64,000 nt of DNA from Clostridia bacterium (GTDB taxonomy: Bacteria > Bacillota > Clostridia > Oscillospirales > CAG-272), in NCBI GenBank assembly GCA_017462385.1, contig JAFTRE010000032.1, positions 104,488 through 168,487 on the forward strand. The letters are read 5' to 3'. Of this stretch, positions 1 through 64,000 are shown one piece after another; the first letter of the stretch is position 1; each line of letters starts with the position of its first letter. The notes beneath the pieces are model-generated. The model had not been told where the DNA came from and did not search any database. It saw nothing but the letters and a program-made list of their open reading frames with translations. A program made the translations under genes and the position numbers.

Positions 1-252
1 ATTCTCCGCGCTCTCATTTGCGCGTCGGGTCGAGCCGAAGGCAACTATGCTCGCGTTTTTGAGCGGCAGGGCCGCCGCGCGGTCGAAAAAGGCAATGTCT
101 GCATCACTTCCCGCGAAATACCCCGCCTCTATATAGCATATGCCGAGACGGTCGAGCGCGTCAATAACGGCGAATTTTTCTTCGTCCGTAAATGAAATGC
201 CCGCGCCCTGCATGCCGTCACGCAGTGTTGTGTCATATATTTCCAGCTTCAT
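1..252 (-). CDS. cimA: citramalate synthase / 2-isopropylmalate synthase family protein, N-terminal fragment (gene runs off the window start)
   Basis: My own translation of the minus strand from the ATG at 252 gives MKLEIYDTTLRDGMQGAGISFTDEEKFAVIDALDRLGICYIEAGYFAGSDADIAFF... This DTTLRDGxQ N-terminus is typical of CimA/LeuA. The start overlaps the prmC stop. The ORF is absent from the track because it is open at the window edge. Confidence 0.7.
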   Translation of the reverse strand, partial: MKLEIYDTTLRDGMQGAGISFTDEEKFAVIDALDRLGICYIEAGYFAGSDADIAFFDRAAALPLKNASIVAFGSTRRANESAEN

Positions 253-1093
253 TGTCTCGCTCCTTTTTCGGGGATGGGAGTAATATCCTTATTGCTCTGT
301 CTCGGTTTTCTATGTCAAAATATATCTCGCTCTCATATCCCGAGTCCGCGGCGATGGCGGCGATGTCCGCCGTCTGTCCGACGCCGCATTCAAACAGCAT
401 AAAGCCGCCCTGTTTCAGCGCGCTAACGCTGTTTTGTATCAGAGCACGATAAAAATCAAGTCCGTCCCGCCCGCCGTCAAGCGCCAAGGTCGGCTCAAAC
501 GCAAGCTCGGGAGCAAGGGTAGTTATGTCATCTGTCGGAATATAGGGAGGATTTGAAATAACAGCATCAAGCTCGCCAATCCGCCCCCACAATGCCTCCT
601 CACGCATGTCCCCGTTCACGACCTCAAGCCGCGATCGGACGCCCGCATTTTCGGCGTTTTGGACGGTCAGCGCCCGCGCTGTCGGCGAAATATCCACCGC
701 GACAGCGACCGTATCGGGACGCGCCCTCAGTATCGAGACCGAAATACAGCCGCTTCCGCAACCGATATCGGCAAAGCGCGCACCGTGCGGCAGCTGCTTT
801 ATTGCCTGCTCGACCAGCAGCTCGGTGTCGGCGCGCGGGATGAGCACGCCCTCGGCGACAGCAAGGTCGGAATCGTAAAAGCCCCACCTGCCCAGTATAT
901 ATTGAAGCGGGTAATGCTCGGCGCGTTTTTTTACCGCACACGCGAGCGCTTCCGACTCAAAGTCCCGCTCTCGGCACAGCACAAGAGCCGCACGTTCTAC
1001 GCCGCAAAAATGCTCGATGAGCAGTGCCGCGTCATCCGACGGCGACTCAATACCCACCGCGGCGAGAGCATTGCATATATCCCGATAAGTCAC
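233..1093 (-). CDS. prmC: peptide chain release factor N(5)-glutamine methyltransferase (HemK/PrmC)
   Basis: 286-aa ORF with the SAM-binding loop DIGCGSGCI and the catalytic NPPY motif (VISNPPYIP). Confidence 0.9.
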   Translation of the reverse strand: MTYRDICNALAAVGIESPSDDAALLIEHFCGVERAALVLCRERDFESEALACAVKKRAEHYPLQYILGRWGFYDSDLAVAEGVLIPRADTELLVEQAIKQLPHGARFADIGCGSGCISVSILRARPDTVAVAVDISPTARALTVQNAENAGVRSRLEVVNGDMREEALWGRIGELDAVISNPPYIPTDDITTLAPELAFEPTLALDGGRDGLDFYRALIQNSVSALKQGGFMLFECGVGQTADIAAIAADSGYESEIYFDIENRDRAIRILLPSPKKERDNEAGNI

Positions 1094-1230
1094 GCCTGCA
1101 CCCCCTCAAAAAACAATACTTCATATTATTATAACAAATATTTCACACAAAATAAAGGGGTTTGCGCAAATTTGTGCCCTTGTGCATATTTCTTTCACAA
1201 ACAGATAAGAATAAATTTACAAATAATTCA

Positions 1231-1259
1231 TTGCATTTGTGCATTAATTATGCTATAAT
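1231..1259 (+). promoter_or_regulatory. sigma-70-type promoter candidate for the 1304 ORF
   Basis: TTGCAT (1231-1236), a 17-nt spacer, then TATAAT (1254-1259), about 45 nt upstream of the ORF. Confidence 0.5.
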
Positions 1260-1303
1260 ATAGACGAAAGAAGAATATCACTCATAACAAGGAGGTTATT
1301 ATC

Positions 1304-1549
1304 ATGTTCAACTGGTTCAGACGCGAGCCCGAAAAGCCCAACTACGCCAAGATCGTCGGCATTACTCTCGCCATCATCGCGGCAATAGGCGCTGTCGCTG
1401 TAGTAGCCTACAAGCTTTTCAACAAGTATTTCAAGCTGGTCGACGGCGAATGCGAGGATTTTCTTGACGACGAATGCGAGGATTGCGACATCTGCATCGA
1501 GGATGACAGTGACTGCGAATGCAATGCTGTCGTAGAAGACAACGAGTAA
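1304..1549 (+). CDS. small membrane-anchored protein with an acidic, Cys-rich tail (function unknown)
   Basis: 81-aa ORF with AAGGAGG 8 nt upstream of the ATG. It has one hydrophobic helix (IVGITLAIIAAIGAVAVVAY). The C-terminal 37 aa carry 6 Cys and many Asp/Glu (GECEDFLDDECEDCDICIEDDSDCECN). An intrinsic terminator follows. Confidence 0.6.
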   Translation: MFNWFRREPEKPNYAKIVGITLAIIAAIGAVAVVAYKLFNKYFKLVDGECEDFLDDECEDCDICIEDDSDCECNAVVEDNE

Positions 1550-1566
1550 TCCGGTAAAACGGTAAA

Positions 1567-1606
1567 CAAAAAACGGCCCTCGGGGAATCCCCGAGGGTCG
1601 TTTTTT
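1567..1606. terminator. bidirectional intrinsic terminator between the small ORF (+) and ppiB (-)
   Basis: GC-rich hairpin CGGCCCTCGGGG-aat-CCCCGAGGGTCG flanked by an A-run (1567-1573) and a T-run (1601-1606). Confidence 0.75.
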
Positions 1607-1657
1607 GTCAAAGTCCGCGAATTCTCTTTCTAAGGTTTCATGTGAAACGCAAAGGCC

Positions 1658-2158
1658 TTAAATGACCTCAATACTCTCGATAACGACAGCGTCTCTCGGT
1701 ACGTCCTGCATATACCAGCCGCGATTGCCCGTTTTGACCGAAGCGATCTTGTCGATCACGTCCTCGCCCTCGATAACCTTTCCGAATGCCGCGTACTGCG
1801 CGTCAAGGTGCGGAGAGGGCTGATGCATGATAAAGAACTGCGAGGATGCCGAGTCGGGATCCGAGGTGCGCGCCATGGAAAGCACACCGCGCTCGTGCTT
1901 TATGTCGTTCTTCAAAAAGCCGTTTGCGGCGAACTCGCCCTTGATGGCGTCCGCTTCCTTGTCCTCAAACATTTCGGTGTACCCGCCGCCCTGTATCATA
2001 AAGCCGCGGATAACGCGGTGGAAAATGGTACCCGAGTAAAAGCCCTCGCCAACCAGCTTCAGAAAATTCTCGACAGTCTTTGGTGCCTTTTCGGGGTACA
2101 GCTCGGCGATCATCTCGCCAAATCCCTTAACTGTTATTTTTACTTTTGGATTGCTCAT
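1658..2158 (-). CDS. ppiB: peptidyl-prolyl cis-trans isomerase, cyclophilin type
   Basis: 166-aa ORF with cyclophilin signatures FHRVIRGFMIQGG and SMARTSDPDSASSQFFI. Confidence 0.9.
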   Translation of the reverse strand: MSNPKVKITVKGFGEMIAELYPEKAPKTVENFLKLVGEGFYSGTIFHRVIRGFMIQGGGYTEMFEDKEADAIKGEFAANGFLKNDIKHERGVLSMARTSDPDSASSQFFIMHQPSPHLDAQYAAFGKVIEGEDVIDKIASVKTGNRGWYMQDVPRDAVVIESIEVI

Positions 2159-2190
2159 TTTTTATCTCCGTTCTGATTGTTAATAAATTT

Positions 2191-2393
2191 TATTATTTGG
2201 TTGTAGTACCTTGTTTCATCTAAAGCTTTACAATGTCTTAGCCTCTCCCTATGGGAGAGGTGTCGCGGCAAGCCGCGACGGAGAGGTGTTTATTAGCATC
2301 GATCTTACCCTCTCAGTCGCCTTTGGCGACAGCTCTCCCCCAGGGAGAGCCTTTTTTTGCAATGTCGGCTTTTAGTTGAAACAGGGCTGTAGG
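2191..2393. repeat. hairpin-mosaic repeat family A, full unit (MITE-like), copy 1
   Basis: Collinear and roughly 90 percent identical by eye to 44928-45130. The reverse complement of its right ~150 bp recurs at 58757-58909. It is built of hairpins CCTCTCCC-tat-GGGAGAGG, GTCGCGG-caag-CCGCGAC, GTCGCC-ttt-GGCGAC and GCTCTCCC-cca-GGGAGAGC. Confidence 0.85.
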
Positions 2394-2427
2394 ATTATTT
2401 GCGTGAAAACGTGAAAAATAATTAAAT

Positions 2428-2799
2428 TCACACGTTTTCGTTATACGCCGCCGTCAGCAGTTCATTGATTCTATCCTGCCGACCTCCAAGATACAGCCAC
2501 CCCATCAGCGCCTCCATACCCGTTGCCGAGCGGTATTCCGACGCTGTCGCGTGGCGCGGCAGATTTGTGTGACCGATGTTTCGCCCGCGGCGGAATATCG
2601 CCGCCTCGTCCTCGCTCAGCGCGGGCAATATTTTCTTCATCGCCGCCGCCTGGCGGGGCGCGGTGACGTAGGACAGCGCCTCGGCGTTAAGCTCGCGCGA
2701 GCCCGAAAGCCCACTGCGGACGAGCCGCTCGCGAACCCACACCTCTATGACCGCGTCGCCCAGATATGCGAGCGCCTGCGCGGAATACACCGTCGCCAT
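2428..2799 (-). CDS. mrnC: mini-ribonuclease 3 (Mini-III)
   Basis: MATVYSAQALAYLGDAVIEVWVRERL... carries the RNase III-like AYLGDAV motif. I chose the ATG at 2799, which overlaps the upstream stop codon (ATGA). The track ORF extends to 2904 inside the upstream gene. Confidence 0.85.
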   Translation of the reverse strand: MATVYSAQALAYLGDAVIEVWVRERLVRSGLSGSRELNAEALSYVTAPRQAAAMKKILPALSEDEAAIFRRGRNIGHTNLPRHATASEYRSATGMEALMGWLYLGGRQDRINELLTAAYNENV

Positions 2800-3899
2800 C
2801 AGAGCACGCCGCCCTTTGCAAGTGCGCGGCGTATCTCGCTTTCGATTCCGTCTGCCATGAGCGTAAAGCCCAGATCGTTGGGGTGGACGGCGTCCATGGT
2901 GCACTCGTTTTCATATTTGCCGAGGAAAAAGCTTTCGCCGTCGATATAATAAACATTTTTATCGCCCAACGACAGCGCGTGACGGTAGGTATCGATAATA
3001 ACATCGCGGCGCTCGGCAAATTCGGACTGGTTGGTCGCGATATTAGGACGGGATATCATGATATAAGGTGTGTCGGGACGCTTGGCGCGGAAAATATCGT
3101 AAACATTTTGGTGCGTGTCACGCAAAAATGCCGCGTTGGGAGCGTTATGGTCGTAATCGCACACAAACAGGCACATATCCATGCCCGCCATATACTCGAC
3201 CAGCACAGGCTCGCCCTTTGCCTTGCCCGAAAAGCCAAGATTGATATAATCCATATTCAGTCTGCGGGAAAGTATGCTCTGATATATCAGCCCCGGGCGC
3301 GACGCGGCGGTACCGTGAACTATCGAGCTACCGTAGTACACAATAGGTGAGGAATTGCGGTACTTCTTGCCGCTCTCCAGCTTTGCGTCCTCCTGCAGAC
3401 CTATATAAAGATTTTTCACAACGCCGTGTATGGGGAAGTTGATGGTAAAGCTTCTCATGCGGCGAGGTCCTGCAATCTTGAGTATCTGCTCATAGTCGTT
3501 TTCAAACTTATAAGGCGGCAAAAACGGCTTTATAAAGCGCGAATCCGTGTCGGTATCCTCGTAAAGATCAAAGCCGGCGCCGTTGCACAGCGTTGTGTGC
3601 GAGCTGCGGGCATAGGGACCCATCTCGACCTTGATGGCTATATAGCTCGAATCGGTTGAAAAACGGACGCGTCCGCCCGCCGACTCGCGGCACAGCTTTG
3701 CCACTCCCTCGCTGGTCGCCTCGGCGACATCTGCGGGCAAACGGCGGAAATAGGGCTGGTTGTAAACATCATAAAGGCCGTAAATATCAAACGGCGGCTT
3801 GCGAATATCGTAAAACTTTACGTCGGGCTCCTCGATAGTGGTCGCCACGATCATATTTTTATCTACTTCAACATACGCTTCTTTTTTGATATCTTCCAT
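2799..3899 (-). CDS. SGNH/GDSL-type esterase with an N-terminal GxDLY domain (paralog 1)
   Basis: GAGFDLYED (GxDLY motif), the GSSIVHG Ser block and a DAVHPNDLGF catalytic His block. The start was moved to the ATG at 3899 (AAAGGAGAG SD; aligns with the paralog N-terminus ..EVDKNM.V.TT). Confidence 0.8.
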   Translation of the reverse strand: MEDIKKEAYVEVDKNMIVATTIEEPDVKFYDIRKPPFDIYGLYDVYNQPYFRRLPADVAEATSEGVAKLCRESAGGRVRFSTDSSYIAIKVEMGPYARSSHTTLCNGAGFDLYEDTDTDSRFIKPFLPPYKFENDYEQILKIAGPRRMRSFTINFPIHGVVKNLYIGLQEDAKLESGKKYRNSSPIVYYGSSIVHGTAASRPGLIYQSILSRRLNMDYINLGFSGKAKGEPVLVEYMAGMDMCLFVCDYDHNAPNAAFLRDTHQNVYDIFRAKRPDTPYIMISRPNIATNQSEFAERRDVIIDTYRHALSLGDKNVYYIDGESFFLGKYENECTMDAVHPNDLGFTLMADGIESEIRRALAKGGVL

Positions 3900-3912
3900 T
3901 GTTGCTCTCCTT

Positions 3913-5001
3913 TCAGCTAAAATCATGGCGAAGTGCGCGGACGAGTATGCGCTCGATCGCGTCTGCCATTTTGAGAAATCCGATATCGGTGGGATGTGTT
4001 CCGTCGACAGTGCAGAGGTCCTCGTCAGGTCCGCGGAATATTCCCTCTCCGTCTATATACCACACATTTTTGTCACCCGACTCGCGAGCATACCGGTAGG
4101 TATTGACAATGACCTCGCGGCGCATTATGCTTTCGTTTATATTATTGTCGTAATCGGGGCGTGACAGCATGATATAGGGAACATCGGGATTTTTCTCGCG
4201 GAATATCTTGTAAAGGCGGCAGTGCGTATCGTTAAGATATTCGGGGGTTGGCGCGTTGTGGTCGTAATCGCAGACAAACGCCAGCATTTTCTGCTCGGCG
4301 ATATAATTTGCGATGATCTCCTCGGCGCGACCGCTTCCCGAGAAACCGAGATTGACAAAGTCAAGGTTTTGTCTGCGCGAGATTATGCTTTGATAAGCAT
4401 TTCCGGGACGCGATGAGCAAGCACCCTGCGTAATAGAGCTGCCATAATAATAAACGGGCAGCGGCGAGCGGTATTTGAGTCCGCCTTCTACCTTTGCGTC
4501 CTCCTGCAAGCCTATATAAAGCCAATTTACGGGGTTATATGTGGGGAAATTTATCGTATAATGGCGCATTCCGCCCTCGCCCACCTTGATTACCGACTCA
4601 TAGCCATCCTTAATGGTGACGTCGGGCTTGAACGGGCGAACAAAGCGGCTGCCGCCCTCCTCGGTGTCCTCGAAAAGGTCAAAGCCCGAGGTTCCCGTCA
4701 GCTGCATATGCGAATAACGGGTAATATACGGCATGGAGCACTTGATGGCTATGTAGCTTGAATCGGTGGAAAAGCGAACACGTCCGCCGGCAGTCATAAG
4801 ATAAAGTCTCTTGACTCCGCTGTTGGTGTTCTGCCCTATCTCGTCGGGCAGACGCTTAAAAACAGGCTCGGTCTGCGGCTCGTAAAGTCCGTAAATATCA
4901 AACGGTGCGCGTCTGACATCGTAAAACTTTATATCGGGCTCGGCTATCGTCGTCTCGACGACCATATTCTTGTCCACCTCAATAAATTTGTTGTCTGACA
5001 T
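3913..5001 (-). CDS. SGNH/GDSL-type esterase with an N-terminal GxDLY domain (paralog 2)
   Basis: 362 aa, collinear with the downstream paralog: GTSGFDLFED, GSSITQG, DGTHPTDIGF. AAGGAGAG SD before the ATG at 5001. Confidence 0.8.
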   Translation of the reverse strand: MSDNKFIEVDKNMVVETTIAEPDIKFYDVRRAPFDIYGLYEPQTEPVFKRLPDEIGQNTNSGVKRLYLMTAGGRVRFSTDSSYIAIKCSMPYITRYSHMQLTGTSGFDLFEDTEEGGSRFVRPFKPDVTIKDGYESVIKVGEGGMRHYTINFPTYNPVNWLYIGLQEDAKVEGGLKYRSPLPVYYYGSSITQGACSSRPGNAYQSIISRRQNLDFVNLGFSGSGRAEEIIANYIAEQKMLAFVCDYDHNAPTPEYLNDTHCRLYKIFREKNPDVPYIMLSRPDYDNNINESIMRREVIVNTYRYARESGDKNVWYIDGEGIFRGPDEDLCTVDGTHPTDIGFLKMADAIERILVRALRHDFS

Positions 5002-5028
5002 ACTACTCTCCTTGGTTGTTTATATACG

Positions 5029-5100
5029 GGGCTTTGCCCCGAACCCCACTTAAGAAACTTTTTGAAAAAAGTTTCTTAAGAATTTTCAAAAACTTTTAAC
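5029..5100. repeat. hairpin plus 15-bp-arm palindrome module (family C, AAAACTTT-type)
   Basis: GGGGC-tttg-CCCC (5029-5041), then the palindrome CTTAAGAAACTTTTT-ga-AAAAAGTTTCTTAAG (5049-5080), then TTCAAAAACTTTT. Related AAAACTTTCAA strings occur at 44818-44832 and on the minus strand near 33765-33785. Confidence 0.6.
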
Positions 5101-5227
5101 AAACAAATATTGATAATCGTTTGTTTACAGATCGAAAACCATGCGTCGTCTTGCTTCGCATCCGACGCCCATCCGGAAAGCATGCAATATTTCCCGGAAA
5201 ATAATTTAATAATTTGCTTTTCGCATA

Positions 5228-5333
5228 GTGAAAACATTTCACTCCGCGCTCTGCGCGGAATTTCACTCGCCGTCGCAGACGGCGAATATCACTTTCTTGC
5301 AGTTCTGCTTTTCGCAGAACCGCAAGAAACCAC
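5228..5333. repeat. family B array: short conserved heptamer alternating with unrelated GC hairpins
   Basis: TTTCAC-[TCCGCG ctct GCGCGGA]-ATTTCAC-[TCGCCGTC gca GACGGCGA]-ATATCAC-[TTTCTTGC..GCAAGAAA]. The same architecture occurs at 36276-36330 and 40239-40714. Confidence 0.6.
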
Positions 5334-5379
5334 AAGGGGGACGCCGCGCCAAATTCAACACAGCATCCCCCTTTACGGT

Positions 5380-6087
5380 TTAATACAGCTCTTGCTCGCT
5401 AACGAGCGGAGCCGACTTTTTATTTGACTTTTTGCCCGCGGAGATACCCTTGTCGTCCAGGTACATAACTACCTTGCGGTTGTTTTCCGAGCCGATGGAA
5501 TTGGTGGAAACACCCTCGATGCCCTGCACCTCGGAATGAATGATGCGGCGCTCATAGGGATTCATGGGCTCGAGCATTACGCTCTTTTTGTAGCGCAGAA
5601 CCTTGTCTGCCATGCGACGAGCCAGTGCGCGCAGAGCCTCTTCTCTCTTGGCGCGGTAGCCCTCGGCGTCCAGCGTGATCTTTACATGCTCGCGCTTTAC
5701 ACCATTGACCTTTTTGTTGGCAGCGAGATTTGCGAGGTACTGAAGCGAATCCAGTGTTTCGCCGTGATGACCGATAAGCACACCCGAGCCGTCACCATCG
5801 ATATTGATGAGCATATCGTCGTTGTCGCCGTCGGTCATGACAGCGCTGGCGGAAAGTCCCATGTCCGAAATAACATTCTTGACGAATTCAAGCGCAACCT
5901 CCGCGCCCGACATGGTATAGCTTGCGGAAATCTTAGCGGGAACGGCACCAATGCCGAACAGTCCCTTTTTAGGCTCCTCAAGAACCTCATACTGTATGCT
6001 TTCGGCGTTGGGCGCGCCAAGCTCACGGACTGCCGCCGCAACTGCCTCTTCGACCGTCTTGCCGGTCGTTATAACTTGCTTATTCAA
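5380..6087 (-). CDS. khpB: RNA-binding protein KhpB/Jag (Jag-N, KH and R3H domains)
   Basis: 235 aa with a C-terminal R3H motif (YERRIIHSEVQ). It sits immediately downstream of yidC, as in the conserved rnpA-yidC-jag cluster. Confidence 0.85.
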   Translation of the reverse strand: MNKQVITTGKTVEEAVAAAVRELGAPNAESIQYEVLEEPKKGLFGIGAVPAKISASYTMSGAEVALEFVKNVISDMGLSASAVMTDGDNDDMLINIDGDGSGVLIGHHGETLDSLQYLANLAANKKVNGVKREHVKITLDAEGYRAKREEALRALARRMADKVLRYKKSVMLEPMNPYERRIIHSEVQGIEGVSTNSIGSENNRKVVMYLDDKGISAGKKSNKKSAPLVSEQELY

Positions 6088-6116
6088 AAGAATTCTCCAT
6101 TCTATCGATAGATTTA

Positions 6117-7916
6117 TTATTTATTGTCGGTATTGTCGGCGGAATCGCTCTGCCCGGCGTCCTTTTTGTCCTCCGAGACCGTAGCATCCTCCGCTTTATC
6201 GGCGGGGGCATTCTCTGCCGCCTTTTTCTCGGCAGCCTGCTTTTGCTTTGCCTCTTTTGCCTTTTTCTTGAGCTCCTTGAGTGAAAGCTGGGGACGGTCG
6301 TCCTCTTTCTTGATCAAAGTGCTGTCGGCAAGGCGCTTGTTTTCCGCCTCTTTCTTGGCAGCCTCCTCGGCCTCCTGTGCTTCAAGACGTGCCTTGCGCG
6401 CCAGTGCGGCTTCTCTCGTATCCTCGAAATCCTCGTCGTCTATATGGTGGAGCGAGCGGACGGCCTTGCCCGACGAGCCTGTTCTGGGTGCGGGAGCGGG
6501 CTTACCCTTGAGTATCTCTTTTTCCGCCGCCTTATACTCTTCCTCGGTAAAGGTGGGGACGGGCATGACCTTTGTCATGATGATCTTGGAAACAGTGCCG
6601 AGTATGCTCTTGAACATCCAGTAAACACCCAGCGCCGCAGGAACTACAAAGCAGATATAAACGCTGAACAGCGGCATGGTAATATCCATGACGTTATTGG
6701 AGCAGCCGGTAGCCTGATCGGTGGTCTGAGGCTGATATGTCAGCTTGCGGGTGATCTTCATGCTTCCGAAATAAACAACGAAGGTCAGCACGGGAATGAG
6801 CAACAGCCAGCTGAATTCCTTAATAGATGGAACGAGGCCGAGATTAAGTCCGAACAGGTTGAAGTTGGGGAAGGTTGAGCCCTCGAGCGCCTCGACGATC
6901 TCGGTGCCGTTGGAGAAGTAAACGAAATCCTTGAGCTTTGTAAAGAACTCGGCTCCGTACTCCTTGATAAGCGATGCGATCTCGATGGTTCCTCTGGACG
7001 AATTGACGGCAAGTCCCAGTCCTCCCGCCGCCTCGGAGGTGTTTACGAAAGTATAAAGCGCGGTCGACAGCTCGTTTGACATCTTCATAACGTAAACGAT
7101 GGGGTCGATAACAACCTGATACAGTATCATGACGACTGCGAGCTGCAGTATCATGGGCAAGCATCCCGACGCGGGGTTAAAGCCCTCGCGCTGATACATT
7201 TCCTGTATCTCGGTGCTCATTTTCTGCTTGGTCGCCTGATCCTCACGGCCTGCGTACTTTTTGCGGATAGCGCGCTCTTTAGGCTGAAGCGACGCCTGCT
7301 TGATAGAGTTTTTCTGCTGCTTGATGGCAATGGGCAGTGTTATAAGCTCCAGTATGATGGCGAAAAGGAGCAGACCGATAACATAGTTGCCGCCGACGAT
7401 CATTGTCAGCCAGCTGAGTATGCTACCCGCCGCCAGCTTGATGACCTCGAAAAAGCCGGTGGGCTTATCGAGCGAGATATCTGTCTTCATCTCTTCGATG
7501 AGCTCCTCGACATCTGCCATGTTGATGGCGGAATAGTCGACGTCCTCTACGCGGACCTTTTTGTCCGCCGCTGCGTTTGCCTGCTCGACAGCGGCTCTTG
7601 CCGCCTCAATGTCTCCCGCAAAATAAGCCGCCGTCAACTTGTCGCGGGGAGTGCGAGTGTCCTCTGCCTTGCTGTCAGCCGTTGCCGCCGAAATTATCTC
7701 GGCGAGGGCTTCCAGCTTTGACTCGGTCAGCGAGGGAGCTGCCGCAGTCTCGCCCTCTGTCGTGTCCGGCACGGGCACGGTATCAGAGGCAGCGCCGTCG
7801 ACAGTCTCAACGGTTGCCGACGCGACTACTCCGAACATACCGATAAGGCAGGTGAGCGTAAGCAATGCACAGAGCAGCTTCAGCGCACGGTGCGCTGATG
7901 TTTTGGTTTGTGGCAT
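6117..7916 (-). CDS. yidC: membrane protein insertase YidC/Oxa1 family, with a long N-terminal extracytoplasmic region and a Lys/Glu-rich C-terminal tail
   Basis: Multi-TM core (GFNPASGCLPMILQLAVVMILYQ...) in the rnpA-yidD-yidC-jag order. I chose the start at ATG 7916 (MPQTKTSAHRALKLL.. signal-anchor) because the track start at 8015 lies inside yidD. The start is uncertain. Confidence 0.8.
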   Translation of the reverse strand: MPQTKTSAHRALKLLCALLTLTCLIGMFGVVASATVETVDGAASDTVPVPDTTEGETAAAPSLTESKLEALAEIISAATADSKAEDTRTPRDKLTAAYFAGDIEAARAAVEQANAAADKKVRVEDVDYSAINMADVEELIEEMKTDISLDKPTGFFEVIKLAAGSILSWLTMIVGGNYVIGLLLFAIILELITLPIAIKQQKNSIKQASLQPKERAIRKKYAGREDQATKQKMSTEIQEMYQREGFNPASGCLPMILQLAVVMILYQVVIDPIVYVMKMSNELSTALYTFVNTSEAAGGLGLAVNSSRGTIEIASLIKEYGAEFFTKLKDFVYFSNGTEIVEALEGSTFPNFNLFGLNLGLVPSIKEFSWLLLIPVLTFVVYFGSMKITRKLTYQPQTTDQATGCSNNVMDITMPLFSVYICFVVPAALGVYWMFKSILGTVSKIIMTKVMPVPTFTEEEYKAAEKEILKGKPAPAPRTGSSGKAVRSLHHIDDEDFEDTREAALARKARLEAQEAEEAAKKEAENKRLADSTLIKKEDDRPQLSLKELKKKAKEAKQKQAAEKKAAENAPADKAEDATVSEDKKDAGQSDSADNTDNK

Positions 7917-7968
7917 TTCACTTTTTTCCCGCGCCCGATCAGCTCGGCCCACGGGATCCTCTCTTGTT

Positions 7969-8253
7969 TTATTTGGTTGACTTGTCACTGTCGTCACAAT
8001 CTTGTGTCGCCTCATTATTTTTTATCCTGCGCGGGCGGCGCTCGGGTACGGGATCATAGCCTCCGGGGCAAAAGGGATTGCAACGGAGTATTCTCCAGAC
8101 GGTGAGTGCCAGTCCCACAAAAAAGCCACGTTTCTGGAACGCCTCAACGGCGTAGGCGGAACAGGTCGGCGTAAACCGACATGTCGGATGACGTTTGAGG
8201 GGAGAAAGATATTTTTGGTAAAGACGTATAAGCCAGATACAAATATGTTTCAT
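7969..8253 (-). CDS. yidD: membrane protein insertion efficiency factor YidD
   Basis: The sequence [32 protein letters not shown] is the conserved YidD core. Confidence 0.9.
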
Positions 8254-8633
8254 GACATTTTCGTTTCGGCAAGCATACCGAGCTTTGAGAAAGCATATTT
8301 CAGCTCGCGTGCGATATCGGTGCTTTTTTTATCCGCTATTCCCTCGCGCGCGCTGATGACGATGATAAAGCCCGTCCTCAGCGTCGGCTCGACGGTGTCA
8401 AGCGCCGCGCGAATGACGCGCCGCGCCCGACTGCGAACAACCGCGCCGCCGATCTTTTTCGAAACCGTAAGACCGACGCGGTTGAGATATTTTTTCTCGG
8501 GATTTGCCCGCATCAGGCGGTACGCCGCCTTGTCCTTCAGGACAAAAACGCAGATATACCGCCCGCAAAAGCGGCTCCCGTTTGAATATGCTTTGCCGAA
8601 CAGGTGGTTTTCGGTGAGGGAAAGATGTTTCAT
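8250..8633 (-). CDS. rnpA: ribonuclease P protein component
   Basis: 127 aa and basic, with [22 protein letters not shown]. It lies between rpmH and yidD, and its stop overlaps the yidD start. Confidence 0.9.
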
Positions 8634-8760
8634 AACTACCTCACTTTTGATTTTTTGCCGACATTAAAAACCCCGACGCTCCTAAAAACACTTGTTGCGT
8701 TTGTCGGCGGTCGGTGGTTTTATCTCGATATTGACTATCGCGGTGAAGGCTCGGAGCAGA

Positions 8761-8895
8761 TCAATAAGAAAGTCTTACTCTGCCTTTTGCACGTCTTCTC
8801 TTAAGGACTTTTCTGCCGTCCGCGGTTCTCATTCTTTTTCTGAAGCCGTGCTCCTTCTGTCTCTGACGCTTTTTGGGCTGATAGGTTCTAAGCAT
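8761..8895 (-). CDS. rpmH: 50S ribosomal protein L34
   Basis: [44 protein letters not shown] (44 aa) from the internal ATG, preceded by AAGGAGG. The track ORF is over-extended to 8964. Confidence 0.95.
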
Positions 8896-8977
8896 TTTAG
8901 ATGCACCTCCTTGTGGTTTGGTTATCGGAAGCGTAATATTCTGCTGATTTACACGTCCTGACACAATGACAGCCTAT

Positions 8978-9007
8978 ATTATACACCGTTTTATACCGCT
9001 TTGTCAA
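8978..9007 (-). promoter_or_regulatory. rpmH promoter candidate
   Basis: On the minus strand: TTGACA (9002-9007), an 18-nt spacer, then TATAAT (8978-8983). Confidence 0.55.
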
Positions 9008-9046
9008 TAGATTTTTGAAATTTTTCCAGCGGTTTTATTATTATTG

Positions 9047-9076
9047 TTGACAAATTTACGCGCAAAATGATATAAT
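9047..9076 (+). promoter_or_regulatory. strong sigma-70-type promoter, divergent from the rpmH promoter
   Basis: Consensus TTGACA (9047-9052), an 18-nt spacer, then consensus TATAAT (9071-9076). Confidence 0.6.
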
Positions 9077-9082
9077 AATGCC

Positions 9083-9445
9083 GTGAACGGTCACAATAAG
9101 GCCGGACACCGTAAGGGTGCGCTCAAAACGGTGCGGCGGTTGCTTTCCGATTCCGGGAAGTCATATCTGATACCATTTATGCCATAACTCGGACACCCGC
9201 TTGCGGGTGCGACAGGTGGCAAGTAGATTTTGTTACCGTGTGGCAATATGCCACCGTTGCCTTCCCGAGATGGGAGGTGATGCCGATGTATATAACATTG
9301 GAGCAGTTGTTCCTGATAGCAGGATTCATACTCGCGCTTTTGGTTTACATGGACAACAAAAAAAGATAACCGCCCTGACGACCAATCTTAGCGATTATCT
9401 TTAATCATTGAGCTTGGAAGCAACCGTCGCCGGTGCCCCTTACGT
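9083..9445 (+). ncRNA. candidate structured RNA (or mRNA leader) closed by a long-range 5'-3' helix and enclosing a small ORF
   Basis: 9110-9117 pairs perfectly with 9437-9444 (8 bp, extendable by about 4). 9133-9148 pairs with 9416-9430 (15 bp, one bulge, one GU). The SD GGGAGG (9272-9277) can pair with CUUCCC (9261-9266), and that anti-SD can alternatively pair with CGGGAAG (9154-9160). The motif CGGACACC..GGGTGCG recurs twice (9103-9121, 9190-9210). I could not recognise any conserved core of RNase P, tmRNA, SRP or 6S RNA. Confidence 0.45.
9286..9369 (+). CDS. 27-aa hydrophobic peptide MYITLEQLFLIAGFILALLVYMDNKKR (candidate type I toxin or holin-like small membrane peptide)
   Basis: ATG lies 8 nt after the GGGAGG SD. 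The peptide has a single TM-length hydrophobic stretch and a basic C-terminus (NKKR). Its architecture resembles the Hol-Tox (PF16935) and type I toxin families from memory. It is too short for the ORF track. Confidence 0.45.
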   Translation: MYITLEQLFLIAGFILALLVYMDNKKR

Positions 9446-9514
9446 GATTATAATAGCACATTTTTGCCTTATTGTCAAGCGGTATTTTGATTTTCATTCC
9501 AAAGGAGGTCGCGT

Positions 9515-10543
9515 ATGCTGAAAATACTGACCGAAGCCGAATTCAACCGTCAGCTCTCGTCCCCCGAGGCGGGATATCTGCTTTTCGGCGACGAGGACTA
9601 CACCAAGCAGCACGCACTGCGCCGTCTGCGCGAGGCTGTTTGCCCCGACCCCGTCGCCGCGACCTTTAACGACATTCGCTTTACCGCGCTCGATTTCACG
9701 CCCTCCAAGCTGCTCGACGCGCTCGAGCCACCTCCGATGCTTGGCGAGCGCAAAATAATCTCGGTCACAGGGCTGGATTTTTCCCTCTTGCGCGCCGACG
9801 AGACAAACGCGCTCTGCGACGCGCTCGGAGCACTCGCCGATTACGACTACAACACGCTGGTCATCTCGCTCTCCGAGGGTGCCATCGACGAGGGAAGACT
9901 GCCCAAAAAGCCCTCTGCCCTGCTCACCAGACTTTGTGAGCATCTGACGCCCGTCCGCTTTGCCCGTATAACGCCCGCCCGCCTTGCCGGCTGGGTAGGC
10001 AAGCACTTCGAGCACAACGGCGTCAATGCCGCTCCCGCGCTGTGCGCCCGCGTTGTGGACTATTGCGGCACCTCCATGTTTACGCTTGCCGCTGAGGTGG
10101 ACAAGATCAGCTTTTACGTCCGTGCACACGGACGTGCCGAGCTTTGTGAGGACGACATAACCGCCGTTGCGGTGGCCGACACCTCTTACGACGCTTTTGC
10201 CTTTGCCAACGCGCTGATCGCGGGCGACCGCCCCCGCGCGCTGGGCATACTGGCTGTCATGAAGCAGCAGCGCATCGAGCCGACCGTTATCATGGGCGAC
10301 GTTTCAAAATCGTTTTGCGAAATGCTCTCGGTGCGTCGTCTTATGGACGAAGGCGCCGCCATTCCCCTGATTGCCGCGACGACCAAGATACACGAATACC
10401 GCGTAGGTCTTTACGCCCGCGGCGTTGCATCGACAGACGGCGATGCGCTGTGCCGAATTATCCAAATGTGCGCCGAGGCGGACGCCGCCGTCAAGCTGTC
10501 ACGCGGATATGAAGCGATAGAACGCCTTATCTGCGGGATTTGA
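9515..10543 (+). CDS. holA: DNA polymerase III subunit delta
   Basis: 342 aa with the N-terminal GYLLFGDEDYTKQHALRRL pattern typical of HolA, and the right length. AAAGGAGG SD. Confidence 0.75.
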   Translation: MLKILTEAEFNRQLSSPEAGYLLFGDEDYTKQHALRRLREAVCPDPVAATFNDIRFTALDFTPSKLLDALEPPPMLGERKIISVTGLDFSLLRADETNALCDALGALADYDYNTLVISLSEGAIDEGRLPKKPSALLTRLCEHLTPVRFARITPARLAGWVGKHFEHNGVNAAPALCARVVDYCGTSMFTLAAEVDKISFYVRAHGRAELCEDDITAVAVADTSYDAFAFANALIAGDRPRALGILAVMKQQRIEPTVIMGDVSKSFCEMLSVRRLMDEGAAIPLIAATTKIHEYRVGLYARGVASTDGDALCRIIQMCAEADAAVKLSRGYEAIERLICGI

Positions 10544-10588
10544 CGTTATCTGTAAATATTTCCTGCGCACAAATATCAGGAGGTCAAG

Positions 10589-11587
10589 ATGAATAAAGAA
10601 TTAGAATTTTTACTTTATAACACTCCTCAGGACGACGTTGAAATAAATGTCATGATCGACAAAGAAACCGTCTGGCTCACGCAAGCGCAAATGTCGGAGC
10701 TTTTTCAACGCGATCGCACTGTTATAACCAAGCACATCAAAAACATTTTCGATGAGGGAGAACTGGAAGAACAAAGCAATGTGCAAAATTTGCACATTCC
10801 AAATTCTGACAAAAAAGTTGCTTTTTACAGCCTTGATGTTATCATTTCGGTAGGCTATCGGGTAAAATCTCTGCGCGGCACACAATTCCGCATTTGGGCG
10901 ACCGCGGTGCTCAAGGAATATATCCGCAAGGGCTTTGTTCTCGACGACGAGCGCTTAAAGCAAGGTCAGACAGCCTTCGATAAGGATTATTTTCAGGAAT
11001 TGCTTGAGCGCGTTCGCTCTATTCGCGCAAGCGAGCGCCGCGTATGGCAAAAAATCACCGACATTTTCGCCGAGTGCAGTACCGACTACGACAAGCGCTC
11101 TCCCGTCACAAAGGATTTTTACGCCACCGTGCAAAACAAATTCCACTACGCCATAACAGGTCAAACCGCCGCCGAGATCATATACAGTAAAGCCGACAGC
11201 GAAAAGCATAACATGGGGCTGACAACGTGGAAAAACGCTCCCGACGGCCGTGTTTTAAAATCCGATGTGACCGTCGCCAAAAACTACTTGAGTGAAGTTG
11301 AAATACGCCGTCTTGAGCGAACTGTTTCGGGCTTCTTTGACTATATAGAGGATCTGGTCGAGCGCGGCCACACCTTTACCATGGAGGATTTTTCAAAAAG
11401 CATTAACCGTTTCCTTGCGTTTCGTGAATATAAGATACTTGGGAACAAGGGCAGTATATCCCGTGAGGAGGCAGATCAAAAAGCATTTGCCGAATACGAT
11501 AAGTTTAATAAAACACAAAAAATCGTGTCCGACTTCGACAAAGAGATACGCCGTCTCAAAGAAAAGCATGATACACGCGAGGACTGA
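10589..11587 (+). CDS. RhuM-family (virulence-associated) protein
   Basis: 332 aa. EINVMIDKETVWLTQAQMSELFQRDRTVITKHIKNIF...VISVGYRVKSLRGTQFRIWAT matches the RhuM family as I recall it. The first ~300 nt are visibly AT-richer than the flanking genes. Confidence 0.75.
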   Translation: MNKELEFLLYNTPQDDVEINVMIDKETVWLTQAQMSELFQRDRTVITKHIKNIFDEGELEEQSNVQNLHIPNSDKKVAFYSLDVIISVGYRVKSLRGTQFRIWATAVLKEYIRKGFVLDDERLKQGQTAFDKDYFQELLERVRSIRASERRVWQKITDIFAECSTDYDKRSPVTKDFYATVQNKFHYAITGQTAAEIIYSKADSEKHNMGLTTWKNAPDGRVLKSDVTVAKNYLSEVEIRRLERTVSGFFDYIEDLVERGHTFTMEDFSKSINRFLAFREYKILGNKGSISREEADQKAFAEYDKFNKTQKIVSDFDKEIRRLKEKHDTRED

Positions 11588-11590
11588 TAT

Positions 11591-12973
11591 ATGAACTTAA
11601 ACGATACCATCGCCGCCATCTCCACGCCGCCCGGCAAGGGAGGAGTCGCACTTATCAGAATATCCGGCGACGAAGCGCTTTCCATTGCCGACAGGACTTT
11701 TCGCCCGAGATCGGGCAAAAGACTGTCCGACCTTGCCGCCCGCACGGCAATTTACGGCGACATTCTCACAAAAGAGCCGGACGGCAGTCTTGTTCGCATT
11801 GACGACGGCATCGCGACAGTTTTTCGTGCGCCCGCGTCATATACAGGCGAGGACACTGTGGAAATATGCTGTCACGGCGGCGCGCTTATCACGCGCGAGG
11901 TGTTGTCCGCCGTGCTCGCCGCCGGCGCGCGTCAAGCCGATGCAGGAGAGTTTACCCGCCGCGCTCACATCTCGGGGCGGCTGGGACTGTCTGCGGCGGA
12001 GGCGCTTGCCACGTTGCTTGACGCCAAAACACATGAACAGCTGAAACTGTCCCGCTCGGGGCTTGACGGCGCGCTGTCGCGCAAGACCTCCGAGCTTTAT
12101 AGCGAGCTACGCCGCCTTGTCAGTGACGTCTATGCCCGCGTCGACTTTCCCGAGGAGGATCTGGCGGGGCTTTCCCGCGACGAGCTGACCGAGGGCGTGC
12201 GCCAAGTTGAAGCCGAACTGCGCCATCTCATGAGCACATATCGCACGGGGCACGCCATTTCCGAGGGCATATCCACCGTGCTTTGCGGCGCTACCAACAG
12301 CGGCAAAAGCTCGCTTTACAATGCCCTGCTGGGTAAGGACGCCGCCATTGTCACCGACATTGCGGGCACGACGCGCGATATTCTGGAGGACACCGTCAGC
12401 TTCGGCGGCGTCACGTTGCGCCTGTGCGACACGGCGGGGCTGCGCGAGAGCGAGGACACGGTCGAGCGCATCGGCATTGAGCGGGCGAGAGAAAAAGTCG
12501 AGTCCGCAGAGCTTGTCATCGCGCTGTTTGACACCTCGCGCGAGCTGACCGAGCAGGACACTGCCCTGCTCGGCTATCTGGACGGACTTATTTCCCCGGT
12601 AATAATTCTCGAAACAAAATCCGACCTGCCCGCCCGCGCATCATTACCCGGGAAATACAGCGCCATCCGCGTCTCGACCAAGACAGGAGAGGGACTGGAG
12701 GCGCTGGCGGCACGTATAAATTCGCTTTTTATCGACGGAAATATAAACATTTCGACCGACGCGGTCGCCGCGACCGCGCGTCAGTATGCCGCGCTTTCCC
12801 GCGCTGCCGACGCGGTATCGGGAGCGCTGGCGGCGCTTGATGCGGGGCTTCCGGAGGATATCGCGGGCAGCGACATCGAGCTTGCCATGTCCGCGCTCGC
12901 CGAGATAGACGGGCGCGAGGTCACCGCCGACATCGTTTCCGAAATATTTTCCCGCTTTTGCGTGGGAAAATAA
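11591..12973 (+). CDS. mnmE: tRNA uridine-5-carboxymethylaminomethyl modification GTPase MnmE
   Basis: 460 aa with the G-domain motif GATNSGKSSL, DTAGLRE, and the diagnostic C-terminal CVGK. Confidence 0.95.
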   Translation: MNLNDTIAAISTPPGKGGVALIRISGDEALSIADRTFRPRSGKRLSDLAARTAIYGDILTKEPDGSLVRIDDGIATVFRAPASYTGEDTVEICCHGGALITREVLSAVLAAGARQADAGEFTRRAHISGRLGLSAAEALATLLDAKTHEQLKLSRSGLDGALSRKTSELYSELRRLVSDVYARVDFPEEDLAGLSRDELTEGVRQVEAELRHLMSTYRTGHAISEGISTVLCGATNSGKSSLYNALLGKDAAIVTDIAGTTRDILEDTVSFGGVTLRLCDTAGLRESEDTVERIGIERAREKVESAELVIALFDTSRELTEQDTALLGYLDGLISPVIILETKSDLPARASLPGKYSAIRVSTKTGEGLEALAARINSLFIDGNINISTDAVAATARQYAALSRAADAVSGALAALDAGLPEDIAGSDIELAMSALAEIDGREVTADIVSEIFSRFCVGK

Positions 12974-12993
12974 ACGAAATTTTCAAAAACCGC

Positions 12994-13022
12994 TTGCAAT
13001 CCCGCCCCAACGCATATATAAT
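12994..13022 (+). promoter_or_regulatory. promoter candidate for the PrsW-like gene
   Basis: TTGCAA (12994-12999), a 17-nt spacer, then TATAAT (13017-13022). Confidence 0.5.
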
Positions 13023-13052
13023 TAAAGCATCAACTGACATAGGAGTGCCATT

Positions 13053-14321
13053 ATGAAATTTTGCAGTAAATGCGGTACCTCTCTTGCCGACGACGCGCAG
13101 TTTTGCTCGTCCTGCGGAACGCCCTGCGCGGCGCAAAACGCCGAATCCGAGTCTAAAGCCGGAAACGCAAGCACAACCGAAAACAATACTCCGAAAAGCG
13201 ACAAGGACACCGTTTCGGCGGCGTTCAACAGCTTTACCGACAAAATAAGCCGCATGACGGGCGGCAGCGGCGCGGTGCGCCCTCCGCTCAAAACACTGTT
13301 TTCCAACATATTCACAAAGCATACCCCACGTGAGTCCGAGGACATTTTCATTTGCGGTACGGAGAGCACGCAGTCCGAGCTTACCGATGCCGACACCGCA
13401 TGGCCGCGCCCCTGGCTGTGGTCGCGCATTCTGCTGGTGTTCGGAATAGCCTTTGTGCTGTTGCATTTTTGCTGTGTCAACTTCGGCAACACAAACAGCT
13501 TTCCCGGTGTCATTTTTCTGGGAGCGTTTGCAATTCCCTTTGCCGTGCTTATGTTTTTCTTTGAGGCTAACACGCCCCGAAACATCAGCTTTTTCACAGT
13601 CCTCAAATACTTTTTGATCGGCGGCTGTGCTTCGCTGGTCGTAACGCTGTTTTTGTTCGACATTTTGAATTTCGATCTCGACCAGTATCTCGACGCGATA
13701 CTCACCGGCATTATAGAGGAGACCGCAAAGCTTGCCATCGTGGCGGCGGTCATATATAAGAGTCCCAAGATCAAATACGCCATCAACGGCATTTTGGTCG
13801 GCGCGGCTATCGGCACCGGCTTTGCCGCATTTGAGTCGGCGGGCTATGCCTTTAATATTTTCCTCACCGCCGTTTTTTCGAGCGGGTCGCTCTCGGTTGC
13901 ATACAGCGAGATGGTCGAAAATATTTTGTTGCGCGGCATTCTCTCGCCCGGCGGTCACATCGCATGGGCGGCGATCGCGGGATATGCGGTCATGCTGGTC
14001 AAGGGTGATGCACAGCTCAGCGTCGGTTTTCTCAACAAAAAGGCGTTCTGGAAGATATTCTGGATTCCGATCGCCCTGCACGCCGTCTGGGATATGCCCT
14101 TTTCGTTCGGCAACAGTATGGCGGGCGCGATACTGTTCCGCCTTGTGCTGGTGGTGCTTGCATGGATAGTTTTGCTGGTGCTCATCGGCAACTCGCTCTC
14201 CCAGATCGGCGAGATACTCAAGAAAAACAAATCCGCGCTCGTCCCTCCCGCACCGCAAGCCGAGGCAGACACCCCGACGCAGCCCGAACAAAATAACCAA
14301 AACGAAAAAGAAAACGAATAA
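13053..14321 (+). CDS. zinc-ribbon-fused PrsW-family intramembrane protease
   Basis: N-terminal double CxxC (KFCSKCG...FCSSCG), multiple TM helices, and the PrsW-type motifs IIEETAKL and LHAVWD. Confidence 0.7.
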   Translation: MKFCSKCGTSLADDAQFCSSCGTPCAAQNAESESKAGNASTTENNTPKSDKDTVSAAFNSFTDKISRMTGGSGAVRPPLKTLFSNIFTKHTPRESEDIFICGTESTQSELTDADTAWPRPWLWSRILLVFGIAFVLLHFCCVNFGNTNSFPGVIFLGAFAIPFAVLMFFFEANTPRNISFFTVLKYFLIGGCASLVVTLFLFDILNFDLDQYLDAILTGIIEETAKLAIVAAVIYKSPKIKYAINGILVGAAIGTGFAAFESAGYAFNIFLTAVFSSGSLSVAYSEMVENILLRGILSPGGHIAWAAIAGYAVMLVKGDAQLSVGFLNKKAFWKIFWIPIALHAVWDMPFSFGNSMAGAILFRLVLVVLAWIVLLVLIGNSLSQIGEILKKNKSALVPPAPQAEADTPTQPEQNNQNEKENE

Positions 14322-14328
14322 ATAAACG

Positions 14329-14380
14329 AAAATCCGCCCGCCGACATTGTGAAATGTGTCAGCGGACGGATTTTGTTTTT
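14329..14380 (+). terminator. intrinsic terminator after the PrsW-like gene (convergent with infB)
   Basis: AAAATCCGCCCGCCGACA-10 nt-TGTCAGCGGACGGATTTT followed by TTTTGTTTTT. Confidence 0.7.
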
Positions 14381-14454
14381 ACGCCGTAGGGCGGGGGCTT
14401 GCTCCCGCCGCAACGGTAGATTTATGCGTTCCTCGCGGGTCGGCGACCCATTCC

Positions 14455-17364
14455 TTACTGCTCGATCTCTTCCATGATATAAGCTTCGAGGATATCGCCG
14501 ATCTTGAGGTCAGTGAATCTTTCAAGGCCTATACCGCATTCGTAGCCGCTCGCAACCTCGCGAACGTCGTCCTTGAAGCGGCGGAGCGAGGATATCTTAT
14601 CCTCGAACACGACCACACCCGCGCGAAGCACACGAATGAGCGAAGCACGCGTGATCTTGCCGTCCTGAACGTACGAGCCCGCAATAGTGCCGACATTGGG
14701 AACGTGAATGGTCTGTCTGACCTCGGCGTGACCCATGAGAGTCTCCTTATACTTGGGAGCCAGCATACCTTTCATGGCCGCTGTGATCTCCTCTATGCAC
14801 TGGTAAATGACTCTGTAGGTGCGGATATCGACATTCTGTCTCTCAGCGCTGTCCAGCGCGCTCTTATCGGGGCGCACATTAAAGCCTACGATAATTGCAT
14901 TGGATGCTGCGGCGAACATAACGTCACCCTCGGTGATACCGCCCGCTGCCGCGTGGATGACCTTGACCTTGACTTCCTCGTTGGATATCTTCTCCAGCGA
15001 CGCCTTGACCGCCTCTGCCGAGCCGCCGACGTCTGCCTTGACGATGATATTGAGCACCTTGACGCCGTCGGATATCTGCGCGAACAGGTCATTGAGGTTA
15101 GCGCGGGCATTTGCCTTGAACACTTCCTCCTTTGCCTTATCGCGGCGCTGATCCGCCAGCTCTCTTGCCATCTTTTCGTCCTCAACGGCGTTGAATTCGT
15201 CGCCCGCCTGCGGAACCTCGGCAAGACCCGTGATCTCAACGGGGACGGAGGGGGCGGCGCTCTTGAGCGTTCTGCCGGTATGGTCGGTCATGGCGCGGAC
15301 GCGGCCGACTGCGGTGCCCGCGATAACGACGTCGCCGCTGCGAAGCGTACCGTTCTGAACCAGCACGGTAGCCACAGGTCCGCGGCCCTTATCCAGCTTT
15401 GCCTCGATAACGATACCCTTTGCGCGTCTGTTGGGGTTAGCCTTGAGCTCCTTGACGTCTGCGACCAGCAGTACACTTTCGAGCAGGTCGTCAATGCCCA
15501 TGCCCGTGAGCGCGGAAACGGGAACGCAGATCACGTCGCCGCCCCATTCCTCGGGAACAAGCTCGTATTTTGTAAGCTCCTGAAGTATATGATCGGGATT
15601 TGCCGTGGGCTTATCCATCTTATTGATAGCAACTACGATATCAATGCCCGCCGCTTTCGCGTGGTTTATAGCCTCGACGGTCTGGGGCATAATGCCGTCA
15701 TCTGCCGCGACGACGAGTATTGCGATATCCGTCGCCTGTGCGCCGCGGGCGCGCATTGCGGTAAACGCCTCGTGACCGGGGGTGTCAAGGAAAGTAATAT
15801 CTCTGCCCTTGATCTTTACGCGGTAAGCACCGATGTGCTGTGTGATACCGCCCGCCTCGCCCGAGGTAACGTGGGTATGACGAATAGCATCGAGCAGCGA
15901 GGTCTTACCGTGGTCAACGTGACCCATGACGCAGACGACGGGTGCGCGCTCGAGCAATGCGGACTCATCGTCCTGCTGATCGTCGAACAGCTTTTCTTCG
16001 ATGGTAACGACCACCTCTTTGGTGACCTCGGCACCCAGCTCATCCGCGATGAGATAAGCGGTGTCGTAATCTATAAACTCATTGACAGTCACCATCATGC
16101 CCATCATCATGAGTCTCTTGACGACCTCGCCCGCCGTCACCTTAAGGCGAGAGGCAAGCTCGGCGACACTGATTTCATCGGGAATGGACACCTTGACGGG
16201 CTGTTTTTTGATGACATGCTGTTTTTTGGGCTGGAACTTCTGATTTCTCTGGTTCTGGCGCTGGTCTGTATTCTTTTTCTTGACGCGCTCACTGCCACCG
16301 CGCATATCGCGGATGGACTCGGGAACGATGTTATCCAGCTTTTCGTCGTACTTGGAAAGGTCGACTGTAGTGCCTCTGGTATCTATGACGCGAGGTCCCG
16401 TACCCTCCTTTTTGGGGCCCTGACCGCGAACGATGGGCTGCGCCTGGAAGGTCTCGCGAGGCTGACCCGAGCGCTCTCTCTCGGGCTTCCGACCCTGCTG
16501 ACCGGGGCGCTGTCCGCCCTTGTTGTCGCGATTATCCCGATTATCGCGGTTGTCTCGACTGTCAAAAGGACGGCCCTGACCGCCTGCAGGACGGTCCTGA
16601 TTGCGGTCAAATGCGGGGCGATCCGAGTTACGATCCGAGTTACGGTCGCCGTTCTGGGGACGCTGGCCCTGCGGTGCGCCGTAAGGTCTGTCATTCGGGC
16701 GCTGGGGTGCGCCGTTATTTCTGTCTCTGTCAAACGCGGGACGCTGACCTGCGTTATTATTCGTATGGGGTTTATCCTGATGCCGGTCGCCACGCTCCGG
16801 ACGAGCATCCTTGTTGCGGTCATTCTTCTGCGGCTGTCCCGACTGACGGTCACCGCGCTCATAGCGCGGCTGGCTTTGTGCCGGCTGCTGCGGCTGTGCA
16901 GGCTGCTTCGGTTGTGCGGGCTGTGTAGCTTGCGCCGCTTGTTTCGGTTGCGCCGGCTGTGCAGGCTTTTCCTGCGTTGCGGCCTTCTCCGAAACATTTT
17001 TTTCCGAAACGGGCTTTTGCGCCTCGGCTTTTTCCGTTGCGGCTTTATCCGCTACGGGCTTCTCCTGCTTCGGTTCTTCCGTCTTGGGAGCATCTGCCTC
17101 GGGTGCGTCTGCATTAAGCTCAGCCTCCTTTTTGGATGCGCCGGAAGAAGGTATATATGTTATACCGTCAAGATAATCCTCAATATTTTTTATTTGATGT
17201 GATGTTGTAAGCTGCTCAAAAAGCGCGTCGAACTCGGCGGGCTCGAGCGTTTTCTGGGACTTTGCCTCAAATCCTTTCTCCTTAAGAATATCGGTGATAT
17301 CTTTGGTTTTGAGACCGAGATCCTTTGCAAGTTGATTTACTTTAAACTGCGGTGCTATTGCCAT
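14455..17364 (-). CDS. infB: translation initiation factor IF-2
   Basis: GTPase domain ([26 protein letters not shown]) and the operon context. The start was moved to ATG 17364 ([17 protein letters not shown]). The N-terminal region is low-complexity, with Q/P/A- and DR/DN-rich repeats. Confidence 0.95.
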
Positions 17365-17432
17365 ATATAAACCCCCATTCCGCCGCTTGCGCGGCAGCTT
17401 TTTGTCGTAGATTTTGCTTTGACCGACCCCGT

Positions 17433-17783
17433 TCAGCGTACTGAGTCGAGCTGTTTTTGTACCGCGCGACACAGATTTTCATCCGTAATACCGACCGCGG
17501 CAAGCTCTCCCGTCCGTCCCAGCGCCGCCGCGAGCGTCGCGGCATCAACCGGAATAACGGTGTGAGCAATATTATAGTATGTGCATTTGTCTGTTAATTT
17601 TTTATGCGTGTTTGCCGAGCATCCCTCGGCCTCAATGACCAGTCGCGGCTGTCCTTTCGGCGATTTTTTTCGCATCGCCTCGCAGACATTGTCCGTTCCG
17701 AACACCAGCGCGCCCGCGCGCACGCACAAGCCGAGCACGCCGAGCAGGCGACTCATGTCGCGAGCGTTGTCATTCGCACTCAT
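17433..17783 (-). CDS. ylxQ: L7Ae/L30e-family RNA-binding protein YlxQ
   Basis: 116 aa, [15 protein letters not shown]..., located between ylxR and infB. Confidence 0.8.
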
Positions 17784-18060
17784 TTGCGGCCTCTATCTCG
17801 CGCTCCATGGCGTCGTAAAGTTCGTCGGGGATGCTGACTCCGAGGCTGTGCTCGATGCGGCGGCTCTTTCTTGCCTTGCGGAAGCATTTTATGTCGCAGC
17901 AAATGTAAGCTCCCCGCCCCGACACCTTGCCGACAAAGTCAAGCTCAAGGCTGCCGTCCGGCCGTCTTACCACGCGCATCAGCTCGCGCTTGGGGCGATG
18001 CTCGTTACAGCCGAGGCACTGACGCTCGGGTATTTTTCTTTTTTTCTGCGGCTGCTCCAC
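17770..18060 (-). CDS. rnpM: YlxR/RnpM (DUF448) RNA-binding protein
   Basis: 96 aa with RQCLGCNEHRPKRELMRVV...GRGAYIC, the typical YlxR core, located downstream of nusA. Confidence 0.85.
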   Translation of the reverse strand: MEQPQKKRKIPERQCLGCNEHRPKRELMRVVRRPDGSLELDFVGKVSGRGAYICCDIKCFRKARKSRRIEHSLGVSIPDELYDAMEREIEAANECE

Positions 18061-18078
18061 GGCACACCTCCGAATATG

Positions 18079-19098
18079 TTAAGCTTTGATATCTATCTTA
18101 AGACCCGTAAGTCTTGCGGCAAGGCGGGCATTCTGACCCTCTTTGCCGATCGCCAGCGAAAGCTGGTCGGGGTCGACGTTGACGCGGCAGGATCTCTCGG
18201 CTATCATTTCAACCGAATTGACTGTCGCGGGAGCAAGCGCCGCCGAAACAAATTCCGCCGCCGACTCGCTGTAAGGAACTATGTCTATCTTCTCGCCGCG
18301 CAGCTCCTCAACAATACCGGTGATTCTGATGCCGTGCGCACCGATGCAAGCGCCGACTGCGTCGACATCGGGCTCGCGGGACATTACCGCAATCTTGGTT
18401 CTCGAGCCCGCTTCGCGAGCCACGCTTTTAACAATAACGATGCCGTCCGTGATCTCGGGGATCTCCAGCTCGAACATACGGCGCACAAGTCCGGGATGTA
18501 TGCGGGACAGTGTGACCAGCGGGCCTCTTGATTCCTTGTTGACCTCTGTGATGAACACCTTGATCTTATCGCCGACATTCAGCACCTCGCCGGGTATCTG
18601 CTCGCTCTTGAGCAGTGTGGCAAAGCCGGTTCCCGTTTCAAGCAGTGCGTTTCCGCTGACGGGATCCACCTTGCTGACGGTCGCGGTTATGATCTCCTCG
18701 CGCTTGCTTTCGTAAGCGCTTCTCATGACCTGTCTCTCGCCCTCGCGGATGCCCTGAATTATGACCGACTTCGCGGCGGCAGCGCTAAGGCGGCGGAAGT
18801 TTTTGGTCTTGACCTCGGTCTCGATGACCTTGCCGACGGTATGGCGCTTACTGATGGCCCTTGCGTCCTCCAGAGATATCTCTGTCTGGGGATCGGTGAC
18901 CTCCTCAACGACTGTCTTGCACTGATAAACGCGCACATCCTCTTTGTCGGAATCAATGACGATGCGGACGCTTTCGTTTCCGTACTCCTTTTTATAAGCC
19001 GAAACGAGAGCTGCCTGTATCTTTTCGATCATATACTCCTTCGGAATGCCCTTTTCCTTTTCGAGCAGCTCGAGTGCCGCGAAAAACTCCTTGTTCAT
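18079..19098 (-). CDS. nusA: transcription termination/antitermination factor NusA
   Basis: 339 aa with S1 and KH domains (IGACIGAHGIRI, AIGKEGQNARLAARL), located between rimP and ylxR. Confidence 0.95.
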   Translation of the reverse strand: MNKEFFAALELLEKEKGIPKEYMIEKIQAALVSAYKKEYGNESVRIVIDSDKEDVRVYQCKTVVEEVTDPQTEISLEDARAISKRHTVGKVIETEVKTKNFRRLSAAAAKSVIIQGIREGERQVMRSAYESKREEIITATVSKVDPVSGNALLETGTGFATLLKSEQIPGEVLNVGDKIKVFITEVNKESRGPLVTLSRIHPGLVRRMFELEIPEITDGIVIVKSVAREAGSRTKIAVMSREPDVDAVGACIGAHGIRITGIVEELRGEKIDIVPYSESAAEFVSAALAPATVNSVEMIAERSCRVNVDPDQLSLAIGKEGQNARLAARLTGLKIDIKA

Positions 19099-19177
19099 GA
19101 CGGATCAATTTCCTTTCAAAATATCTTGTTCGTTTTATTTTAAATTGGGATAAATGTTATATTTGAGCGCGGGTGGA

Positions 19178-19654
19178 TCAGTCTCCGAAATCGAAGACGG
19201 TCTTTATTTTCGACGCGGCGGTGCGGGCGACCTTTACTGTCTCTCCGTCAGGTGTGTCGATGACGATATCGCCGCCGTCAAGTCCTGCCAGCTTGCCGCG
19301 CAATGACTTGCGTCCCCTCTCGTCGGGGGCGAACAGCCGCACCTCGATCTCCTCGCCGACGCAGGCGGCGAAATGAACGTCGTATTTCAGCTCGCGCTCG
19401 ACTCCGGGCGAGCTGACCTCGAGGTAATATGCGGTATCGATGGGGTCTGCCTCGTCAAGCAGGGGGTCGATGGTGCGGTGAAACGCCTCGCAGTCATCGA
19501 TATTGATGCCCTCGGGCTTATCTATCGTGATGCGCAGTATGCGGCGGGCGCCCTCGCGGACGAATTCGACGTCCCAAAGCGAATATCCCATGTTATCGGC
19601 AACGGGCGTGAGCAGCTCGCGCACGGTACCGGCTATATTTTTTTGATTTGCCAT
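19178..19654 (-). CDS. rimP: ribosome maturation factor RimP
   Basis: LEVSSPGVEREL motif. The start was moved to ATG 19654 (GGAGA SD); the track ORF extends to 19720. Confidence 0.9.
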   Translation of the reverse strand: MANQKNIAGTVRELLTPVADNMGYSLWDVEFVREGARRILRITIDKPEGINIDDCEAFHRTIDPLLDEADPIDTAYYLEVSSPGVERELKYDVHFAACVGEEIEVRLFAPDERGRKSLRGKLAGLDGGDIVIDTPDGETVKVARTAASKIKTVFDFGD

Positions 19655-19850
19655 TTTTATCTCCATTTCGCCGCTTTGCGGCGGCACCAATATAATCAAT
19701 GAATTTTGCCCCTCGAGCAAAATTCGTGCGTGAAAAAGTGTACTTTACTATTAAACAGAAGTAACTTTCACGCTAAATATTCCTTTTTTCAACAATTAAG
19801 AGTGGGTCGTTTGACCCACTCTTACATCGTAATCTTCATAGTTCATGTAC
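19655..19850 (-). promoter_or_regulatory. structured 5' leader of the rimP-nusA-infB operon, with promoter
   Basis: Minus strand: TTGCAA, 17 nt, TATACT near 19850-19880. Three hairpins follow: AAGAGTGGGTC..GACCCACTCTT at 19798-19824, CGTGAAAGT..ACTTTTTCACG, and a perfect 9-bp GAATTTTGC..GCAAAATTC. GCCGC-aaa-GCGGC sits next to the SD. This may correspond to a rimP-leader type element, but I did not verify that. Confidence 0.35.
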
Positions 19851-19934
19851 AGTATACCACATTTATTTTATAATTGCAATAGTTTTTTGATATTTTTTTG
19901 AAATTTTAATGAATTTTTTGTTCAAAGCAGGTTG

Positions 19935-20152
19935 CAAAGCCTTCTCCTTGAGGAGAAGGTGGCGCCGAGCAAAGCGAGGTGACGGATGAGGTGTAGCCGC
20001 GATAGCGGCGTTATAATTTAATAATACTAACAAACGGATGCTCCGCATCCTACACCTCATCAGTCACCGCGCGCCGCGCTTGCGCTTGCTTGCGGTGACA
20101 GCTTCCCCTCAAGGGGAAGCCTATTTATGGTGACGTTCTCCCGCCCTACGGA
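19935..20152. repeat. family A modules arranged head-to-head (inverted pair)
   Basis: 20033-20152 is about 96-97 percent identical to the reverse complement of 45190-45302. 19937-20015 is a diverged copy of the same module in the opposite orientation. Confidence 0.8.
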
Positions 20153-20182
20153 CAACATAATATCGCAATCTCGCAACAACGG

Positions 20183-20401
20183 TCAATATAATTTTCTCGG
20201 TGTATCGGTAAGCCCTGCGAGGTAATCGAGCGAGACGTTATAATATTTTGCCAAGGTCACAAAATGATGCATGGGCATTTCTCGCGTGCCCCGTTCATAA
20301 AGGGAATATTGCGGTCTTGTTATATTCAAAATTTGAGCTATTTCGGCCTGTGTTTTATCGTTATCTTCACGGAGGTCACAAAGACGTTGGTAGTAATGCA
20401 T
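20183..20401 (-). CDS. XRE-family helix-turn-helix transcriptional regulator
   Basis: 72 aa. LREDNDKTQAEIAQILNITRPQYSLYERGTREMPMHHFVTLAKYYNVSLDYLAG is a classic HTH_3. I chose the ATG 9 nt after AAGGAG (the track start is a TTG abutting the SD). Confidence 0.8.
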   Translation of the reverse strand: MHYYQRLCDLREDNDKTQAEIAQILNITRPQYSLYERGTREMPMHHFVTLAKYYNVSLDYLAGLTDTPRKLY

Positions 20402-20435
20402 AAAATTCAACTCCTTACGGCTGCATCAAATTTGT

Positions 20436-20451
20436 GTATTCAAACGAATAC
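20436..20451. promoter_or_regulatory. operator O1, perfect palindrome GTATTCaaacGAATAC
   Basis: Lies immediately downstream of the minus-strand extended -10 element (TGATACAAT, 20457-20465) of the xre gene, covering the likely TSS. Confidence 0.6.
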
Positions 20452-20491
20452 ATTGTATTGTATCACAAAAATCCCGTTCACCTATTGATTT

Positions 20492-20507
20492 GTATTCAAA
20501 CGAATAC
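20492..20507. promoter_or_regulatory. operator O2, identical palindrome GTATTCaaacGAATAC
   Basis: Occupies the 17-nt spacer of a plus-strand promoter: TTGATT (20486-20491) and TAAAAT (20508-20513). Confidence 0.6.
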
Positions 20508-20517
20508 TAAAATATAT

Positions 20518-20533
20518 GTATCCGAACGAATAC
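20518..20533. promoter_or_regulatory. operator O3, GTATCCgaacGAATAC (one half-site mismatch)
   Basis: Lies just downstream of the plus-strand -10 element, at about +1 to +15. Confidence 0.55.
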
Positions 20534-20619
20534 AAAGGGGTGAAAAAATGATTTCTACATAAAAAACCTTGAAACGAGCCCCCTACGCACGGCTCCGTTT
20601 TGCTGCGACAGTGCCCCAC

Positions 20620-20646
20620 GCCCGCCTTTCGGCGGGCAATTTTCTT
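20620..20646 (+). terminator. intrinsic terminator ending the short operator-controlled plus-strand transcript
   Basis: GCCCGCC-tttc-GGCGGGC followed by AATTTTCTT. Confidence 0.6.
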
Positions 20647-20687
20647 ATCATATTCCCCGCACCGTCACAAATCCTTCAATTAGAGTG

Positions 20688-20716
20688 TTTACAAATACAC
20701 AAAGTTATGATATAAT
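20688..20716 (+). promoter_or_regulatory. promoter candidate for gdpP-rplI-dnaB
   Basis: TTTACA (20688-20693), a 17-nt spacer, then TATAAT (20711-20716). Confidence 0.5.
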
Positions 20717-20782
20717 ATTATAATAGTATAATGTTGTAATTTTGAAGACCGATATATTTCTCCGCCGGAAAGGAGGCACACC

Positions 20783-22849
20783 TTGAAAAAGAACAACTCT
20801 CCGTCGCGCCTGGACGTGCGCATACCGCTGACCGTTTGTGTACTTATCGGAATATTCATGCTCGCGCTTTATACGGTGCTCAGCTCCATGACCGACTTCC
20901 CTCCTCTCATACTCGGCATCGTGCTGACAGCGCTTTATGTCTATGTCGCCATTTTCGGCTTTGTTGCCGTCAAGAACCGCACAAAAAGAGCGGAGCAGGA
21001 AATAGCGCGCGCCAATGATTTTAACAAAGAGCTTTCCCAGATGTTCAACGAAACCGTTGACCTGCCCTACGCCGTTGTAGACCCCGACGGAACCATTGCC
21101 ATAACCAACTCGGCGCTATCCGACCTTTTGGGTCAAAAGCTTTCGGGTGCGGCACGCATCGAGGACTTTTGCTCGGCTACCGCCGGCGAGATAATCAAGG
21201 CAAGCGAGCCGGCAGGTCAGCTGTCGCTCAGCCTTGACCACCGCCACACCACCCCCGTCATCCCCGGCGAGGGACTGCGGGTCAGCATTCGCCGCCGCCG
21301 CTTCACCGCCCTGAGCTATCCGATGGCGGTCCGTGGCAAAGACTGTCACCTCATTGTTTTCACTGAAATAACCGAGCTTGTGGCTCTCGAGGACAAAATG
21401 AAGCGGGAAAATCCCGTCGTCGCCTTTATCGTCATAGATAACCTCGAGGAGCTGGCTCAATACGTCCGCGTCAGCTACCGCGCCGCGGCTAACGAGATCG
21501 AAGCCATACTCAAAAAATGGGCTACCGAAATGAACGGTATCATCCGCGAATACGACCGCGACAAATATGTTTTGTTTATTTCCCAGGAAAAGCTGGAGGA
21601 ATGCGTCAAAAACAAGTTTGAGATACTTGACACTGTACGCGATGTGCGTCTGGGTGACGACAATATGTCCGTCACGGTTTCGATGGGTATTTTCGCGGGC
21701 ACAGGCACGCTTGCCGAGCGCGAATCGGAGGCGTCCACCGCGCTTGAGCTTGCGCTCGGACGCGGCGGCGACCAGGTTGCACTGCGCCGCGGCGGCGACA
21801 CCGAATATTTCGGCGGCAGAAGCAAAAGCATACAAAAGCGCACCCGTGTTCGTTCGCGCGTCAATGCTAATGTGCTGTGCAACAAGATCGCGGAGTCGTC
21901 AAATATCATCGTTATGGGACATAAAAACCCCGATTTCGACTGCATAGGCTCGTGTATCGGTATAGCGCGGCTCGCCATGTACTGCGGCGTGCCCGTTAAG
22001 ATAGTTTCTGATCTCAAGAGCGAGAGCCTTGCCGTTGTGCTCAAGCGCCTTTCGCGCTACGAGGAATACCGCGATATGTTTATTGACGCGCTGGCAGGGC
22101 TTGACCTTGTCCGTCCCGACACGCTACTCATTATTTGCGACGCCAACAACTTCAAGATAATCGAAGCGCCCGAGATCGCCGACAATGTCGACCGCATCGC
22201 CATCATCGACCACCACCGCCAGACAGCCAAGTTTGATTTTGAACCGCTTGTAAACTATATAGACCCCGCCGCCTCCTCCGCCTGCGAGCTTGTCTCGGAG
22301 GTGCTGGAGCAAAGCATGCCGAACGGAACGTTGCTCAAGGACGAAGCGACCGCCATGCTTGCGGGCATCATGCTTGACACCAAGCATTTTTCAAAAGAGA
22401 CGGGCACTCGCACATTCTCCGCGGCGCTTTATCTGCAAAACGAGGGTGCAAAACCCGATCAGGCGCGCGCCTTCTTTGACGAAAACATCGACGAATTTCT
22501 CGCCGAAGCTAAATTCAGCAACGATATTGAAATTTATCGCGACAAGATCGCCATAACCCGCAGCGACGGCACCGGCTTTGAGGAATACGACCGCACTGCG
22601 GCGTCCAAAGCGGCGGATAAGCTGCTGGCGGTACGTCAGGTCGAGGCGGCATTCGCCCTCGTCCGCACAGGTAACACAATACGCATATCGGCCCGCTCCT
22701 CGGGTAAAATAAATGTTCAGCTCATTCTCGAGCAGCTCGGCGGCGGCGGCCACTTCGAGGCCGCCGGCGCACAGCTCGACGGTGCAATGGATAAGGTGTA
22801 CGAGGTGCTGACCGAGGCGATTGACAAATATTTAAACGAGATCAAATGA
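20783..22849 (+). CDS. gdpP: GdpP-type cyclic-di-AMP phosphodiesterase (2 TM, PAS-like, degenerate GGDEF, DHH/DHHA1)
   Basis: 688 aa with a TTG start after GGAAAGGAGG. It has two N-terminal TM helices, the DHH motif (IAIIDHHR) and the DHHA1 motif GGGGH. The gdpP-rplI-dnaB order is conserved. Confidence 0.85.
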   Translation: MKKNNSPSRLDVRIPLTVCVLIGIFMLALYTVLSSMTDFPPLILGIVLTALYVYVAIFGFVAVKNRTKRAEQEIARANDFNKELSQMFNETVDLPYAVVDPDGTIAITNSALSDLLGQKLSGAARIEDFCSATAGEIIKASEPAGQLSLSLDHRHTTPVIPGEGLRVSIRRRRFTALSYPMAVRGKDCHLIVFTEITELVALEDKMKRENPVVAFIVIDNLEELAQYVRVSYRAAANEIEAILKKWATEMNGIIREYDRDKYVLFISQEKLEECVKNKFEILDTVRDVRLGDDNMSVTVSMGIFAGTGTLAERESEASTALELALGRGGDQVALRRGGDTEYFGGRSKSIQKRTRVRSRVNANVLCNKIAESSNIIVMGHKNPDFDCIGSCIGIARLAMYCGVPVKIVSDLKSESLAVVLKRLSRYEEYRDMFIDALAGLDLVRPDTLLIICDANNFKIIEAPEIADNVDRIAIIDHHRQTAKFDFEPLVNYIDPAASSACELVSEVLEQSMPNGTLLKDEATAMLAGIMLDTKHFSKETGTRTFSAALYLQNEGAKPDQARAFFDENIDEFLAEAKFSNDIEIYRDKIAITRSDGTGFEEYDRTAASKAADKLLAVRQVEAAFALVRTGNTIRISARSSGKINVQLILEQLGGGGHFEAAGAQLDGAMDKVYEVLTEAIDKYLNEIK

Positions 22850-22870
22850 CATAGAAAGGATTTTTCCATC

Positions 22871-23317
22871 ATGCAAGTAATTTTAACCTCCGACGTTAAG
22901 GGCCAGGGCAAAAAGGATCAGATAATCAACGTATCCGACGGCTACGCCCGCAACTTTCTCTTCCCCAAGGGACTCGCTATTCCCGCCGACAAAAAGGCGA
23001 TCGCAGATATTAAGAACCGCGAAGCTTCGCGTCAGCACAAAATAGAGCTGGAGCGCGCCGAGGCTCAGGCAATCGCGGATAAGCTCGCAGGCATTTTGGT
23101 CAAGGTCAAAATGGGGGCGGGTGCCGACGGCAGACTTTACGGCTCGGTCACAGCAAAGGACGTTGCCGAGGCTCTTGAGCGCGACCACAAAATAGTTGTC
23201 GACCGCCGCAAGATCAACATTGCCGAGCCCATCAAGGCGTACGGCAACTACACACTCGACATCAAGCTTTATACCGACGTGACGGGCAAGATCAATCTGC
23301 TCGTCTGCCAGAACTGA
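22871..23317 (+). CDS. rplI: 50S ribosomal protein L9
   Basis: [36 protein letters not shown] is the canonical L9 N-terminus. Confidence 0.95.
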
Positions 23318-23321
23318 TAAA

Positions 23322-24668
23322 ATGAACGAGGAACTTGTCCGCAAGCTTCCCTTTTCCTTGCTTGCAGAGCAGTCGCTGCTGGGCGCTATCATGATAGACC
23401 CTGAGTCTATCCGCGAGGTTGCAGACCTCATCAGCTCGGACGACTTTTACATCGAGGAGCATAAGCAGATATATCTCGCCATGCACGAGATGTTTCTGAC
23501 CGACAACGACATCGACCTTGTAACTCTTGTCGACACCTTGGTGCGCAAGGGCATTTACGACAAGTCGGGAGGTGAGGACTACATCCACACCATCGGCGAG
23601 GTAGTGCCCGGCTCGCACAACATCAAGGACTATGCCCGAATAGTCAAGGAAAAAAGCATACTGCGCCAGCTTATCGCCGCCTGCGGCGATATCTCGGAGA
23701 CGGCGTATTCCGAGCAGGAGGCCGTCACGCATATAATCGACAACGCCCAAAACCGCATTTTCGCCATCGCGCAAGGGCGCGACACGCGCGGCTTCCGCCA
23801 CATTCGCGATGTGCTGGGCGAGGTATATTCAAGTCTTAACAAGCTTTACGAGGGCGACACCTCGGCGCTTGGCACACCCACCGGCTTTTCGGGCGTCGAC
23901 ACTGTGCTCGCGGGCATGGGTAAGGGTGACCTGATACTGGTCGGCGCACGCCCCGGTATGGGCAAGACCAGCTTTGTGCTCAACATTGCTACCAATGTTG
24001 CCGAAAAGACCAAAAAGGCAGTTGCTGTTTTCTCGCTTGAGATGCCCGCCGAGCAGCTTGTCACCCGAATGCTGGCAAGCGAGGCGATGGTGGACAGCTA
24101 CACACTGCGCACCGGCAAGCTGACCCCCGACGATTGGACCAAAATCGCCGAGGCGTCCGGCAGGCTGGCAGGCATCGACCTGCTCATCGACGACTCTACC
24201 GGCATGACAGCCACCGCTATGAAGGCAAAGCTGCGCCGCGTCAACAATCTCGGACTTGTCATTATCGACTATCTTCAGCTCATGCAGGGCGAGCGGCATC
24301 AGGACAACAAGGTTCAGGAGGTCGCCGAGATCACCCGAAACATGAAGATAATGGCAAAGGAGCTGGGAGTTCCCGTCATTTGCTGTGCACAGCTCAACCG
24401 TGCCACCGACTCGCGCACCGACAAGCGACCAGTGCTTTCTGACCTGCGTGATTCGGGTTCTATCGAGCAGGACGCCGACACGGTTATGTTTTTGTACCGC
24501 GACGAGTATTATAAAACGGACAAAGCCCCCGGCGAGGCAGAAAGTCAGATCGTCGAGGTAATAATCGCCAAAAACCGACACGGCTCGACAGGCTCGGTCA
24601 AAATGGGCTGGGTAGGTAAATATACTCTGTTCCGTTCCATCGCAAATGATGACTCTCTGCCACAATAA
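23322..24668 (+). CDS. dnaB: replicative DNA helicase
   Basis: 448 aa with the N-terminal AEQSLLGAIMIDPE, Walker A GARPGMGKTSF, and IIDYLQLM. Confidence 0.95.
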   Translation: MNEELVRKLPFSLLAEQSLLGAIMIDPESIREVADLISSDDFYIEEHKQIYLAMHEMFLTDNDIDLVTLVDTLVRKGIYDKSGGEDYIHTIGEVVPGSHNIKDYARIVKEKSILRQLIAACGDISETAYSEQEAVTHIIDNAQNRIFAIAQGRDTRGFRHIRDVLGEVYSSLNKLYEGDTSALGTPTGFSGVDTVLAGMGKGDLILVGARPGMGKTSFVLNIATNVAEKTKKAVAVFSLEMPAEQLVTRMLASEAMVDSYTLRTGKLTPDDWTKIAEASGRLAGIDLLIDDSTGMTATAMKAKLRRVNNLGLVIIDYLQLMQGERHQDNKVQEVAEITRNMKIMAKELGVPVICCAQLNRATDSRTDKRPVLSDLRDSGSIEQDADTVMFLYRDEYYKTDKAPGEAESQIVEVIIAKNRHGSTGSVKMGWVGKYTLFRSIANDDSLPQ

Positions 24669-24703
24669 GTGTATAAAATATATAGGATAGTAGGGGACCG
24701 ATA

Positions 24704-25699
24704 ATGATAAATAAGTTATTAACCCCACCTCACGAATTGTCGCGCATGGCAAAGCATACTCCCATCCTGCTCGCCCTCTCGGGCGGGGCGGATTCGCGCG
24801 CGCTGCTGCATCTGCTCTCCCTCTACTGCCGCGAGAGCGGCGCGCCGCTTTATGCCGCGCACGTCGATCACATGATACGCGGCGATGATGCCGCGCGCGA
24901 CAGAGAATTTTGCCAAGAGCTTTGCAAAAGCTACGGCGTAGAGTGCTTTGTCCTGCAGTGCGACGTTCCCGCTCGCGCCCGCGAGACGGGGCTCGGGCTT
25001 GAAGAGACAGCACGACAGGTCAGGTACGAATTTTTCGAGTCGCTGATGCGCGAGAAAAATATTCCCATTCTCGCCACAGCTCACAACGCCGACGACGCGC
25101 TCGAAACGCTGATATTTAATATCTCCCGCGGCTGCGGTCTGCGCGGCATTTGCTCGATACCCGAGACGCGTCCTTTTGCGGAGGGCATTCTCATCCGTCC
25201 CCTGCTGAGGACATCCAAAGCCGACATCGTAAGCTTTTGCGAGCAAAACAAGCTTATCTTTGTCACCGACGGCACTAACGCCGACGACACATATTCCCGC
25301 AATTATATAAGACTTCACATCATCCCCGAGCTAAAGCAGCTCAATGCGGGCGTGCTAAAAAACGTCGCCCGTCTTTACGGCGCGGCGCGGCAGGATCTCG
25401 ACTATATCGAGAGCGAGGTCGAAAAATACTTTTCCCGCGAGGGCGAAAATGCCAATTCGCTCGCGTCGCTCCGCACGCTTCACCCCGCACTGCTCTGCCG
25501 AGTCCTCGGCGAGCTTTATTCCAGGGCATCGGGCGGCGGCAAAGTAGCCGAGCAGGTACATATAAATGCACTTCTCGAGCTGGTCGAGCGCGGCGTAGGT
25601 AACTCGTCCGTCTCACTCCCCTGCCTTATCCGAGCACAAATTAAAAACAAAAGGCTTATTTTTGTTCCAGACCCGCGAAAAAATTTCAGGCATCTTTAA
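24704..25699 (+). CDS. tilS: tRNA(Ile)-lysidine synthetase
   Basis: PP-loop LALSGGADS, with the conserved tilS-hpt-ftsH order. Confidence 0.9.
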   Translation: MINKLLTPPHELSRMAKHTPILLALSGGADSRALLHLLSLYCRESGAPLYAAHVDHMIRGDDAARDREFCQELCKSYGVECFVLQCDVPARARETGLGLEETARQVRYEFFESLMREKNIPILATAHNADDALETLIFNISRGCGLRGICSIPETRPFAEGILIRPLLRTSKADIVSFCEQNKLIFVTDGTNADDTYSRNYIRLHIIPELKQLNAGVLKNVARLYGAARQDLDYIESEVEKYFSREGENANSLASLRTLHPALLCRVLGELYSRASGGGKVAEQVHINALLELVERGVGNSSVSLPCLIRAQIKNKRLIFVPDPRKNFRHL

Positions 25700-25746
25700 T
25701 ACAACACGGAAATCAATAAAGTATATATATAAATGAAAGGAACATC

Positions 25747-26289
25747 ATGAACAAAGACATAAAAACAATTCTGCTCAGCGAGAAGCAGATAGACGACATC
25801 GTAACCCGTCTCGCAGCCGACATCGATCGCGACTACGCCGACAAGCGCCTCGTGCTGGTCTCCATACTTAAGGGATCGGTCATGTTCACCGCCGCACTGA
25901 TGGGCAAGATACAGACCAACGCCGAGATCGAATTCATGAAGGTGTCGTCCTACGGCTCACAAACCAAAAGCACGGGTTGTATCAGCGTGCTTCTTGACCT
26001 CAAGCGCGAGGATCTCGCCGAGCTTGACCTGCTTATCGTCGAGGACATCGTAGACTCGGGCAGAACGCTCAATCTTCTGACAGGTCTGCTTCGCGAGCGC
26101 GGAGCCAAGAGCGTGCGCACCGTTACCATGCTCGACAAGCCCGAGCGTCGTGAGGTCAGCTTTACCCCCGATTACATAGGCGCCGAGATCCCCGATGAGT
26201 TCGTCGTCGGCTTTGGTCTCGACTATGACGAAAAATATCGCAACCTGCCCTATGTCGGTGTGCTTCACCCCGATGTCTATACCAAATAA
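25747..26289 (+). CDS. hpt: hypoxanthine phosphoribosyltransferase
   Basis: 180 aa with the PRPP-binding motif LLIVEDIVDSGRTL. Confidence 0.9.
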   Translation: MNKDIKTILLSEKQIDDIVTRLAADIDRDYADKRLVLVSILKGSVMFTAALMGKIQTNAEIEFMKVSSYGSQTKSTGCISVLLDLKREDLAELDLLIVEDIVDSGRTLNLLTGLLRERGAKSVRTVTMLDKPERREVSFTPDYIGAEIPDEFVVGFGLDYDEKYRNLPYVGVLHPDVYTK

Positions 26290-26319
26290 CTGTACGTAAT
26301 ATACACAAAGAGGAGTCCC

Positions 26320-28419
26320 ATGAAAAAAAATATCAACGTCATAATCTTTTATCTGGTCGTGTTCGCCTTGATAATATTTATCGCCACCCAAATGCTGGGC
26401 GGTCAGAACGCCGAGGCCTGCACCTACCGCGAGGTAGAGGATTTCTTCGAGGCCGACCTTGTTAAAAAGTTCGAGGTCAAAAACACATATAAAATGTTAC
26501 TCGAGGTGTATGTCCCCGACGATAGCGTCGAGGGCGGGCTTATTCGAGATGAGAGCGGTAAAATAACCAACAAAACGCAGGTCTATTCTTTCCAGCTCAG
26601 CGGCCTCAGCCTTTATAAGTTCGACCGCAATGTCGACATTTACACCCAAAACGCCAATCTCGAGGAATATAACTTCGAGCCCGAGCAGACCCTGCCCTGG
26701 TGGGTCAGCTTCCTTCCTATTATTATAATAGTGATCGCGCTGGTCGCGCTGTGGTTCTTCGCCATGAATCAGGCGTCGGGCGGCAAGGGCGGCAAAATGA
26801 ATTCGTTCGGCAAGGCGCGAGTCAAAATGCCCAACCCCAACGACAAGGATAAGATCACCTTCAAGGATGTTGCGGGTGCGGATGAGGAAAAGCAGGAGCT
26901 GGAGGAGATAGTCGAATACCTCAAGGCTCCCGCCAAGTTCTCCCGACTCGGCGCAAAGATACCCCACGGTGTTCTGCTCGTGGGCCCTCCCGGTACCGGT
27001 AAAACTCTGCTCGCGAAAGCTGTCGCAGGCGAGGCGGGCGTTCCCTTCTTCTCCATTTCCGGTTCGGACTTCGTTGAAATGTACGTCGGTGTCGGCGCGT
27101 CCCGCGTTCGCGACCTGTTTGAGAACGCACGCAAGTCGCCCGCCTCCATCATCTTTATCGACGAGATCGACGCGGTCGGACGTCACCGCGGCGCAGGTCT
27201 TGGCGGTGGTCACGACGAAAGAGAGCAGACGCTCAACCAGCTGCTGGTCGAGATGGACGGCTTCGGCTCTCATGACGGCATAATCGTCATGGCGGCAACC
27301 AACCGCCCCGACATTCTTGACCCCGCTCTGCTTCGTCCCGGTCGCTTTGACCGTCAGGTCACCATCGGCTACCCCGACATTCGCGGACGCGAGGAGATAC
27401 TCAAGGTGCACGCGCGCAACAAGCCGTTCGAATCTACCGTGGATTTTGCTAAGATAGCTCAGATGACGGTCGGATTTACAGGTGCCGACCTTGCAAACCT
27501 GCTTAATGAAGCATCTCTGCTTGCGGCACGCCGCAACAAGGATCTCATCGGCATGGACGAGATCGAGGATTCTTTCATGAAAATGCTGCTCGGTCCCAAG
27601 AAAAAGAATCGCGTTCGCTCCGAGCACGACAACAAGCTGTGCGCTTACCACGAGGCGGGCCACGCGGTCGCGTCGTTCTATTGCGAGCATACCGACCCCG
27701 TTAAGGTGGTCACCATAATTCCCGCCGGCGGCGCGGGCGGCGTTACCGTCAGCGTTCCCACAGAGGACACCATGTGCCGCTCCCGCAATCAAATGTACGA
27801 AAATATCGTTATGTCGCTCGGCGGCCGCGTTGCCGAGGAGCTGATAATGGACGATATCTCGACGGGTGCGTCGGGCGACATTCAGCAGGCAACAAAGACC
27901 GCCCGCAACATGGTCACCCGCTACGGTATGAGCGAAAAGCTGGGCACCGTGCTTTACGGCTCGGAGCACTCCAGCTCCGAGGTGTTCTTAGGCCGAGATT
28001 TCTCGTCGGGTCAGAATTATTCCGAGAAGACAGCAGCCGAGATCGACGACGAGATCCGCACACTCATCGACAAGGCTTATAAAAAGTGCCGCGACATTCT
28101 GGTCGAGCATATCGACAAGTTGCATTTTGTCGCAGGCTTCCTGCTGAAAAACGAGACTATGGACGGTGACCAGTTCAAGGCGGCAATGGAACAGGACGAC
28201 ATCACCTACGAGCAGCTGGAGCAAATGGCCGAGGAAAAACGCCGCCGCAGTCGCGAGGACAACGAGCGTCGCCGCCGTGAGCTTGAGGCAAAGGCGCGCG
28301 CCGAGGCGGAGGCTCAGGCAAATCGCGAGGCGGATGCTGACATCAGTCGCGACGGCGAGGACATCCAGCCCGAGGGAAGATCCGGCAACAACGACGATAT
28401 CCCGCCCGAGGGAAAATAA
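26320..28419 (+). CDS. ftsH: ATP-dependent zinc metalloprotease FtsH
   Basis: Walker [14 protein letters not shown], the SRH region, and the HEAGH zinc site (YHEAGHAV). Confidence 0.95.
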
Positions 28420-28506
28420 AAGTATCAAAATAATACTTTCGGGGGCACTTGCCGAGGTAAGTGCCCCCATAAAAATACAAAAAACAAACGACAAGGAGAC
28501 AAGCCC

Positions 28507-29454
28507 TTGAAAATATCCATTCTCGACAAAGATACGCTTGGTGCCGATATAGATCTTTCTCCCCTGCGCGCGCTGGGAGAGGTCGCCGAATACGGCATCA
28601 CCGCTCCCGACGAGGTCGCGCTCCGCATCGCTGACACCGACGTGGTCGTGATAAACAAAGTAAAGCTGAACCGTCAAAACCTCTCTGCGGCGTCCGCGCT
28701 CAAGCTCATATGCGTCGCGGCCACGGGATACGATAACATTGACACCGAATATTGCCGCACTCGTGGCATAGCGCTTTGCAACGTGCCGGGCTATTCGACC
28801 GACAGCGTCGCCCAGCTTACCGTCGCAATGGCGCTCTCCCTGGCAACGCACCTGCCCGAGTATCGCGAATACGTCCATTCGGGCGAATATTCCGCGTCCG
28901 GCGTCGCAAATAGACTTGTTCCCGTCTATCACGACATCGCCGCCATGACCTGGGGCGTTGTGGGAGGCGGTGGTATCGGCACACGGGTGGCTGAGATAGC
29001 CCGCGCAATGGGCTGCCACGTTATGGTCTGCCGACGCAAAAAAGAGGGCGACTTTCCGCTCGCCGACATTGACGCCATCTGCCGCGAGTGCGATATAATC
29101 TCGCTTCACGTGCCGCTCTCGGACGAAACGCGCGGGCTTATCAGCCGCGAGCGCATTGCCGCCATGAAGAAAAACGCCATAGTTATCAACGTAGCCCGCG
29201 GCGCGGTCACCGACGAAGCGGCGCTGGCAGAGGCGGTAGCGGAGGGCAGGCTCGGCGGGCTTGGCGTGGACGTGTATTCCCGCGAGCCGTTTGAAGAGAG
29301 TCATCCGTTCTATTCCATACGTCATTTGAACAACGTCTGTCTGACGCCCCACATGGCATGGGGCTCGGCAGAGTCGCGCAAAAGATGCGTCAGTGAAATG
29401 GCGCAAAACATAGCCGCCTACTTCTGCGGTGAGCAGCGCAACAGGATAGTTTGA
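28507..29454 (+). CDS. D-isomer-specific 2-hydroxyacid dehydrogenase (glycerate/hydroxypyruvate reductase-like)
   Basis: 315 aa with a TTG start and the NAD-binding motif VVGGGGIGTRVA. Catalytic region: NVARGAVTDEAAL...TPHMAW. Confidence 0.8.
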   Translation: MKISILDKDTLGADIDLSPLRALGEVAEYGITAPDEVALRIADTDVVVINKVKLNRQNLSAASALKLICVAATGYDNIDTEYCRTRGIALCNVPGYSTDSVAQLTVAMALSLATHLPEYREYVHSGEYSASGVANRLVPVYHDIAAMTWGVVGGGGIGTRVAEIARAMGCHVMVCRRKKEGDFPLADIDAICRECDIISLHVPLSDETRGLISRERIAAMKKNAIVINVARGAVTDEAALAEAVAEGRLGGLGVDVYSREPFEESHPFYSIRHLNNVCLTPHMAWGSAESRKRCVSEMAQNIAAYFCGEQRNRIV

Positions 29455-29460
29455 AGGCTG

Positions 29461-29498
29461 AAAATTGCCCGCTGATATTATATCAGCGGGCAATTTTT
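29461..29498. terminator. bidirectional intrinsic terminator
   Basis: AAAATTGCCCGCTGATAT-t-ATATCAGCGGGCAATTTTT, a perfect 14-bp stem flanked by A and T runs, between convergent genes. Confidence 0.8.
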
Positions 29499-29518
29499 AT
29501 ATTAATTTATACTTTTTA

Positions 29519-31045
29519 TTATCCCTGCACCTTTTTGATGCCGTCGAGCAAGGTATCGAGCTGCTTGGGCACCATTTTGTCAAGAGATTTCATGATCGAT
29601 GCCACATTGTTGACGTTGCTTCCTATAAATCCGCGCAGCTTCTGGTGGACGGAATTGATCTGCTTTGTATACAGAACGCCCGCATCAACATAGAAGCCCT
29701 CGATGATGGTATCCAGCATATCGCAGGACTCGGGGTCGTTGCAGTATTTGTCCTTGAGCGTGATCTCATAGTAGGCGGGAAGAACGGTGCGATAGCTTTC
29801 GGAGGCCATTGCTTCAAGCACCGCGCCCATCTGCTGGAGTCTGTCATCCGTGACGGTTACGGGCACAGCAAAAGCGGTAAATGTATCGTGAGCATAGCTG
29901 TAATGCTGTGTCTGGCTCTCGTCCAGCTTGGGAACGGGAACAATGCCGTAATCACTCGTCATATTTCTCAGGTGCGCGCCTTCTGCCTCGATCAAACGCA
30001 GAGTAACCATAGCCGCTCTGTCCTCTGCAAACATTTCGGCGATAGTCTCCTGCTCGGAGTCAGCGGAAGCGTGCTTTACCGAAAATGCGCCGTCATTTTC
30101 CCAAATGAGATGGTTTATCTTTTCAACCGCCGTGGAAAGACGGTCGATATCCATTGAGTATTCAAGATAATTATCCTCGGTTTTAGAAAGAATGGGCAGC
30201 TTGCAAGACGACCAGTACGCGTCAACGCCTATCATGTCCGCATTGGTAACAAAGCCGTATTTATCGACATCGTCGTGCGTGCTGTCACCGTTGAGATCCT
30301 CATAAAAGCCGCTACTTATCTCATACTGATAGTCAAGCGTCCATTTGCCGGAATTTACCGCGTCATAAGGATAGTCGATGCCGGCACTGTCAAACATATT
30401 GCGGTTGAAAAATGTAGCGAAAATAAAGCGGTATGTAGACAGCGCAATAGCGCCCGTCACAAAATACTGCGCGTCGCCGATGGAAGCGGCTTCATTAAAG
30501 CCCTGCGCCCACCAGATCTGATCGAGGTCGAGATATTCGCACTCGTACAGGTTCTGGAACAGGCCCTCGCCCGTGTACATAATGGTGGAATAAACGCTGT
30601 TTGCCAGCATATCGTATTCATCTGTGGCAGAATTGACCTGAGTGCGGATCATATCCGAGATCTCATAGTTATCCGAGCCCGAGGTCATAATGTTTTCGAT
30701 CTTTACGCCGAGACGGGCTTCAACCTCAAGATTACGGTTATAAATAGCGTCGTTTATAGGCTCGCCGTTCATATCCGTGACCGAGACCTCGTCATCACAC
30801 CAGTCGCGGCCGCGGCTGAGTATCATGACAGAGTCACCGCCGTAATTAAGCTCGGGAAGTGTGTCACCGATGTCGTATTTATCGGTGGTTTCGGCCGGAG
30901 AGGAGGTGTCCGCCGTTTCAGACTGCTTAGCAGGGGTGGTGTCCGCGGAGGTGTCGGTGTTGCCGTCATCTGCGGGTTGCGCGCAGCCGCACAAAACGGA
31001 CAGAAACATAAGCAAAGTTAAAAGCAAGGACAGTGTCTTTTTCAT
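29519..31045 (-). CDS. extracellular solute-binding lipoprotein (large sugar-type ABC SBP), with no cognate permease adjacent
   Basis: Lipoprotein signal MKKTLSLLLTLLMFLSVLCGC. The size and composition fit family-1 SBPs of the LipO/LplA type. The start was moved to ATG 31045. Confidence 0.75.
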   Translation of the reverse strand: MKKTLSLLLTLLMFLSVLCGCAQPADDGNTDTSADTTPAKQSETADTSSPAETTDKYDIGDTLPELNYGGDSVMILSRGRDWCDDEVSVTDMNGEPINDAIYNRNLEVEARLGVKIENIMTSGSDNYEISDMIRTQVNSATDEYDMLANSVYSTIMYTGEGLFQNLYECEYLDLDQIWWAQGFNEAASIGDAQYFVTGAIALSTYRFIFATFFNRNMFDSAGIDYPYDAVNSGKWTLDYQYEISSGFYEDLNGDSTHDDVDKYGFVTNADMIGVDAYWSSCKLPILSKTEDNYLEYSMDIDRLSTAVEKINHLIWENDGAFSVKHASADSEQETIAEMFAEDRAAMVTLRLIEAEGAHLRNMTSDYGIVPVPKLDESQTQHYSYAHDTFTAFAVPVTVTDDRLQQMGAVLEAMASESYRTVLPAYYEITLKDKYCNDPESCDMLDTIIEGFYVDAGVLYTKQINSVHQKLRGFIGSNVNNVASIMKSLDKMVPKQLDTLLDGIKKVQG

Positions 31046-31152
31046 AAACGGGGTTCCTTTCATTATAGTCAGGCGGAGCCTGCTTTATTCAATTTCCATT
31101 ATAACTTATTTTAGGTTCTTTGTCAAGAAAATATCAAACATTATGGTAATTT

Positions 31153-32085
31153 TTAATATTTGTATGTCTGCATAAAGCAAGCTTTAAAGTCCGAGGGCGG
31201 CTTTTTACCCGTTCTGAGCACCGCTTCGACTGCCGCGCCGTAAACGGCGGGGGTATCCGCGACCGCAAGCTCAATGCCGGCAGGCGCAACATGCGACAGC
31301 ATTCGGGCGTATATCGGGAATTTTTCAAATATTCCGCCACCGAGCGCTACGCCAAAGGGCGGTTTGATCACTTTCATCGCCGCCGTCAGCATTTTTGCAA
31401 GGCCCTCGCAGTTGCGGCGCAATATGCAGAGGCTGACGGTATCGTTTGCCTCCGCACCCTCGAACACTATCGAGGCGAGAGAAGCAATATAAGCGCGGCC
31501 GCCCGCGTATATATCGGGAATGGCGTCCGCGGGATGTTTACCCAACCGAGATGTGAGCAGATCGGTCAAAAGCGTGGGCGTGCCCTGACCGTCATGAGCG
31601 TGCAGCGCGGCTGTCAGCGCGTCGCGGCCGAGGTCGAAGCCGCTGCCCGAGCAGGATGGGTCAAGCAGATAGCCCCAGCCGCCGATCCTTGTCAGCTCCC
31701 CGCCGTGTCTTACAAAGCAGACCGAGCCGGTGCCCGCGATAAGGCAAGCGCCGTCCGCGCTGCCGAGGGCACCCGTGAGCAGTGGGACAGCATCACTTGC
31801 GACGCGCAGTGCTTTGATGCCCGTCCTTTGCCCGAGCGCTCGTTCCAGTGCCTCACCATGTCCGACTGCGCCCGCAACGCCCGCGAACGCGGCAGTAATT
31901 TGAGTCGGCGCGGCGCTTTTTAACTCGTCAAGCACGCTCGCGAGCCTCACCACCGCCGCATCGACGCCGATGTCGTTGGGATTTGCGCCCGCGAGGAGCG
32001 ATTTTTTGTGTATTTTTCCCGTTTCATCAAACAGCACGCCCTCGGTTTTTGTCCCGCCTGCGTCAATGGCAATGAAATATTGCAT
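31153..32085 (-). CDS. BadF/BadG/BcrA/BcrD-type ATPase (N-acetylglucosamine kinase-like)
   Basis: N-terminal YFIAIDAGGTKTEGVLFD phosphate-1 motif of the ASKHA kinases. Confidence 0.75.
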   Translation of the reverse strand: MQYFIAIDAGGTKTEGVLFDETGKIHKKSLLAGANPNDIGVDAAVVRLASVLDELKSAAPTQITAAFAGVAGAVGHGEALERALGQRTGIKALRVASDAVPLLTGALGSADGACLIAGTGSVCFVRHGGELTRIGGWGYLLDPSCSGSGFDLGRDALTAALHAHDGQGTPTLLTDLLTSRLGKHPADAIPDIYAGGRAYIASLASIVFEGAEANDTVSLCILRRNCEGLAKMLTAAMKVIKPPFGVALGGGIFEKFPIYARMLSHVAPAGIELAVADTPAVYGAAVEAVLRTGKKPPSDFKACFMQTYKY

Positions 32086-32086
32086 A

Positions 32087-32857
32087 TCAAAAACTCACCC
32101 TTCGCACAGATGTGCACCGCGCCGTGTCGGTATCCAGTTCAAACAGCGCGCCATGGGCGCGTATCTCGCCGCTCGCGACCGAAAATCTTTGCGGCATTTT
32201 GGTTCTGAAATGTCTTATTATACACTCGGCGTCAGCTCCTATAACGCCGTCCGTGGGCCCCGTCATGCCGAGGTCGGTGATGTACCCCGTTCCGCGCGGC
32301 AATATTTGCTCGTCGGCCGTCTGGACGTGAGTGTGTGTGCCGAAAATTATATTGATGCGTCCGTCAAAATAGCGCGCCAGCGCGATCTTTTCGCTCGTAG
32401 CCTCGGCGTGTATATCCAGCAGGGCAAAGTCATACTTGCCCTTTTCCCGCTCGAGTATCCTGTCAACGGTGTCAAACGGCGAATCCAGCGGTTGCATATT
32501 GACAACGCCCATTACATTGATGCACAACAGCCGCCAGCCCCCGATGCGGACGGTGGTACTGCCGACACCCGGGCAGGAGGGCGGGAAGTTAGCGGGGCGC
32601 AAAATGCTCGGCGACGAGTCGAGAAAATCGTAAATGTCGCGCTTACCCCAGGTGTGGTTGCCCGTGGTGATAAGGTCTATGCCGCAATCCAGCAGTGCCT
32701 GCGCATCGGATGCCGATATTCCGTGTATATCGCTAACGTTTTCGCCGTTTGCAACGACGAGATCTGCGCCGAGTCTGTCCCGCTCTCGCCACAGCCGCTG
32801 CTGCAGATACTGTATCGAGGCGGTGCCCGTGACGTCACCGAGTGTGAGAATTTTCAT
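32087..32857 (-). CDS. ymdB: YmdB-family metallophosphoesterase (2',3'-cyclic-nucleotide 2'-phosphodiesterase)
   Basis: MKILTLGDVTGTAS...VVANGENVS...TGNHTWGKRD is typical of TIGR00282. The start was moved to ATG 32857. Confidence 0.85.
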   Translation of the reverse strand: MKILTLGDVTGTASIQYLQQRLWRERDRLGADLVVANGENVSDIHGISASDAQALLDCGIDLITTGNHTWGKRDIYDFLDSSPSILRPANFPPSCPGVGSTTVRIGGWRLLCINVMGVVNMQPLDSPFDTVDRILEREKGKYDFALLDIHAEATSEKIALARYFDGRINIIFGTHTHVQTADEQILPRGTGYITDLGMTGPTDGVIGADAECIIRHFRTKMPQRFSVASGEIRAHGALFELDTDTARCTSVRRVSF

Positions 32858-32917
32858 ATGTGAGCCTTTCTTTTTATATAAGTTCGCGGTGCGCTCATAC
32901 GGGCGCACCGCTGTCTT

Positions 32918-33754
32918 TTACATAACCGTATAATTTTCAAGCCGATCGATAATCTGCTTTTTGATAAAGACGTAACCGAGTATCATGACCACGCCGCTGA
33001 GTCCCGAAAAAATGTTTAATATACCGAGCACCAGCAGCCAGACCGACACCGCATTCGCATACTGAACCTCGACGTAAGGGTCGTCAACGCAAGCATACAG
33101 CGATCTTGCCATATAATGCAGCTTTTTGTAATACAAAATGTTGAGTATCATCATAACGACCGCTATCAGCGCCATTACGATGCCCCACGCGATCAGAACC
33201 ACGGGCAAAAGCGCGGACCAATCGACATTTGCGGGATAAATACTTGCAAAATCCGAGCCCAATATATCTCTCAGAATAACATCCAGCTCGCCGCCCGACA
33301 CAAGCTCGCGCGCGATATACTCCTCGGCCTTAACATAATATTCCTCGGGAATGAGCACGCCGACGACCGCCAGAATTATGCCGGAAGCAACAAGAATACT
33401 CGCCGCGATCCAGTTTAGGATACGGGTAGCGAAAAGTGAGCCGCAGATAATGTTAAAGCCGCTCTTTTTCATTGCGCCCTCGGGGCTTTTTGCCGCGCCG
33501 TATGTTATCCACATGCCGATAACTATCAATACATGTATAATATTGAAAGAATAGCTCACGCCGAAGTCACCGCTTCCGATATCGACGGTGAATGTGCCGA
33601 ACACGGTCGCAATGGTCATAAGTATGCACAGCGCCAAAAACAGGCCGGAGGAAAACGCAGCCTTGAGATCAAGTCCGGGGCGGACGGGCTGCGGTGCCAC
33701 ATATTCGTTTATGGGCGGACGATACTCGTTTTGATCAAAATTCTGATTATCCAT
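32918..33754 (-). CDS. polytopic membrane protein, function unknown
   Basis: Several TM helices. AAGGAG SD before ATG 33754 (MDNQNFDQNEY...). No recognisable motif. Confidence 0.6.
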   Translation of the reverse strand: MDNQNFDQNEYRPPINEYVAPQPVRPGLDLKAAFSSGLFLALCILMTIATVFGTFTVDIGSGDFGVSYSFNIIHVLIVIGMWITYGAAKSPEGAMKKSGFNIICGSLFATRILNWIAASILVASGIILAVVGVLIPEEYYVKAEEYIARELVSGGELDVILRDILGSDFASIYPANVDWSALLPVVLIAWGIVMALIAVVMMILNILYYKKLHYMARSLYACVDDPYVEVQYANAVSVWLLVLGILNIFSGLSGVVMILGYVFIKKQIIDRLENYTVM

Positions 33755-33813
33755 AATTCTACTCCTTTTTGAAAGTTTTTGAAGGATTCGGGACAGCGTC
33801 CCGCATATAATAA

Positions 33814-35172
33814 TCAATTCTTCAAGCTGTGGATAGGTGCGGGAACACGTCCGCCGCGCGAGATAAAGCGAGCGGGCGAATAGCCGTTGACGGGCATGAT
33901 GGGCGCATACCCCAGCAGTCCGCCGAAGCTGACACTGTCACCCACATTTTTGCCGTACGCGGGAATGAGACGGACAGCTGTCGTTTTTGTATTGACAACG
34001 CCGATGGATATCTCATCCGCGATAATGCCGCAGATGACGTCCTCCGAGGTGTCACCCGGAATAGCGATCATATCAAGACCGACCGAGCAGACCGCCGTCA
34101 TAGCCTCCAGCTTTTCAAGCGTCAGCGCGCCGCATTCAGCGGCGGCTATCATGCCTGCGTCCTCCGAAACGGGGATAAACGCGCCCGAAAGTCCGCCAAC
34201 GTGGCTGGACGCCATAACGCCGCCCTTTTTAACGGCGTCGTTGAGCATAGCAAGGCAGGCTGTTGTGCCGTGCGCGCCGCAACGCTCCAGTCCCATCTCC
34301 TCCAGTATATGCGCGACCGAGTCACCGATTGCGGGAGTGGGTGCGAGCGACAGGTCAACAATGCCGAACGGCACACCGAGCCGCTTTGCGGCCTCGCCCG
34401 CAACAAGCTGACCCACGCGGGTTATCTTGAACGCGGTGCGCTTGATGACCTCGGCAAGCGCGGACAGATCGCAGTCCCCTGCTCTCTTTATGGCGCTGGA
34501 AACAACACCGGGACCCGAAACTCCGACATTTATAACGCATTCGGGCTCGCCGACGCCGTGGAAAGCGCCCGCCATGAACGGGTTATCCTCGGGCACGTTT
34601 GCGAACACTACCAGCTTTGCGCACGCCATCGAGCTGTTGTCACGCGTCAGATACGCCGCGCGCTTGATGACTCTGCCCATCTCTGCCACGGCATCCATAT
34701 TGATGCCCGCCTTTGTGCTTGCGACATTGACGGAGGAGCACACCATATTTGTCTCGGCGAGCGCCTCGGGAATGACCGAAATGAGATTTTTCGCGCCCTT
34801 TGTTGCGCCCTTGTGAACAAGCGCGGAAAAGCCGCCGATAAAGTTGATGCCCAGCTCCGCCGCCGCGCGGTCAAGCGTTTTTGCCACCTTTATGTAGCCC
34901 TCGGGCGAGATATCGCCACCGACCAGTGAAATTGGAGTAACCGACACGCGCTTATTGACGATCGGAATGCCGTACTGCTTCTCTATCTGCTCGCCGACGG
35001 GCACGAGATCGCGCGCGGTCTTGGTGATCTTATCGTAAATTTTATCGCAAAGACGGTTTTCGTCCTCGCTGACACAGTCGAAAAGCGAAATGCCCATGGT
35101 TATGGTGCGGATATCCAGCTTTTCCTGACGTATCATATTTATGGTTTCAAGTATATCGGAAGTATTAAGCAT
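33814..35172 (-). CDS. UPF0210/DUF711 (PFL4705-like) family protein
   Basis: 452 aa. [30 protein letters not shown] is the typical UPF0210 N-terminus. It is paired with the upstream ACT gene. Confidence 0.8.
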
Positions 35173-35187
35173 AGCGCGACCCTTCCC

Positions 35188-35457
35188 TTATATTCTGTGC
35201 ATGGAGTTGAAAATATCCTCGTGCATTACGTGGATATCGAGTCCGCGCTCCGCGCCCAATTTGTTCAGCTTATCGGCAAAGTCGCCGAAAGGAATTTTGA
35301 GCCGGCTTACATCCGCCAGCATGATCATCGCGAAATATTCGCTGAGCACGCTCTGCGAGATCTCAAGTATGTTTGCGTCATAAACGGCGCATTCGGAGCT
35401 GACCAGCGCGATGATACCGACGCTGTCCTTGCCTGTTACTGTTATTACTGCTTTCAT
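35188..35457 (-). CDS. ACT domain protein (UPF0237)
   Basis: 89 aa. MKAVITVTGKDSVGIIALVS is an ACT fold start. It is the conserved partner of UPF0210. Confidence 0.8.
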   Translation of the reverse strand: MKAVITVTGKDSVGIIALVSSECAVYDANILEISQSVLSEYFAMIMLADVSRLKIPFGDFADKLNKLGAERGLDIHVMHEDIFNSMHRI

Positions 35458-35603
35458 TATTTTATTCCTTTACAATGATATATATTTATTATAACTGTAT
35501 TTGCTCATAATTTCAAGTACCGTGCGCAATTTTTTCGCGCCAAGAGTTGATTTTGAGCTAAATTTGTGCTACAATGAAGTATATTTTGAGGGAGGTCGAG
35601 CAA

Positions 35604-36149
35604 ATGAACGAATTTTCCACCTACGAATACGCCGTCACGCCCAAAAACGACCGCAAAATGAAGCTGACAAAGTTCTGGCTTATTTTGTCTTATATACTTT
35701 TCCCGCTGTTGTTCATCATTGTTTTTTATATGATAAATCTGCCGTGGTTTATTGTTTTCGTGGTGTTCGCCACCGTGCTTTTCATAGTCACGACATGGCG
35801 AAGATTTGTCGATGTTGAATACGAATATTCCATCACCTCGGGAATCGTCACTTTTGCCAAAATATTCGGCAACCGCTCGCGCAAAACGGTCATGGAGGCG
35901 CGCATAAAGGACGCGCTCATCATCGCACCGCTGAACGACAAAATACAAAAAAGCCGACTTGACGAATATCAGCCCGAGGTCATATATTCGGCGCTGTCCT
36001 CGCCCGACGCCGAGGACGGATATTTTATGACATACGAGGACGAGGAGGGTCACGCCTGCGCATTTCTTTTCGAGGCAACGGCGCAGACGCTCAAAATCTG
36101 CAGATTTTATAACCCCTCCGCGACGGTAATAAGCAAGGTTAGGTTTTAG
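35604..36149 (+). CDS. two-TM membrane protein, function unknown
   Basis: GAGGGAGG SD 7 nt before ATG 35604. It has two adjacent TM helices (FWLILSYILFPLLFIIVFYMI, WFIVFVVFATVLFIV). The overlapping minus-strand ORF 35505-36305 looks spurious. Confidence 0.6.
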   Translation: MNEFSTYEYAVTPKNDRKMKLTKFWLILSYILFPLLFIIVFYMINLPWFIVFVVFATVLFIVTTWRRFVDVEYEYSITSGIVTFAKIFGNRSRKTVMEARIKDALIIAPLNDKIQKSRLDEYQPEVIYSALSSPDAEDGYFMTYEDEEGHACAFLFEATAQTLKICRFYNPSATVISKVRF

Positions 36150-36188
36150 TCCGCCGAAGCTGTAATGCGGTATAACAAAGGTTTCTGT

Positions 36189-36236
36189 AAACGCACTTAT
36201 GATATACGAAGCAGGTCGTATGTCATAAGTGCGTTT
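36189..36236. other. 21-bp-stem hairpin without a U-tract
   Basis: AAACGCACTTATGATATACGA-agcagg-TCGTATGTCATAAGTGCGTTT, with one mismatch in 21 bp. Confidence 0.7.
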
Positions 36237-36275
36237 GATCGTTATCAATGAAGTTCGCCATGTTTGCGCAGCAAA

Positions 36276-36330
36276 TATTTTCATTCGCCGCAAGGCGAAT
36301 TTCATTTAGGGCACGCTGCGCGTGCCCTAA
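36276..36330. repeat. family B module pair overlapping the stop of the GH127-like gene
   Basis: TTTTCAT-[TCGCC gcaa GGCGA]-ATTTCAT-[TTAGGGCACG ctgc CGTGCCCTAA]. Confidence 0.55.
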
Positions 36331-38135
36331 ATTTTCGGCAGCTCCGTCATGCGCAGCTTAGCACAGCCGTAAGGATACAGCTCAATATCACGTTCCTCTT
36401 CATCAATGGGCTTGCGCGAGGCGGGTGTCTTGGCACACACCGTCTCATAGCCGTCCTCAAGCCCCCAGTCTATCCTTCTGACCTTTGCATGCACAACAAT
36501 GGCGGGCGACTCGGATGAAAACGGAATGTCCGCCAGCTCCCTGCGCTCAACTGTCATAATATTCGAAGCATACCCATAGCTCCACTCGGACTCGGGTATA
36601 TATTCATAATCGCAATACGGGAATTTGCGCTCGACGCCCTTGGCCTCGTATTCATACATTTTTTTGGAATACTTGATGGGGACAGAAAAGATAAGCGAGC
36701 CGCATTTTGCCGTCTTAAGCCCGCGCGGGCGCGAGATAAGCTCGGGAAAGGTATGGAATGCCATGGATATGACCGTCTTGCCCGCCTCGATATCAAAGCA
36801 GGGCTCTTTTTCGGTGCATATTTGACCGTTGATTGCCACGTCGCGCGCGCATGCGGGAATGCGTATTTTGAAGCGGAACGGCTTGTCTGTCTCTATTGTG
36901 TACTTGAAAATATTGCGGAAGGGATAGTCGGTCTCAAGCCGTATGCGCTTGCCGCCGTCCGACAGCTCGCTCGGGATGGGCAGGACGTTTATGACCGTGT
37001 CTCCGTCATGCATAAATGTCGACAGCGCAAGCTTGGGCCACCCCTGATTAAAGTTTGCGGTACAACAGCCGTAATTCGGCTCCAATCCGAACAGGTGTGC
37101 CTGCGCGCCGTTGGTGCGGAAGACGGACTTGCCGGGGAACTTGATGCAGGCGATCTGATTGCTCATCTGGACATACTGGTGAGCCCACATATCGTCGCTG
37201 ATGGCGGCGGGCAGGGCGTTGAACGCCAGCATTTCAAGTCTGTCCGCCCAACGCGGCTCGCCCGTGTGGGCGAAAAGCAGCTCATATGAGTACATCTGCT
37301 CGACCACGGCGCAAAGCTCGGTGCCCTGAATGGGGCTCAGACCCGACAGGCATTCGTCGCCCGTGAAAAGCCCGACGGGAGTGCCGTTGAACTTATCGAG
37401 AATTTGATGTAGCGCCTCGGCGCGGTCGGTATAATCCTCGCCGAGCAGCTCGTGAGATATAGCCTCGTATTTGAGGCACATTGCGAGGTTGACTATGTGC
37501 GTGTCCAGCTTCCAAGCGTTGAGAGGGCGCTCCCAGAGGTGCGTTATGCTGTTATAGTCCTGGCCCTGCTCGCGCAGAATGCGGGCGAGCTCGATCAGCC
37601 ACCCCTCGCGGCAACGGCGATAGCAAAATTCAATGGCGATAAAGCATTCAAACCAGCGATATTTGCCCCATTTGAACAGCGATATCGTGCCGTCACGCAG
37701 CAATTCGTAGTAATTTTTGAGTGTGCGGTAGATGACGTCGGGAACTCTCTCGTCGGAGGAGCATTCGTAGTAAACGACCAGCACCTTTGTTATAAGCTGG
37801 ACCGCCCAAGTGTCGTAGGTGGGACGCGCCTCGTCGTCACAGGGACATATCCAGCCGTCGGGGCGCTGCGCGGCGAGTATTGCGTCTATGTATTTTTTGG
37901 CGCGCGCTATCATGTCGGCGTCGTCCAGCAGATAAGCGAGCGGGACAAAGCCGTCCAGCCAATAAGGGACGCGCTCCCAGCCCTCGGCGTCGCCGCCTAT
38001 CCAGGCGCTGTCGCGGATGTCGCGCCAGACACGGTCAAGATTGCCCGAAAGTCCCGCCGCCTGAATTTCAAGCTGACGGCGCAGCCAGCCGTCGGCGCGC
38101 AGCTCTTTGGCGGTGTATAGGTTCCATTTTTGCAT
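36327..38135 (-). CDS. GH127/DUF1680-like six-hairpin glycosidase family protein
   Basis: 602 aa. My family assignment rests on memory of an N-terminal WLRRQLEIQAAGLSG..WIGGDAEGWERVPYWLDG type region and is unverified. The start was moved to ATG 38135 (AAGGAG SD, 9-nt spacing). Confidence 0.55.
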   Translation of the reverse strand: MQKWNLYTAKELRADGWLRRQLEIQAAGLSGNLDRVWRDIRDSAWIGGDAEGWERVPYWLDGFVPLAYLLDDADMIARAKKYIDAILAAQRPDGWICPCDDEARPTYDTWAVQLITKVLVVYYECSSDERVPDVIYRTLKNYYELLRDGTISLFKWGKYRWFECFIAIEFCYRRCREGWLIELARILREQGQDYNSITHLWERPLNAWKLDTHIVNLAMCLKYEAISHELLGEDYTDRAEALHQILDKFNGTPVGLFTGDECLSGLSPIQGTELCAVVEQMYSYELLFAHTGEPRWADRLEMLAFNALPAAISDDMWAHQYVQMSNQIACIKFPGKSVFRTNGAQAHLFGLEPNYGCCTANFNQGWPKLALSTFMHDGDTVINVLPIPSELSDGGKRIRLETDYPFRNIFKYTIETDKPFRFKIRIPACARDVAINGQICTEKEPCFDIEAGKTVISMAFHTFPELISRPRGLKTAKCGSLIFSVPIKYSKKMYEYEAKGVERKFPYCDYEYIPESEWSYGYASNIMTVERRELADIPFSSESPAIVVHAKVRRIDWGLEDGYETVCAKTPASRKPIDEEERDIELYPYGCAKLRMTELPKI

Positions 38136-38278
38136 GATCAAAAGCTCCTTTTAAGGCTGTAAGACATCTAAAACAACATTATTGTATCATATAATTTCCC
38201 AAATGTCAAAACATCTCATATTCTTATCGGTAATGCTATATGACAGCTCGATAATTAAATTCATATACCGCCACAAGC

Positions 38279-38316
38279 TAAAAATCGAAGACGGCAAGGC
38301 ATTAAGCCTTGCCGTC
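38279..38316 (-). terminator. intrinsic terminator of the FAD/Rieske gene
   Basis: GACGGCAAGGC-ttaat-GCCTTGCCGTC followed by TTCGATTTTT on the minus strand. Confidence 0.7.
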
Positions 38317-39614
38317 TATTTCTTTATATCCCCCGTGGCGGGGTTATCTATCAGTCTCATATCCTTTGTAAACCGCGAGCCGTGGCAGGGGCAGTCCCAG
38401 GAATGCTCGGCGCGGTTATATTTGAGCGCGCACCCCATATGCGGACAGCGCGGTGCGGTCGGCGTTATCAGATTTACCACCGCCTCGGTAGCGTTTAGCG
38501 CCAGTTGCGGGTGCAAAATACTGCGCGAGGGCGAGAAAAGCGCCGAATATGCGTTGTCCTTGCCGACAACAAGGTCGCAAAGCAGCTCGGCGGCGACCAT
38601 GGACGAGCTCATGCCCCACTTATTGAAGCCCGTCGCCACATACAAATTCGAGGTGCGGCGGGAATATTTGCCTATATAAGGCACGCCGTCCAAAGTCATG
38701 CAGTCCTGCGTCGCCCACCGGCTCACAATACGCGAGCCCCAATAATATCTTTGCGCGAATTGCTCAAGCGGACGCCAACCGTCGCTTTTCTTACCTGTTC
38801 GGTGTCCGCCACCGCCCAGCAAAAGCAGGTCCCCGCTGTCGCGGAGCGAGACACCCGTTGCACTCTCGTCCAAATACATCGCGCCGCATTTGGGCGCGTT
38901 TTGCAGTGCCAAAACATACGAGCGGTGCTGATAAAGCTTCAAAAAATAGCTGCCGTGCTTGTTCAAAAAAGGAAAATGCGTCGTTACTACGATGCTTTGC
39001 GCTTTTATTTTTCCTCTGTTTGTGATGACTGCATCGGGACGCAGCTCAAGCACCTTTGTATGCTCGAAGATACGCACACCCTCGGACAACGCGAACGCGA
39101 ATTTCAGCGGGTGAAATTGGGCCTGCTCCTCGAATCCGATCGCGCCGGTCACTCGAAACGGAAGCGGCAATTTTTTCGCAAATTTTGCCCTCGCGCCTAT
39201 CTTGTCCAGCGCAACCAGCTCCCTCTCTATACCCGAAAGGCTGTCCGTCGAGTAAATAAACGAACGCTTTGTTTCAAAATCGCAGTCTATATGCTCGCAC
39301 AGCTCGCGGTAGCGGCGCAATGCCGCCTCGTTCGCACGATAATACAGGTGCGCCGCGTCGACGCCGAATTTTGAGATCAGCTTGTGATAAATGAGACCGT
39401 GCTGTGAGGTGATCTTGGCGGTTGTGTTCCCCGTGATGCCGCCGCACAGCTCGCCCGCCTCGACAAGCGTGCAGTCCACACCCGCCCGCGTCAGCATATA
39501 TGCGCACAAAACGCCCGCCATGCCGCCGCCTATTATCAGCACATCCGTCTTTATGTCGCCCGAAAGCGGCTCGAAATTCGGTCGCTTTGCCGTCTTTTCC
39601 CAAACAGACTCCAT
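38316..39614 (-). CDS. FAD-dependent oxidoreductase fused to a C-terminal Rieske [2Fe-2S] domain
   Basis: Dinucleotide-binding DVLIIGGGMAGVLCAYML, and Rieske CPHMGC...CPCHGS at the C-terminus. Confidence 0.8.
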   Translation of the reverse strand: MESVWEKTAKRPNFEPLSGDIKTDVLIIGGGMAGVLCAYMLTRAGVDCTLVEAGELCGGITGNTTAKITSQHGLIYHKLISKFGVDAAHLYYRANEAALRRYRELCEHIDCDFETKRSFIYSTDSLSGIERELVALDKIGARAKFAKKLPLPFRVTGAIGFEEQAQFHPLKFAFALSEGVRIFEHTKVLELRPDAVITNRGKIKAQSIVVTTHFPFLNKHGSYFLKLYQHRSYVLALQNAPKCGAMYLDESATGVSLRDSGDLLLLGGGGHRTGKKSDGWRPLEQFAQRYYWGSRIVSRWATQDCMTLDGVPYIGKYSRRTSNLYVATGFNKWGMSSSMVAAELLCDLVVGKDNAYSALFSPSRSILHPQLALNATEAVVNLITPTAPRCPHMGCALKYNRAEHSWDCPCHGSRFTKDMRLIDNPATGDIKK

Positions 39615-39842
39615 TTGTTTTCCCTTCCCTTGTTGGCTTTTTCATAGTTTGCTCAACAAGGACGGGCTTCATACCGAGCCGCGCGGGCAAAAGCGCACCA
39701 TGTTTTGGGGCTTTCGCGCTGTGATTGAGGATGAGCTTATGTATTCAGTTTGTTTTTAATCGACCAATGTCAAATCCGGGGGCAATTTCGCCCGTTGTTT
39801 GAATGCTAATCTCTTTAGCCTTCATCCATAGATTTGTTTTGT

Positions 39843-40190
39843 TCATTTCGTATTTTCCTTCGCTGTGTTGATGGAAGCAATCAACATTCTGCGGATAGAA
39901 CCGCAATCGTGCAGAACGCTTTTCGAAATCTCTTCCGAAATAACATTTGCCTTTTGTGCTATTTCTATCCAATATTCAGTTTCATAGCATTCTTTGAGGG
40001 AAATCTGCAGTTTCGCAATAAAATCCGCTTTGCTATGCGCATACTTTGCCTCTCTGATATTTGCGCCAATACTTGTTCCGCTTCGCTCAAGCTGATTTGC
40101 CAAAGAATAATGTCCTTTGATGCCGTCGGTCAAATTCAAAATTTTAACCGCAAATTCGGTTGACATATCCGCAAGTTTGTTTTCTGCCAT
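39843..40190 (-). CDS. four-helix-bundle protein (23S rRNA intervening-sequence protein family, PF05635/TIGR02436-like)
   Basis: SLANQLERSGTSIGANIREA...FIAKLQISLKECYETEYWIE is the family signature. It has its own promoter (TTGATT, 17 nt, TATAAT on the minus strand at about 40210-40238). The region is visibly AT-rich. Confidence 0.8.
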   Translation of the reverse strand: MAENKLADMSTEFAVKILNLTDGIKGHYSLANQLERSGTSIGANIREAKYAHSKADFIAKLQISLKECYETEYWIEIAQKANVISEEISKSVLHDCGSIRRMLIASINTAKENTK

Positions 40191-40238
40191 TATCATCACC
40201 TCTTACGTTTATTATAACATCAAAGCGCAAAATAATCA

Positions 40239-40714
40239 ATGAAATCCGAGCAATTTGCTTCGCAAATATCTGCTCGGATGAAATCTTCGGCGTGCCGCCT
40301 CAGATGAAATTAAATCCGTCCTATCTCTCCCCGCGAAGCGGGATTTCATCGCGAAGCGATTTCATCATACGCAAGTGGGATTTATCCCGTCCGTATGGAC
40401 GGATTTAGTTGAAAAAAGCAGATTGCTTTCGCAATCTGCTTTTTTCTGGCGGAGACGGAGAGATTTGAACCCTTTCGTTTAATGAAATCGTGCTACGCAC
40501 GATGAAATCCGAGCAATTTGCTTCGCAAATATCTGCTCGGATGAAATCTTCGGCCTACGGCCTCAGATGAAATTAAATCCGTCCTATCTCTCCCCGCGAA
40601 GCGGGTTTTCATCGCGAAGCGATTTCATCCTACGCAAGTGGGATTTATCCCGTCCGTATGGACGGATTTAGTTGAAAAAAGCAGATTGCTTTCGCAATCT
40701 GCTTTTTTCTTGGC
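40239..40714. repeat. 263-bp-period tandem duplication (2 copies of ~210 bp), each copy starting right after a tRNA CCA end
   Basis: 40239-40450 and 40502-40714 differ only at a small hairpin (GGCG-tgc-CGCC vs GGCC-tac-GGCC), two A substitutions and one T indel. Each contains repeated ATGAAATC/GATTTCAT octamers around hairpins and a bidirectional terminator GAAAAAAGCAGATTGC-tttc-GCAATCTGCTTTTTTC. Confidence 0.9.
40447..40472 (-). pseudogene. 3' fragment of a tRNA gene (T-loop plus acceptor 3' strand plus CCA)
   Basis: The minus strand reads GGTTCAAATCTCTCCGTCTCCGCCA. The T-stem 5' strand and everything upstream are missing. The sequence differs from the tRNA-Trp 3' end. Confidence 0.6.
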
Positions 40715-40786
40715 AGGGGCAGAAGGACTTGAACCCACGACACCCAGTTTTGGAGACTGGTGTTCTACCGACTGAACTATACCCCT
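40711..40786 (-). tRNA. trnW: tRNA-Trp (anticodon CCA)
   Basis: 76 nt. The acceptor stem AGGGGTA/TGCCCCT pairs (one GU), with discriminator G and an encoded CCA. The anticodon arm is CCAGT-CTCCAAA-ACTGG and the T-loop is GGTTCAAGTCC. Upstream promoter on the minus strand: TTGACC, 17 nt, TATAAT. Confidence 0.9.
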
Positions 40787-40968
40787 ATCTATTTATTTGA
40801 CTTATGTATTATATCACACTCCGCGCCGAGGGTCAAGATGTTTTTGAAAAAAACTTGATTTATTTTGAAACAGACCGCAATATTTATTGACAAATCATGC
40901 AATATGAAGTAAAATATAAGGTGATAAATTATGTGCCGCCGCGTGCGGCTCACATTTGTGAGGCAGAC

Positions 40969-41634
40969 ATGATCAAGCTGTGTGTTTTCGATCTTGACGG
41001 CACTACCGTCAACTCGTTGCGCTCCATCGCCCACTTCGCAAACCAAACACTGTCAAAGTTCGGTCAGCGGACTTTTTCCGTCGACGACTACCGCCATCTG
41101 GCGGGCGGCGGCGCAAAAAAGCTTATCCGCAACCTCGTCACCGCCTCGGGCGCGCCCGAGCATTTGTACGAACCTATGCTCGAGGACTGGGTGAGCAGCT
41201 ACGACCAAAGCTTTCTCTACCTCACCGAGCCGTATGAAGGCGTCGAGGACATGCTGCTCGAGCTACGGCGCATGAAAATACACACCGCCATCGTCACCAA
41301 CAAGCACGGGCCCACCGCGCGAAAAATTTGCGACACGCTGTTCGGCACGGACGACAGTCTGCTGGAGGTATGCGTCGGCGCTTATCCCGACATGGTGCTC
41401 AAGCCCGCGCCCGACGAAATTTTAAAGCTGATGGCGCGTTTTGACGTCGCCCCCGACGAATGCATATATTGCGGCGACCACACCATCGACATGGTGACAG
41501 GCCGCGCCGCGGGCGTCATCACGGTCGGCGTCACCTGGGGCTTTCACACCCGCGCCGCGCTTGCCGCGGCGGGTGCGGACTTTGTCGCCGATGTCCCCTC
41601 TCAAATTATTGATCTTGTGAAACAAAGGAGGTAA
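40969..41634 (+). CDS. HAD-superfamily hydrolase (phosphoglycolate phosphatase-like)
   Basis: Motif I CVFDLDGTTV, motif II TNK, and motif IV GDHTIDM. The start was moved to ATG 40969. Confidence 0.8.
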   Translation: MIKLCVFDLDGTTVNSLRSIAHFANQTLSKFGQRTFSVDDYRHLAGGGAKKLIRNLVTASGAPEHLYEPMLEDWVSSYDQSFLYLTEPYEGVEDMLLELRRMKIHTAIVTNKHGPTARKICDTLFGTDDSLLEVCVGAYPDMVLKPAPDEILKLMARFDVAPDECIYCGDHTIDMVTGRAAGVITVGVTWGFHTRAALAAAGADFVADVPSQIIDLVKQRR

Positions 41635-41636
41635 AC

Positions 41637-43091
41637 ATGCAAAAAAGAAAGCACGTTCTACTGATATTTACCGATCAGCAACGTCGCGACACCATTCACG
41701 CGCTGGGCAACGGCGATATCGTCACCCCCGCGCTGGACTCCATCGCAAACGAGGCTATCTGCTTTGACCGTTGCTACACTCCCTCCCCTGTTTGCGTGCC
41801 CGCCCGTATGTGCATGATGGCAGGTCAATACTGCGCTCGCACGGGCAACAACACAAACAACCGCGCCACGGTCTATGAGGGCGAAGGCTTTTATTCCGAA
41901 TTCACAAAGGCAGGCTACAACAGCTGCTGTATCGGCAAAATGCATTACAACCCCGACCTTTACGCCCCGCTCGGCTTCAGAAAGCGCTTCTCTCAGGAAG
42001 AGATGGCAAATCCCGAGCTTGACGACTACTGCAAGTGGCTGAAAAGCTCGCCTTATAAAAACGTTTTCGATTTTCACGGTCAACGCACCGAGCTTTACTA
42101 CACCCCCCAGGTGTCCCAACTGCCCGCAGAGGCACATCCCACGCAGTGGATAGGTGACAGATGCGTCGAGTTTATTCGCGACTGCAAGCCCGAGGAGGAG
42201 CCCGTCTTTCTGGTAGCCTCCTTCATTCACCCGCATCCGCCGTTCGCGCCGCCCGCGCCTTGGAACAAGATGTATCGCAATATGAAGTGGTCGCCGTTCC
42301 TTCCCGACAACCCCGATTGCTACGAGGATCTGTTGCGCAATCGCTACACCACCGACGCGCTGGGCATCTCGCCGCGTCAGCTTGAGCTGCTGCGTCAGCA
42401 CTATTACGCCTGCATTTCCTTTGTGGACTATCAAATAAGCAGAATTATTGACGAGCTTAAGAGCAAAAATATGTATGACGACACTGTCATCGTGTTTACC
42501 TCCGACCACGGCGACCTGATGGGCGACTACGGCTCGATGGGCAAGCGCACCATGCTTGACGGTGCGGCAAACATTCCTTTGCTACTCCGCGTTCCGGGTC
42601 ACAAGCACGAAATTCGCCACGATCCCGCGTCTTTGGTCGACCTCGCGCCCACTCTGCTCTCGCTGGCGGGCATTGATTACGACAAGTCGGAATACGACGG
42701 CGTCGACCTTATGAACAACCGTCACGAGCTGGTCTATTCCCAGTACGGGAACGGCACGGTCGGCACATGGATGGTAGCATCGGGACACGACAAGCTGATT
42801 TACACCGCCATCGGCGACCGTTACTTCTACTTCGACTCCTTCCCGGACGCCGTCGACAAATATGACGAAAGCAACCCTCGGGTAATGGAGCTGAAAGCGT
42901 TGCTTGACGAGCACATGGCAAGCGACCGTTGCACCGAGATTGACGACCGCGTCATGCAAAGCCCCGCGCGTCAGGCGAAATACTCATTCTATCCGCCCTT
43001 TGACGATCATATCAACACATTCGACGCCGAGCGCGCCGCCATGCCCGCGGGATATGAGATAACGCTGGGCGGAAAGCATACAGATTATTGA
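41637..43091 (+). CDS. sulfatase (Cys-type, CxPxR)
   Basis: 484 aa with LLIFTDQQRRD, the formylglycine motif SPVCVPARMCMMAG, and FTSDHGD. Confidence 0.85.
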   Translation: MQKRKHVLLIFTDQQRRDTIHALGNGDIVTPALDSIANEAICFDRCYTPSPVCVPARMCMMAGQYCARTGNNTNNRATVYEGEGFYSEFTKAGYNSCCIGKMHYNPDLYAPLGFRKRFSQEEMANPELDDYCKWLKSSPYKNVFDFHGQRTELYYTPQVSQLPAEAHPTQWIGDRCVEFIRDCKPEEEPVFLVASFIHPHPPFAPPAPWNKMYRNMKWSPFLPDNPDCYEDLLRNRYTTDALGISPRQLELLRQHYYACISFVDYQISRIIDELKSKNMYDDTVIVFTSDHGDLMGDYGSMGKRTMLDGAANIPLLLRVPGHKHEIRHDPASLVDLAPTLLSLAGIDYDKSEYDGVDLMNNRHELVYSQYGNGTVGTWMVASGHDKLIYTAIGDRYFYFDSFPDAVDKYDESNPRVMELKALLDEHMASDRCTEIDDRVMQSPARQAKYSFYPPFDDHINTFDAERAAMPAGYEITLGGKHTDY

Positions 43092-43098
43092 GTTAATA

Positions 43099-43309
43099 TT
43101 GCCCTCTCCGTCGCGGCTATCCGCGACACCTCTCCCAAAGGGAGAGGCAAATTAGGCTCTCCCTCGCGGCTATCCGCGACACCTCTCCCAACGGGAGAGG
43201 CAAATTAGGCTCTCCGTCGCGGCTATCCGCGACACCTCTCCCGGAGGGAGAGGCAAATTAGGCTCTCCCTCTGGGAGAGCTGTCAGCGTAGCTGACTGAG
43301 AGGGTATGC
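43099..43309. repeat. family A tandem array: three ~53-bp units plus a terminal module
   Basis: Units at 43099-43154, 43155-43207 and 43208-43260. Each is GGCTCTCC-[GTCGCGG ctat CCGCGAC]-A-[CCTCTCCC nnn GGGAGAGG]-CAAATTA, with loop triplets aaa, aac and gga. The array ends with GCTCTCCC-tct-GGGAGAGC and GTCAGC-gta-GCTGAC. Confidence 0.9.
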
Positions 43310-43355
43310 ACGAAAAATACACAATACTAAAAATATAAAATAAGGACAAAACATC

Positions 43356-44744
43356 ATGAAACACATCGACATAGCGGAGCTTCTCCGCACTCCCGAGCAA
43401 TATTACGACAAAGAAGTCACCGTTTGCGGTTGGGTACGCAACCTGCGCGACTCCAGCAACGTTCGTTTTCTCGCCGTCAACGACGGCACCGCGCTCTCGC
43501 CCATTCAGATCGTGATTGACAAGAGCACTCTCGCGCCCGAGGACTATGAGGCGGTCAACAGTGTCGGCTGCTCTGTCAAGGTGGTGGGAACTGCGGTCAT
43601 TCCCGGCGGCGGCAAGGAAAAAATAGAGGTTGTGGCTAAAGAGGTCGTTCTGTTGGGCGCTTGCTCCCCCGAGGACTATCCCATCCAGCCCAAGCGTCAC
43701 ACAATGGAATTTTTGCGCACGCTGCCCCACCTGCGTGTCCGCACCAACACTTTCAACGCAATGCTGCGCGTTCGCTCCGAGCTGGCGGCGGCAATACATG
43801 AATATTTCCAGAGCCACAACTATGTTTACATCAACACGCCCATTCTGACGGGCAGTGACTGCGAGGGTGCGGGCGAGGTCTTCCGCGTCACCACCCAGCC
43901 TTGGGATGCGTCCTACAAGACCGCCGAGGAGTATTACAACGACGATTTCTTTGCCCGCAAGGCGGGGCTTACTGTTTCGGGTCAGCTTGAGGGCGAGGTC
44001 GCGGCTATGGCGATGGGCAAAATTTACACTTTCGGTCCCACCTTCCGCGCCGAGTATTCCTTCACCGCGCGCCACGCCGCCGAGTTCTGGCAGGTCGAGC
44101 CCGAGGTGGCTTTCGCCGAGCTGCCGGACATTATCGAGATCGCCGAGGAAATGATCAAGTTCATAATCAAGAGAGTTATGGACCGTTGCCCCTCCGAGAT
44201 CGAATTTTTCGACAAGTTTGTTCAGAAAGGTCTTATCAAAAAGCTGGAGGGCGTTGTCAACAACAAATTCTCTGTTGTTGATTACACCGATGCAATTGAG
44301 ATGCTGAAAAAGTCGGGTGTGAAGTTCTCTTACCCCGTTGAGTGGGGTCTCGATCTTCAGACCGAGCACGAGCGCTACATCGCCGAGGTCATCTGCGAGC
44401 GCCCCGTGTTCATCACCAACTATCCCAAGCACATCAAGTCGTTCTACATGAAGCAGAACGATGACGGCAAGACGGTCGCGGCTACCGACCTGCTCGTTCC
44501 CGGTGTCGGCGAGATCATCGGCTGCTCCGAGCGTGAGGCTGACTACGACAAGTTGCTCTCTGCCATGACCGAGCGCGGTATGAATCTGGACGACTACAAG
44601 CACTACATGGATCTGCGCCGCTTCGGCACCGTTCCGCACAGTGGCTTCGGTCTGGGTCTTGAGCGCATTCTCATGTACATCACAGGCATCGACAACATCC
44701 GCGACGTAACGCTGTATCCCAGAACGGCTAAGGATCTTAAATAA
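43356..44744 (+). CDS. asnS: asparagine--tRNA ligase
   Basis: 462 aa, class IIb. FRAEYSFTARHAAEFW (motif 2 region) and GFGLGLERILMY (motif 3). Confidence 0.95.
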   Translation: MKHIDIAELLRTPEQYYDKEVTVCGWVRNLRDSSNVRFLAVNDGTALSPIQIVIDKSTLAPEDYEAVNSVGCSVKVVGTAVIPGGGKEKIEVVAKEVVLLGACSPEDYPIQPKRHTMEFLRTLPHLRVRTNTFNAMLRVRSELAAAIHEYFQSHNYVYINTPILTGSDCEGAGEVFRVTTQPWDASYKTAEEYYNDDFFARKAGLTVSGQLEGEVAAMAMGKIYTFGPTFRAEYSFTARHAAEFWQVEPEVAFAELPDIIEIAEEMIKFIIKRVMDRCPSEIEFFDKFVQKGLIKKLEGVVNNKFSVVDYTDAIEMLKKSGVKFSYPVEWGLDLQTEHERYIAEVICERPVFITNYPKHIKSFYMKQNDDGKTVAATDLLVPGVGEIIGCSEREADYDKLLSAMTERGMNLDDYKHYMDLRRFGTVPHSGFGLGLERILMYITGIDNIRDVTLYPRTAKDLK

Positions 44745-44749
44745 TATAT

Positions 44750-45310
44750 ATTTGTTGAGGGGGAACTTTTGAGCTCGCGCTGTGCGCGAGGTCTATAAAA
44801 TGTTCCCCCTCAAACTCCCCCTCAAAAACTTTCAACCGTTTGGGTGGGGTTAAATTCGATAGCTTGTCGCGTTAGGTAAACTCAGCATCCTCCTGCTTCA
44901 CGTAGGATGCCCTGACGGGATTATGATATTATTATGTTGTTCGTAGTACCTTGTTTATCTAAAACTTTACAGTGTCTTAGCCTCTCCCTATGGGAGAGGT
45001 GTCGCGGCTTGCCGCGACGGAGAGGGCGTTTATTGGCATCGATTTTACCCTCTCAGTCGCCTTTGGCGACAGCTCTCCCTGAGGGAGAGCCTTTTGCAAT
45101 GTCAGCTTTTAGTTGAAACAGAGCCGTAGGGGCCGGCGTTTCGCGGGCATCGCCCTACGGTATATGGTGACGGTAAATTAAATGGATGAGGCGGGAGAAC
45201 GCCACCATAAATAGGCTTCCCCTTGAGGGGAAGCTGTCACCGCAAGCAAGCGCAAGCGCGCGCCGCGGTGACTGATGAGGTGTAGGATGCGGAGCATCCG
45301 TTCGGTATAT
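44750..45310. repeat. composite mosaic of hairpin repeat modules (families A and C) filling the asnS/PFOR convergent spacer
   Basis: Contains GAGGGGGAAC..GTTCCCCCTC, GCATCC..GGATGC, the full MITE-like unit (44928-45130), GTAGGGGCCGGCG..CGCCCTAC, GGCTTCCCCTTGAGGGGAAGC, GTCACCGC..GCGGTGAC and GGATGC-ggag-GCATCC. Parts recur at 2191, 19935, 55454 and 58757. Confidence 0.85.
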
Positions 45311-45346
45311 AAAATAGGGGGTGCTTTTTTTCAAAAGGCACCCCCC
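45311..45346 (-). terminator. terminator of the PFOR gene
   Basis: GGGGGTGC-13 nt-GCACCCCC followed by TATTTT on the minus strand. Confidence 0.55.
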
Positions 45347-45365
45347 AAAAATATATAATCTTAAA

Positions 45366-48300
45366 TTAGTTCTCGCTGTACAGCTTGCCGTACTTGGTGA
45401 GTCTGTCGTATTTAGCCTTAGCCGAAACCTCTGCCTGCTCGAACAGGACCTTTGCTCTATCCGGGAACTGCTGTGCAAGTCTTGCATAGCGGACCTCGGA
45501 GGAGATAAAGTCAACGTAAGAAGCGGAGGGAGCCTTGGAGTCAACTACGAACTTAGCCTCGCCCTCGAGAGTGGGATTGTAGCGGAACATATGCCAGTAG
45601 CCTGCCTCAACAGCCTTCTTCATCTCGAGCTGGCTGTTCTGCATGCCGCCCTTAACACCGTGCATCTCACAAGGAGCATAACCGATGATGAGCGAAGGAC
45701 CGTGATAAGCCTCTGCCTCGCGGAGAGCCTTAAGTGTCTGGTTCATGTCAGCGCCCATAGCGATCTGTGCAACGTAAACGTAGCCGTAGGACATAGCGAT
45801 CTCTGCAAGGTTCTTCTTGCCGATTGCCTTACCTGCTGCTGCGAACTGTGCGACCTGACCGATCTGGGAAGCCTTGGAAGCCTGACCGCCGGTGTTGGAG
45901 TAAACCTCAGTATCGAATACCATGACGTTTACATCCTCGCCCGAAGCAAGAACGTGGTCAAGACCGCCAAATCCGATATCGTATGCCCAGCCGTCGCCAC
46001 CGAAGATCCATACGGACTTCTTAGCAAGGTAATCCTTGTCGGCGAGTATCTCCTTGGAGGCCTCGCAGCCCTCGGCTGCCCAACCCTCAAGAAGCTTAAC
46101 CAGCTCTGCAGTTGCCTTTTCGTTAGCGGCACCGTCATCGAGTGTATTCAGGTAGTTGTCAACGATAGCACGGCAGTTCTCGCAAGGAGTCTCGAGCGCC
46201 TTAACCTTTTCGATCAGTCTCTCGCGGATAGCTTTCTGACCGAGAGCCATGCCGAGACCGTGCTCAGCGTTGTCCTCGAACAGCGAGTTTGCCCATGCGG
46301 GACCCTTGCCGGATTCCTTATTTACTGTATAAGGAGTAGCGGGAGCGGAGCCACCCCAAATGGAGGAGCATCCGGTAGCGTTGGAGATATACATTCTCTC
46401 GCCGAACAGCTGAGTGATCAGGCGAGCATAAGAGGTCTCGGCACATCCTGCGCAGGAGCCGGAGAACTCAAGCAGGGGCTGCTTGAACTGGCTGCCCTTA
46501 ACGGTGGTGTTGTTGATGATCTCGGGCTTCTCGGAAACATTTGCTACTGCGTAGTCAAATGCAGCCTGCTGCTCGGTCTGAGTCTCGATGCCGACCATCT
46601 CAAGCGCTCTCTTCTCGGGCTTGGTGGGACATGCCTTGACGCAGAGGGTACAACCCATGCAGTCCAGAGGGCTGATAGCCATGGTGAACTTGTAATCGGT
46701 CTTTGCAACCGGCTTTGCTGCGAACTTTGTAACCTCGGGAGCATTTGCGGCCTCGTCTGCATTCATAGCGAAAGGACGGATAGCGGCGTGAGGACATACG
46801 AATGCGCACTGGTTACACTGGATGCAGTTCTCAGCGTGCCATACGGGAACATTAACTGCAACACCGCGCTTGTCGTAAGCTGCGGAGCCCTGCGGGAAGG
46901 TACCGTCTGCGCAATCCTTGAATGCGGAAACGGGGAGGCTGTCGCCTGCCATGCCGTTAACGGGCTTAACGATGGTGTTGACGAAGTTAGCAAGATCTGC
47001 TCTCTTATCCTCGACGAGTGCAGCTGCGGCATCATCTGCGCAGTCAGCCCAAGCGGCGGGAACGTTTACTGCAACGTAAGCGTCGGAGCCTGCGTCGATA
47101 GCGGCGTAGTTGAGGTCAACGATGGCCTGGCCCTTCTTTATGTAGGACTTGTAAGCGGCCTTCTTCATGTACTCAATAGCCTCTGCTGCGGGCAGGACAC
47201 CTGCAAGAGAGAAGAATGCGGACTGAAGAACGGTGTTCTTAACCTTTACGTTACCGATCTTGGATGCAAGACCCGTAGCGTCGATGATGTAGAACTTAAC
47301 GTTGTTGGCAGCGATGTACTTCTTGACCTTTGCGGGAAGCTTTGCGTCAAGCTCAGCCTCGCTCCAAGGACAGTCGAGCAGGAAAGTTGCGCCGGGCTTA
47401 ATGTCGGTGATCATGCTCTCGTACTTATCGAGGTAAGCGTGGTTGTGGCAAGCGACGAAGTCTGCCTTATTGATGTAGTACGGGCTCTTGATGGGCTGAT
47501 CGCCGAAGCGCAGGTGGGATACTGTGAAGCCACCGGTCTTCTTGGAGTCGTACTGGAAGTATGCCTGAATATACTTGTCGGTGTGGTCACCGATGATCTT
47601 GATGGAGTTCTTGTTAGCACCGACAGTACCGTCGCCGCCCAGACCCCAAAACTTGCAGGAGATAGTACCCTTTGCGGAGGTGTCGGGGCACTTCTTCTCG
47701 GGCAGAGAGTGACCGGTCACATCGTCTACGATGCCGATAGTGAAGTCATTCTTGGGATTCTTCTTTGCGAGGTTATCAAATACTGCAAAGATGGAGGAAG
47801 GAGGAGTATCCTTCGAGCCGAGACCGTAGCGGCCGCCGACGACCTGTGCCTGTACGCCCTCGCGAGCGAGTGCGGTGACAACGTCGAGATAAAGAGGCTC
47901 GCCGAGTGCGCCGGGCTCTTTGGTTCTGTCAAGAACAGCGATCTTCTTAACAGTCTTAGGCAGCGCTGCAACCAGCTTGTCTGCGCGGAAAGGACGGTAC
48001 AATCTTACCTTTACAAGACCGACCTTTTTGCCCTTAGCCAGCATATAGTCGATAACTTCCTCTGCAACGTCGCAGACGGAGCCCATAGCGATGATGACGT
48101 TCTCAGCGTCGGGAGCGCCGTAGTAGTTAAACAGCTGATAGTCAGTGCCGATGAGCTTGTTGACTTTCTTCATGTACTTCTCAACGATTGCGGGAAGTGC
48201 ATCGTAGTAGGGGTTACAAGCCTCTCTGTGCTGGAAGAAGATATCGCCGTTCTCAGCGGAGCCGCGGAGTACGGGGTGCTCGGGGTTGATAGCGCGAGCG

Positions 48301-48938
48301 CGGAAATCTTCAACAGCCTTCATGTCGACCATCTTCTTGAGGTCTGCATAGTCCCAAGCCTCGATCTTCTGAATCTCATGGGAGGTACGGAAGCCGTCAA
48401 AGAAGTTGATAAAGGGAACTCTGCCCTCGATGGTAGCAAGGTGAGCAACAGCGCCGAGGTCCATGATCTCCTGCGGGTTGGTCTCAGCCAGCATAGCGAA
48501 ACCGGTCTGACGGCAAGCATAGACGTCGGAGTGGTCGCCGAAAATGTTCAGCGCGTGGGATGCGACTGTACGCGCGGAAACGTGAATAACGCAAGGCAGC
48601 AGCTCGCCTGCGATCTTATAGAGGTTGGGGATCATGAGCAGCAGACCCTGAGACGCGGTGTAAGTGGTGGTCAAAGCACCGGCTGCGAGCGAGCCGTGAA
48701 CCGCACCTGCGGCACCTGCCTCGGACTGCATCTCAACGACCTTTACCTTGTCGCCGAAAACGTTGATAGCGGGGTCACCCGTGTAGTTTTTGCCGGCTGC
48801 CGACCATGCGTCGACCTGCTCGGCCATAGGCGAGGAAGGCGTGATGGGGTATATGGCGGCAACCTCAGTGAACGCATACGATACATGCGCCGCGGCTGTG
48901 TTACCATCCATAGAAATCTTCTTACGCTTGATTGCCAT
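45366..48938 (-). CDS. nifJ: pyruvate:ferredoxin (flavodoxin) oxidoreductase
   Basis: About 1190 aa. MDGNTAAAHVSYAFTEVAAIYPITPSS, two 4Fe-4S motifs (CIQCNQCAFVCPHA, CMGCTLCVKACP) and TPP-binding GGDGWAYDIG. The start was moved to ATG 48938 (AGGAGG SD). Confidence 0.95.
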   Translation of the reverse strand: MAIKRKKISMDGNTAAAHVSYAFTEVAAIYPITPSSPMAEQVDAWSAAGKNYTGDPAINVFGDKVKVVEMQSEAGAAGAVHGSLAAGALTTTYTASQGLLLMIPNLYKIAGELLPCVIHVSARTVASHALNIFGDHSDVYACRQTGFAMLAETNPQEIMDLGAVAHLATIEGRVPFINFFDGFRTSHEIQKIEAWDYADLKKMVDMKAVEDFRARAINPEHPVLRGSAENGDIFFQHREACNPYYDALPAIVEKYMKKVNKLIGTDYQLFNYYGAPDAENVIIAMGSVCDVAEEVIDYMLAKGKKVGLVKVRLYRPFRADKLVAALPKTVKKIAVLDRTKEPGALGEPLYLDVVTALAREGVQAQVVGGRYGLGSKDTPPSSIFAVFDNLAKKNPKNDFTIGIVDDVTGHSLPEKKCPDTSAKGTISCKFWGLGGDGTVGANKNSIKIIGDHTDKYIQAYFQYDSKKTGGFTVSHLRFGDQPIKSPYYINKADFVACHNHAYLDKYESMITDIKPGATFLLDCPWSEAELDAKLPAKVKKYIAANNVKFYIIDATGLASKIGNVKVKNTVLQSAFFSLAGVLPAAEAIEYMKKAAYKSYIKKGQAIVDLNYAAIDAGSDAYVAVNVPAAWADCADDAAAALVEDKRADLANFVNTIVKPVNGMAGDSLPVSAFKDCADGTFPQGSAAYDKRGVAVNVPVWHAENCIQCNQCAFVCPHAAIRPFAMNADEAANAPEVTKFAAKPVAKTDYKFTMAISPLDCMGCTLCVKACPTKPEKRALEMVGIETQTEQQAAFDYAVANVSEKPEIINNTTVKGSQFKQPLLEFSGSCAGCAETSYARLITQLFGERMYISNATGCSSIWGGSAPATPYTVNKESGKGPAWANSLFEDNAEHGLGMALGQKAIRERLIEKVKALETPCENCRAIVDNYLNTLDDGAANEKATAELVKLLEGWAAEGCEASKEILADKDYLAKKSVWIFGGDGWAYDIGFGGLDHVLASGEDVNVMVFDTEVYSNTGGQASKASQIGQVAQFAAAGKAIGKKNLAEIAMSYGYVYVAQIAMGADMNQTLKALREAEAYHGPSLIIGYAPCEMHGVKGGMQNSQLEMKKAVEAGYWHMFRYNPTLEGEAKFVVDSKAPSASYVDFISSEVRYARLAQQFPDRAKVLFEQAEVSAKAKYDRLTKYGKLYSEN

Positions 48939-49070
48939 TTTTGGAATTCCTCCTGTATGATTAATTTTTTTAAATCTTGGGTAATGAGACAAATTCTTTC
49001 ATCTTATTATATTCTTTATGTCTCAATATAATATGATATCACAAAACGGCCGAATTGTAAAGGGGTTTGA

Positions 49071-49100
49071 CGAAAATTGCCCGCCGTTCGGGCGAGCAAT
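49071..49100 (-). terminator. terminator of PHP paralog 1
   Basis: ATTGCTCGCC-cgaac-GGCGGGCAAT (one mismatch) followed by TTTTCG on the minus strand. Confidence 0.6.
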
Positions 49101-49125
49101 TTCTTGACAATTATTTTTTCTCGGA

Positions 49126-50148
49126 TCAGATTCCCAGCTCGTCCCGGAAGAAGCCACGAGTGTTGGCGTGGTTGCCCTCGAAGTCATAAACGTCGAAACG
49201 GACGTAGGGTGCGTCGTCGGGAATAACGAAGTCTGCAAAGGTAACCGGATTTTCTTTACTTCCGACCTTGCGAATTCCGCTCTTGCTGCCCTTCATCAAC
49301 GTTATCTGGCGAACAGGCTCGGTCTCGATGTGAACCTTGTTACCGTCAAACGTCAGCTCGAGGATCTTCGGACCCATGGAGGCGTAAAAATCGCCCTTTT
49401 CCAGTGCCTCAATGACGGACGCATAGGTCAGATCCTTTGCGAGCACCATTGTAAAGCCGCCGAACGAGTCGGACGCTGCGGAATCGATGGGATTATTGTT
49501 ATGGTTGTCGTCGGCGGCATGGCAGAAGATGCGCTGACCGTCGCGCAGCATTCTGTCGTAAAGAGGAGCGTTATACTCCATGCGGTTGCCGACGAAGGAC
49601 GCATAATTGCATATTTCCATTGAGAAAAATCCGCGGTAAGCGGCGCTTCTCTCGGCGAGCTCCAGCGACCAGACGGGGTGGTTATGTGTGCAAAGATAGC
49701 CGTTTTCGTTTGCAACCTTAAGGAAATTATTTATATATTCGACGGTGTAATCACGGTCATTAATGCCGCCCGCTTTCGGGATAGCGGCGATCTCCTCGGG
49801 AGTTTTGGCGTATTTGCAGTAACGCGAGTCGAAATTGATGTGTGTTATGTTGTGGGGATCCTTTGCGAAAAGGCAGATGTGAGTTTCGGGCACATAAGGA
49901 AAGCCCTTGCCGTTGCTCTCTGCCGAACGCAAATGTGACTCGTAGCCGGTCAGCATGAGAAAATCGGGCTCTGTCATGTCGGAGTGATCGCAGGTGCGCT
50001 CGTGGTCGGTGATGCAGAGGATGGAATAGCCGTGCGACTTATACGCATCCTTCATTTCTTCAGGCGTCAGCTTGCCGTCGGAAAGGTTGCTGTGGCTGTG
50101 AAGATTTGCCTTGTATTGGGGCGCGTCTTTTTTGATGTAGTTTATCAT
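49126..50148 (-). CDS. PHP-domain phosphoesterase (paralog 1)
   Basis: 340 aa. ANLHSHSNLSDGKLTPEE..GYSILCITDHE is the PHP metal-binding N-terminus. Confidence 0.75.
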   Translation of the reverse strand: MINYIKKDAPQYKANLHSHSNLSDGKLTPEEMKDAYKSHGYSILCITDHERTCDHSDMTEPDFLMLTGYESHLRSAESNGKGFPYVPETHICLFAKDPHNITHINFDSRYCKYAKTPEEIAAIPKAGGINDRDYTVEYINNFLKVANENGYLCTHNHPVWSLELAERSAAYRGFFSMEICNYASFVGNRMEYNAPLYDRMLRDGQRIFCHAADDNHNNNPIDSAASDSFGGFTMVLAKDLTYASVIEALEKGDFYASMGPKILELTFDGNKVHIETEPVRQITLMKGSKSGIRKVGSKENPVTFADFVIPDDAPYVRFDVYDFEGNHANTRGFFRDELGI

Positions 50149-50304
50149 AAAAAACTACCTCCGTTTAAAAATATCGATATTATTATATCATCATATGTGG
50201 AATATTGCAAGTTATTTTGCGTTTTTGTTTTGATTTTTTTGTTGTTTTGTGGCGATGGAGGAGAGTTTTTTACGGTATGGGCAAGCCAAGCCCCTACGGC
50301 ATAA

Positions 50305-50350
50305 ATAAAAATTTGCCCGCCGACATTTTATGTCGGCGGGCGATATTTTT
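50305..50350. terminator. bidirectional-looking terminator after PHP paralog 2
   Basis: GCCCGCCGACA-tttta-TGTCGGCGGGC flanked by an A-run and a T-run. Confidence 0.7.
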
Positions 50351-50355
50351 ATATC

Positions 50356-51366
50356 TTAAATACCCAGCTCATCGCGGAAGAAAGCTCTTGTATTTGCATG
50401 GTTGCCGCTATAGTCATAGACGTCAAAGCGAACATAGGGATGCTTATCCGAGATCTCAAAATCGGCACTTGTAACGGGTGTATCGTCGGTACCGAGAACG
50501 CGCTTGGTGCGCTTTGCGCCTGCAAGCATGGTTATCTGGCGCGCGGGGGTGGTCTCGATGTGCACCTTGTTGCCGTCAAACGTCAGCTCCAGTATCTCGG
50601 GGCCCTCGGAGGCATAGAAATTGCCCTTCTCCAGTGCACTGAAAACGCTGTCATAGCTCAGGTCATCCGTCATGATCATGGTAAAACCGCCGAAAGAGTC
50701 GCATTCGGGCGAATCAAAGGGCTGCTTGTTGTGGTTATCGTCGGCGGCGTGACAGAACAGGCGCTTGCCCGACATGAGCAGGCGGTCATAAAGCGGGCCG
50801 TTGTATTCCATGCGGTTGATTATTTTGGAGGAATAATTAGACATTTCCATGGTGAAAAAGCCCTCGTATGCGGCCACGGTCTCGGCTGCCTCCATCGACC
50901 AGACGGCATGGTTATGCGAGCAGATATAGCCGTGCTCTTTTGCCGTTTTGACGAAATCATTTACGTACTTGACGGTGTACTCGCGGGGCTCTGTCGAGCC
51001 GACCTTTATCTGCGCGTCGCGCTCGGCGGGATCCTTTATGTATTTGCAGGACTTGTCCTCAAAATTGATGAACTTTACGTTATGGGGGTCGCGTGCGAAC
51101 AGGTTGATGTGAACCTCGGGGCCGTATGCGGTATGATTTTCGGGGCGAATATACGCCTCATAACCCGTCAGCATAAGAAAATCGGGGTCGGAGAGCGCGG
51201 TGTGGTCGTGAGGACGCTCGTGGTCGGTAATGCAGAGGACGGAATAGCCGTGCGACTTATACGCCTCCTTGAGCTGCTCGGGTGTCAGCTTGCCGTCGGA
51301 CAGCACGCTATGGCAATGAAGGTTGGCTTTGTACTGAGGTGCGCCTTTTTTGATATAGGTGATCAT
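50356..51366 (-). CDS. PHP-domain phosphoesterase (paralog 2)
   Basis: 336 aa, collinear with paralog 1 over its full length (ANLHCHSVLSDGKLTPEQ..GYSVLCITDHE; shared C-terminus NTRAFFRDELGI). Confidence 0.75.
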   Translation of the reverse strand: MITYIKKGAPQYKANLHCHSVLSDGKLTPEQLKEAYKSHGYSVLCITDHERPHDHTALSDPDFLMLTGYEAYIRPENHTAYGPEVHINLFARDPHNVKFINFEDKSCKYIKDPAERDAQIKVGSTEPREYTVKYVNDFVKTAKEHGYICSHNHAVWSMEAAETVAAYEGFFTMEMSNYSSKIINRMEYNGPLYDRLLMSGKRLFCHAADDNHNKQPFDSPECDSFGGFTMIMTDDLSYDSVFSALEKGNFYASEGPEILELTFDGNKVHIETTPARQITMLAGAKRTKRVLGTDDTPVTSADFEISDKHPYVRFDVYDYSGNHANTRAFFRDELGI

Positions 51367-51535
51367 GCGGGGATTCCTCCGAAATATGAATTGATGTTTT
51401 TTACATTATAGCACCTTTTTATGAGCATTTCAAGTGTTCACTGACAAAATCCTGTCAGTCACAGATATTTGAGATATATTATAATAGCCTCGGGATACCA
51501 AAAGTACCGTAATTTCAAAGAAAGGAGGAATTTTT

Positions 51536-51847
51536 ATGACTTGGGAGATCGCAGTCGGGCTGTTCACCATCGTCTCGGCGTTTATCGCCGTTATGAAGGT
51601 GGTTGTCCGCATCAACAAAACGCTTACCACGCTTGACATTTCGGTCAACAGGCTCAACGACAGCATGACGCGTCAGGCGGCAAAAAACAAGCTGATCTTC
51701 GGCGAGCTGGAGGATCACGAAAAGCGGCTTCAGCGGCTGGAGTTTGTCAGAAACGAGTATTTTCCGACCAAGCCCACGCCGCCCGCCGCGGCGCCTTATT
51801 CGGACAACGATCTGCGCCGCGAGGCAGAGGCGCGCGGAGAGCTGTAA
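51536..51847 (+). CDS. small N-terminally membrane-anchored coiled-coil protein (BhlA/UviB-like architecture)
   Basis: 103 aa with AAAGGAGG SD. An N-terminal TM helix (WEIAVGLFTIVSAFIAVMKVVV) is followed by a helical region LTTLDISVNRLNDSMTRQAAKNKLIFGELEDHEKRLQRLE. The family call rests on architecture only. Confidence 0.4.
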   Translation: MTWEIAVGLFTIVSAFIAVMKVVVRINKTLTTLDISVNRLNDSMTRQAAKNKLIFGELEDHEKRLQRLEFVRNEYFPTKPTPPAAAPYSDNDLRREAEARGEL

Positions 51848-51912
51848 GACCGCGCAAAAACACCTCTGCAACATTTCAGATCTCAAAAAACCATGAAAGG
51901 AGGCACAAAAAA

Positions 51913-52119
51913 ATGAACTGGAAGCAAAAGCTGTCTTCCCGCAAGCTGTGGGCGGCGATAACCGCCTTTGTGACGGCGCTGGCGACGGTACTCGGTGCGG
52001 ACGCGCTGACGATCGAACAGCTGGCGGCGCTCATCAGCGCCATCGGCGTTGCCGTGACCTACATAATCGGCGAGTCCTGCGTCGACGCCGCAAGGGAAAA
52101 GAATAAGGAAGAAGAATAA
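51913..52119 (+). CDS. phage-type holin (phi LC3-like N-terminus)
   Basis: 68 aa with AAAGGAGG SD. MNWKQKLSSRKLWAAITAFVTALATVLG...LAALISAIGVAVTYIIG gives two TM helices and a charged tail. The xNWKxxLxxxKxW start is what I recall for phiLC3-family holins. Confidence 0.5.
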   Translation: MNWKQKLSSRKLWAAITAFVTALATVLGADALTIEQLAALISAIGVAVTYIIGESCVDAAREKNKEEE

Positions 52120-52126
52120 TGATAGC

Positions 52127-52155
52127 AAAAAATGCGCTCATAGAGCGCATTTTTT
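52127..52155. terminator. bidirectional intrinsic terminator
   Basis: AAAAAATGCGCTC-ata-GAGCGCATTTTTT. Confidence 0.8.
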
Positions 52156-52165
52156 GCGGGATGTT

Positions 52166-52963
52166 TTATTTACTCAACAGTGTGCGGTCGTTGGCGAATT
52201 CCTCGCCGCTGGTCTGCGAGAATTTTTCGATAAGCGCATCGACGGTCAGCTTTTGCTTTTCCTCGCCCGAAACGTCGAAAATTATGCGTCCTTCATGCAT
52301 CATAATAAGGCGATTGCCGTGTGCGATGGCGTCCTTCATATTATGAGTTACCATCATGGCGGTCAAATGATTTTCGGCTATCAGCTTGTCGGAAAGCTCA
52401 AGCACCTTTGCGGCGGTCTTGGGGTCAAGTGCCGCGGTGTGCTCGTCGAGCAACAATATCTTGGGCTTTTTCAGCGTTGCCATCAGCAGTGTCAGCGCCT
52501 GGCGCTGACCGCCCGAAAGCAGACCGACCTTGGCGGTCATTCTGTCCTCGAGTCCCAGTTCAAGCGTAGCGAGCTGCTCACGGAACTGCTTTTTCTCCTT
52601 AGCCGAAATTCCCCAACGCAGAGTGCGAGGTGCGCCTCGGCGGGCGGCGATCGCCATGTTTTCCTGTATCTCCATGGTGGCGGCAGTGCCGGTCATGGGG
52701 TCTTGGAAAACTCTGCCGAGGTATTTTGCCCGCTTATATTCGGGCAGATGCGCGACGTTTGCTCCGTCTATTTTTATCTCGCCGCTGTCAATGGGCCAAG
52801 CGCCCGCGATGGCGTTAAGCGTGGTCGACTTGCCCGCGCCGTTGCCGCCGATAATGGTGACGAAATCGCCCTCATTCAGCTTGAGGTCGACTCCGCACAG
52901 CGCGCGCTTGGCGTTTATGGTCCCGGGATTGAAGGTCTTGCGAACATCAATGAGTTCAAGCAT
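52166..52963 (-). CDS. ABC transporter ATP-binding protein (PF04392-type importer)
   Basis: Walker A GGNGAGKST, signature LSGGQRQ and Walker B LLLDEHTAALD. The start was moved to ATG 52963, overlapping the permease stop by 8 nt. Confidence 0.9.
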   Translation of the reverse strand: MLELIDVRKTFNPGTINAKRALCGVDLKLNEGDFVTIIGGNGAGKSTTLNAIAGAWPIDSGEIKIDGANVAHLPEYKRAKYLGRVFQDPMTGTAATMEIQENMAIAARRGAPRTLRWGISAKEKKQFREQLATLELGLEDRMTAKVGLLSGGQRQALTLLMATLKKPKILLLDEHTAALDPKTAAKVLELSDKLIAENHLTAMMVTHNMKDAIAHGNRLIMMHEGRIIFDVSGEEKQKLTVDALIEKFSQTSGEEFANDRTLLSK

Positions 52964-53894
52964 TTTCCTTGCCCTCCTTACCCGATTTTTTACGCTTTGC
53001 GGCATCAGCGTGTGACGAAAAATATTTGTTTTTCCAATAAGGAACTGCCAAGAACAGTGCAACAAGCAAAGCCGAGAGCAGCTTGAGCAGGTCGGCGTCA
53101 AGACCGATATAAATAACGGTGGAGTAGACGATGTAGTAAACTATGCCGCCGAAAACGACCGCGAGCAGCTTGAGCGCGAAATTATTTTTCGCCAGCCAGC
53201 CGAACAGCGCGTCGCCGATGATGACGGCGGCAAGGCCGATAACGATAGCGCCCTTACCCATGTTATTGTTGGAGCTACCCTGATACTGTGCGAGCAGTGC
53301 GCCCGAGAGCGCGACGATACCGTTTGACAGGACAAGACCGAAAATTTTGGTGATGTTTGTATTGATGCCCTGTGCGCGGCTCATGCCGAGGTTTGCGCCC
53401 GTTGCGCGGACGGACGAGCCGTATTCCGTTCCGAAGAACCAATAAAGCAGGGCTATGAGGGCAATGGCGAAAATCGTAAGTATCAGCACGGTGCGTCCCA
53501 GAAAAGCAACGCGGTTTGTGACCAGCAGGTTGTTTTTGGAAACGTCGAGCGCGATCTGCGACGTGCCCATGATCTTAAGGTTGATGGACCACAGCATCAG
53601 CTGTGTCAGAATGCCCGCGAGAATTGCGGGGATGCCCATAAAGGTATGGAAGATGCCCGTCATAAGTCCCGTCAGCATTCCCACGATGAAGGCGGCGATG
53701 AGCGCCAGCCAAACGGGCTGACCGCTTGTAAGCATGACGGCGCAAACCGACGCGCCGGTGCATATCGAGCCATCGACGGTAAGGTCGGCGATATCAAGTA
53801 TTTTGAAGGTTATATAAACGCCGATCGCCATGATGCCCCAGATGATACCCTGAGCGACAGCACCCGGCAACGAGCTTAAATAGTTTATAAACAT
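52956..53894 (-). CDS. ABC transporter permease (partner of the PF04392 SBP)
   Basis: 312 aa with about 8-10 TM helices, located between the SBP and ATPase genes. Confidence 0.85.
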   Translation of the reverse strand: MFINYLSSLPGAVAQGIIWGIMAIGVYITFKILDIADLTVDGSICTGASVCAVMLTSGQPVWLALIAAFIVGMLTGLMTGIFHTFMGIPAILAGILTQLMLWSINLKIMGTSQIALDVSKNNLLVTNRVAFLGRTVLILTIFAIALIALLYWFFGTEYGSSVRATGANLGMSRAQGINTNITKIFGLVLSNGIVALSGALLAQYQGSSNNNMGKGAIVIGLAAVIIGDALFGWLAKNNFALKLLAVVFGGIVYYIVYSTVIYIGLDADLLKLLSALLVALFLAVPYWKNKYFSSHADAAKRKKSGKEGKENA

Positions 53895-53937
53895 GAGAGA
53901 AAACCTTTCTTTTGCTATTTAGACGAAAACACAGCAG

Positions 53938-53961
53938 GGAATGCGCCGTGCGGCGCATTCC
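53938..53961 (-). other. intercistronic hairpin between the SBP and permease genes
   Basis: GGAATGCGCCG-tg-CGGCGCATTCC. This is the typical position for the stabiliser or partial terminator that raises SBP stoichiometry. Confidence 0.5.
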
Positions 53962-53988
53962 TTGCCGTTTTTATTAGTCAAACAAGCC

Positions 53989-54975
53989 TTATTCGGCGGC
54001 TTCAATGGCAGTAAAGCCCTTTGCCTCGAGTGCGGCGGTGTCAATTCCGAGAGACTCGCAGATCTCTTTGTTGTACTTCTTCGCCAGCTTTTCCTCGGGG
54101 GTGTACTCAACAGCCATGGTAGAGATATCAGCCTCGCCCTTGAGTATCTTGGCAGCCATCTCACCGGTTGCGTAACCGAGGTCGTAGTAGTCGATGGACA
54201 GCGTTGCGATACCGCAAGCGCCGCAGATGCCTTCCTCGCCTGCAACTACGGGAACCTTCTTATCGGCGATAGTGCCGTGAATAGCCTCAGCGTAGGTAGC
54301 GGCGGTGTTATCGGTGGGGATGTAGAGCGCGTCGCAGTTATCAGCGGCGTTAGCGGCTACGATCTGAACGTCATCAGCACCCGAGAAGGGGAAATCCTTG
54401 ACAGTGATGCCTTTTCCGGTGAGGTATTCGGATACCTTCTTAACCTGATATTCGGAGTTGGGCTCTGCGGAGCAGTACAGCATACCGACCGTCTTTGCAG
54501 AGGGAACGAGATCGATGATCATCTGAGCCTGCTGATCCAGGGGAGCGAGGTCGGAGGTACCGGAAATGTTGCCGCCGACGGTGCCGTTGAAGTTTTCAAG
54601 TCCAAGTGCCACGCCGTACTCGGTGATGGAGGTGCCGAGAATCGGGATGTCGGGGGTAGCGTTACGAGCGGCTACGAGTGCGGGAGTTGCGTTAGCCATA
54701 ATGAGGTCCACCTTCTTGGTAACGAAGGTGCCGACGATGGTAGCGCAGGTGTCGCCGGAGCCGGCGCCGTTCTGCTCGTCAAAAGCGACGTCCTCGCCGA
54801 GAGCGGCGGTCAGAGCATCCTTAAAGCCCTGAGTTGCAGCGTCGAGCGCGGGGTGGCGGTCATACTGACAGATGCCGACGGTGTATTTTGCGCCGTTCGA
54901 GCAGGATGTGAGTGAGAGTGCGCCGATCGCGAGGATCAGGGCGAGTACGAGTGACAAAATTTTTGTTGCTTTCAT
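53989..54975 (-). CDS. ABC transporter substrate-binding lipoprotein, PF04392 (ABC_sub_bind) family; putative aromatic amino-acid (Trp/Tyr-type) uptake system
   Basis: Lipobox LSLTSC. YTVGICQYDRHPALDAATQGFKDAL...VDLIMANATPALVAA matches the family pattern. It lies behind a T-box leader. Confidence 0.8.
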   Translation of the reverse strand: MKATKILSLVLALILAIGALSLTSCSNGAKYTVGICQYDRHPALDAATQGFKDALTAALGEDVAFDEQNGAGSGDTCATIVGTFVTKKVDLIMANATPALVAARNATPDIPILGTSITEYGVALGLENFNGTVGGNISGTSDLAPLDQQAQMIIDLVPSAKTVGMLYCSAEPNSEYQVKKVSEYLTGKGITVKDFPFSGADDVQIVAANAADNCDALYIPTDNTAATYAEAIHGTIADKKVPVVAGEEGICGACGIATLSIDYYDLGYATGEMAAKILKGEADISTMAVEYTPEEKLAKKYNKEICESLGIDTAALEAKGFTAIEAAE

Positions 54976-55039
54976 GGTCTTTCTCCTGAAGTTTAATATT
55001 TATTATAACAGGACAATTTCCTGTTAAAAACACAGTGAA

Positions 55040-55346
55040 ACAAAAAATCTCCGCATCGAACGATATTGTTCGACACAGAGACGGAAATACATCCGCGGTA
55101 CCACTCTGCTTTATTGCCGCCTTACGACAGCAACCTTTGCGGGCATTCGGTGTTCAAACGTCCACCGATATGACGGTCGGCATCCGGCGCAGCCTACTTC
55201 GCGTTCGGTGCGCAGCTCCCGAAGAGTAATTCATCGACGCGCGCCGCCTGCTCGCACCACCCGCAGACTCTCTGAAGGACTTTTCCCGCCGACTACTGGA
55301 CTTCGATCATAGCTTTTATGGTCAAAACCACTTTAGTATTATAAGT
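55040..55346 (-). promoter_or_regulatory. T-box riboswitch leader
   Basis: On the minus strand: the T-box core AGAGTGGTACCGCGG (55093-55107) and a terminator CTCTGTGTCGAAC-aatatc-GTTCGATGCGGAG plus ATTTTTTG. An 86-nt candidate Stem I (55220-55305) has an AGUA element, an AGAGAG bulge and a 3'-side GAAUUACU next to the basal CGAAG/CUUCG helix. Confidence 0.75.
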
Positions 55347-55353
55347 TAATGAC

Positions 55354-55382
55354 ATTTTAACACAAAATCGGCGTATTGTCAA
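55354..55382 (-). promoter_or_regulatory. promoter of the T-box leader and ABC operon
   Basis: Minus strand: TTGACA (55377-55382), a 17-nt spacer, then TAAAAT (55354-55359). Confidence 0.6.
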
Positions 55383-55453
55383 GTGCTTTTTTAATTTTTT
55401 ATTTGAAAGCAAAAATTATCCGCGAATAAAACGTCAACGAGCAAATTTTAAAG

Positions 55454-55515
55454 CCATTGTAGGACCGGCGCCACGCGAACGTCACCACGAATAGGCTTCT
55501 CCTTGAGGAGAAGCC
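55454..55515. repeat. family A short copy
   Basis: CCATTGTAGG..CGTCACCACGAATA-GGCTTCTCCTTGAGGAGAAGCC is homologous to modules at 20101-20150, 45150-45235 and 58905-58970. Confidence 0.7.
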
Positions 55516-55546
55516 TAAAAAGTCCGCCGACATTACATCGGCGGAC
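55515..55546 (-). terminator. terminator of rplA
   Basis: GTCCGCCGA-tgtaatg-TCGGCGGAC followed by TTTTTAG on the minus strand. Confidence 0.8.
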
Positions 55547-55563
55547 AATTTGTATTATTTCAA

Positions 55564-56259
55564 TTAACCAAGCTTAGCCTGGTTGACCTTGATACCGGGG
55601 CCCATAGTGCTTGCGACTACGCAGCTCTTGATATACTGACCCTTTGCAGCGGCGGGCTTTGCCTTTACGATAGCGCCCAGCAGGGTGTCGAAGTTCTCGC
55701 CCAGCTTTTCTGCGCCGAAGGAAGCCTTACCGATGGGGCAGTGGATAATGTTGGTCTTGTCAAGACGGTACTCGATCTTACCTGCCTTAGCCTCGGTGAC
55801 AGCGCGTGCCACGTCGGGGGTAACGGTACCTGCCTTGGGGTTAGGCATAAGGCCCTTAGGACCAAGCACACGACCCAGTCTACCGACAACACCCATCATA
55901 TCGGGGCTTGCGATAACTACGTCGAAGTCAAACCAGTTCTCTTTTGTGATCTTCTCGACCATATCCATCTCGCCTACATACTCAGCGCCTGCAGCCTTTG
56001 CAGCCTCTGCCTTTTCGCCCTTTGCGAAAACGAGCACGCGAACAGTCTTACCTGTTCCGTTGGGCAGGACGACTGCGCCTCTGACCTGCTGGTCAGCGTG
56101 ACGGGAGTCAACACCGAGTCTGACGTGGACCTCAACGGTCTCGTCGAATTTAGCCTTCGAAGTCTGGCAAACGAGGTCAAGTGCCTCTGCCGGATCGTAC
56201 AGCTTGGATTTATCGATCAGCTTTACGCTGTCGGAATATTTCTTACCCATTTTAGCCAT
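55564..56259 (-). CDS. rplA: 50S ribosomal protein L1
   Basis: 231 aa, [21 protein letters not shown]...[12 protein letters not shown]. Confidence 0.95.
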
Positions 56260-56273
56260 GTTTCTCTACCTCC

Positions 56274-56699
56274 TTAGTCCTCTACCGTTATACCCATGCT
56301 GCGGGCGGTGCCTGCGATCATGCTCATAGCGGCTTCGATGGAAGCGGCGTTGAGGTCGGGCATCTTGGTCTCTGCGATCTTGCGGACCTGCTCCTTGGTC
56401 AGCTTAGCGACCTTGTCCTTATTGGGCTTTGCAGATGCAGTCTCGATGCCGCAAGCCTTCTTGATCAGGACGGGAGCGGGAGGAGTCTTAGTGATGAAGG
56501 AGAAGGAACGGTCAGCATAAACCGTGATGACTACGGGGATTATAAGACCGATATCGTTCTTTGTTCTTTCGTTGAATTCCTTTGTGAAGACAGGAATTGC
56601 AACACCGTACTGACCGAGCGCCGGGCCTACAGGGGGCTGGGGCGTCGCTTTTCCGGCAGGTAACTGAAGCTTGATGTAACCCAGTATTTTCTTTGCCAT
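56274..56699 (-). CDS. rplK: 50S ribosomal protein L11
   Basis: 141 aa, [24 protein letters not shown]. Confidence 0.95.
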
Positions 56700-56783
56700 G
56701 GTTGTTTATACCTCCAAATGTGGTTTTCTGCGGGAGAATTGTAAGAATTTTTCTCCCTCCCACTTATGCGACGGCAATATCCG

Positions 56784-57326
56784 TCATTTGTTTGCTGCCT
56801 TGACCGCGCTTGCTTCAAGCTCGACAGGCATGTCGCGGCGGCCGCGTTTGACCAGAACCGTGACGGTTTTCATATCATCCGAAATTGCCTGAACAACACC
56901 GTTGTAGCCCTCGAACAGACCTGCGCAAATGGTGACCTCGTCGCCAATGCCGAAGGAGAATTGAACCTTCTTTTCCTCGATGTTGAGCGCCTCGACCTCT
57001 GCCTCGGAGAGCGGGGTGGGACGGGAACCGGGTCCGACAAAGCCGGTAACGCCGGTAATGTTTCGGACTGCGTGCCAGCTTTCGTCGTTCATCGTCATTT
57101 TGATGAGAACGTAGCCGGGGAACACCTTGACCTCGACCTCTTTTTCAACGTCGCCGTTCTTTTCTATAACGGTCTCAGTCGGAATTCGGATGTCGTAGAT
57201 AAGATGATGAAGTCCGCGGTTTTCGATGATATTTTCAAGGCTTGCCTTGACTTTGTTTTCATAGCCGGAGTAGGTGTGCGCCACATACCATCTCGGGCCT
57301 ACATCCATTTCGTTGATGTCACTCAT
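56784..57326 (-). CDS. nusG: transcription termination/antitermination protein NusG
   Basis: 180 aa with WYVAHTYSGYENKV, a KOW region (GDEVTICAGLFEGYNGVV), and the secE-nusG-rplK order. Confidence 0.95.
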   Translation of the reverse strand: MSDINEMDVGPRWYVAHTYSGYENKVKASLENIIENRGLHHLIYDIRIPTETVIEKNGDVEKEVEVKVFPGYVLIKMTMNDESWHAVRNITGVTGFVGPGSRPTPLSEAEVEALNIEEKKVQFSFGIGDEVTICAGLFEGYNGVVQAISDDMKTVTVLVKRGRRDMPVELEASAVKAANK

Positions 57327-57330
57327 GATA

Positions 57331-57807
57331 TCAGAAAAGATTGCCCAGAGCGAAAATGCCCTTGGTGAACGCGAAGTCCAGAAGTCCGATAACGATCGCG
57401 GTGGCGAGAACTACGACTACAACAACGATAGTGTTCTTTTTGACCTGATCGGGAGACGACCAAACTATCTTCTTAAGCTCGCTCTTGTAGCTCAGCCACC
57501 ATACCTTCAGCTTTTCGCGCTTAATGATCGCAAATACAACGCCGACGATGATGAGAGCACCAAGCACGCCCATGCTGATCCAGAAGCCGAGACCGAGGCC
57601 AACATCATTGTCGGTAGTGTCATCTGCGGTGTCGTCAGCGGTATCATCTGCTGTTGTATCTGCGACGTCCTCGACGACGGCATCTGCGGCAGAAGTATCG
57701 ACTGCGGCTGCATCATCTGCAAAAACGCTGAAAGGAACTATCATGACCACCATCAGCAGTGCGATCAGCAACGCGGTAAGCGATCTGAATGCTTTGTTTT
57801 GTGTCAT
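57331..57807 (-). CDS. secE: preprotein translocase subunit SecE with a ~95-aa N-terminal extension (extra TMs and an acidic DDTA repeat)
   Basis: The C-terminal 60 aa (KSELKKIVWSSPDQVKKNTIVVVVVVLATAIVIGLLDFAF) form a canonical SecE. The N-terminus adds a signal-anchor-like helix, AADAVVEDVADTTADDTADDTADDTTDND and another TM. It lies between rpmG and nusG. Confidence 0.8.
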   Translation of the reverse strand: MTQNKAFRSLTALLIALLMVVMIVPFSVFADDAAAVDTSAADAVVEDVADTTADDTADDTADDTTDNDVGLGLGFWISMGVLGALIIVGVVFAIIKREKLKVWWLSYKSELKKIVWSSPDQVKKNTIVVVVVVLATAIVIGLLDFAFTKGIFALGNLF

Positions 57808-57833
57808 CGTTCGTTTACCTCTTACTTGGATTC

Positions 57834-57983
57834 TCTGTGAAGAGTGTGCTTACGGCAGAAGCGGCAGAACTTTTTCTGCTCAAGCCGGTCAGGGTCATTC
57901 TTCTTGTTTTTCTTGGTGTCATAATTGCGCTGCTTGCACTCGGTGCAAACCAGTGTGATCTTGACACGGGAATCATTAGCCAT
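57834..57983 (-). CDS. rpmG: 50S ribosomal protein L33
   Basis: My own translation gives [53 protein letters not shown] (49 aa) after a GGAGGTG SD. It is too short for the track; the 57815-58078 track ORF is in a different frame. Confidence 0.9.
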
Positions 57984-58111
57984 GTTTGCGGCACCTCCAA
58001 TTTTTTTATTTGAACCGCGCGGCGGTTCGTGTACCTCCCTCCGACACAGGCCGTCGGGCAGATTTGGCGCTTTTGCACGACAAAAGAGCTCTGCGCACAG
58101 AGGTAAGAATA

Positions 58112-58140
58112 ATTATAGCATGTCCCGCGGTGTTTGTCAA
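58112..58140 (-). promoter_or_regulatory. promoter of the rpmG-secE-nusG cluster
   Basis: Minus strand: TTGACA (58135-58140), a 17-nt spacer, then TATAAT (58112-58117). Confidence 0.55.
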
Positions 58141-58234
58141 TAGTTTTACAGCTTTTTATTTACATATATTTTTTCGCTCGGGAAACACTATTTTTGTCCG
58201 ACACACACTATATATAATAAATGAAGGAAAAAAT

Positions 58235-58711
58235 ATGAAAAAGTTCAAATTTCTCGCGGCTCTGCTTGCCGCGCTTATGATAATGACGCTATGCGCGCTT
58301 TGCGTTTCGGCGCATCCTCTGCTACCCGGCATGGACGGCAGGAGAAGCGGTGAGCCCGGCGAGAACACGGGTGCGGTCACCACCAACACGCCCGATTCGG
58401 GTGACAACAGTCAAATTCCCGACCTCGCCCCCGACGGCACCACCACCGCCGATACCACGACGCCCGAGGTTACCACTACCGCTGACACTACGACTGCGGA
58501 CACCACGACAGCCGACACGACCGTAGCAGACACCACGACAGCCGTCACGACCACTCCCGCGCCTGTTACCACGCCTTCGGACGCAACGGACGGTGCGGGC
58601 GGTAATGAGGACGGCGACAACTCCATTTTAGGTGTTATCATCGCCATCATCGCGGTTGCCGTTATAGTTGTTGTCATTGTCATGCTTGTGCCCAAAAAGA
58701 AAAGGCCCTGA
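58235..58711 (+). CDS. secreted Thr/Asp-rich repeat protein with a C-terminal membrane anchor
   Basis: Signal peptide MKKFKFLAALLAALMIMTLCALCVSA, the repeat TTTADTTTPEVTTTADTTTADTTTADTTVADTTTAVTTT, and a C-terminal TM helix followed by KKKRP. Confidence 0.7.
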   Translation: MKKFKFLAALLAALMIMTLCALCVSAHPLLPGMDGRRSGEPGENTGAVTTNTPDSGDNSQIPDLAPDGTTTADTTTPEVTTTADTTTADTTTADTTVADTTTAVTTTPAPVTTPSDATDGAGGNEDGDNSILGVIIAIIAVAVIVVVIVMLVPKKKRP

Positions 58712-58756
58712 CGGATAAAACGCAGCTCTATTCGCCTGCGGACGTGCAATGCACGC

Positions 58757-59008
58757 CCCTACGGCGCTGTTTCAACAAAAAGCCGACTCTGCAAAAGGCT
58801 CTCCCTCTGGGAGAGCTGTCGCCAAAGGCGACTGAGAGGGTAAGATCGATGCCGATAAACGCCCTCTCCGTCGCGGCGAGCCGCGACACCTCTCCCATAG
58901 GGAGAGGCTATTTGTAGTGGCGTTCGCTCGTACCGACCGTTTAATTTACCGTCACCGTATACCGTAGGGCGGGGGCTCTGCTCCCGCCCTACAGCGTATG
59001 GTGACGCT
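58757..59008. repeat. family A composite (reverse-orientation partial MITE-like unit plus accessory modules)
   Basis: 58757-58909 is the reverse complement of the right ~150 bp of the 2191-2393 unit. 58910-59008 is homologous to the reverse complement of about 45124-45215, including GTAGGGCGGGGGC-tctg-CTCCCGCCCTAC. Confidence 0.85.
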
Positions 59009-59024
59009 GGATCAAACAAATTTT

Positions 59025-59053
59025 CAAATTCCTATTTACAAGACTCGCTTTTC
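59025..59053 (+). promoter_or_regulatory. promoter of the structured leader/sRNA
   Basis: TTTACA (59025-59030), a 17-nt spacer, then TAAAAT (59048-59053). Confidence 0.55.
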
Positions 59054-59055
59054 AT

Positions 59056-59236
59056 GGTAAAATAATGTTGCGACGTAAATTTAATAAAAATCAGTTATAA
59101 GGGCATTTGTTTTTATTTCGGTAAAAACGCATGCTCCACTTTCGGCATACTCTTATGGCTGATTTTTAGATTTGCGTCGCAACAAATCGGAGGTGCGTTT
59201 TTCGTGCGCGGCTCCGGCTGCGCACTTTTTGTTTTT
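59056..59236 (+). ncRNA. candidate cis-regulatory leader or sRNA: a 119-nt long-stem domain followed by an intrinsic terminator
   Basis: 59056-59090 pairs with 59141-59174 (about 33 bp, with small bulges and GU pairs). The apex has GTTTTTA-tttcgg-TAAAAAC. The terminator is GTGCGCGG-ctccgg-CTGCGCAC (59204-59225) plus TTTTTGTTTTT, ending 39 nt before the downstream ATG. Confidence 0.45.
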
Positions 59237-59274
59237 GTGCGCACAAAATCATGCAAAACATAAGGAGGAAAACC

Positions 59275-59541
59275 ATGACACCAACACTTAAAAAGCTATG
59301 GAACGGAGAAATATCACCCTGTTCCGCGCCCGAACCCGGCACGGATGAGGCAAAGAAATTTCACAAGCTCATCGACCAATTACATAATGAGCTTTCGGTT
59401 TGTCTCGATGCCGAAAATCAGCAAAAGCTCGAAAAGCTGACCGAAGCTGTAGCTATGCTTTATTATCTTATTATAGAAGATACTTTTCAAACAGGCTTTT
59501 CGCTCGGCGTAAAAATCACCGCCGAGGCGTTCATAGAATAA
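59275..59541 (+). CDS. small helical protein (DUF6809-like pattern), function unknown
   Basis: 88 aa from the ATG 7 nt after AAGGAGG. LKKLWNGEISP...LEKLTEA...FQTGFSLGVKITAEAF resembles the LxxLYxGxIxP...GFxLGxxxxAE family as I recall it. The gene is AT-richer than its surroundings. Confidence 0.55.
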   Translation: MTPTLKKLWNGEISPCSAPEPGTDEAKKFHKLIDQLHNELSVCLDAENQQKLEKLTEAVAMLYYLIIEDTFQTGFSLGVKITAEAFIE

Positions 59542-59587
59542 GCACGAAAAGCACGGCTCCATTGTTGCCACGTGAAGTGCAAACACC

Positions 59588-59618
59588 AAAATGCCCGCCG
59601 AAAGGCGGGCAAATTTTA
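59588..59618. terminator. bidirectional terminator
   Basis: AAAAT-GCCCGCC-gaaa-GGCGGGC-AAATTTT, between convergent genes. Confidence 0.7.
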
Positions 59619-59670
59619 TTGTACCTCGCAGGGATGGGTTTTGACCCTCCCCTGCGGTGGATTTTTGTTT

Positions 59671-60210
59671 TTATGTCGCTCCTGAAAAGGCGATGACGTT
59701 CAATGTCAGCTTGCGGGGCGAGGTCATGGCGGCGGCGATGGGACTTCCCGTCGAGAGGTCGACCGTTATGGTACGCGCGGGGTCATCGAACGCGACGGTA
59801 ACCACGGACGGCCTGTCGGCAAGCGGTGTCACGTCCGAAACCGCCCCGTCGGGCAACAGCGCCGTGGCGATATCTATCCAACCGTCTGCATATTCGGCAT
59901 CAAGTGTCAAGTCACCCAAAGCAAGCGACAGCTTTCCGCTCTCGCGCGTCAGCACGACTCCGGACATAGACGCGGGCGCGTAAAAGGTGATGCTGACGTC
60001 GCGGGGCAGCAGGCTGTTCTCACGCGGCTCGGCGGCCGAGACGAGCGCCTCGAACTTTACGCCGTTCGCCTCTCCCGACACTGTCGCGTCAAAAGCTCGC
60101 TCGGTATATGACAGCGCCTTTTTGCTGTCCGCACGCTTGCCGCAACCGCCTGCCGCCAGCAGCAGTGCGACGATCAGGGCAAATAATACAGTATATTTTG
60201 TAAGCTTCAT
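59671..60210 (-). CDS. lipoprotein, function unknown
   Basis: 179 aa with the lipobox LLLAAGGC after a signal helix. Confidence 0.65.
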   Translation of the reverse strand: MKLTKYTVLFALIVALLLAAGGCGKRADSKKALSYTERAFDATVSGEANGVKFEALVSAAEPRENSLLPRDVSITFYAPASMSGVVLTRESGKLSLALGDLTLDAEYADGWIDIATALLPDGAVSDVTPLADRPSVVTVAFDDPARTITVDLSTGSPIAAAMTSPRKLTLNVIAFSGAT

Positions 60211-60372
60211 AAATTTATCTCCCTCGGAGGTGTATTTATAATATTTTATGACAGAAATTGCTCATCAATACCCCCGGAGCGGTTGCAATCGGACAAAATT
60301 TGTGGTATACTTAAAATGGATATTTAGATTCTGACTCATATATAAAATTTATAAGAAAGGCTCGGTCCTGCC

Positions 60373-62670
60373 ATGTCTGCTCAAAAAATCTTAAAACGCG
60401 CACTCGCTTTTATTTTAATAATGATACTTTCGCTATCCTCGGTGACCGCCGTCGCCGCTGAGACCTCGGACGAGGCCGCCGCGGTCGTGGAGAACGGCGT
60501 GGTTTCGGTGCTGCCCGACAAAAAGGGCACCAAGCTCACCGTAAGCATCGCGTTGTCGAACGATTTTATTTCCGACCACAAAAAAGAGACTGTATATCTT
60601 TTCGAGCTCCCGCTGGGAATGGATGAGCTGTCGCTTTCCCGCCTCGAGCCCGTAACCTCGTTCCGCGTCACCTCAAAATACACCTTCAAGACCGCGCTCT
60701 CGGACGGAAATCTTTCGCGTCTTTACTGCTCCTATGTGCTCGCGCTGCAAAACGGCAGTGGCTACACTCCCATCGGCTCGCGGCGTTACGTTGAGAACAT
60801 CCCCTCGCTCGCCGAGCATTCTTACGCCTACCCCGCCGCCGTCTCGCCCAAGGGCCTTGAGGTCACAAGCGTTTCGGACGCGCTGTCGCTGGGCGTCTCG
60901 CACGCCGTTCTGCCCGTCTCGGTCGAGAATATGTTCGGCACGGCAGGTGTTGACAGCCTTGACTACGATCACCTCGGCGTGACGTACCATTTCAGCCGTT
61001 CAGCCCTCTCATCTCTTGACGACCGTGTCCGCGCGCTGTCAAACGAGGGTGTTCTGGTATATCTGCGCTTCGAGCTTAACACCGCGCCCGCCTCCCTGCC
61101 CTCCTCGCTTGCGTCGCTGGGGTACACCGACGCCCCCGAGGCGGCTCATTACGCCCTGCGCGCCGACTCCGAGTCGTCCGCCGGCATGCTGGCAGCGCTG
61201 TTCAGTCTGCTTGCCGAGCGCTACACCGACCCCTCCGCTCCCTACGGCTTTTGCGCCTCCTTTATTCTGGGCGACGAGGTAAATCTGCCCGACGGCAATT
61301 ATTCGACCTCTCACGCGCTTTCCGCCGACCGTCACGTTGAAAATTACTCCCGCCTGGTCCGCATAGCCCACACCGCGCTGTGCTCCGTTTACAGCGAGGG
61401 GCGTGTATTTGTCGCGACCTCCAACAATTTCAGCATGATCCCCGCGGGCTCCTGCTCCGCTTCAAGCTCCATGACCGAATTTCTCGCCATGTTCAACTCA
61501 AAAACGCTGTCCGGCGGCGACTACGGCTGGTCGATATCAACAGCCGCCTATGCTTACAGCCGTTCCGATTCCAGCATCTGGGACGATGCGCTGGCGACGG
61601 GCGCCTCCTCACAGCTCATCTCGCCCGCCAATATCAGTGTCCTGACCTATGCCCTCTCAAAAAGTTATATTTATGACGGCGTGACCCGCCGCCTCATAAT
61701 AGGCTCGTTTGCCGTCCCCGACGACACGGGCTCTGCCTCCGTTGCCGAAAACAAAAAGGAGGCCGCGCAGGCGGCGTCCTATGCTTACGCTTATTACAAG
61801 CTGCTTGAGGACGGCACCGTCGACGCGCTCATATATTCTGATCAGCTCGACACGCCCGACTCGCCACTGACCACGGGTCTTTCCCGCGCTGATATGTCGG
61901 GAAATATACTGTCACGCAAACAAATTTGGAGCGTCATGCGCGACATCGACAGCCCCGCAACTGCGGCAATCGCCGCTATCTCCTCGACCACGGGCGGCGT
62001 GCTTGAATATCTTTATTCCACGCTGAACACCCGCGCGGCGGTAAAAAGCTTTGTCACGGGTGACTCAAAAGCGCTTCTCTCCACCGACGCGCTCAAGCTG
62101 AGCCCGATTTTTGACTTTTCCGTCGGCGAGCGGCATGGATTTGAGAGTGCGGGCTGCGGTTATCTGACCTCCCCCGCGCTGGTATCCGTAAACGGCGCGC
62201 CCGCGCTCAAGCCGGGGGGCGGCAGTGAGTGCCGCGCGGTCCGTTACAATATCGACGCCGCGACTTTGCGGTCGGTCAAAATGCTGGTGATCTCGCTCGC
62301 CTCCTGCCCGTCGGCGTGCAATATGACGCTTCGGCTGTCTCAGGGCGGCAAGCTGTTTTACGAATCGGAGGCAATACTGTCCTCAAACACCCGCGCGGTG
62401 TCATTTGACATAAGCGAATTTTGCGACGCTATGTCAAAGGGTGATGTCACACTCAGCATATCGCTGACCTCGGGAGCCGACATGGTCTCCATTCGCAGTA
62501 TCGACTCTGCCACATCCTCCACAGCCCCCTCGATTTTGTGGATAATTCTCATAATTATCGTTGTTTTGTTCGCTCTGATGCTCATAATCGCGCTGTTTAC
62601 CCGACTTTATCACCGTTTGCACCGTCGCCGTCCAACCACAACTGCCATCGCGACCCGCGACGACGACTGA
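60373..62670 (+). CDS. large secreted protein with a C-terminal TM anchor (possibly a DUF5722-like TIM-barrel hydrolase fold)
   Basis: 765 aa with the signal peptide ..SSVTAVAAE and a C-terminal TM helix ILWIILIIIVVLFALMLIIALF plus a basic tail. The central region GVSHAVLPVSVENMF...GVLVYLRFELN...FILGDEVN is reminiscent of GH-like TIM barrels; this is unverified. Confidence 0.6.
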   Translation: MSAQKILKRALAFILIMILSLSSVTAVAAETSDEAAAVVENGVVSVLPDKKGTKLTVSIALSNDFISDHKKETVYLFELPLGMDELSLSRLEPVTSFRVTSKYTFKTALSDGNLSRLYCSYVLALQNGSGYTPIGSRRYVENIPSLAEHSYAYPAAVSPKGLEVTSVSDALSLGVSHAVLPVSVENMFGTAGVDSLDYDHLGVTYHFSRSALSSLDDRVRALSNEGVLVYLRFELNTAPASLPSSLASLGYTDAPEAAHYALRADSESSAGMLAALFSLLAERYTDPSAPYGFCASFILGDEVNLPDGNYSTSHALSADRHVENYSRLVRIAHTALCSVYSEGRVFVATSNNFSMIPAGSCSASSSMTEFLAMFNSKTLSGGDYGWSISTAAYAYSRSDSSIWDDALATGASSQLISPANISVLTYALSKSYIYDGVTRRLIIGSFAVPDDTGSASVAENKKEAAQAASYAYAYYKLLEDGTVDALIYSDQLDTPDSPLTTGLSRADMSGNILSRKQIWSVMRDIDSPATAAIAAISSTTGGVLEYLYSTLNTRAAVKSFVTGDSKALLSTDALKLSPIFDFSVGERHGFESAGCGYLTSPALVSVNGAPALKPGGGSECRAVRYNIDAATLRSVKMLVISLASCPSACNMTLRLSQGGKLFYESEAILSSNTRAVSFDISEFCDAMSKGDVTLSISLTSGADMVSIRSIDSATSSTAPSILWIILIIIVVLFALMLIIALFTRLYHRLHRRRPTTTAIATRDDD

Positions 62671-62684
62671 CAGGAGGGCTCCAC

Positions 62685-63515
62685 ATGGCACCTTTTTACG
62701 AAAAACGCGACAAGGATTTTTTCTATCGCGACGATCGCGGCGGGAGAACAAAGTTAGGCTGTTCTCCCCACCTGCACCGTCACGTTGAGTTTGCATATAT
62801 GATCGAGGGCTATGCCGACGGCTACGCCGATTCGGGCGTCTGCCGCATTGAGGCGGGGGATTTCTTTATTGCATTTCCCAACCAGATACACCGCTTTGTG
62901 ACCTACGGGCCCGAAAAATATATGCTTTTTATCGTCAATCCCGACATGATACCCGAGCTTGGCGCGCTCATGCTGGGCGCGTCGCCCGCGTCTAATCTGC
63001 TCAAACCCGCCGAGCAGCCGCCCGCTTTGCGTCAGCTGCTCGAGCAGCTTGCCGCCGTCTGGCGTCAGCCGAGCGAGCATCAGGAGCTGATACTGCGCGG
63101 GTATCTCTTAGCTTTGTTCGGCGAGCTGCTGCCGCGGCTGTCGCTCGGTCAGGTTCGCAGTGCCGACACGCAGGTGCTGCGCTCGGTCATTGACTTTTGC
63201 ACCGACAATTACACGCGTCCGCTATCGCTCTCGACGCTCTCGGACGAGCTTCACATAAGCAAATACTACATCTCGCATCTGTTCAGCAACAAGCTGGGCA
63301 TTGGCTTTAACGACTACATAAATTCGCTTCGCGTCTCAGCCGCCTGCCGTCAGCTTCGCGGCAGTGAGTGCAGTGTGACCGAGATAAGCGAATCGGTCGG
63401 CTTTTCAACGCTCCGCACCTTTAATCGCGCGTTTCTGCGCCACGTCGGCTCCTCGCCCTCGGAGTACCGCAAAAACCGCGGCGGCGCGGGCTATTCCGTG
63501 TCTGTTCCGATCTGA
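62685..63515 (+). CDS. AraC-family transcriptional regulator (cupin sensor plus HTH)
   Basis: 276 aa from the ATG after an AGGAGGG SD. It has a cupin-like N-terminus (HLHRHVEFAYMIEG) and the C-terminal AraC HTH ISESVGFSTLRTFNRAFLRHVGSSPSEYR. Confidence 0.85.
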   Translation: MAPFYEKRDKDFFYRDDRGGRTKLGCSPHLHRHVEFAYMIEGYADGYADSGVCRIEAGDFFIAFPNQIHRFVTYGPEKYMLFIVNPDMIPELGALMLGASPASNLLKPAEQPPALRQLLEQLAAVWRQPSEHQELILRGYLLALFGELLPRLSLGQVRSADTQVLRSVIDFCTDNYTRPLSLSTLSDELHISKYYISHLFSNKLGIGFNDYINSLRVSAACRQLRGSECSVTEISESVGFSTLRTFNRAFLRHVGSSPSEYRKNRGGAGYSVSVPI

Positions 63516-63553
63516 TGAAAAACAGAAATTTATCCATGAAAGGATCACTATAA

Positions 63554-64000
63554 ATGCGTATCAAATCCATCTCTCTCGCGCCTTCGGGGCGTGACAAAAT
63601 AAGCTGGGTCGCGTCCTACATGCCCGCGCTGTCCGAAATTCGCAAGGATTTTGAGGCAAACAAGCCGTTTGCGGGTCTGCGCGTCGCCATGTCCATCCAC
63701 CTTGAAGCAAAGACCGCCTATCTCGCCGAAACTCTGCGCGCAGGCGGTGCCGAGGTGTATATCACGGGCTGCAACCCGCTTTCCACTCAGGACGACGTCG
63801 CCGCCGCGCTCGCCGAATCGGGCATGGAGGTGTTCGCCTCGCATGGCGTATCGGACGAGCAATATACCTCGGACCTGCGCTCGGTTCTGTCCTGCCATCC
63901 CCACCTTATAATCGACGACGGCGGCGACCTCATCGCGCTGCTTCACGGCGACTGCCGCGAGTACGGGGACTGTCTTATCGGCGGCTGTGAGGAGACGACC
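63554..64000 (+). CDS. ahcY: adenosylhomocysteinase, N-terminal part (runs off the window end)
   Basis: My own translation gives MRIKSISLAPSGRDKISWVASYMPALSEIRKDFEANKPFAGLRVAMSIHLEAKTAYLAETLRAGGAEVYITGCNPLSTQDDVAAAL... This is the typical AhcY substrate-domain sequence. The ORF is open to position 64000. Confidence 0.8.
   Translation, partial: MRIKSISLAPSGRDKISWVASYMPALSEIRKDFEANKPFAGLRVAMSIHLEAKTAYLAETLRAGGAEVYITGCNPLSTQDDVAAALAESGMEVFASHGVSDEQYTSDLRSVLSCHPHLIIDDGGDLIALLHGDCREYGDCLIGGCEETT

Follow-up and report, generated by a model that had tools for sequence, protein, structure and literature searches.

A predicted type I toxin–antitoxin module of the TxpA/BsrG kind in the rpmH–holA spacer of a Clostridia genome

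The spacer between rpmH and holA in a 64,000-nt stretch of Clostridia DNA (hereafter the window) very probably carries a type I toxin–antitoxin (TA) module of the TxpA/BsrG kind (Pfam Hol_Tox), with predicted toxicity and predicted transcripts. We give this reading a probability of about 0.8. Type I toxins are generally hydrophobic transmembrane (TM) peptides of fewer than 60 amino acids with a charged C-terminus, and the antisense RNA gene has its own promoter and terminator. The peptide predicted here has 27 amino acids, a hydrophobic core (LFLIAGFILALLVYM), the tail DNKKR and a coding sequence under constraint, and the minus strand carries a candidate antisense promoter (9478-9450) and a putative terminator hairpin whose stability favours that strand. 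In-silico support for the module comes from family membership, coding constraint, covariation in the closing helix P1, strand-specific helix stabilities and promoter conservation. We infer the transcripts, the toxicity, an involvement of RNase III and a translational switch.

The initial annotation of this spacer had described long-range helices, a Shine-Dalgarno (SD)/anti-SD set, a 27-codon ORF and two promoters, all of which lie where it had placed them. Its view of a type I toxin-like locus, in which an mRNA closed by long-range 5'-3' pairing and an occluded, switchable SD accompany a single-TM peptide with a basic tail, agrees with ours. The term "undescribed" does not hold, since TxpA/Hol-Tox peptides and this RNA logic are already known from B. 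subtilis bsrG/SR4 (PMC3834814). The module is a new copy within a known family with a known RNA logic, and the RNA itself has no Rfam entry. As the annotation had supposed, no Rfam family reached its gathering score in this region: a search of both strands of 8900-9600 at E ≤ 10 returned just two chance-level matches (Pseudomonas sRNA P1, E 3.2; SAM-SAH, E 8.1), and the covariance models of antitoxin RNA families (RatA, SR4-like, RNAII, SprF and others) gave no match on 8900-9600. Phage and plasmid collections held no match to 9040-9500 by blastn and none to the 27-aa peptide by tblastn, for which the low-complexity filter is possibly responsible. No second copy of the module was found within the window.

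The 27-codon ORF and its family in Clostridia

The putative toxin ORF is located at 9286-9369 on the plus strand and encodes MYITLEQLFLIAGFILALLVYMDNKKR, a Hol-Tox/TxpA-like peptide with one TM helix and a basic tail. As annotated, the sequence GGGAGG (9272-9277) lies 8 nt before the ATG. The window peptide itself has no Pfam hit (PF16935 none at E ≤ 10) and no NCBIfam hit. The proposed likeness to Hol-Tox peptides is borne out through its relatives, since close homologs scored 24.0, 25.8 and 29.6 bits against PF16935 (gathering score 23.3). These homologs are 52-81% identical to the window peptide or come from the same RNA-defined module family, the 81% identity being to a member above the gathering score. 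At E ≤ 0.01, 18 of 48 family peptides matched PF16935. The family profile also matches the structure of the SprG1(31) toxin (7NS1), weakly (E = 8e-4). TxpA-like peptides in Clostridiales were already reported in 2010 (PMC2887945).

The family was entered with a 43-aa in-frame extension of the peptide, which found a single homolog (P0121) that led to the rest. An earlier search pattern made of the 3' arm only gave 74 loci in viral contigs, 72 of them chance matches, and was dropped. A pattern scan of species genomes then yielded at least 118 loci, 116 of them with the module at E < 1e-20; this pattern fixed the 3' arm of P1 and the antisense -35 box, so that the conservation of both is built in. 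The hosts are gut and rumen Clostridia known from metagenome-assembled genomes, often with several modules per genome or in tandem. Thirteen of the at least 118 loci had two or more strong HMM hits. In L013 the module occurs in tandem, each copy with its own promoter. A sense promoter of the homologs' own scored at least 10/12 in 52 of 57. No paper on type I TA modules from Oscillospiraceae or other related gut Clostridia turned up in literature searches.

A homologous ORF occupied a fixed position in 84 of 126 pattern matches under a strict filter. It is under purifying selection (pN/pS 0.31; 103 pairs among 57 non-redundant copies), with 791, 329 and 1271 differences at the first, second and third codon positions, the third being the most variable. 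Between the window ORF and that of L013, pS was 0.59 and pN 0.11. The family sequences are related, so the Wilcoxon p-values overstate the independence of the copies.

A locus of this build could also encode a non-toxic peptide that acts as a small regulator in the membrane, comparable to ComI, a Hol-Tox-like inhibitor of competence; the antisense RNA would then set the level of the peptide. Family peptides have a weak NCBIfam similarity to ComI (E = 8.6e-5, 22 bits, cutoff 55), toxicity in the TxpA family varies with the host (PMC2887945), and according to prediction the window SD is hardly ever exposed, all of which would suit a regulator. However, the tested members of the TxpA family (TxpA, BsrG, SprG1 and EF3263) are toxic on overexpression (PMC2887945, PMC6562991, PMC8309996), and tight, multi-layer repression is typical of toxins. 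We consider a ComI-like role quite unlikely and treat the peptide below as a predicted toxin.

Closing helix, antisense RNA and the Shine-Dalgarno sequence

The toxin mRNA would be closed by a long helix, P1, whose strands were defined by complementarity, minimum free energy (MFE) folding and family covariation. The 5' strand lies at 9093-9148 (sub-helices 9093-9102, 9110-9122 and 9133-9148) and the 3' strand at 9416-9475 (sub-helices 9416-9430, 9433-9444 and 9466-9475), both on the plus strand. Two of the sub-helices had been annotated before and are as described: CGTAAGGG (9110-9117) is exactly complementary to CCCTTACG (9437-9444), with an extension between 9119-9122 and 9433-9436 (GC, CG, GU, CG), and 9133-9148 pairs with 9416-9430 (13 nt at 92% plus an extension). 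The third, a perfect 10-bp pairing of ACAATAAGGC (9093-9102) with GCCTTATTGT (9466-9475), had been missed. The plus-strand RNA of 9083-9450 folds at -143.8 kcal/mol, compared with -109.4 ± 5.8 for shuffled sequences (z = -5.96; 0 of 100 shuffles as good), and this MFE fold includes both the 5'-3' closure and the SD hairpin. The minus strand folds less strongly (z = -3.8).

Covariation in the closing helix, a check that had been suggested for it, was assessed on the family. RNAalifold recovered P1 from the family alignment without the window, and the observed covariation score was reached by 0 of 500 shuffles. Paired cells made up 92.6% of P1, compared with 37-58% for slid controls, and seven of the 10 distal pairs showed compensatory changes. 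Cognate arms of P1 had a duplex energy of -15.1 kcal/mol, compared with -9.6 kcal/mol for non-cognate arms.

The minus strand carries a putative convergent antisense promoter at 9450-9478, with the -35 box TTGACA at 9478-9473, a spacer of 17 nt, the -10 box TATTAT at 9455-9450 and an upstream TG (11/12 matches). A minus-strand promoter had been proposed here with TATAAT at 20 nt; its conservation indicates that the promoter is real, and its spacing and -10 box are better read as 17 nt and TATTAT. In the homologs, the antisense -10 box, which was absent from the search pattern while the -35 box was included, is a perfect TATAAT in 46 of 57 and matches at 5/6 positions in the other 11, at 16-18 nt from the -35 box. 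Downstream on the same strand lies the hairpin T1 (9362-9402), followed by seven U residues (9361-9356) that are the complement of Lys codons in the toxin tail; according to its fold, T1 would be the intrinsic terminator of the antisense RNA. In the window T1 has -16.3 kcal/mol as minus-strand RNA, compared with -9.8 kcal/mol as plus-strand RNA. The predicted antitoxin RNA would thus extend from promoter to terminator over about 88 nt (9356-9443, minus strand), folding at -29.4 kcal/mol (z = -2.9). Over its whole length it would be complementary to the toxin mRNA, in a span that begins with the last four sense codons and the stop codon (9355-9369) and reaches the 3' strand of P1.

The strand preferences of the two helices bear on another reading, in which the module is a MITE-like non-autonomous mobile element whose arms are terminal inverted repeats recognised as DNA, the ORF and the folding of the RNA being by-products. 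The ends are indeed inverted repeats, with the perfect 10 bp at 9093-9102/9466-9475, comparison with three related species shows the element to be an insertion, genomes often carry several copies of the family, and GTCA occurs at both junctions. However, the great majority of the mismatched positions in the arms are G·U when read in the plus sense, and owing to these pairs the P1 duplex is more stable as plus-strand RNA in 55 of 58 modules, where a DNA-level repeat should lack strand bias. T1 has the opposite bias at the same loci, being more stable as minus-strand RNA in 49 of 58 modules, as expected for an antisense terminator, which provides an internal control. Since the conserved -35 box overlaps the right-hand repeat, the GTCA belongs to the module itself and is no target duplication. 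The ORF is constrained as described above, near-consensus promoters are conserved on both strands, and no transposase is associated with the family. We rejected the mobile-element reading, which appears very unlikely given the strand-biased G·U pattern and the place of the GTCA in the -35 box. The opposite biases of P1 and T1 may also be used as a simple sequence-only test for the functional strand of a palindromic element.

In the TA module, control of translation would rest on four short motifs, A to D, in the 5' UTR, and homologs have the same four-part arrangement. Motifs A and B (GCUUUCCG and CGGGAAGU) form a hairpin at 9142-9161 in the fold of the isolated 5' UTR. Motif A is also the inner end of P1, and motif B is the "anti-anti-SD", which alternatively pairs with the anti-SD. 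A hairpin at 9257-9281 sequesters the SD, pairing the anti-SD CCUUCCC (9260-9266) with GGGAGG (9272-9277). We confirmed the annotated switch arrangement, in which CUUCCC (9261-9266) is able to pair either with the SD or with CGGGAAG (9154-9160). The isolated 5' UTR folds as A:B with C:D or as A:D with B:C, and the SD is paired in both. In the family the SD hairpin is 90.4% paired, with compensatory changes at two pairs.

The antisense RNA is expected to pair with the 3' UTR of the mRNA, including the 3' strand of P1. The sense–antisense duplex should be a substrate of RNase III, and the pairing should release the 5' strand of P1. The freed pyrimidine motif A and its twin C would then find partners in B and in the SD, both purine motifs, so that the SD is locked. 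We propose this locking mechanism on the precedent of B. subtilis bsrG/SR4, for which it was demonstrated by experiment. In thermodynamic models, blocking the antisense-complementary region lowered the mean unpaired probability of the SD from 0.12 to 0.02, with a drop in 46 of 58 modules. In the window the predicted value is 0.001 both with and without the antisense RNA. Because its SD is predicted to be sequestered in both states, the translational switch may add little in the window copy, and the modelled mRNA may be essentially silent.

The window copy also contains about 90 nt of additional 5' UTR sequence (9166-9256, plus strand) with three stem-loops, which none of the 57 aligned homologs has. 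A family HMM from which the window was left out covers 9110-9165 and 9257-9497 and skips 9166-9256. A metagenome scan for this insert gave only chance matches of 21-22 nt, to unrelated, mostly marine contigs. A hairpin motif CGGACACC-loop-GGGTGCG was annotated as occurring twice; the local alignment score was reached by 50 of 500 shuffles, which is chance level, and a leader duplication as the origin of 9166-9256 was dropped as not significant.

The sense promoter and holA

The plus strand carries a sigma-70 promoter at 9047-9076 (-35 box 9047-9052, -10 box 9071-9076) with the sequence TTGACA-18-TATAAT and 12/12 consensus matches. It had been annotated as the module's own promoter. The elements are present as described; their origin is different, since the same pair stands directly upstream of holA in module-free relatives. 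We found this in three related species (L007, L008 and L210), and because they have the same promoter and no module, the module is best read as a lineage-specific insertion of about 400 bp in the holA leader. Judged from sequence, the 9047 promoter is the ancestral holA promoter, now predicted to drive the toxin mRNA, which would start near 9083 on the plus strand.

The holA gene, encoding DNA polymerase III delta (9515-10543, plus strand; Pfam PF21694), has the SD AAAGGAGG at about 9501-9508 and is split from the promoter by the module. Between 9083 and 9515 no promoter-like or terminator-like site was found on the plus strand. Expression of holA probably occurs by read-through from the 9047 promoter past the module. 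The annotated length of about 360 nt for the toxin transcript could not be upheld, as no plus-strand terminator was detected before holA and the 3' end cannot be fixed from the sequence. The 3' ends of the mRNAs are uncertain also in the family, because a sense terminator after P1, within 28 nt past the -35 box, was detected in only 13 of 57 homologs and not in the window. We accordingly do not count a sense terminator that overlaps the antisense -35 box among the conserved features of the family.

The position of the module invites the reading that a riboswitch or attenuator evolved here as a cis-regulatory leader for the control of holA, with the small ORF as a leader peptide. Its place between the holA promoter and the holA SD, the lack of another detected promoter or terminator in between and the strong structure are in line with this, yet in the closest relatives, which have no module, holA is expressed from this promoter too, more than 100 further loci carry the module with promoters of its own, it is also found in tandem arrays, and Rfam gave no match, so that such an origin is largely refuted and highly improbable.

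A domesticated TA module that now acts as the leader of a replication gene is a different proposal, which we regard as unlikely. Here the essential clamp-loader gene holA would be transcribed only as a 3' extension of the toxin mRNA, and delta expression would be coupled to the state of the TA module. The transcript would have to cross the bidirectional hairpin and run against the near-consensus convergent antisense promoter. Coupling could then arise by transcriptional interference, by antisense-guided RNase III cleavage upstream of holA, or by co-degradation.

Comparison with known type I systems

These results leave the known picture of type I TA biology unchanged. What they add is a large clade of TxpA/BsrG-like type I TA modules that had not been recorded, with a strongly conserved, covarying RNA architecture and at least 116 loci among representative genomes of uncultured Clostridia from gut and rumen. 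To our knowledge, the bsrG-type mechanism has so far been based on one experimentally probed system, and the alignment offers natural covariation support for it, in that the antisense RNA would open P1 and the SD would lock. The window copy is a clean case of a TA module inside the 5' UTR of an essential gene and is useful for the question of insertion tolerance.

Like type I modules of Clostridioides difficile such as CD2517.1/RCd8, the predicted modules are found in the class Clostridia and are often multi-copy; those of C. difficile are linked with mobile DNA (PMC6563280). According to the same review, the type I toxins of C. difficile and B. subtilis have no sequence similarity (PMC6563280), whereas the clade described here belongs to the TxpA/Hol-Tox family.

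Like the fold-back inhibition (fbi) of hok/Sok and like aapA1/IsoA1 of H. pylori, the module has a long-range 5'-3' pairing of the toxin mRNA that is predicted to govern SD accessibility. There the antisense RNA acts on the 5' region, and translation is activated by processing at the 3' end, whereas the antisense RNA here would target the 3' strand of the closing helix; their peptide families are unrelated to the peptide here.

Like txpA/RatA of the B. subtilis skin element and the EF3263-type holin-like toxins, the peptide has an x-Y/F-x-T-x-E-x-L N-terminal motif, one TM helix and a Lys-rich tail. Unlike these, the window peptide is too short and divergent for the PF16935 HMM, and its RNA is unrelated to RatA in Rfam. 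The sprG1/SprF1 system of Staphylococcus aureus shares with the family the weak profile match (E = 8e-4) to SprG1(31), a single helix in the NMR structure 7NS1, and an antisense RNA, predicted in the family, that overlaps the 3' end. One sub-family among the homologs occurs with a longer and a shorter N-terminus, as SprG1 does (44/31). Host and RNA sequence are different.

The bsrG/SR4 system of the B. subtilis prophage SPβ offers the fullest parallel, in that its logic combines closure by P1, a paired SD and a convergent antisense RNA that overlaps the 3' end and remodels the SD region (PMC3834814). It differs from the module here in having no detectable nucleotide or Rfam similarity to it, and the hosts of the predicted modules here are uncultured gut Clostridia. 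The predicted antisense RNA has about 88 nt, compared with about 180 nt for SR4, and the peptide 27 amino acids, compared with 38 for BsrG. Unlike bsrG, the window has no terminator stem-loop immediately 3' of P1. P1 of bsrG mRNA joins nt 1-35 to nt 232-262; once SR4 is bound, the 5' strand of P1 is released and the SD helix grows from 4 to 8 bp (PMC3834814; PMC6562991). Like bsrG mRNA (about 300 nt), the predicted toxin mRNA is highly structured, its 5' portion (about 35 nt in bsrG) and 3' UTR forming a P1 interrupted by bulges and branching into stem-loops, with the SD in a paired region and the stop codon in or beside an internal stem-loop. As with SR4, a convergent antisense RNA would be complementary to the 3' portion of the mRNA, in which the 3' strand of P1 lies, and its binding is predicted by our models of the family to free the 5' strand and tighten the pairing of the SD, as was shown for SR4 (PMC3834814).

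The rpmH–holA spacer and its insertion

The source is an uncultured Clostridia MAG; the identical holA protein carries the annotation 'MAG: Clostridia bacterium'. The genes yidC, yidD, rnpA and rpmH lie on the minus strand, followed by a spacer of about 610 bp and then, on the plus strand, by holA (9515-10543), rhuM and mnmE. The coordinates of the initial annotation all matched the window: the consensus promoter at 9047-9076 (score 12/12), the 8-bp and 15-bp long-range pairings between the RNA ends, the 27-codon ORF (9286-9369) with a GGGAGG SD 8 nt ahead of its ATG, and the CUUCCC and CGGGAAG alternative partners of a switchable SD. An extra perfect 10-bp pair (9093-9102 with 9466-9475) lengthens the closure. 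The hairpin repeat CGGACACC…GGGTGCG was no better than chance.

Contigs encoding holA orthologs of 66-73% identity were compared with the window. In L007, L008 and L210 just 205-225 bp separate rpmH from holA, with the same divergent promoter pair and the holA SD 15-40 nt past the promoter TTGACAA-TTTGCGCC-AAAATG-TATAAT, the counterpart of window 9047-9076. The family HMM did not find the module in these contigs or in L208 and L211. The promoter at 9047-9076, previously assigned to the RNA itself, is the holA promoter and also occurs in relatives without the module. Because L007, L008 and L210 have the promoter pair, a short spacer and no module, we infer that in the window ~400 bp have been inserted between the promoter of holA and its SD, with limits at roughly 9080-9095 and 9478-9495.

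The unusual feature of the locus is this position, between the essential replication gene holA and its promoter, which the strong predicted convergent promoter of the module would face. On the plus strand, no promoter-like or terminator-like site was detected between the element and holA, so holA is probably now transcribed by read-through. Between holA and mnmE the window has a RhuM-family gene (10589-11587; PF13310, E = 7e-104). In the relatives L208, L211 and L009 only ~25-100 nt separate holA from mnmE, so both flanks of holA carry lineage-specific insertions.

The module family and its predicted toxin peptide

A 43-aa in-frame extension of the toxin ORF, used as query, found one protein (P0121), whose short metagenomic contigs (L013-L015) carry modules in tandem. 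Their order is sense promoter, 5' arm, anti-SD/SD pair, 27-codon ORF (MYVTLEQLFLIAGFILALLSYIDHKKK), palindromic hairpin, 3' arm and convergent promoter. One genome per species was then scanned with a pattern that fixes the 3' arm and the antisense -35 box, by which the homolog set is thus ascertained. At least 118 loci were matched and at least 116 contained the module at nhmmer E < 1e-20 (116 of the 118 listed, the remaining two being chance matches); at least 13 loci have two or more strong HMM hits. Among the matches listed, nearly all hosts are MAGs from gut or rumen that carry the label Clostridia, Eubacteriales, Oscillospiraceae or Ruminococcus. Three copies (L103, L131, L148) are on contigs labelled Akkermansia muciniphila isolate H07647-L1_cleanbin, all other listed hosts being Clostridia; bin contamination is more likely here than a true Verrucomicrobia host.

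An HMM built without the window matched it at 9257-9497 (E = 2.5e-52) and 9110-9165 (E = 1e-4), skipping 9166-9256, an extra ~90-nt 5' UTR segment missing in all 57 aligned homologs. This segment forms three stem-loops, and a metagenome scan for it gave chance matches only. The family HMM found no second copy within the 64-kb window. Logan contigs L005 and L006, from two independent short-read assemblies, end at ~9301-9303, the start of the toxin ORF, as expected if the genome has further copies sharing the conserved SD and leader region. On the IMG/VR viral contigs L048 (1645-3240), L077 and L165, the gene for a 470-aa large serine recombinase ends immediately before a truncated module, which retains no more than the final ~5 codons of the toxin, the post-ORF hairpin T1, the 3' arm and the promoter of the antisense RNA. 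The toxin ORF there appears to be interrupted by an integrative element or prophage, with the antitoxin gene preserved.

Under a strict filter (stop ~50-65 nt before the 3' arm, preceding SD, hydrophobic, Lys/Arg tail), 84 of 126 pattern matches had a suitable ORF, mostly of 26-35 codons (range 26-44). For 103 pairs of equal-length ORFs, pS was 0.60 and pN 0.19 (ratio 0.31), with 791/329/1271 differences per codon position. Family peptides scored 24.0, 25.8 and 29.6 bits against Pfam PF16935 (Hol_Tox; gathering score 23.3), and 18/48 matched at E ≤ 0.01. The initial annotation had proposed a comparison of the window peptide with PF16935; the peptide alone had no Pfam match but is 81% identical to a family member that does match it. 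The family profile also matched PDB 7NS1 (E = 8e-4), the entry for SprG1(31), a type I toxin of S. aureus that is homologous to TxpA (PMC8309996). The ORF is thus predicted to encode a Hol-Tox/TxpA-type peptide.

In a sub-family (L099, L176, L179, the second module of L193, L194), the ATG close to the SD starts a reading frame that is not hydrophobic (MNLFHSHRAFGDGYIRS…KKK), and the Hol-Tox-like peptide MVTYEALFAF… begins 34 nt downstream in another frame, without an SD. Related modules (L112, L126, L147, L196) have a 10-aa extension in frame instead (MNKTKSTETDMVSYTE…). These extended and unextended variants recall the long and short peptides of SprG1.

RNA structure and the predicted antisense RNA

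The plus-strand RNA 9083-9450 folded at -143.8 kcal/mol, compared with -109.4 ± 5.8 for dinucleotide shuffles (z = -5.96; minus strand, z = -3.8), and its MFE structure includes the 5'-3' closure and the SD hairpin. No Rfam family matched the locus above chance level, even at E ≤ 10. Ordinary Rfam hits unrelated to the module are a T-box leader (55074-55319, minus strand, 101.7 bits) and a tRNA (40714-40786, minus strand).

The window was aligned with 57 non-redundant modules; these sequences are phylogenetically related, so p-values computed across them cannot be read as coming from independent samples. RNAalifold on the alignment without the window recovered the closing helix P1 (9093-9148 with 9416-9475), the SD hairpin and T1 (9362-9402). 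The hand-specified structure had standard pairs in 92.6% of cells, against 37-58% with slid partners. The observed covariation score was attained by 0/500 column shuffles. P1, whose closing helices the initial annotation had proposed for such a check, covaries among the 57 modules: 7 of 10 distal pairs changed on both sides in a compensatory manner (e.g. GC:23 / AU:16 / CG:2). Cognate distal arms paired at -15.1 kcal/mol and non-cognate arms at -9.6; in 45/57 modules the cognate arm outdid 90% or more of the non-cognate ones.

P1 was stabler as plus-strand RNA in 55/58 modules (-41.2 vs -34.2 kcal/mol), since its conserved G·U pairs become C·A mismatches on the opposite strand. T1 was stabler as minus-strand RNA in 49/58 (-20.8 vs -18.7; window, -16.3 vs -9.8), and its U-tract is the complement of toxin Lys codons. 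A DNA-level (transposon) role of the inverted repeats is countered by these opposite biases in the same loci. The modelled energies argue for P1 as a sense-mRNA helix, in which case the mRNA must run through the 3' arm, and for T1 as the terminator of an antisense RNA.

A sense promoter scoring ≥10/12 was present in 52/57 modules (shuffled controls mostly 7-9). The search pattern did not cover the antisense -10. This box lies 16-18 nt from TTGACA and matches TATAAT perfectly in 46/57 modules and at 5/6 positions in the others. The window has TTGACA (9478-9473), 17 nt and TATTAT (9455-9450) on the minus strand, with TG preceding the -10. An antisense RNA of ~88 nt, from ~9443 to ~9356, is predicted; it would fold into a 5' hairpin and the T1 terminator (-29.4 kcal/mol, z = -2.9).

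Proposed mechanism and relation to known systems

The 5' UTR has pyrimidine motifs A (inner end of the 5' arm) and C (anti-SD, 9260-9266) and purine motifs B and D (SD, 9272-9277); a third purine motif comes from the inner end of the 3' arm. Isolated 5' UTR folds pair A:B and C:D or A:D and B:C, with the SD paired either way. The SD would be exposed only when the 3' arm takes A in P1, leaving B to take C. When antisense binding was modelled by barring the complementary region from pairing, mean SD unpaired probability fell from 0.12 to 0.02, and was lower in 46/58 modules. In the window it was 0.001 in both states, the SD hairpin being predicted closed, and this copy's antisense RNA would act mainly via duplex-dependent decay.

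Our literature search found no paper on type I TA modules in Oscillospiraceae. TxpA-like sequences are known in Clostridiales, and TxpA family members carried the annotation 'holin-like toxins' (Fozo et al., PMC2887945). By peptide family the locus would belong with the TxpA/BsrG/SprG group, a known kind, so that 'undescribed' does not apply, while the initial reading of a type I toxin-like locus was right. With an RNA absent from Rfam, the predicted modules would make up an extensive new clade within this already described kind of type I TA.

Judged by sequence and modelled pairing, the locus would work like this Gram-positive group. In bsrG mRNA, P1 pairs nt 1-35 with nt 232-262; once SR4 has bound the 3' part, nt 1-33 are released, the SD helix grows from 4 to 8 bp, and RNase III then cleaves the bsrG/SR4 duplex (PMC3834814; PMC6562991). 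The P1-opening, SD-locking mechanism shown experimentally for bsrG/SR4 is the same as the one that the modelled pairing suggests here.

Follow-up and report, generated by a model that had tools for sequence, protein, structure and literature searches.

What kind of element lies between the promoter and the coding sequence of a small DUF6809 gene that starts at position 59275 of the window, the whole 64-kb stretch of DNA analysed here? The initial annotation had read it as an unclassified leader of attenuator or riboswitch-like type, and comparative analysis agrees: the unit is conserved with covariation, and a predicted antiterminator competes with its terminator. The parts of an attenuation leader occur together, namely a positioned promoter, a co-oriented open reading frame (ORF), an intrinsic terminator ahead of that ORF and a conserved alternative helix. 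The leader is probably a cis-acting transcription-attenuation RNA, one of a large uncatalogued family in gut Clostridia that belongs at least partly to the Oscillospiraceae.

Searches of the existing catalogues bear out the earlier statement that no known riboswitch class is recognisable. Rfam 15 models detect only a T-box (55074-55319) and a tRNA in the whole window. Within 58650-59700, at E-values up to 10, they return only microRNA- or snoRNA-type long hairpins far below threshold, the best scoring 28 bits against a threshold of 245, and six other members of the leader family give nothing matching the element. The 200 of 408 supplementary files searched from a human-microbiome structured-RNA survey (PMC8040213) hold no match to the leader sequence, and literature searches on Oscillibacter and Oscillospiraceae RNA motifs gave nothing relevant to it. 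Judged by its sequence, the leader would be a new family within a known kind, the conditional-termination leaders, and it makes a good orphan-riboswitch candidate.

The leader unit at the DUF6809 locus

On the forward strand, which carries every part of it, the leader unit consists of a promoter (59035-59063), a hairpin of about 119 nt (59066-59184), a linker (59185-59203) and an intrinsic terminator (59204-59236). The promoter is of the sigma-70 type, with 10 of 12 consensus matches and a TG extension; its parts are TTTACA at 59035-59040, a 17-nt spacer, TG at 59055-59056 and TAAAAT at 59058-59063. The initial annotation had recognised both hexamers and their spacing, with coordinates (59025-59053) that are corrected here to 59035-59063. 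Transcription is predicted to start at about 59068-59071, at the foot of the stem. The same geometry recurs throughout the leader family: of 49 distinct upstream regions, 48 have a 17-nt spacer, 44 a TG extension and 41 a -10 element that ends 2 nt ahead of the model start, at a constant distance to the stem.

Folding of 59054-59280 yields a minimum free energy (MFE) of -85.1 kcal/mol (z = -7.2), matched by none of 200 shuffled sequences. The basal stem pairs a 5' arm at 59066-59081 (UGUUGCGACGUAAAUU) with 59169-59184, and the middle stem pairs 59085-59100 with 59153-59168; on the 3' side, the folds and alignment A7 delimit a middle-stem arm at 59150-59168 followed directly by the basal-stem arm. 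Between the two stems sits a 3-nt UAA bulge (59082-59084), drawn as a bulge or an internal loop in individual folds and replaced by an A-rich internal loop in other family members, which may serve as a hinge. The long stem proposed earlier is present, with arms at 59066-59103 and 59150-59184 rather than at 59056-59090 and 59141-59174.

Above these stems, segment 1 (59101-59116, GGGCAUUUGUUUUUAU) forms the 5' strand of an extended apical hairpin (-13.8 kcal/mol) capped by a UUCG tetraloop (59117-59120), whose sequence and length vary within the family. Segment 2 (59121-59137, GUAAAAACGCAUGCUCC) supplies the 3' strand and has two alternative partners, segment 1 or the linker. A conserved 3' bulge follows (59138-59149, ACUUUCGGCAUA), in which A-Y-U-U-U (59138-59142) is nearly invariant and lies outside every proposed helix; identity reaches 90% or more at the unpaired A7 columns 102 and 104-106. 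Besides the AYUUU bulge, U112 and the AA after GCAGC are further conserved unpaired nucleotides.

The apex had originally been drawn with two small hairpins, and only the first (GUUUUUAU-UUCG-GUAAAAAC, 59108-59129) is conserved in the family; the second is confined to some sequences. In the window copy, this second hairpin, AUGCU..GGCAU (59131-59148), does form, since the GGCAU of the bulge can close a small hairpin with 59131-59135. As a family feature it was rejected, because AUGC reads AGGC in about half of the members, which breaks the pairing. The family consensus is better described by an extended first hairpin, in which 59101-59106 pairs with 59131-59136, together with the conserved 3' bulge.

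The terminator had been placed correctly at 59204-59225, with its T tract reaching 59236. Its 5' arm (GUGCGCGGC, 59204-59212), UCCG loop and 3' arm (GCUGCGCAC, 59217-59225) form a hairpin of -17.7 kcal/mol with nine pairs, seven of them G-C, and the T tract occupies 59226-59236. The region 59262-59541 holds the gene with its Shine-Dalgarno sequence, AAGGAGG at 59262-59268, the ATG at 59275 and the stop codon at 59539-59541; the Shine-Dalgarno sequence and the ATG, too, had been given correctly, as had the GGAGGTG at 59189-59195 and the DUF6809-like nature of the 88-aa product, which matches PF20648 over profile positions 1-85 of 85 (E = 3.7e-14, 53.7 bits against a cut-off of 27). As the ATG lies only 38 nt past the T tract, the gene should be expressible by read-through only; the space between terminator and gene appears too short for a separate promoter.

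Two further features surround the junction. An 8-nt palindrome directly after the T tract (GUGCGCAC, 59237-59244) could pair with part of the terminator 3' arm (59219-59225); it is common to the window copy and L007, a related locus described below, is absent from the other sequence types and is transcribed too late to influence the termination decision. The DUF6809 gene region has a G+C content of 43-47% against 55-65% in its flanks. GC-rich repeat families occupy neighbouring intergenic regions, including 58743-58971 just upstream, and are unrelated to the leader.

A covarying leader family in gut Clostridia

A scan of genome contigs with a 4-sequence protein alignment identified two loci, one of which, L007, carries a leader about 88% identical in nucleotide sequence. 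It lies there in another genomic neighbourhood and precedes a DUF6809 paralogue with only 43% protein identity. Distant blastn and pattern scans extended the leader unit to unrelated genes. A covariance model built in this analysis recovers the family cleanly at 70-168 bits and finds more than 90 copies in the genome and metagenome contigs retrieved for Clostridia and Oscillospiraceae; five contigs of the same species (L001-L005) bear a leader identical to the window copy. On the reverse strand the model scores about 30-45 bits against 130-167 bits on the forward strand, so that the conserved entity is the RNA of the forward strand. Beyond these contigs, one true match was found among 2.9 million viral contigs, and the plasmid collection gave no match to the leader. 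Linker-pattern matches in two viral contigs (L008, L009) were set aside as chance hits within coding sequence.

Alignment confirms the hairpin as a paired structure. In alignment A6, 95.3% of cells are paired and none of 500 shuffles does as well, sequence relatedness being uncorrected in this and all other shuffle and permutation controls. In alignment A7, comprising 40 sequences, pairing reaches 94.9% of cells, and both sides change in 22 of the 38 pairs; the cells changed on both sides number 130 versus 27.7 in shuffles, and pairing drops to at most 55% when partners are slid. The basal stem is 99.7% paired and the terminator (helix 4) 100%, and in each of them seven of nine pairs change on both sides in A7. 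The apical helix (helix 3) is 89-90% paired across the family, and its A6 columns 61/82 show exchanges between G-C and A-U. L010, L011, L018, L071, L108 and others have middle stems of wholly different sequence, each of which folds into a continuous helix.

The genes that follow the leader are unrelated to one another. They encode lipoproteins, zinc-ribbon proteins, XRE regulators, an ion channel and DUF6809 proteins, and share no metabolic theme or pathway. Among 65 distinct downstream contexts, 44 have a co-oriented Shine-Dalgarno sequence and ORF start no more than 60 nt from the element, and the number rises to 62 at a limit of 150 nt. No candidate regulator gene was found consistently adjacent to the leader copies. 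The initial annotation had suggested looking for covariation upstream of DUF6809-like genes; the hairpin does covary in many genomes, with no specific tie to DUF6809. Such a link was rejected because the leader is missing from eight other DUF6809 loci, L006 among them, and precedes many unrelated genes. For the protein itself, a word-indexed search with the window product matched the query alone, and the literature search found no paper that mentions DUF6809.

Competing partners for the linker

The linker (AAUCGGAGGUGCGUUUUUC, 59185-59203), or segment 3, is the candidate switching strand; its sequence complements segment 2 as well as the 5' arm and loop of the terminator. In the window copy, the predicted antiterminator hairpin spans 59187-59217 and pairs UCGGAG (59187-59192) with CUCCGG (59212-59217) and UGCGU (59194-59198) with GCGCG (59206-59210). 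Its energy, calculated with the final 6 nt of the terminator kept from pairing, is -17.8 kcal/mol, about equal to the -17.7 kcal/mol of the terminator; the window has GCAACA in place of the family GCAGCA, which weakens the antiterminator foot and brings the two structures close to equality. Across sequence types, the antiterminator ranges from -19 to -27 kcal/mol and the terminator from -11 to -18, and the MFE structure of the linker and terminator region is the antiterminator in 23 of 25 types.

Comparison among family members supports this pairing. Cognate linker and terminator sequences pair with a mean of -20.3 kcal/mol versus -17.2 for non-cognate combinations, a result equalled in none of 5000 permutations. 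Linker and terminator loop also change together, as in CAGAG/CUUUG (L121), UGAGC/GCUCA (L042, L118) and GUGAG/CUCAC (L017). On fixed alignment columns, eight antiterminator pairs are 93% paired with no excess covariation; the case for the modelled antiterminator is thus a register-free energy comparison, not fixed-column covariation.

The second pairing, between apex and linker, is found in every sequence type, with 14-15 bp, -15 to -23 kcal/mol and z = -3.7 to -6.5 against shuffled linkers; the window duplex, between 59122-59136 and 59189-59202, has 14 bp and one bulge at -18.0 kcal/mol. On the alignment, its 11 pairs are 93.4% paired with 29 cells changed on both sides, which none of 500 shuffles matches, and G-C to A-U exchanges occur at A7 columns 93/175 in nine sequences. 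Cognate apex-linker pairs score better than non-cognate ones in 5000 of 5000 permutations. This helix crosses the long stem and would form a pseudoknot with only 4-8 nt from stem foot to linker, so that pairing in cis requires a bend at the bulge; alternatively, it could be intermolecular. A third pairing, between the 3' arms of the basal stem and the terminator, was suggested by the likeness of these arms and was rejected beyond GCAGC/GCUGC, since the basal-stem variants GCCAC, GCUAC and CACCAC are uncompensated in the terminator.

Together, these strands suggest how the leader might work. A strong, fixed sigma-70 promoter would start the transcript at the foot of the roughly 119-nt hairpin, with the terminator about 20 nt past it, and the linker (59185-59203) would decide between termination and read-through. 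When free, the linker would pair with the terminator 5' arm and loop, forming the antiterminator and allowing read-through; when captured by the apex 3' strand (59122-59136), it would leave the terminator to form, and transcription would stop. Normally, the apex 3' strand would itself be occupied in pairing with segment 1 (59101-59116). The pairing logic would run 1:2 / 2:3 / 3:4 / 4:5, amounting to an anti-antiterminator, antiterminator and terminator. Stabilisation of the apical hairpin should then favour read-through, and its opening, or retention of the linker, should favour termination. Against the scheme, nearest-neighbour energies favour the read-through state (1:2 plus antiterminator) in most types.

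Several elements of this scheme go a step further. The switch may be used in vivo, and the apex-linker helix presumably forms in cis, as a pseudoknot with the long stem bent at the internal bulge. An effector may act at the apex and AYUUU bulge, where a small molecule, a protein or an RNA would all be possible. It is conceivable, although rather doubtful at this stage, that the leader is a new orphan riboswitch class, or a leader class read by a new effector, protein or RNA, and that it is widespread among gut Oscillospiraceae as well as other Clostridia. Its sensor would then be the apical hairpin and AYUUU bulge on a long bent stem, a three-tier platform would make the decision, and dozens of unrelated accessory genes, among them surface, membrane and mobile-element genes, would answer to one global signal. 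In a variant of this orphan-class reading, abundant terminated leaders would act in trans on each other's linkers, coupling all copies within a cell.

If the switch is real, gut Clostridia control scattered accessory genes, many of them surface-exposed or borne on mobile elements, through one shared leader RNA that is absent from catalogues. A long-stem sensor that reaches the linker by a pseudoknot and a three-tier platform are both unusual among conditional terminators. The leader would also be a defined orphan RNA with a clear structural hypothesis, built on competing strands and on nucleotides conserved without a pairing role. Identification of its effector would reveal a signal for deploying horizontally acquired genes in poorly studied organisms, and the covariance model could help to annotate family members in genomes and metagenomes of Clostridia.

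Rival readings and known systems

Every unit carries its own strong promoter and terminator, as would be expected of a trans-acting small RNA gene present in several copies per genome. On that reading, which seems unlikely, a structured RNA of about 165 nt would use its GCUCY/AYUUU sequence as a seed against GGAG targets, and downstream expression would be leak-through. The apex strand is indeed complementary to GGAG-containing sequence, and full copies with their own promoters occur in tandem (L130, L093 and three copies in L023) or 3 kb apart (two copies in L042), the copies on these multi-copy contigs being diverged and each having a promoter and a terminator. A minority look stand-alone or are separated from the following gene by a second promoter (L018 type, L016, L111), and one is followed by a convergent gene (L121). 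Yet most copies lie directly before an ORF, and the co-oriented genes that begin so close, no more than 60 nt away in 44 of the 65 contexts, leave no space for a further promoter. A conserved, co-varying antiterminator over its own terminator would be needless in a stand-alone RNA, and all predicted folds hold the putative seed in base pairs. Listeria LhrC1-5 show the same mixture of likeness and difference: they, too, are tandem units with their own promoter and terminator and a CU-rich motif complementary to GGAG, but most leader copies stand directly before a co-oriented ORF and contain an antiterminator, and their CU-rich motif is paired rather than exposed in a loop. Attenuator and small RNA are compatible roles, in that a terminated leader could also act in trans. 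The predicted transcript start exactly at the stem foot fits another, improbable reading, an unregulated cassette whose 5' hairpin blocks 5' exonuclease and whose leaky terminator fixes low expression, spread by recombination before accessory genes. A stem at the 5' end of a transcript stabilises mRNAs in Firmicutes. The unit does precede many genes of accessory or mobile-element type, some copies are decayed or truncated (L023 copies 1-2, L041, L098), and in L078 a recombination junction falls just within a lipoprotein signal peptide. A stabiliser with a leaky terminator, however, has no need of sequence conservation in apex, bulge and linker, of a linker with two alternative partners and compensatory changes, or of competing folds near-equal in energy.

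The remaining readings are far weaker. A MITE-like or intergenic repeat whose inverted ends only resemble a hairpin, without any RNA function, is very improbable: GC-rich repeats do lie in neighbouring intergenic regions, including 58743-58971 directly upstream, and the unit is found at numerous loci, some of them with tandem copies, but only one copy is present in the 64-kb window, where the stem arm has no match other than itself and its pairing partner. Pairing is kept through changes on both sides, the middle stem differs wholly between types and is still paired, G-U pairs occur on the forward strand only, and the model scores differ between the strands. Promoter and terminator are positioned and conserved outside the inverted repeat, and no terminal-repeat or target-duplication pattern was seen at its borders. 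The initial annotation had itself named a repeat without covariation as the finding that would overturn it; the stem occurs once in the window and covaries. Scarcely credible is a ribosome-mediated attenuator, in which read-through would be controlled by translation, through the terminator, of a 19-codon leader peptide begun by GGAGGUG (59189-59195) and GUG (59204). In the window, the GGAGG does lie 10 nt before the GUG, and the ORF crosses the terminator to the downstream Shine-Dalgarno sequence, as first reported, but this ORF is not conserved across the family. A 1-nt indel after the T tract in L007 alters frame and stop, a CUUCGUGC terminator loop in place of CUUCGGC shifts the frame inside the terminator in some members, and the spacing from GGAG to start is not constant, being 1-2 or 13-14 nt in most types. 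Nor does GGAG behave as a Shine-Dalgarno sequence: where it is replaced by UGAG, CGAG or GUGAG, the terminator-loop sequence that pairs with it changes to match. Translation-coupled attenuation was accordingly abandoned, and conditional termination by competing RNA strands is the preferred reading.

In layout, a cis-acting terminator switch of this kind would resemble riboswitch platforms with an anti-antiterminator, such as the S-box (SAM-I) leaders of Firmicutes. There, a structured promoter-proximal domain and then mutually exclusive antiterminator and intrinsic-terminator hairpins precede the regulated ORF, the sensor contributes a strand that competes for the antiterminator strand, and the competing folds are similar in energy. 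Unlike the S-box, the leader matches no Rfam riboswitch model, its client genes lack a metabolic theme, and it has one extra tier (1:2 / 2:3 / 3:4 / 4:5). Its sensor also sits atop a stem of 25-35 bp, which places the competing strand far from the linker and turns the competition into a pseudoknot.

Protein-dependent attenuators offer a second parallel. PyrR, TRAP, the RAT targets of LicT/SacY and ANTAR targets all rely on conditional intrinsic termination in a 5' leader through a free or held antiterminator strand, and in Firmicutes one such factor can govern many unlinked leaders. The Rfam PyrR model finds no match on the leader, however, and none of the (G/U)AG repeats, the RAT hairpin or the paired hexaloop hairpins of the others was seen in it. 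Plasmid rep leaders attenuated by antisense RNA (pT181, pIP501, pAMbeta1) likewise have long hairpins and a segment that, once captured by a complementary RNA, lets a terminator replace the alternative fold; in the DUF6809 leader, that complementary strand belongs to the transcript itself, at the apex, rather than to the opposite DNA strand, and no replication gene is involved.

The lambda pR'-tR' (6S) and HK022 put systems share a constitutive promoter, a short terminated RNA that requires read-through and structured promoter-proximal RNA before terminators, and several leader clients resemble mobile-element cargo. They differ in that the alternative pairings overlapping the leader's terminator point to a local structural switch instead of RNA polymerase modification; a gene like lambda Q was not found for the leader. 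T-boxes, also found in Firmicutes, combine a long irregular 5' hairpin with a subsequent choice between terminator and antiterminator. In the leader, none of the T-box sequence in the antiterminator, the specifier loop and the K-turn was seen, its clients are not aminoacyl-tRNA-related, and RF00230 gives no match on 58650-59700. The same model identifies a genuine T-box elsewhere in the window, at 55074-55319, with 101.7 bits.

The leader and its family

The leader of the DUF6809 gene opens with a promoter-like site, TTTACA-17-TAAAAT, which the initial annotation recognized but placed at 59025-59053; it occupies 59035-59063, with a TG extension at 59055-59056. The long stem is likewise present, with arms at 59066-59103 and 59150-59184 instead of 59056-59090 and 59141-59174, and a bulge or internal loop (59082-84) separates its basal from its middle part. 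Other coordinates stand as first read, including the terminator (59204-59225, T tract to 59236), GGAGGTG (59189-59195), the SD (59262-59268) and the ATG (59275), and the gene encodes a full-length, 88-aa DUF6809 protein (PF20648, E = 3.7e-14). The region 59054-59280 has a minimum free energy of -85.1 kcal/mol, against -52.8 ± 4.5 in 200 dinucleotide shuffles (z = -7.2). G+C content drops to 36-47% over leader and gene, from 55-65% in the flanks, and the AT-rich hairpin occurs once within the 64-kb window.

Same-species contigs carry identical leaders, making that comparison uninformative. An exhaustive HMMER search returned 83 DUF6809 relatives, and scanning loci with the four closest revealed two paralogues in one Eubacteriales MAG. 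In one locus (L006), which includes a divergent XRE gene, the hairpin is absent, while the other (L007) has the entire leader unit at ~88% nucleotide identity, its DUF6809 protein being only 43% identical to that of the window. That the leader is better conserved than the gene suggested selection on the RNA itself. The L007 neighborhood is unlike the window's, with yicC-remA-rpoZ on one side and cysK and cysE on the other. A distant blastn search of phage records added two copies, one (L010) upstream of a gene for a zinc-ribbon membrane protein and one (L011) upstream of a lipoprotein gene, and an apex pattern scan of 2.9 million viral contigs yielded one true copy, upstream of an ion-channel gene (L013). 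In metagenome contigs, predominantly from human gut, the same pattern matched at least 120 stretches; a recognizable terminator is present in 68 of the matches listed, giving 33 distinct cores. A covariance model, R1, built from 28 of these finds more than 90 leader copies in the fetched loci, scoring 70-168 bits; more divergent copies are among them.

The hairpin domain recurs elsewhere with covariation, but it is not tied to DUF6809: seven further DUF6809 loci gave no leader copy, even with E up to 1. Clients, the genes downstream of leader copies, encode lipoproteins, zinc-ribbon membrane proteins, XRE regulators, a J-domain protein, an ion channel, DUF6809, LRR surface proteins, an O-antigen-ligase-like protein and a SLOG-like protein, and several look like mobile-element cargo. 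In public records, one client protein is assigned to Dysosmobacter sp., the window protein to Clostridia bacterium and other DUF6809 proteins to Oscillospiraceae.

Structurally, family members share a fixed plan. Of 49 distinct upstream regions, 48 give a 17-nt spacer and 44 a TG extension for the best sigma-70 match, which in 41 ends 2 nt upstream of the model start; with the promoter at this fixed distance, the transcript is predicted to begin at the stem foot. The basal stem (consensus YUGCGACACAA / UUGUGUCGCAG) is 99.7% paired with both sides changed in 7/9 pairs, and all three adjoining pairs covary. The middle stem differs wholly in sequence from type to type and folds in every one. At the apex, segment 1 (GRGYRUKYRUUUUUAY) pairs with segment 2 (GGUAAAARYGYAKGCUC) in an extended hairpin around a variable loop, followed by a conserved 3' bulge starting with A-Y-U-U-U. 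The second small apical hairpin first described, AUGC/GCAU, is formed by the window copy and disrupted in AGGC variants. After the linker (GCAGCAA(UC)GGAG..GCRUUUUUC(G)), the terminator helix is 100% paired and covaries in 7/9 pairs. Over a 40-sequence alignment (A7), 94.9% of cells are paired, and both-sided changes occur in 22/38 pairs (130 cells); none of 500 shuffles, a control that ignores shared ancestry, was as good, and slid partners were at most 55% paired. Model scores are ~100 bits lower on the reverse strand, so the conserved entity is the plus-strand RNA.

Alternative partners of the linker

The linker has two conserved alternative partners, one on the terminator side and one on the apex side. 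Folded alone, linker and terminator region adopt an antiterminator hairpin as the minimum-energy structure in 23 of 25 sequence types, through GCAGC/GCUGC, GGAG(Y)/(R)CUYC and GCR/YGC, at -19 to -27 kcal/mol versus -11 to -18 for the terminator. Cognate linker/terminator combinations average -20.3 kcal/mol versus -17.2 for non-cognate ones, a difference equaled in 0 of 5000 permutations (ancestry ignored). Divergent members carry matched changes, namely CAGAG/CUUUG (L121), UGAGC/GCUCA (L042 and L118), GUGAG/CUCAC (L017) and GGAGU/ACUUC (L018). A subset of eight antiterminator pairs lying in fixed columns is 93% paired, with covariation no greater than in shuffles.

On the apex side, every type has 14-15 bp of complementarity between linker and segment 2 (-15 to -23 kcal/mol; with shuffled linkers as reference, z = -3.7 to -6.5). 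On A7, eleven pairs from this helix are 93.4% paired; both sides have changed in 29 cells, among them exchanges of G-C for A-U in nine sequences (columns 93/175) and U-A, U-G and C-G at 92/176. With ancestry ignored in both controls, 0/500 shuffles paired as well and cognate combinations exceeded non-cognate ones in 5000/5000 permutations; slid partners reached 34-62%. The helix crosses the long stem, whose foot lies only 4-8 nt from the linker. Forming it in cis would call for a bend where the basal and middle parts of the stem meet, at the bulge or internal loop; otherwise, it would be intermolecular.

Proposed switch and competing readings

In the proposed switch, segment 2 would be held by either segment 1 or the linker, the linker by either segment 2 or the terminator 5' arm, and that arm by either the linker or the terminator 3' arm. 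Having to fit several partners also accounts for the near-invariance of A5/U5 and GCUC/GGAG. In the window the competing folds are near balance (1:2 hairpin -13.8, 2:3 helix -18.0, antiterminator -17.8, terminator -17.7 kcal/mol), and nearest-neighbor energies favor the read-through state in most types. The family is a covarying unit with a positioned promoter and two alternative helices, arranged in cis: a co-oriented SD and ORF start lie within 60 nt in 44/65 downstream contexts and within 150 nt in 62/65. Three sites are conserved although they play no part in pairing: the AYUUU bulge, a single U beyond it and the AA that follows GCAGC. We infer that the switch operates in vivo, with a factor acting at apex and bulge.

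Several other readings bear on these data. Frame shifts, and the covariation of GGAG with its RNA partners, contradict the 19-codon leader peptide suggested earlier; a MITE is contradicted by covariation, strand asymmetry and the single copy in the window. A trans-acting small RNA, which may coexist with cis control, is suggested by tandem units ~210 nt apart with their own promoters (L130 239-616 and L093 1109-1485, both minus strand), by three copies in L023 (3412-3997; two 5'-decayed, then an intact one upstream of an XRE gene), by two L042 copies 3 kb apart with different clients (9047-9220 and 12370-12538 (-)), and by a few stand-alone copies; yet it leaves both the antiterminator and the close coupling to downstream ORFs without explanation. 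An unregulated stabilizer with a leaky terminator likewise fails to account for the conserved competing helices.

The proposed cis switch resembles Firmicute riboswitches and protein-dependent attenuators in its terminator/antiterminator platform, and S-box leaders in its anti-antiterminator idea. Unlike those platforms, it places the sensor on a 25-35 bp stem, adds one tier of competition and serves heterogeneous clients. The leader is in no curated RNA family: in line with the initial annotation, which recognized no known riboswitch class, Rfam 15 yields no family for the element, either in the window or in six other members, and literature searches returned nothing on DUF6809 or such a leader motif. 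Its platform-like working, absence from curated families and three differences class it as a new family of an already known kind of regulator.

Neighboring elements and mobile contexts

Some copies are broken or recombined. One (L098, 3096-3246) is interrupted past the linker, where an element carrying an inverted end and a transposase-like ORF has inserted, another (L041, 106-260) is cut within the terminator, and in L078 the first ~14 codons of a lipoprotein client are joined to an unrelated membrane protein; together, they suggest frequent recombination at leader units. A further contig, L097, carries a Gut-1 RNA (RF01706, 74 bits) at 2022-2097 (-) and a weaker second copy at 1918-2003 (+), on the strand opposite to its leader copy and ~1.8 kb away.

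In the window, a GTGCGCAC palindrome (59237-59244) directly 3' of the T tract can pair with the terminator 3' arm, looping out the T tract, and might lock read-through transcripts in the open form; it is shared with L007 and absent from other leader types. Directly upstream of the promoter, 58743-58971 belongs to a GC-rich multi-hairpin intergenic repeat family, found in both orientations, also at 2215-2355, 43094-43313, 44954-45225, 20028-20145 and 55477-55514, with motifs including CTCTCCC-NNN-GGGAGAG and GTCGCGGC-NNN-GCCGCGAC and tandem 53-nt units at 43104-43271. The upstream copy probably accounts for the break of several assemblies at 58866. The preceding gene (58235-58711, +) encodes 158 aa, with an N-terminus resembling a signal sequence, a repeat rich in Thr and Asp (TTADTT...) and a membrane anchor at the C-terminus; its Pfam matches are weak and sub-threshold, a CD1107-like mobile-element protein among them. 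Downstream, a perfect bidirectional terminator, TGCCCGCC-GAAA-GGCGGGCA (59592-59611), with T/A runs on both sides, separates the DUF6809 gene from a convergent lipoprotein-like gene (59671-60210, -), whose 179-aa product has no Pfam match.

Elsewhere in the window, a T-box leader (55074-55319, -; 101.7 bits versus the Rfam gathering score of 93) is located close to the rplK-rplA / nusG-secE-rpmG cluster. The stretches 40239-40710 and 40714-40786 hold two 209-nt direct repeats (98% identity, 263 nt apart), both of which finish with a perfect terminator-like palindrome, GAAAAAAGCAGATTGC-TTTC-GCAATCTGCTTTTTTC, and, immediately beside them, a minus-strand tRNA gene.

Several of the seven leader-less DUF6809 loci adjoin tyrosine integrases or XRE regulators. 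Across DUF6809 loci, integrases are adjacent in L136 and L139 (the latter with two DUF6809 genes in tandem), XRE-type regulators in L135 and L006, and an AAA_25/DnaB-like gene in L140; DUF6809 looks like a small protein of integrative mobile elements.
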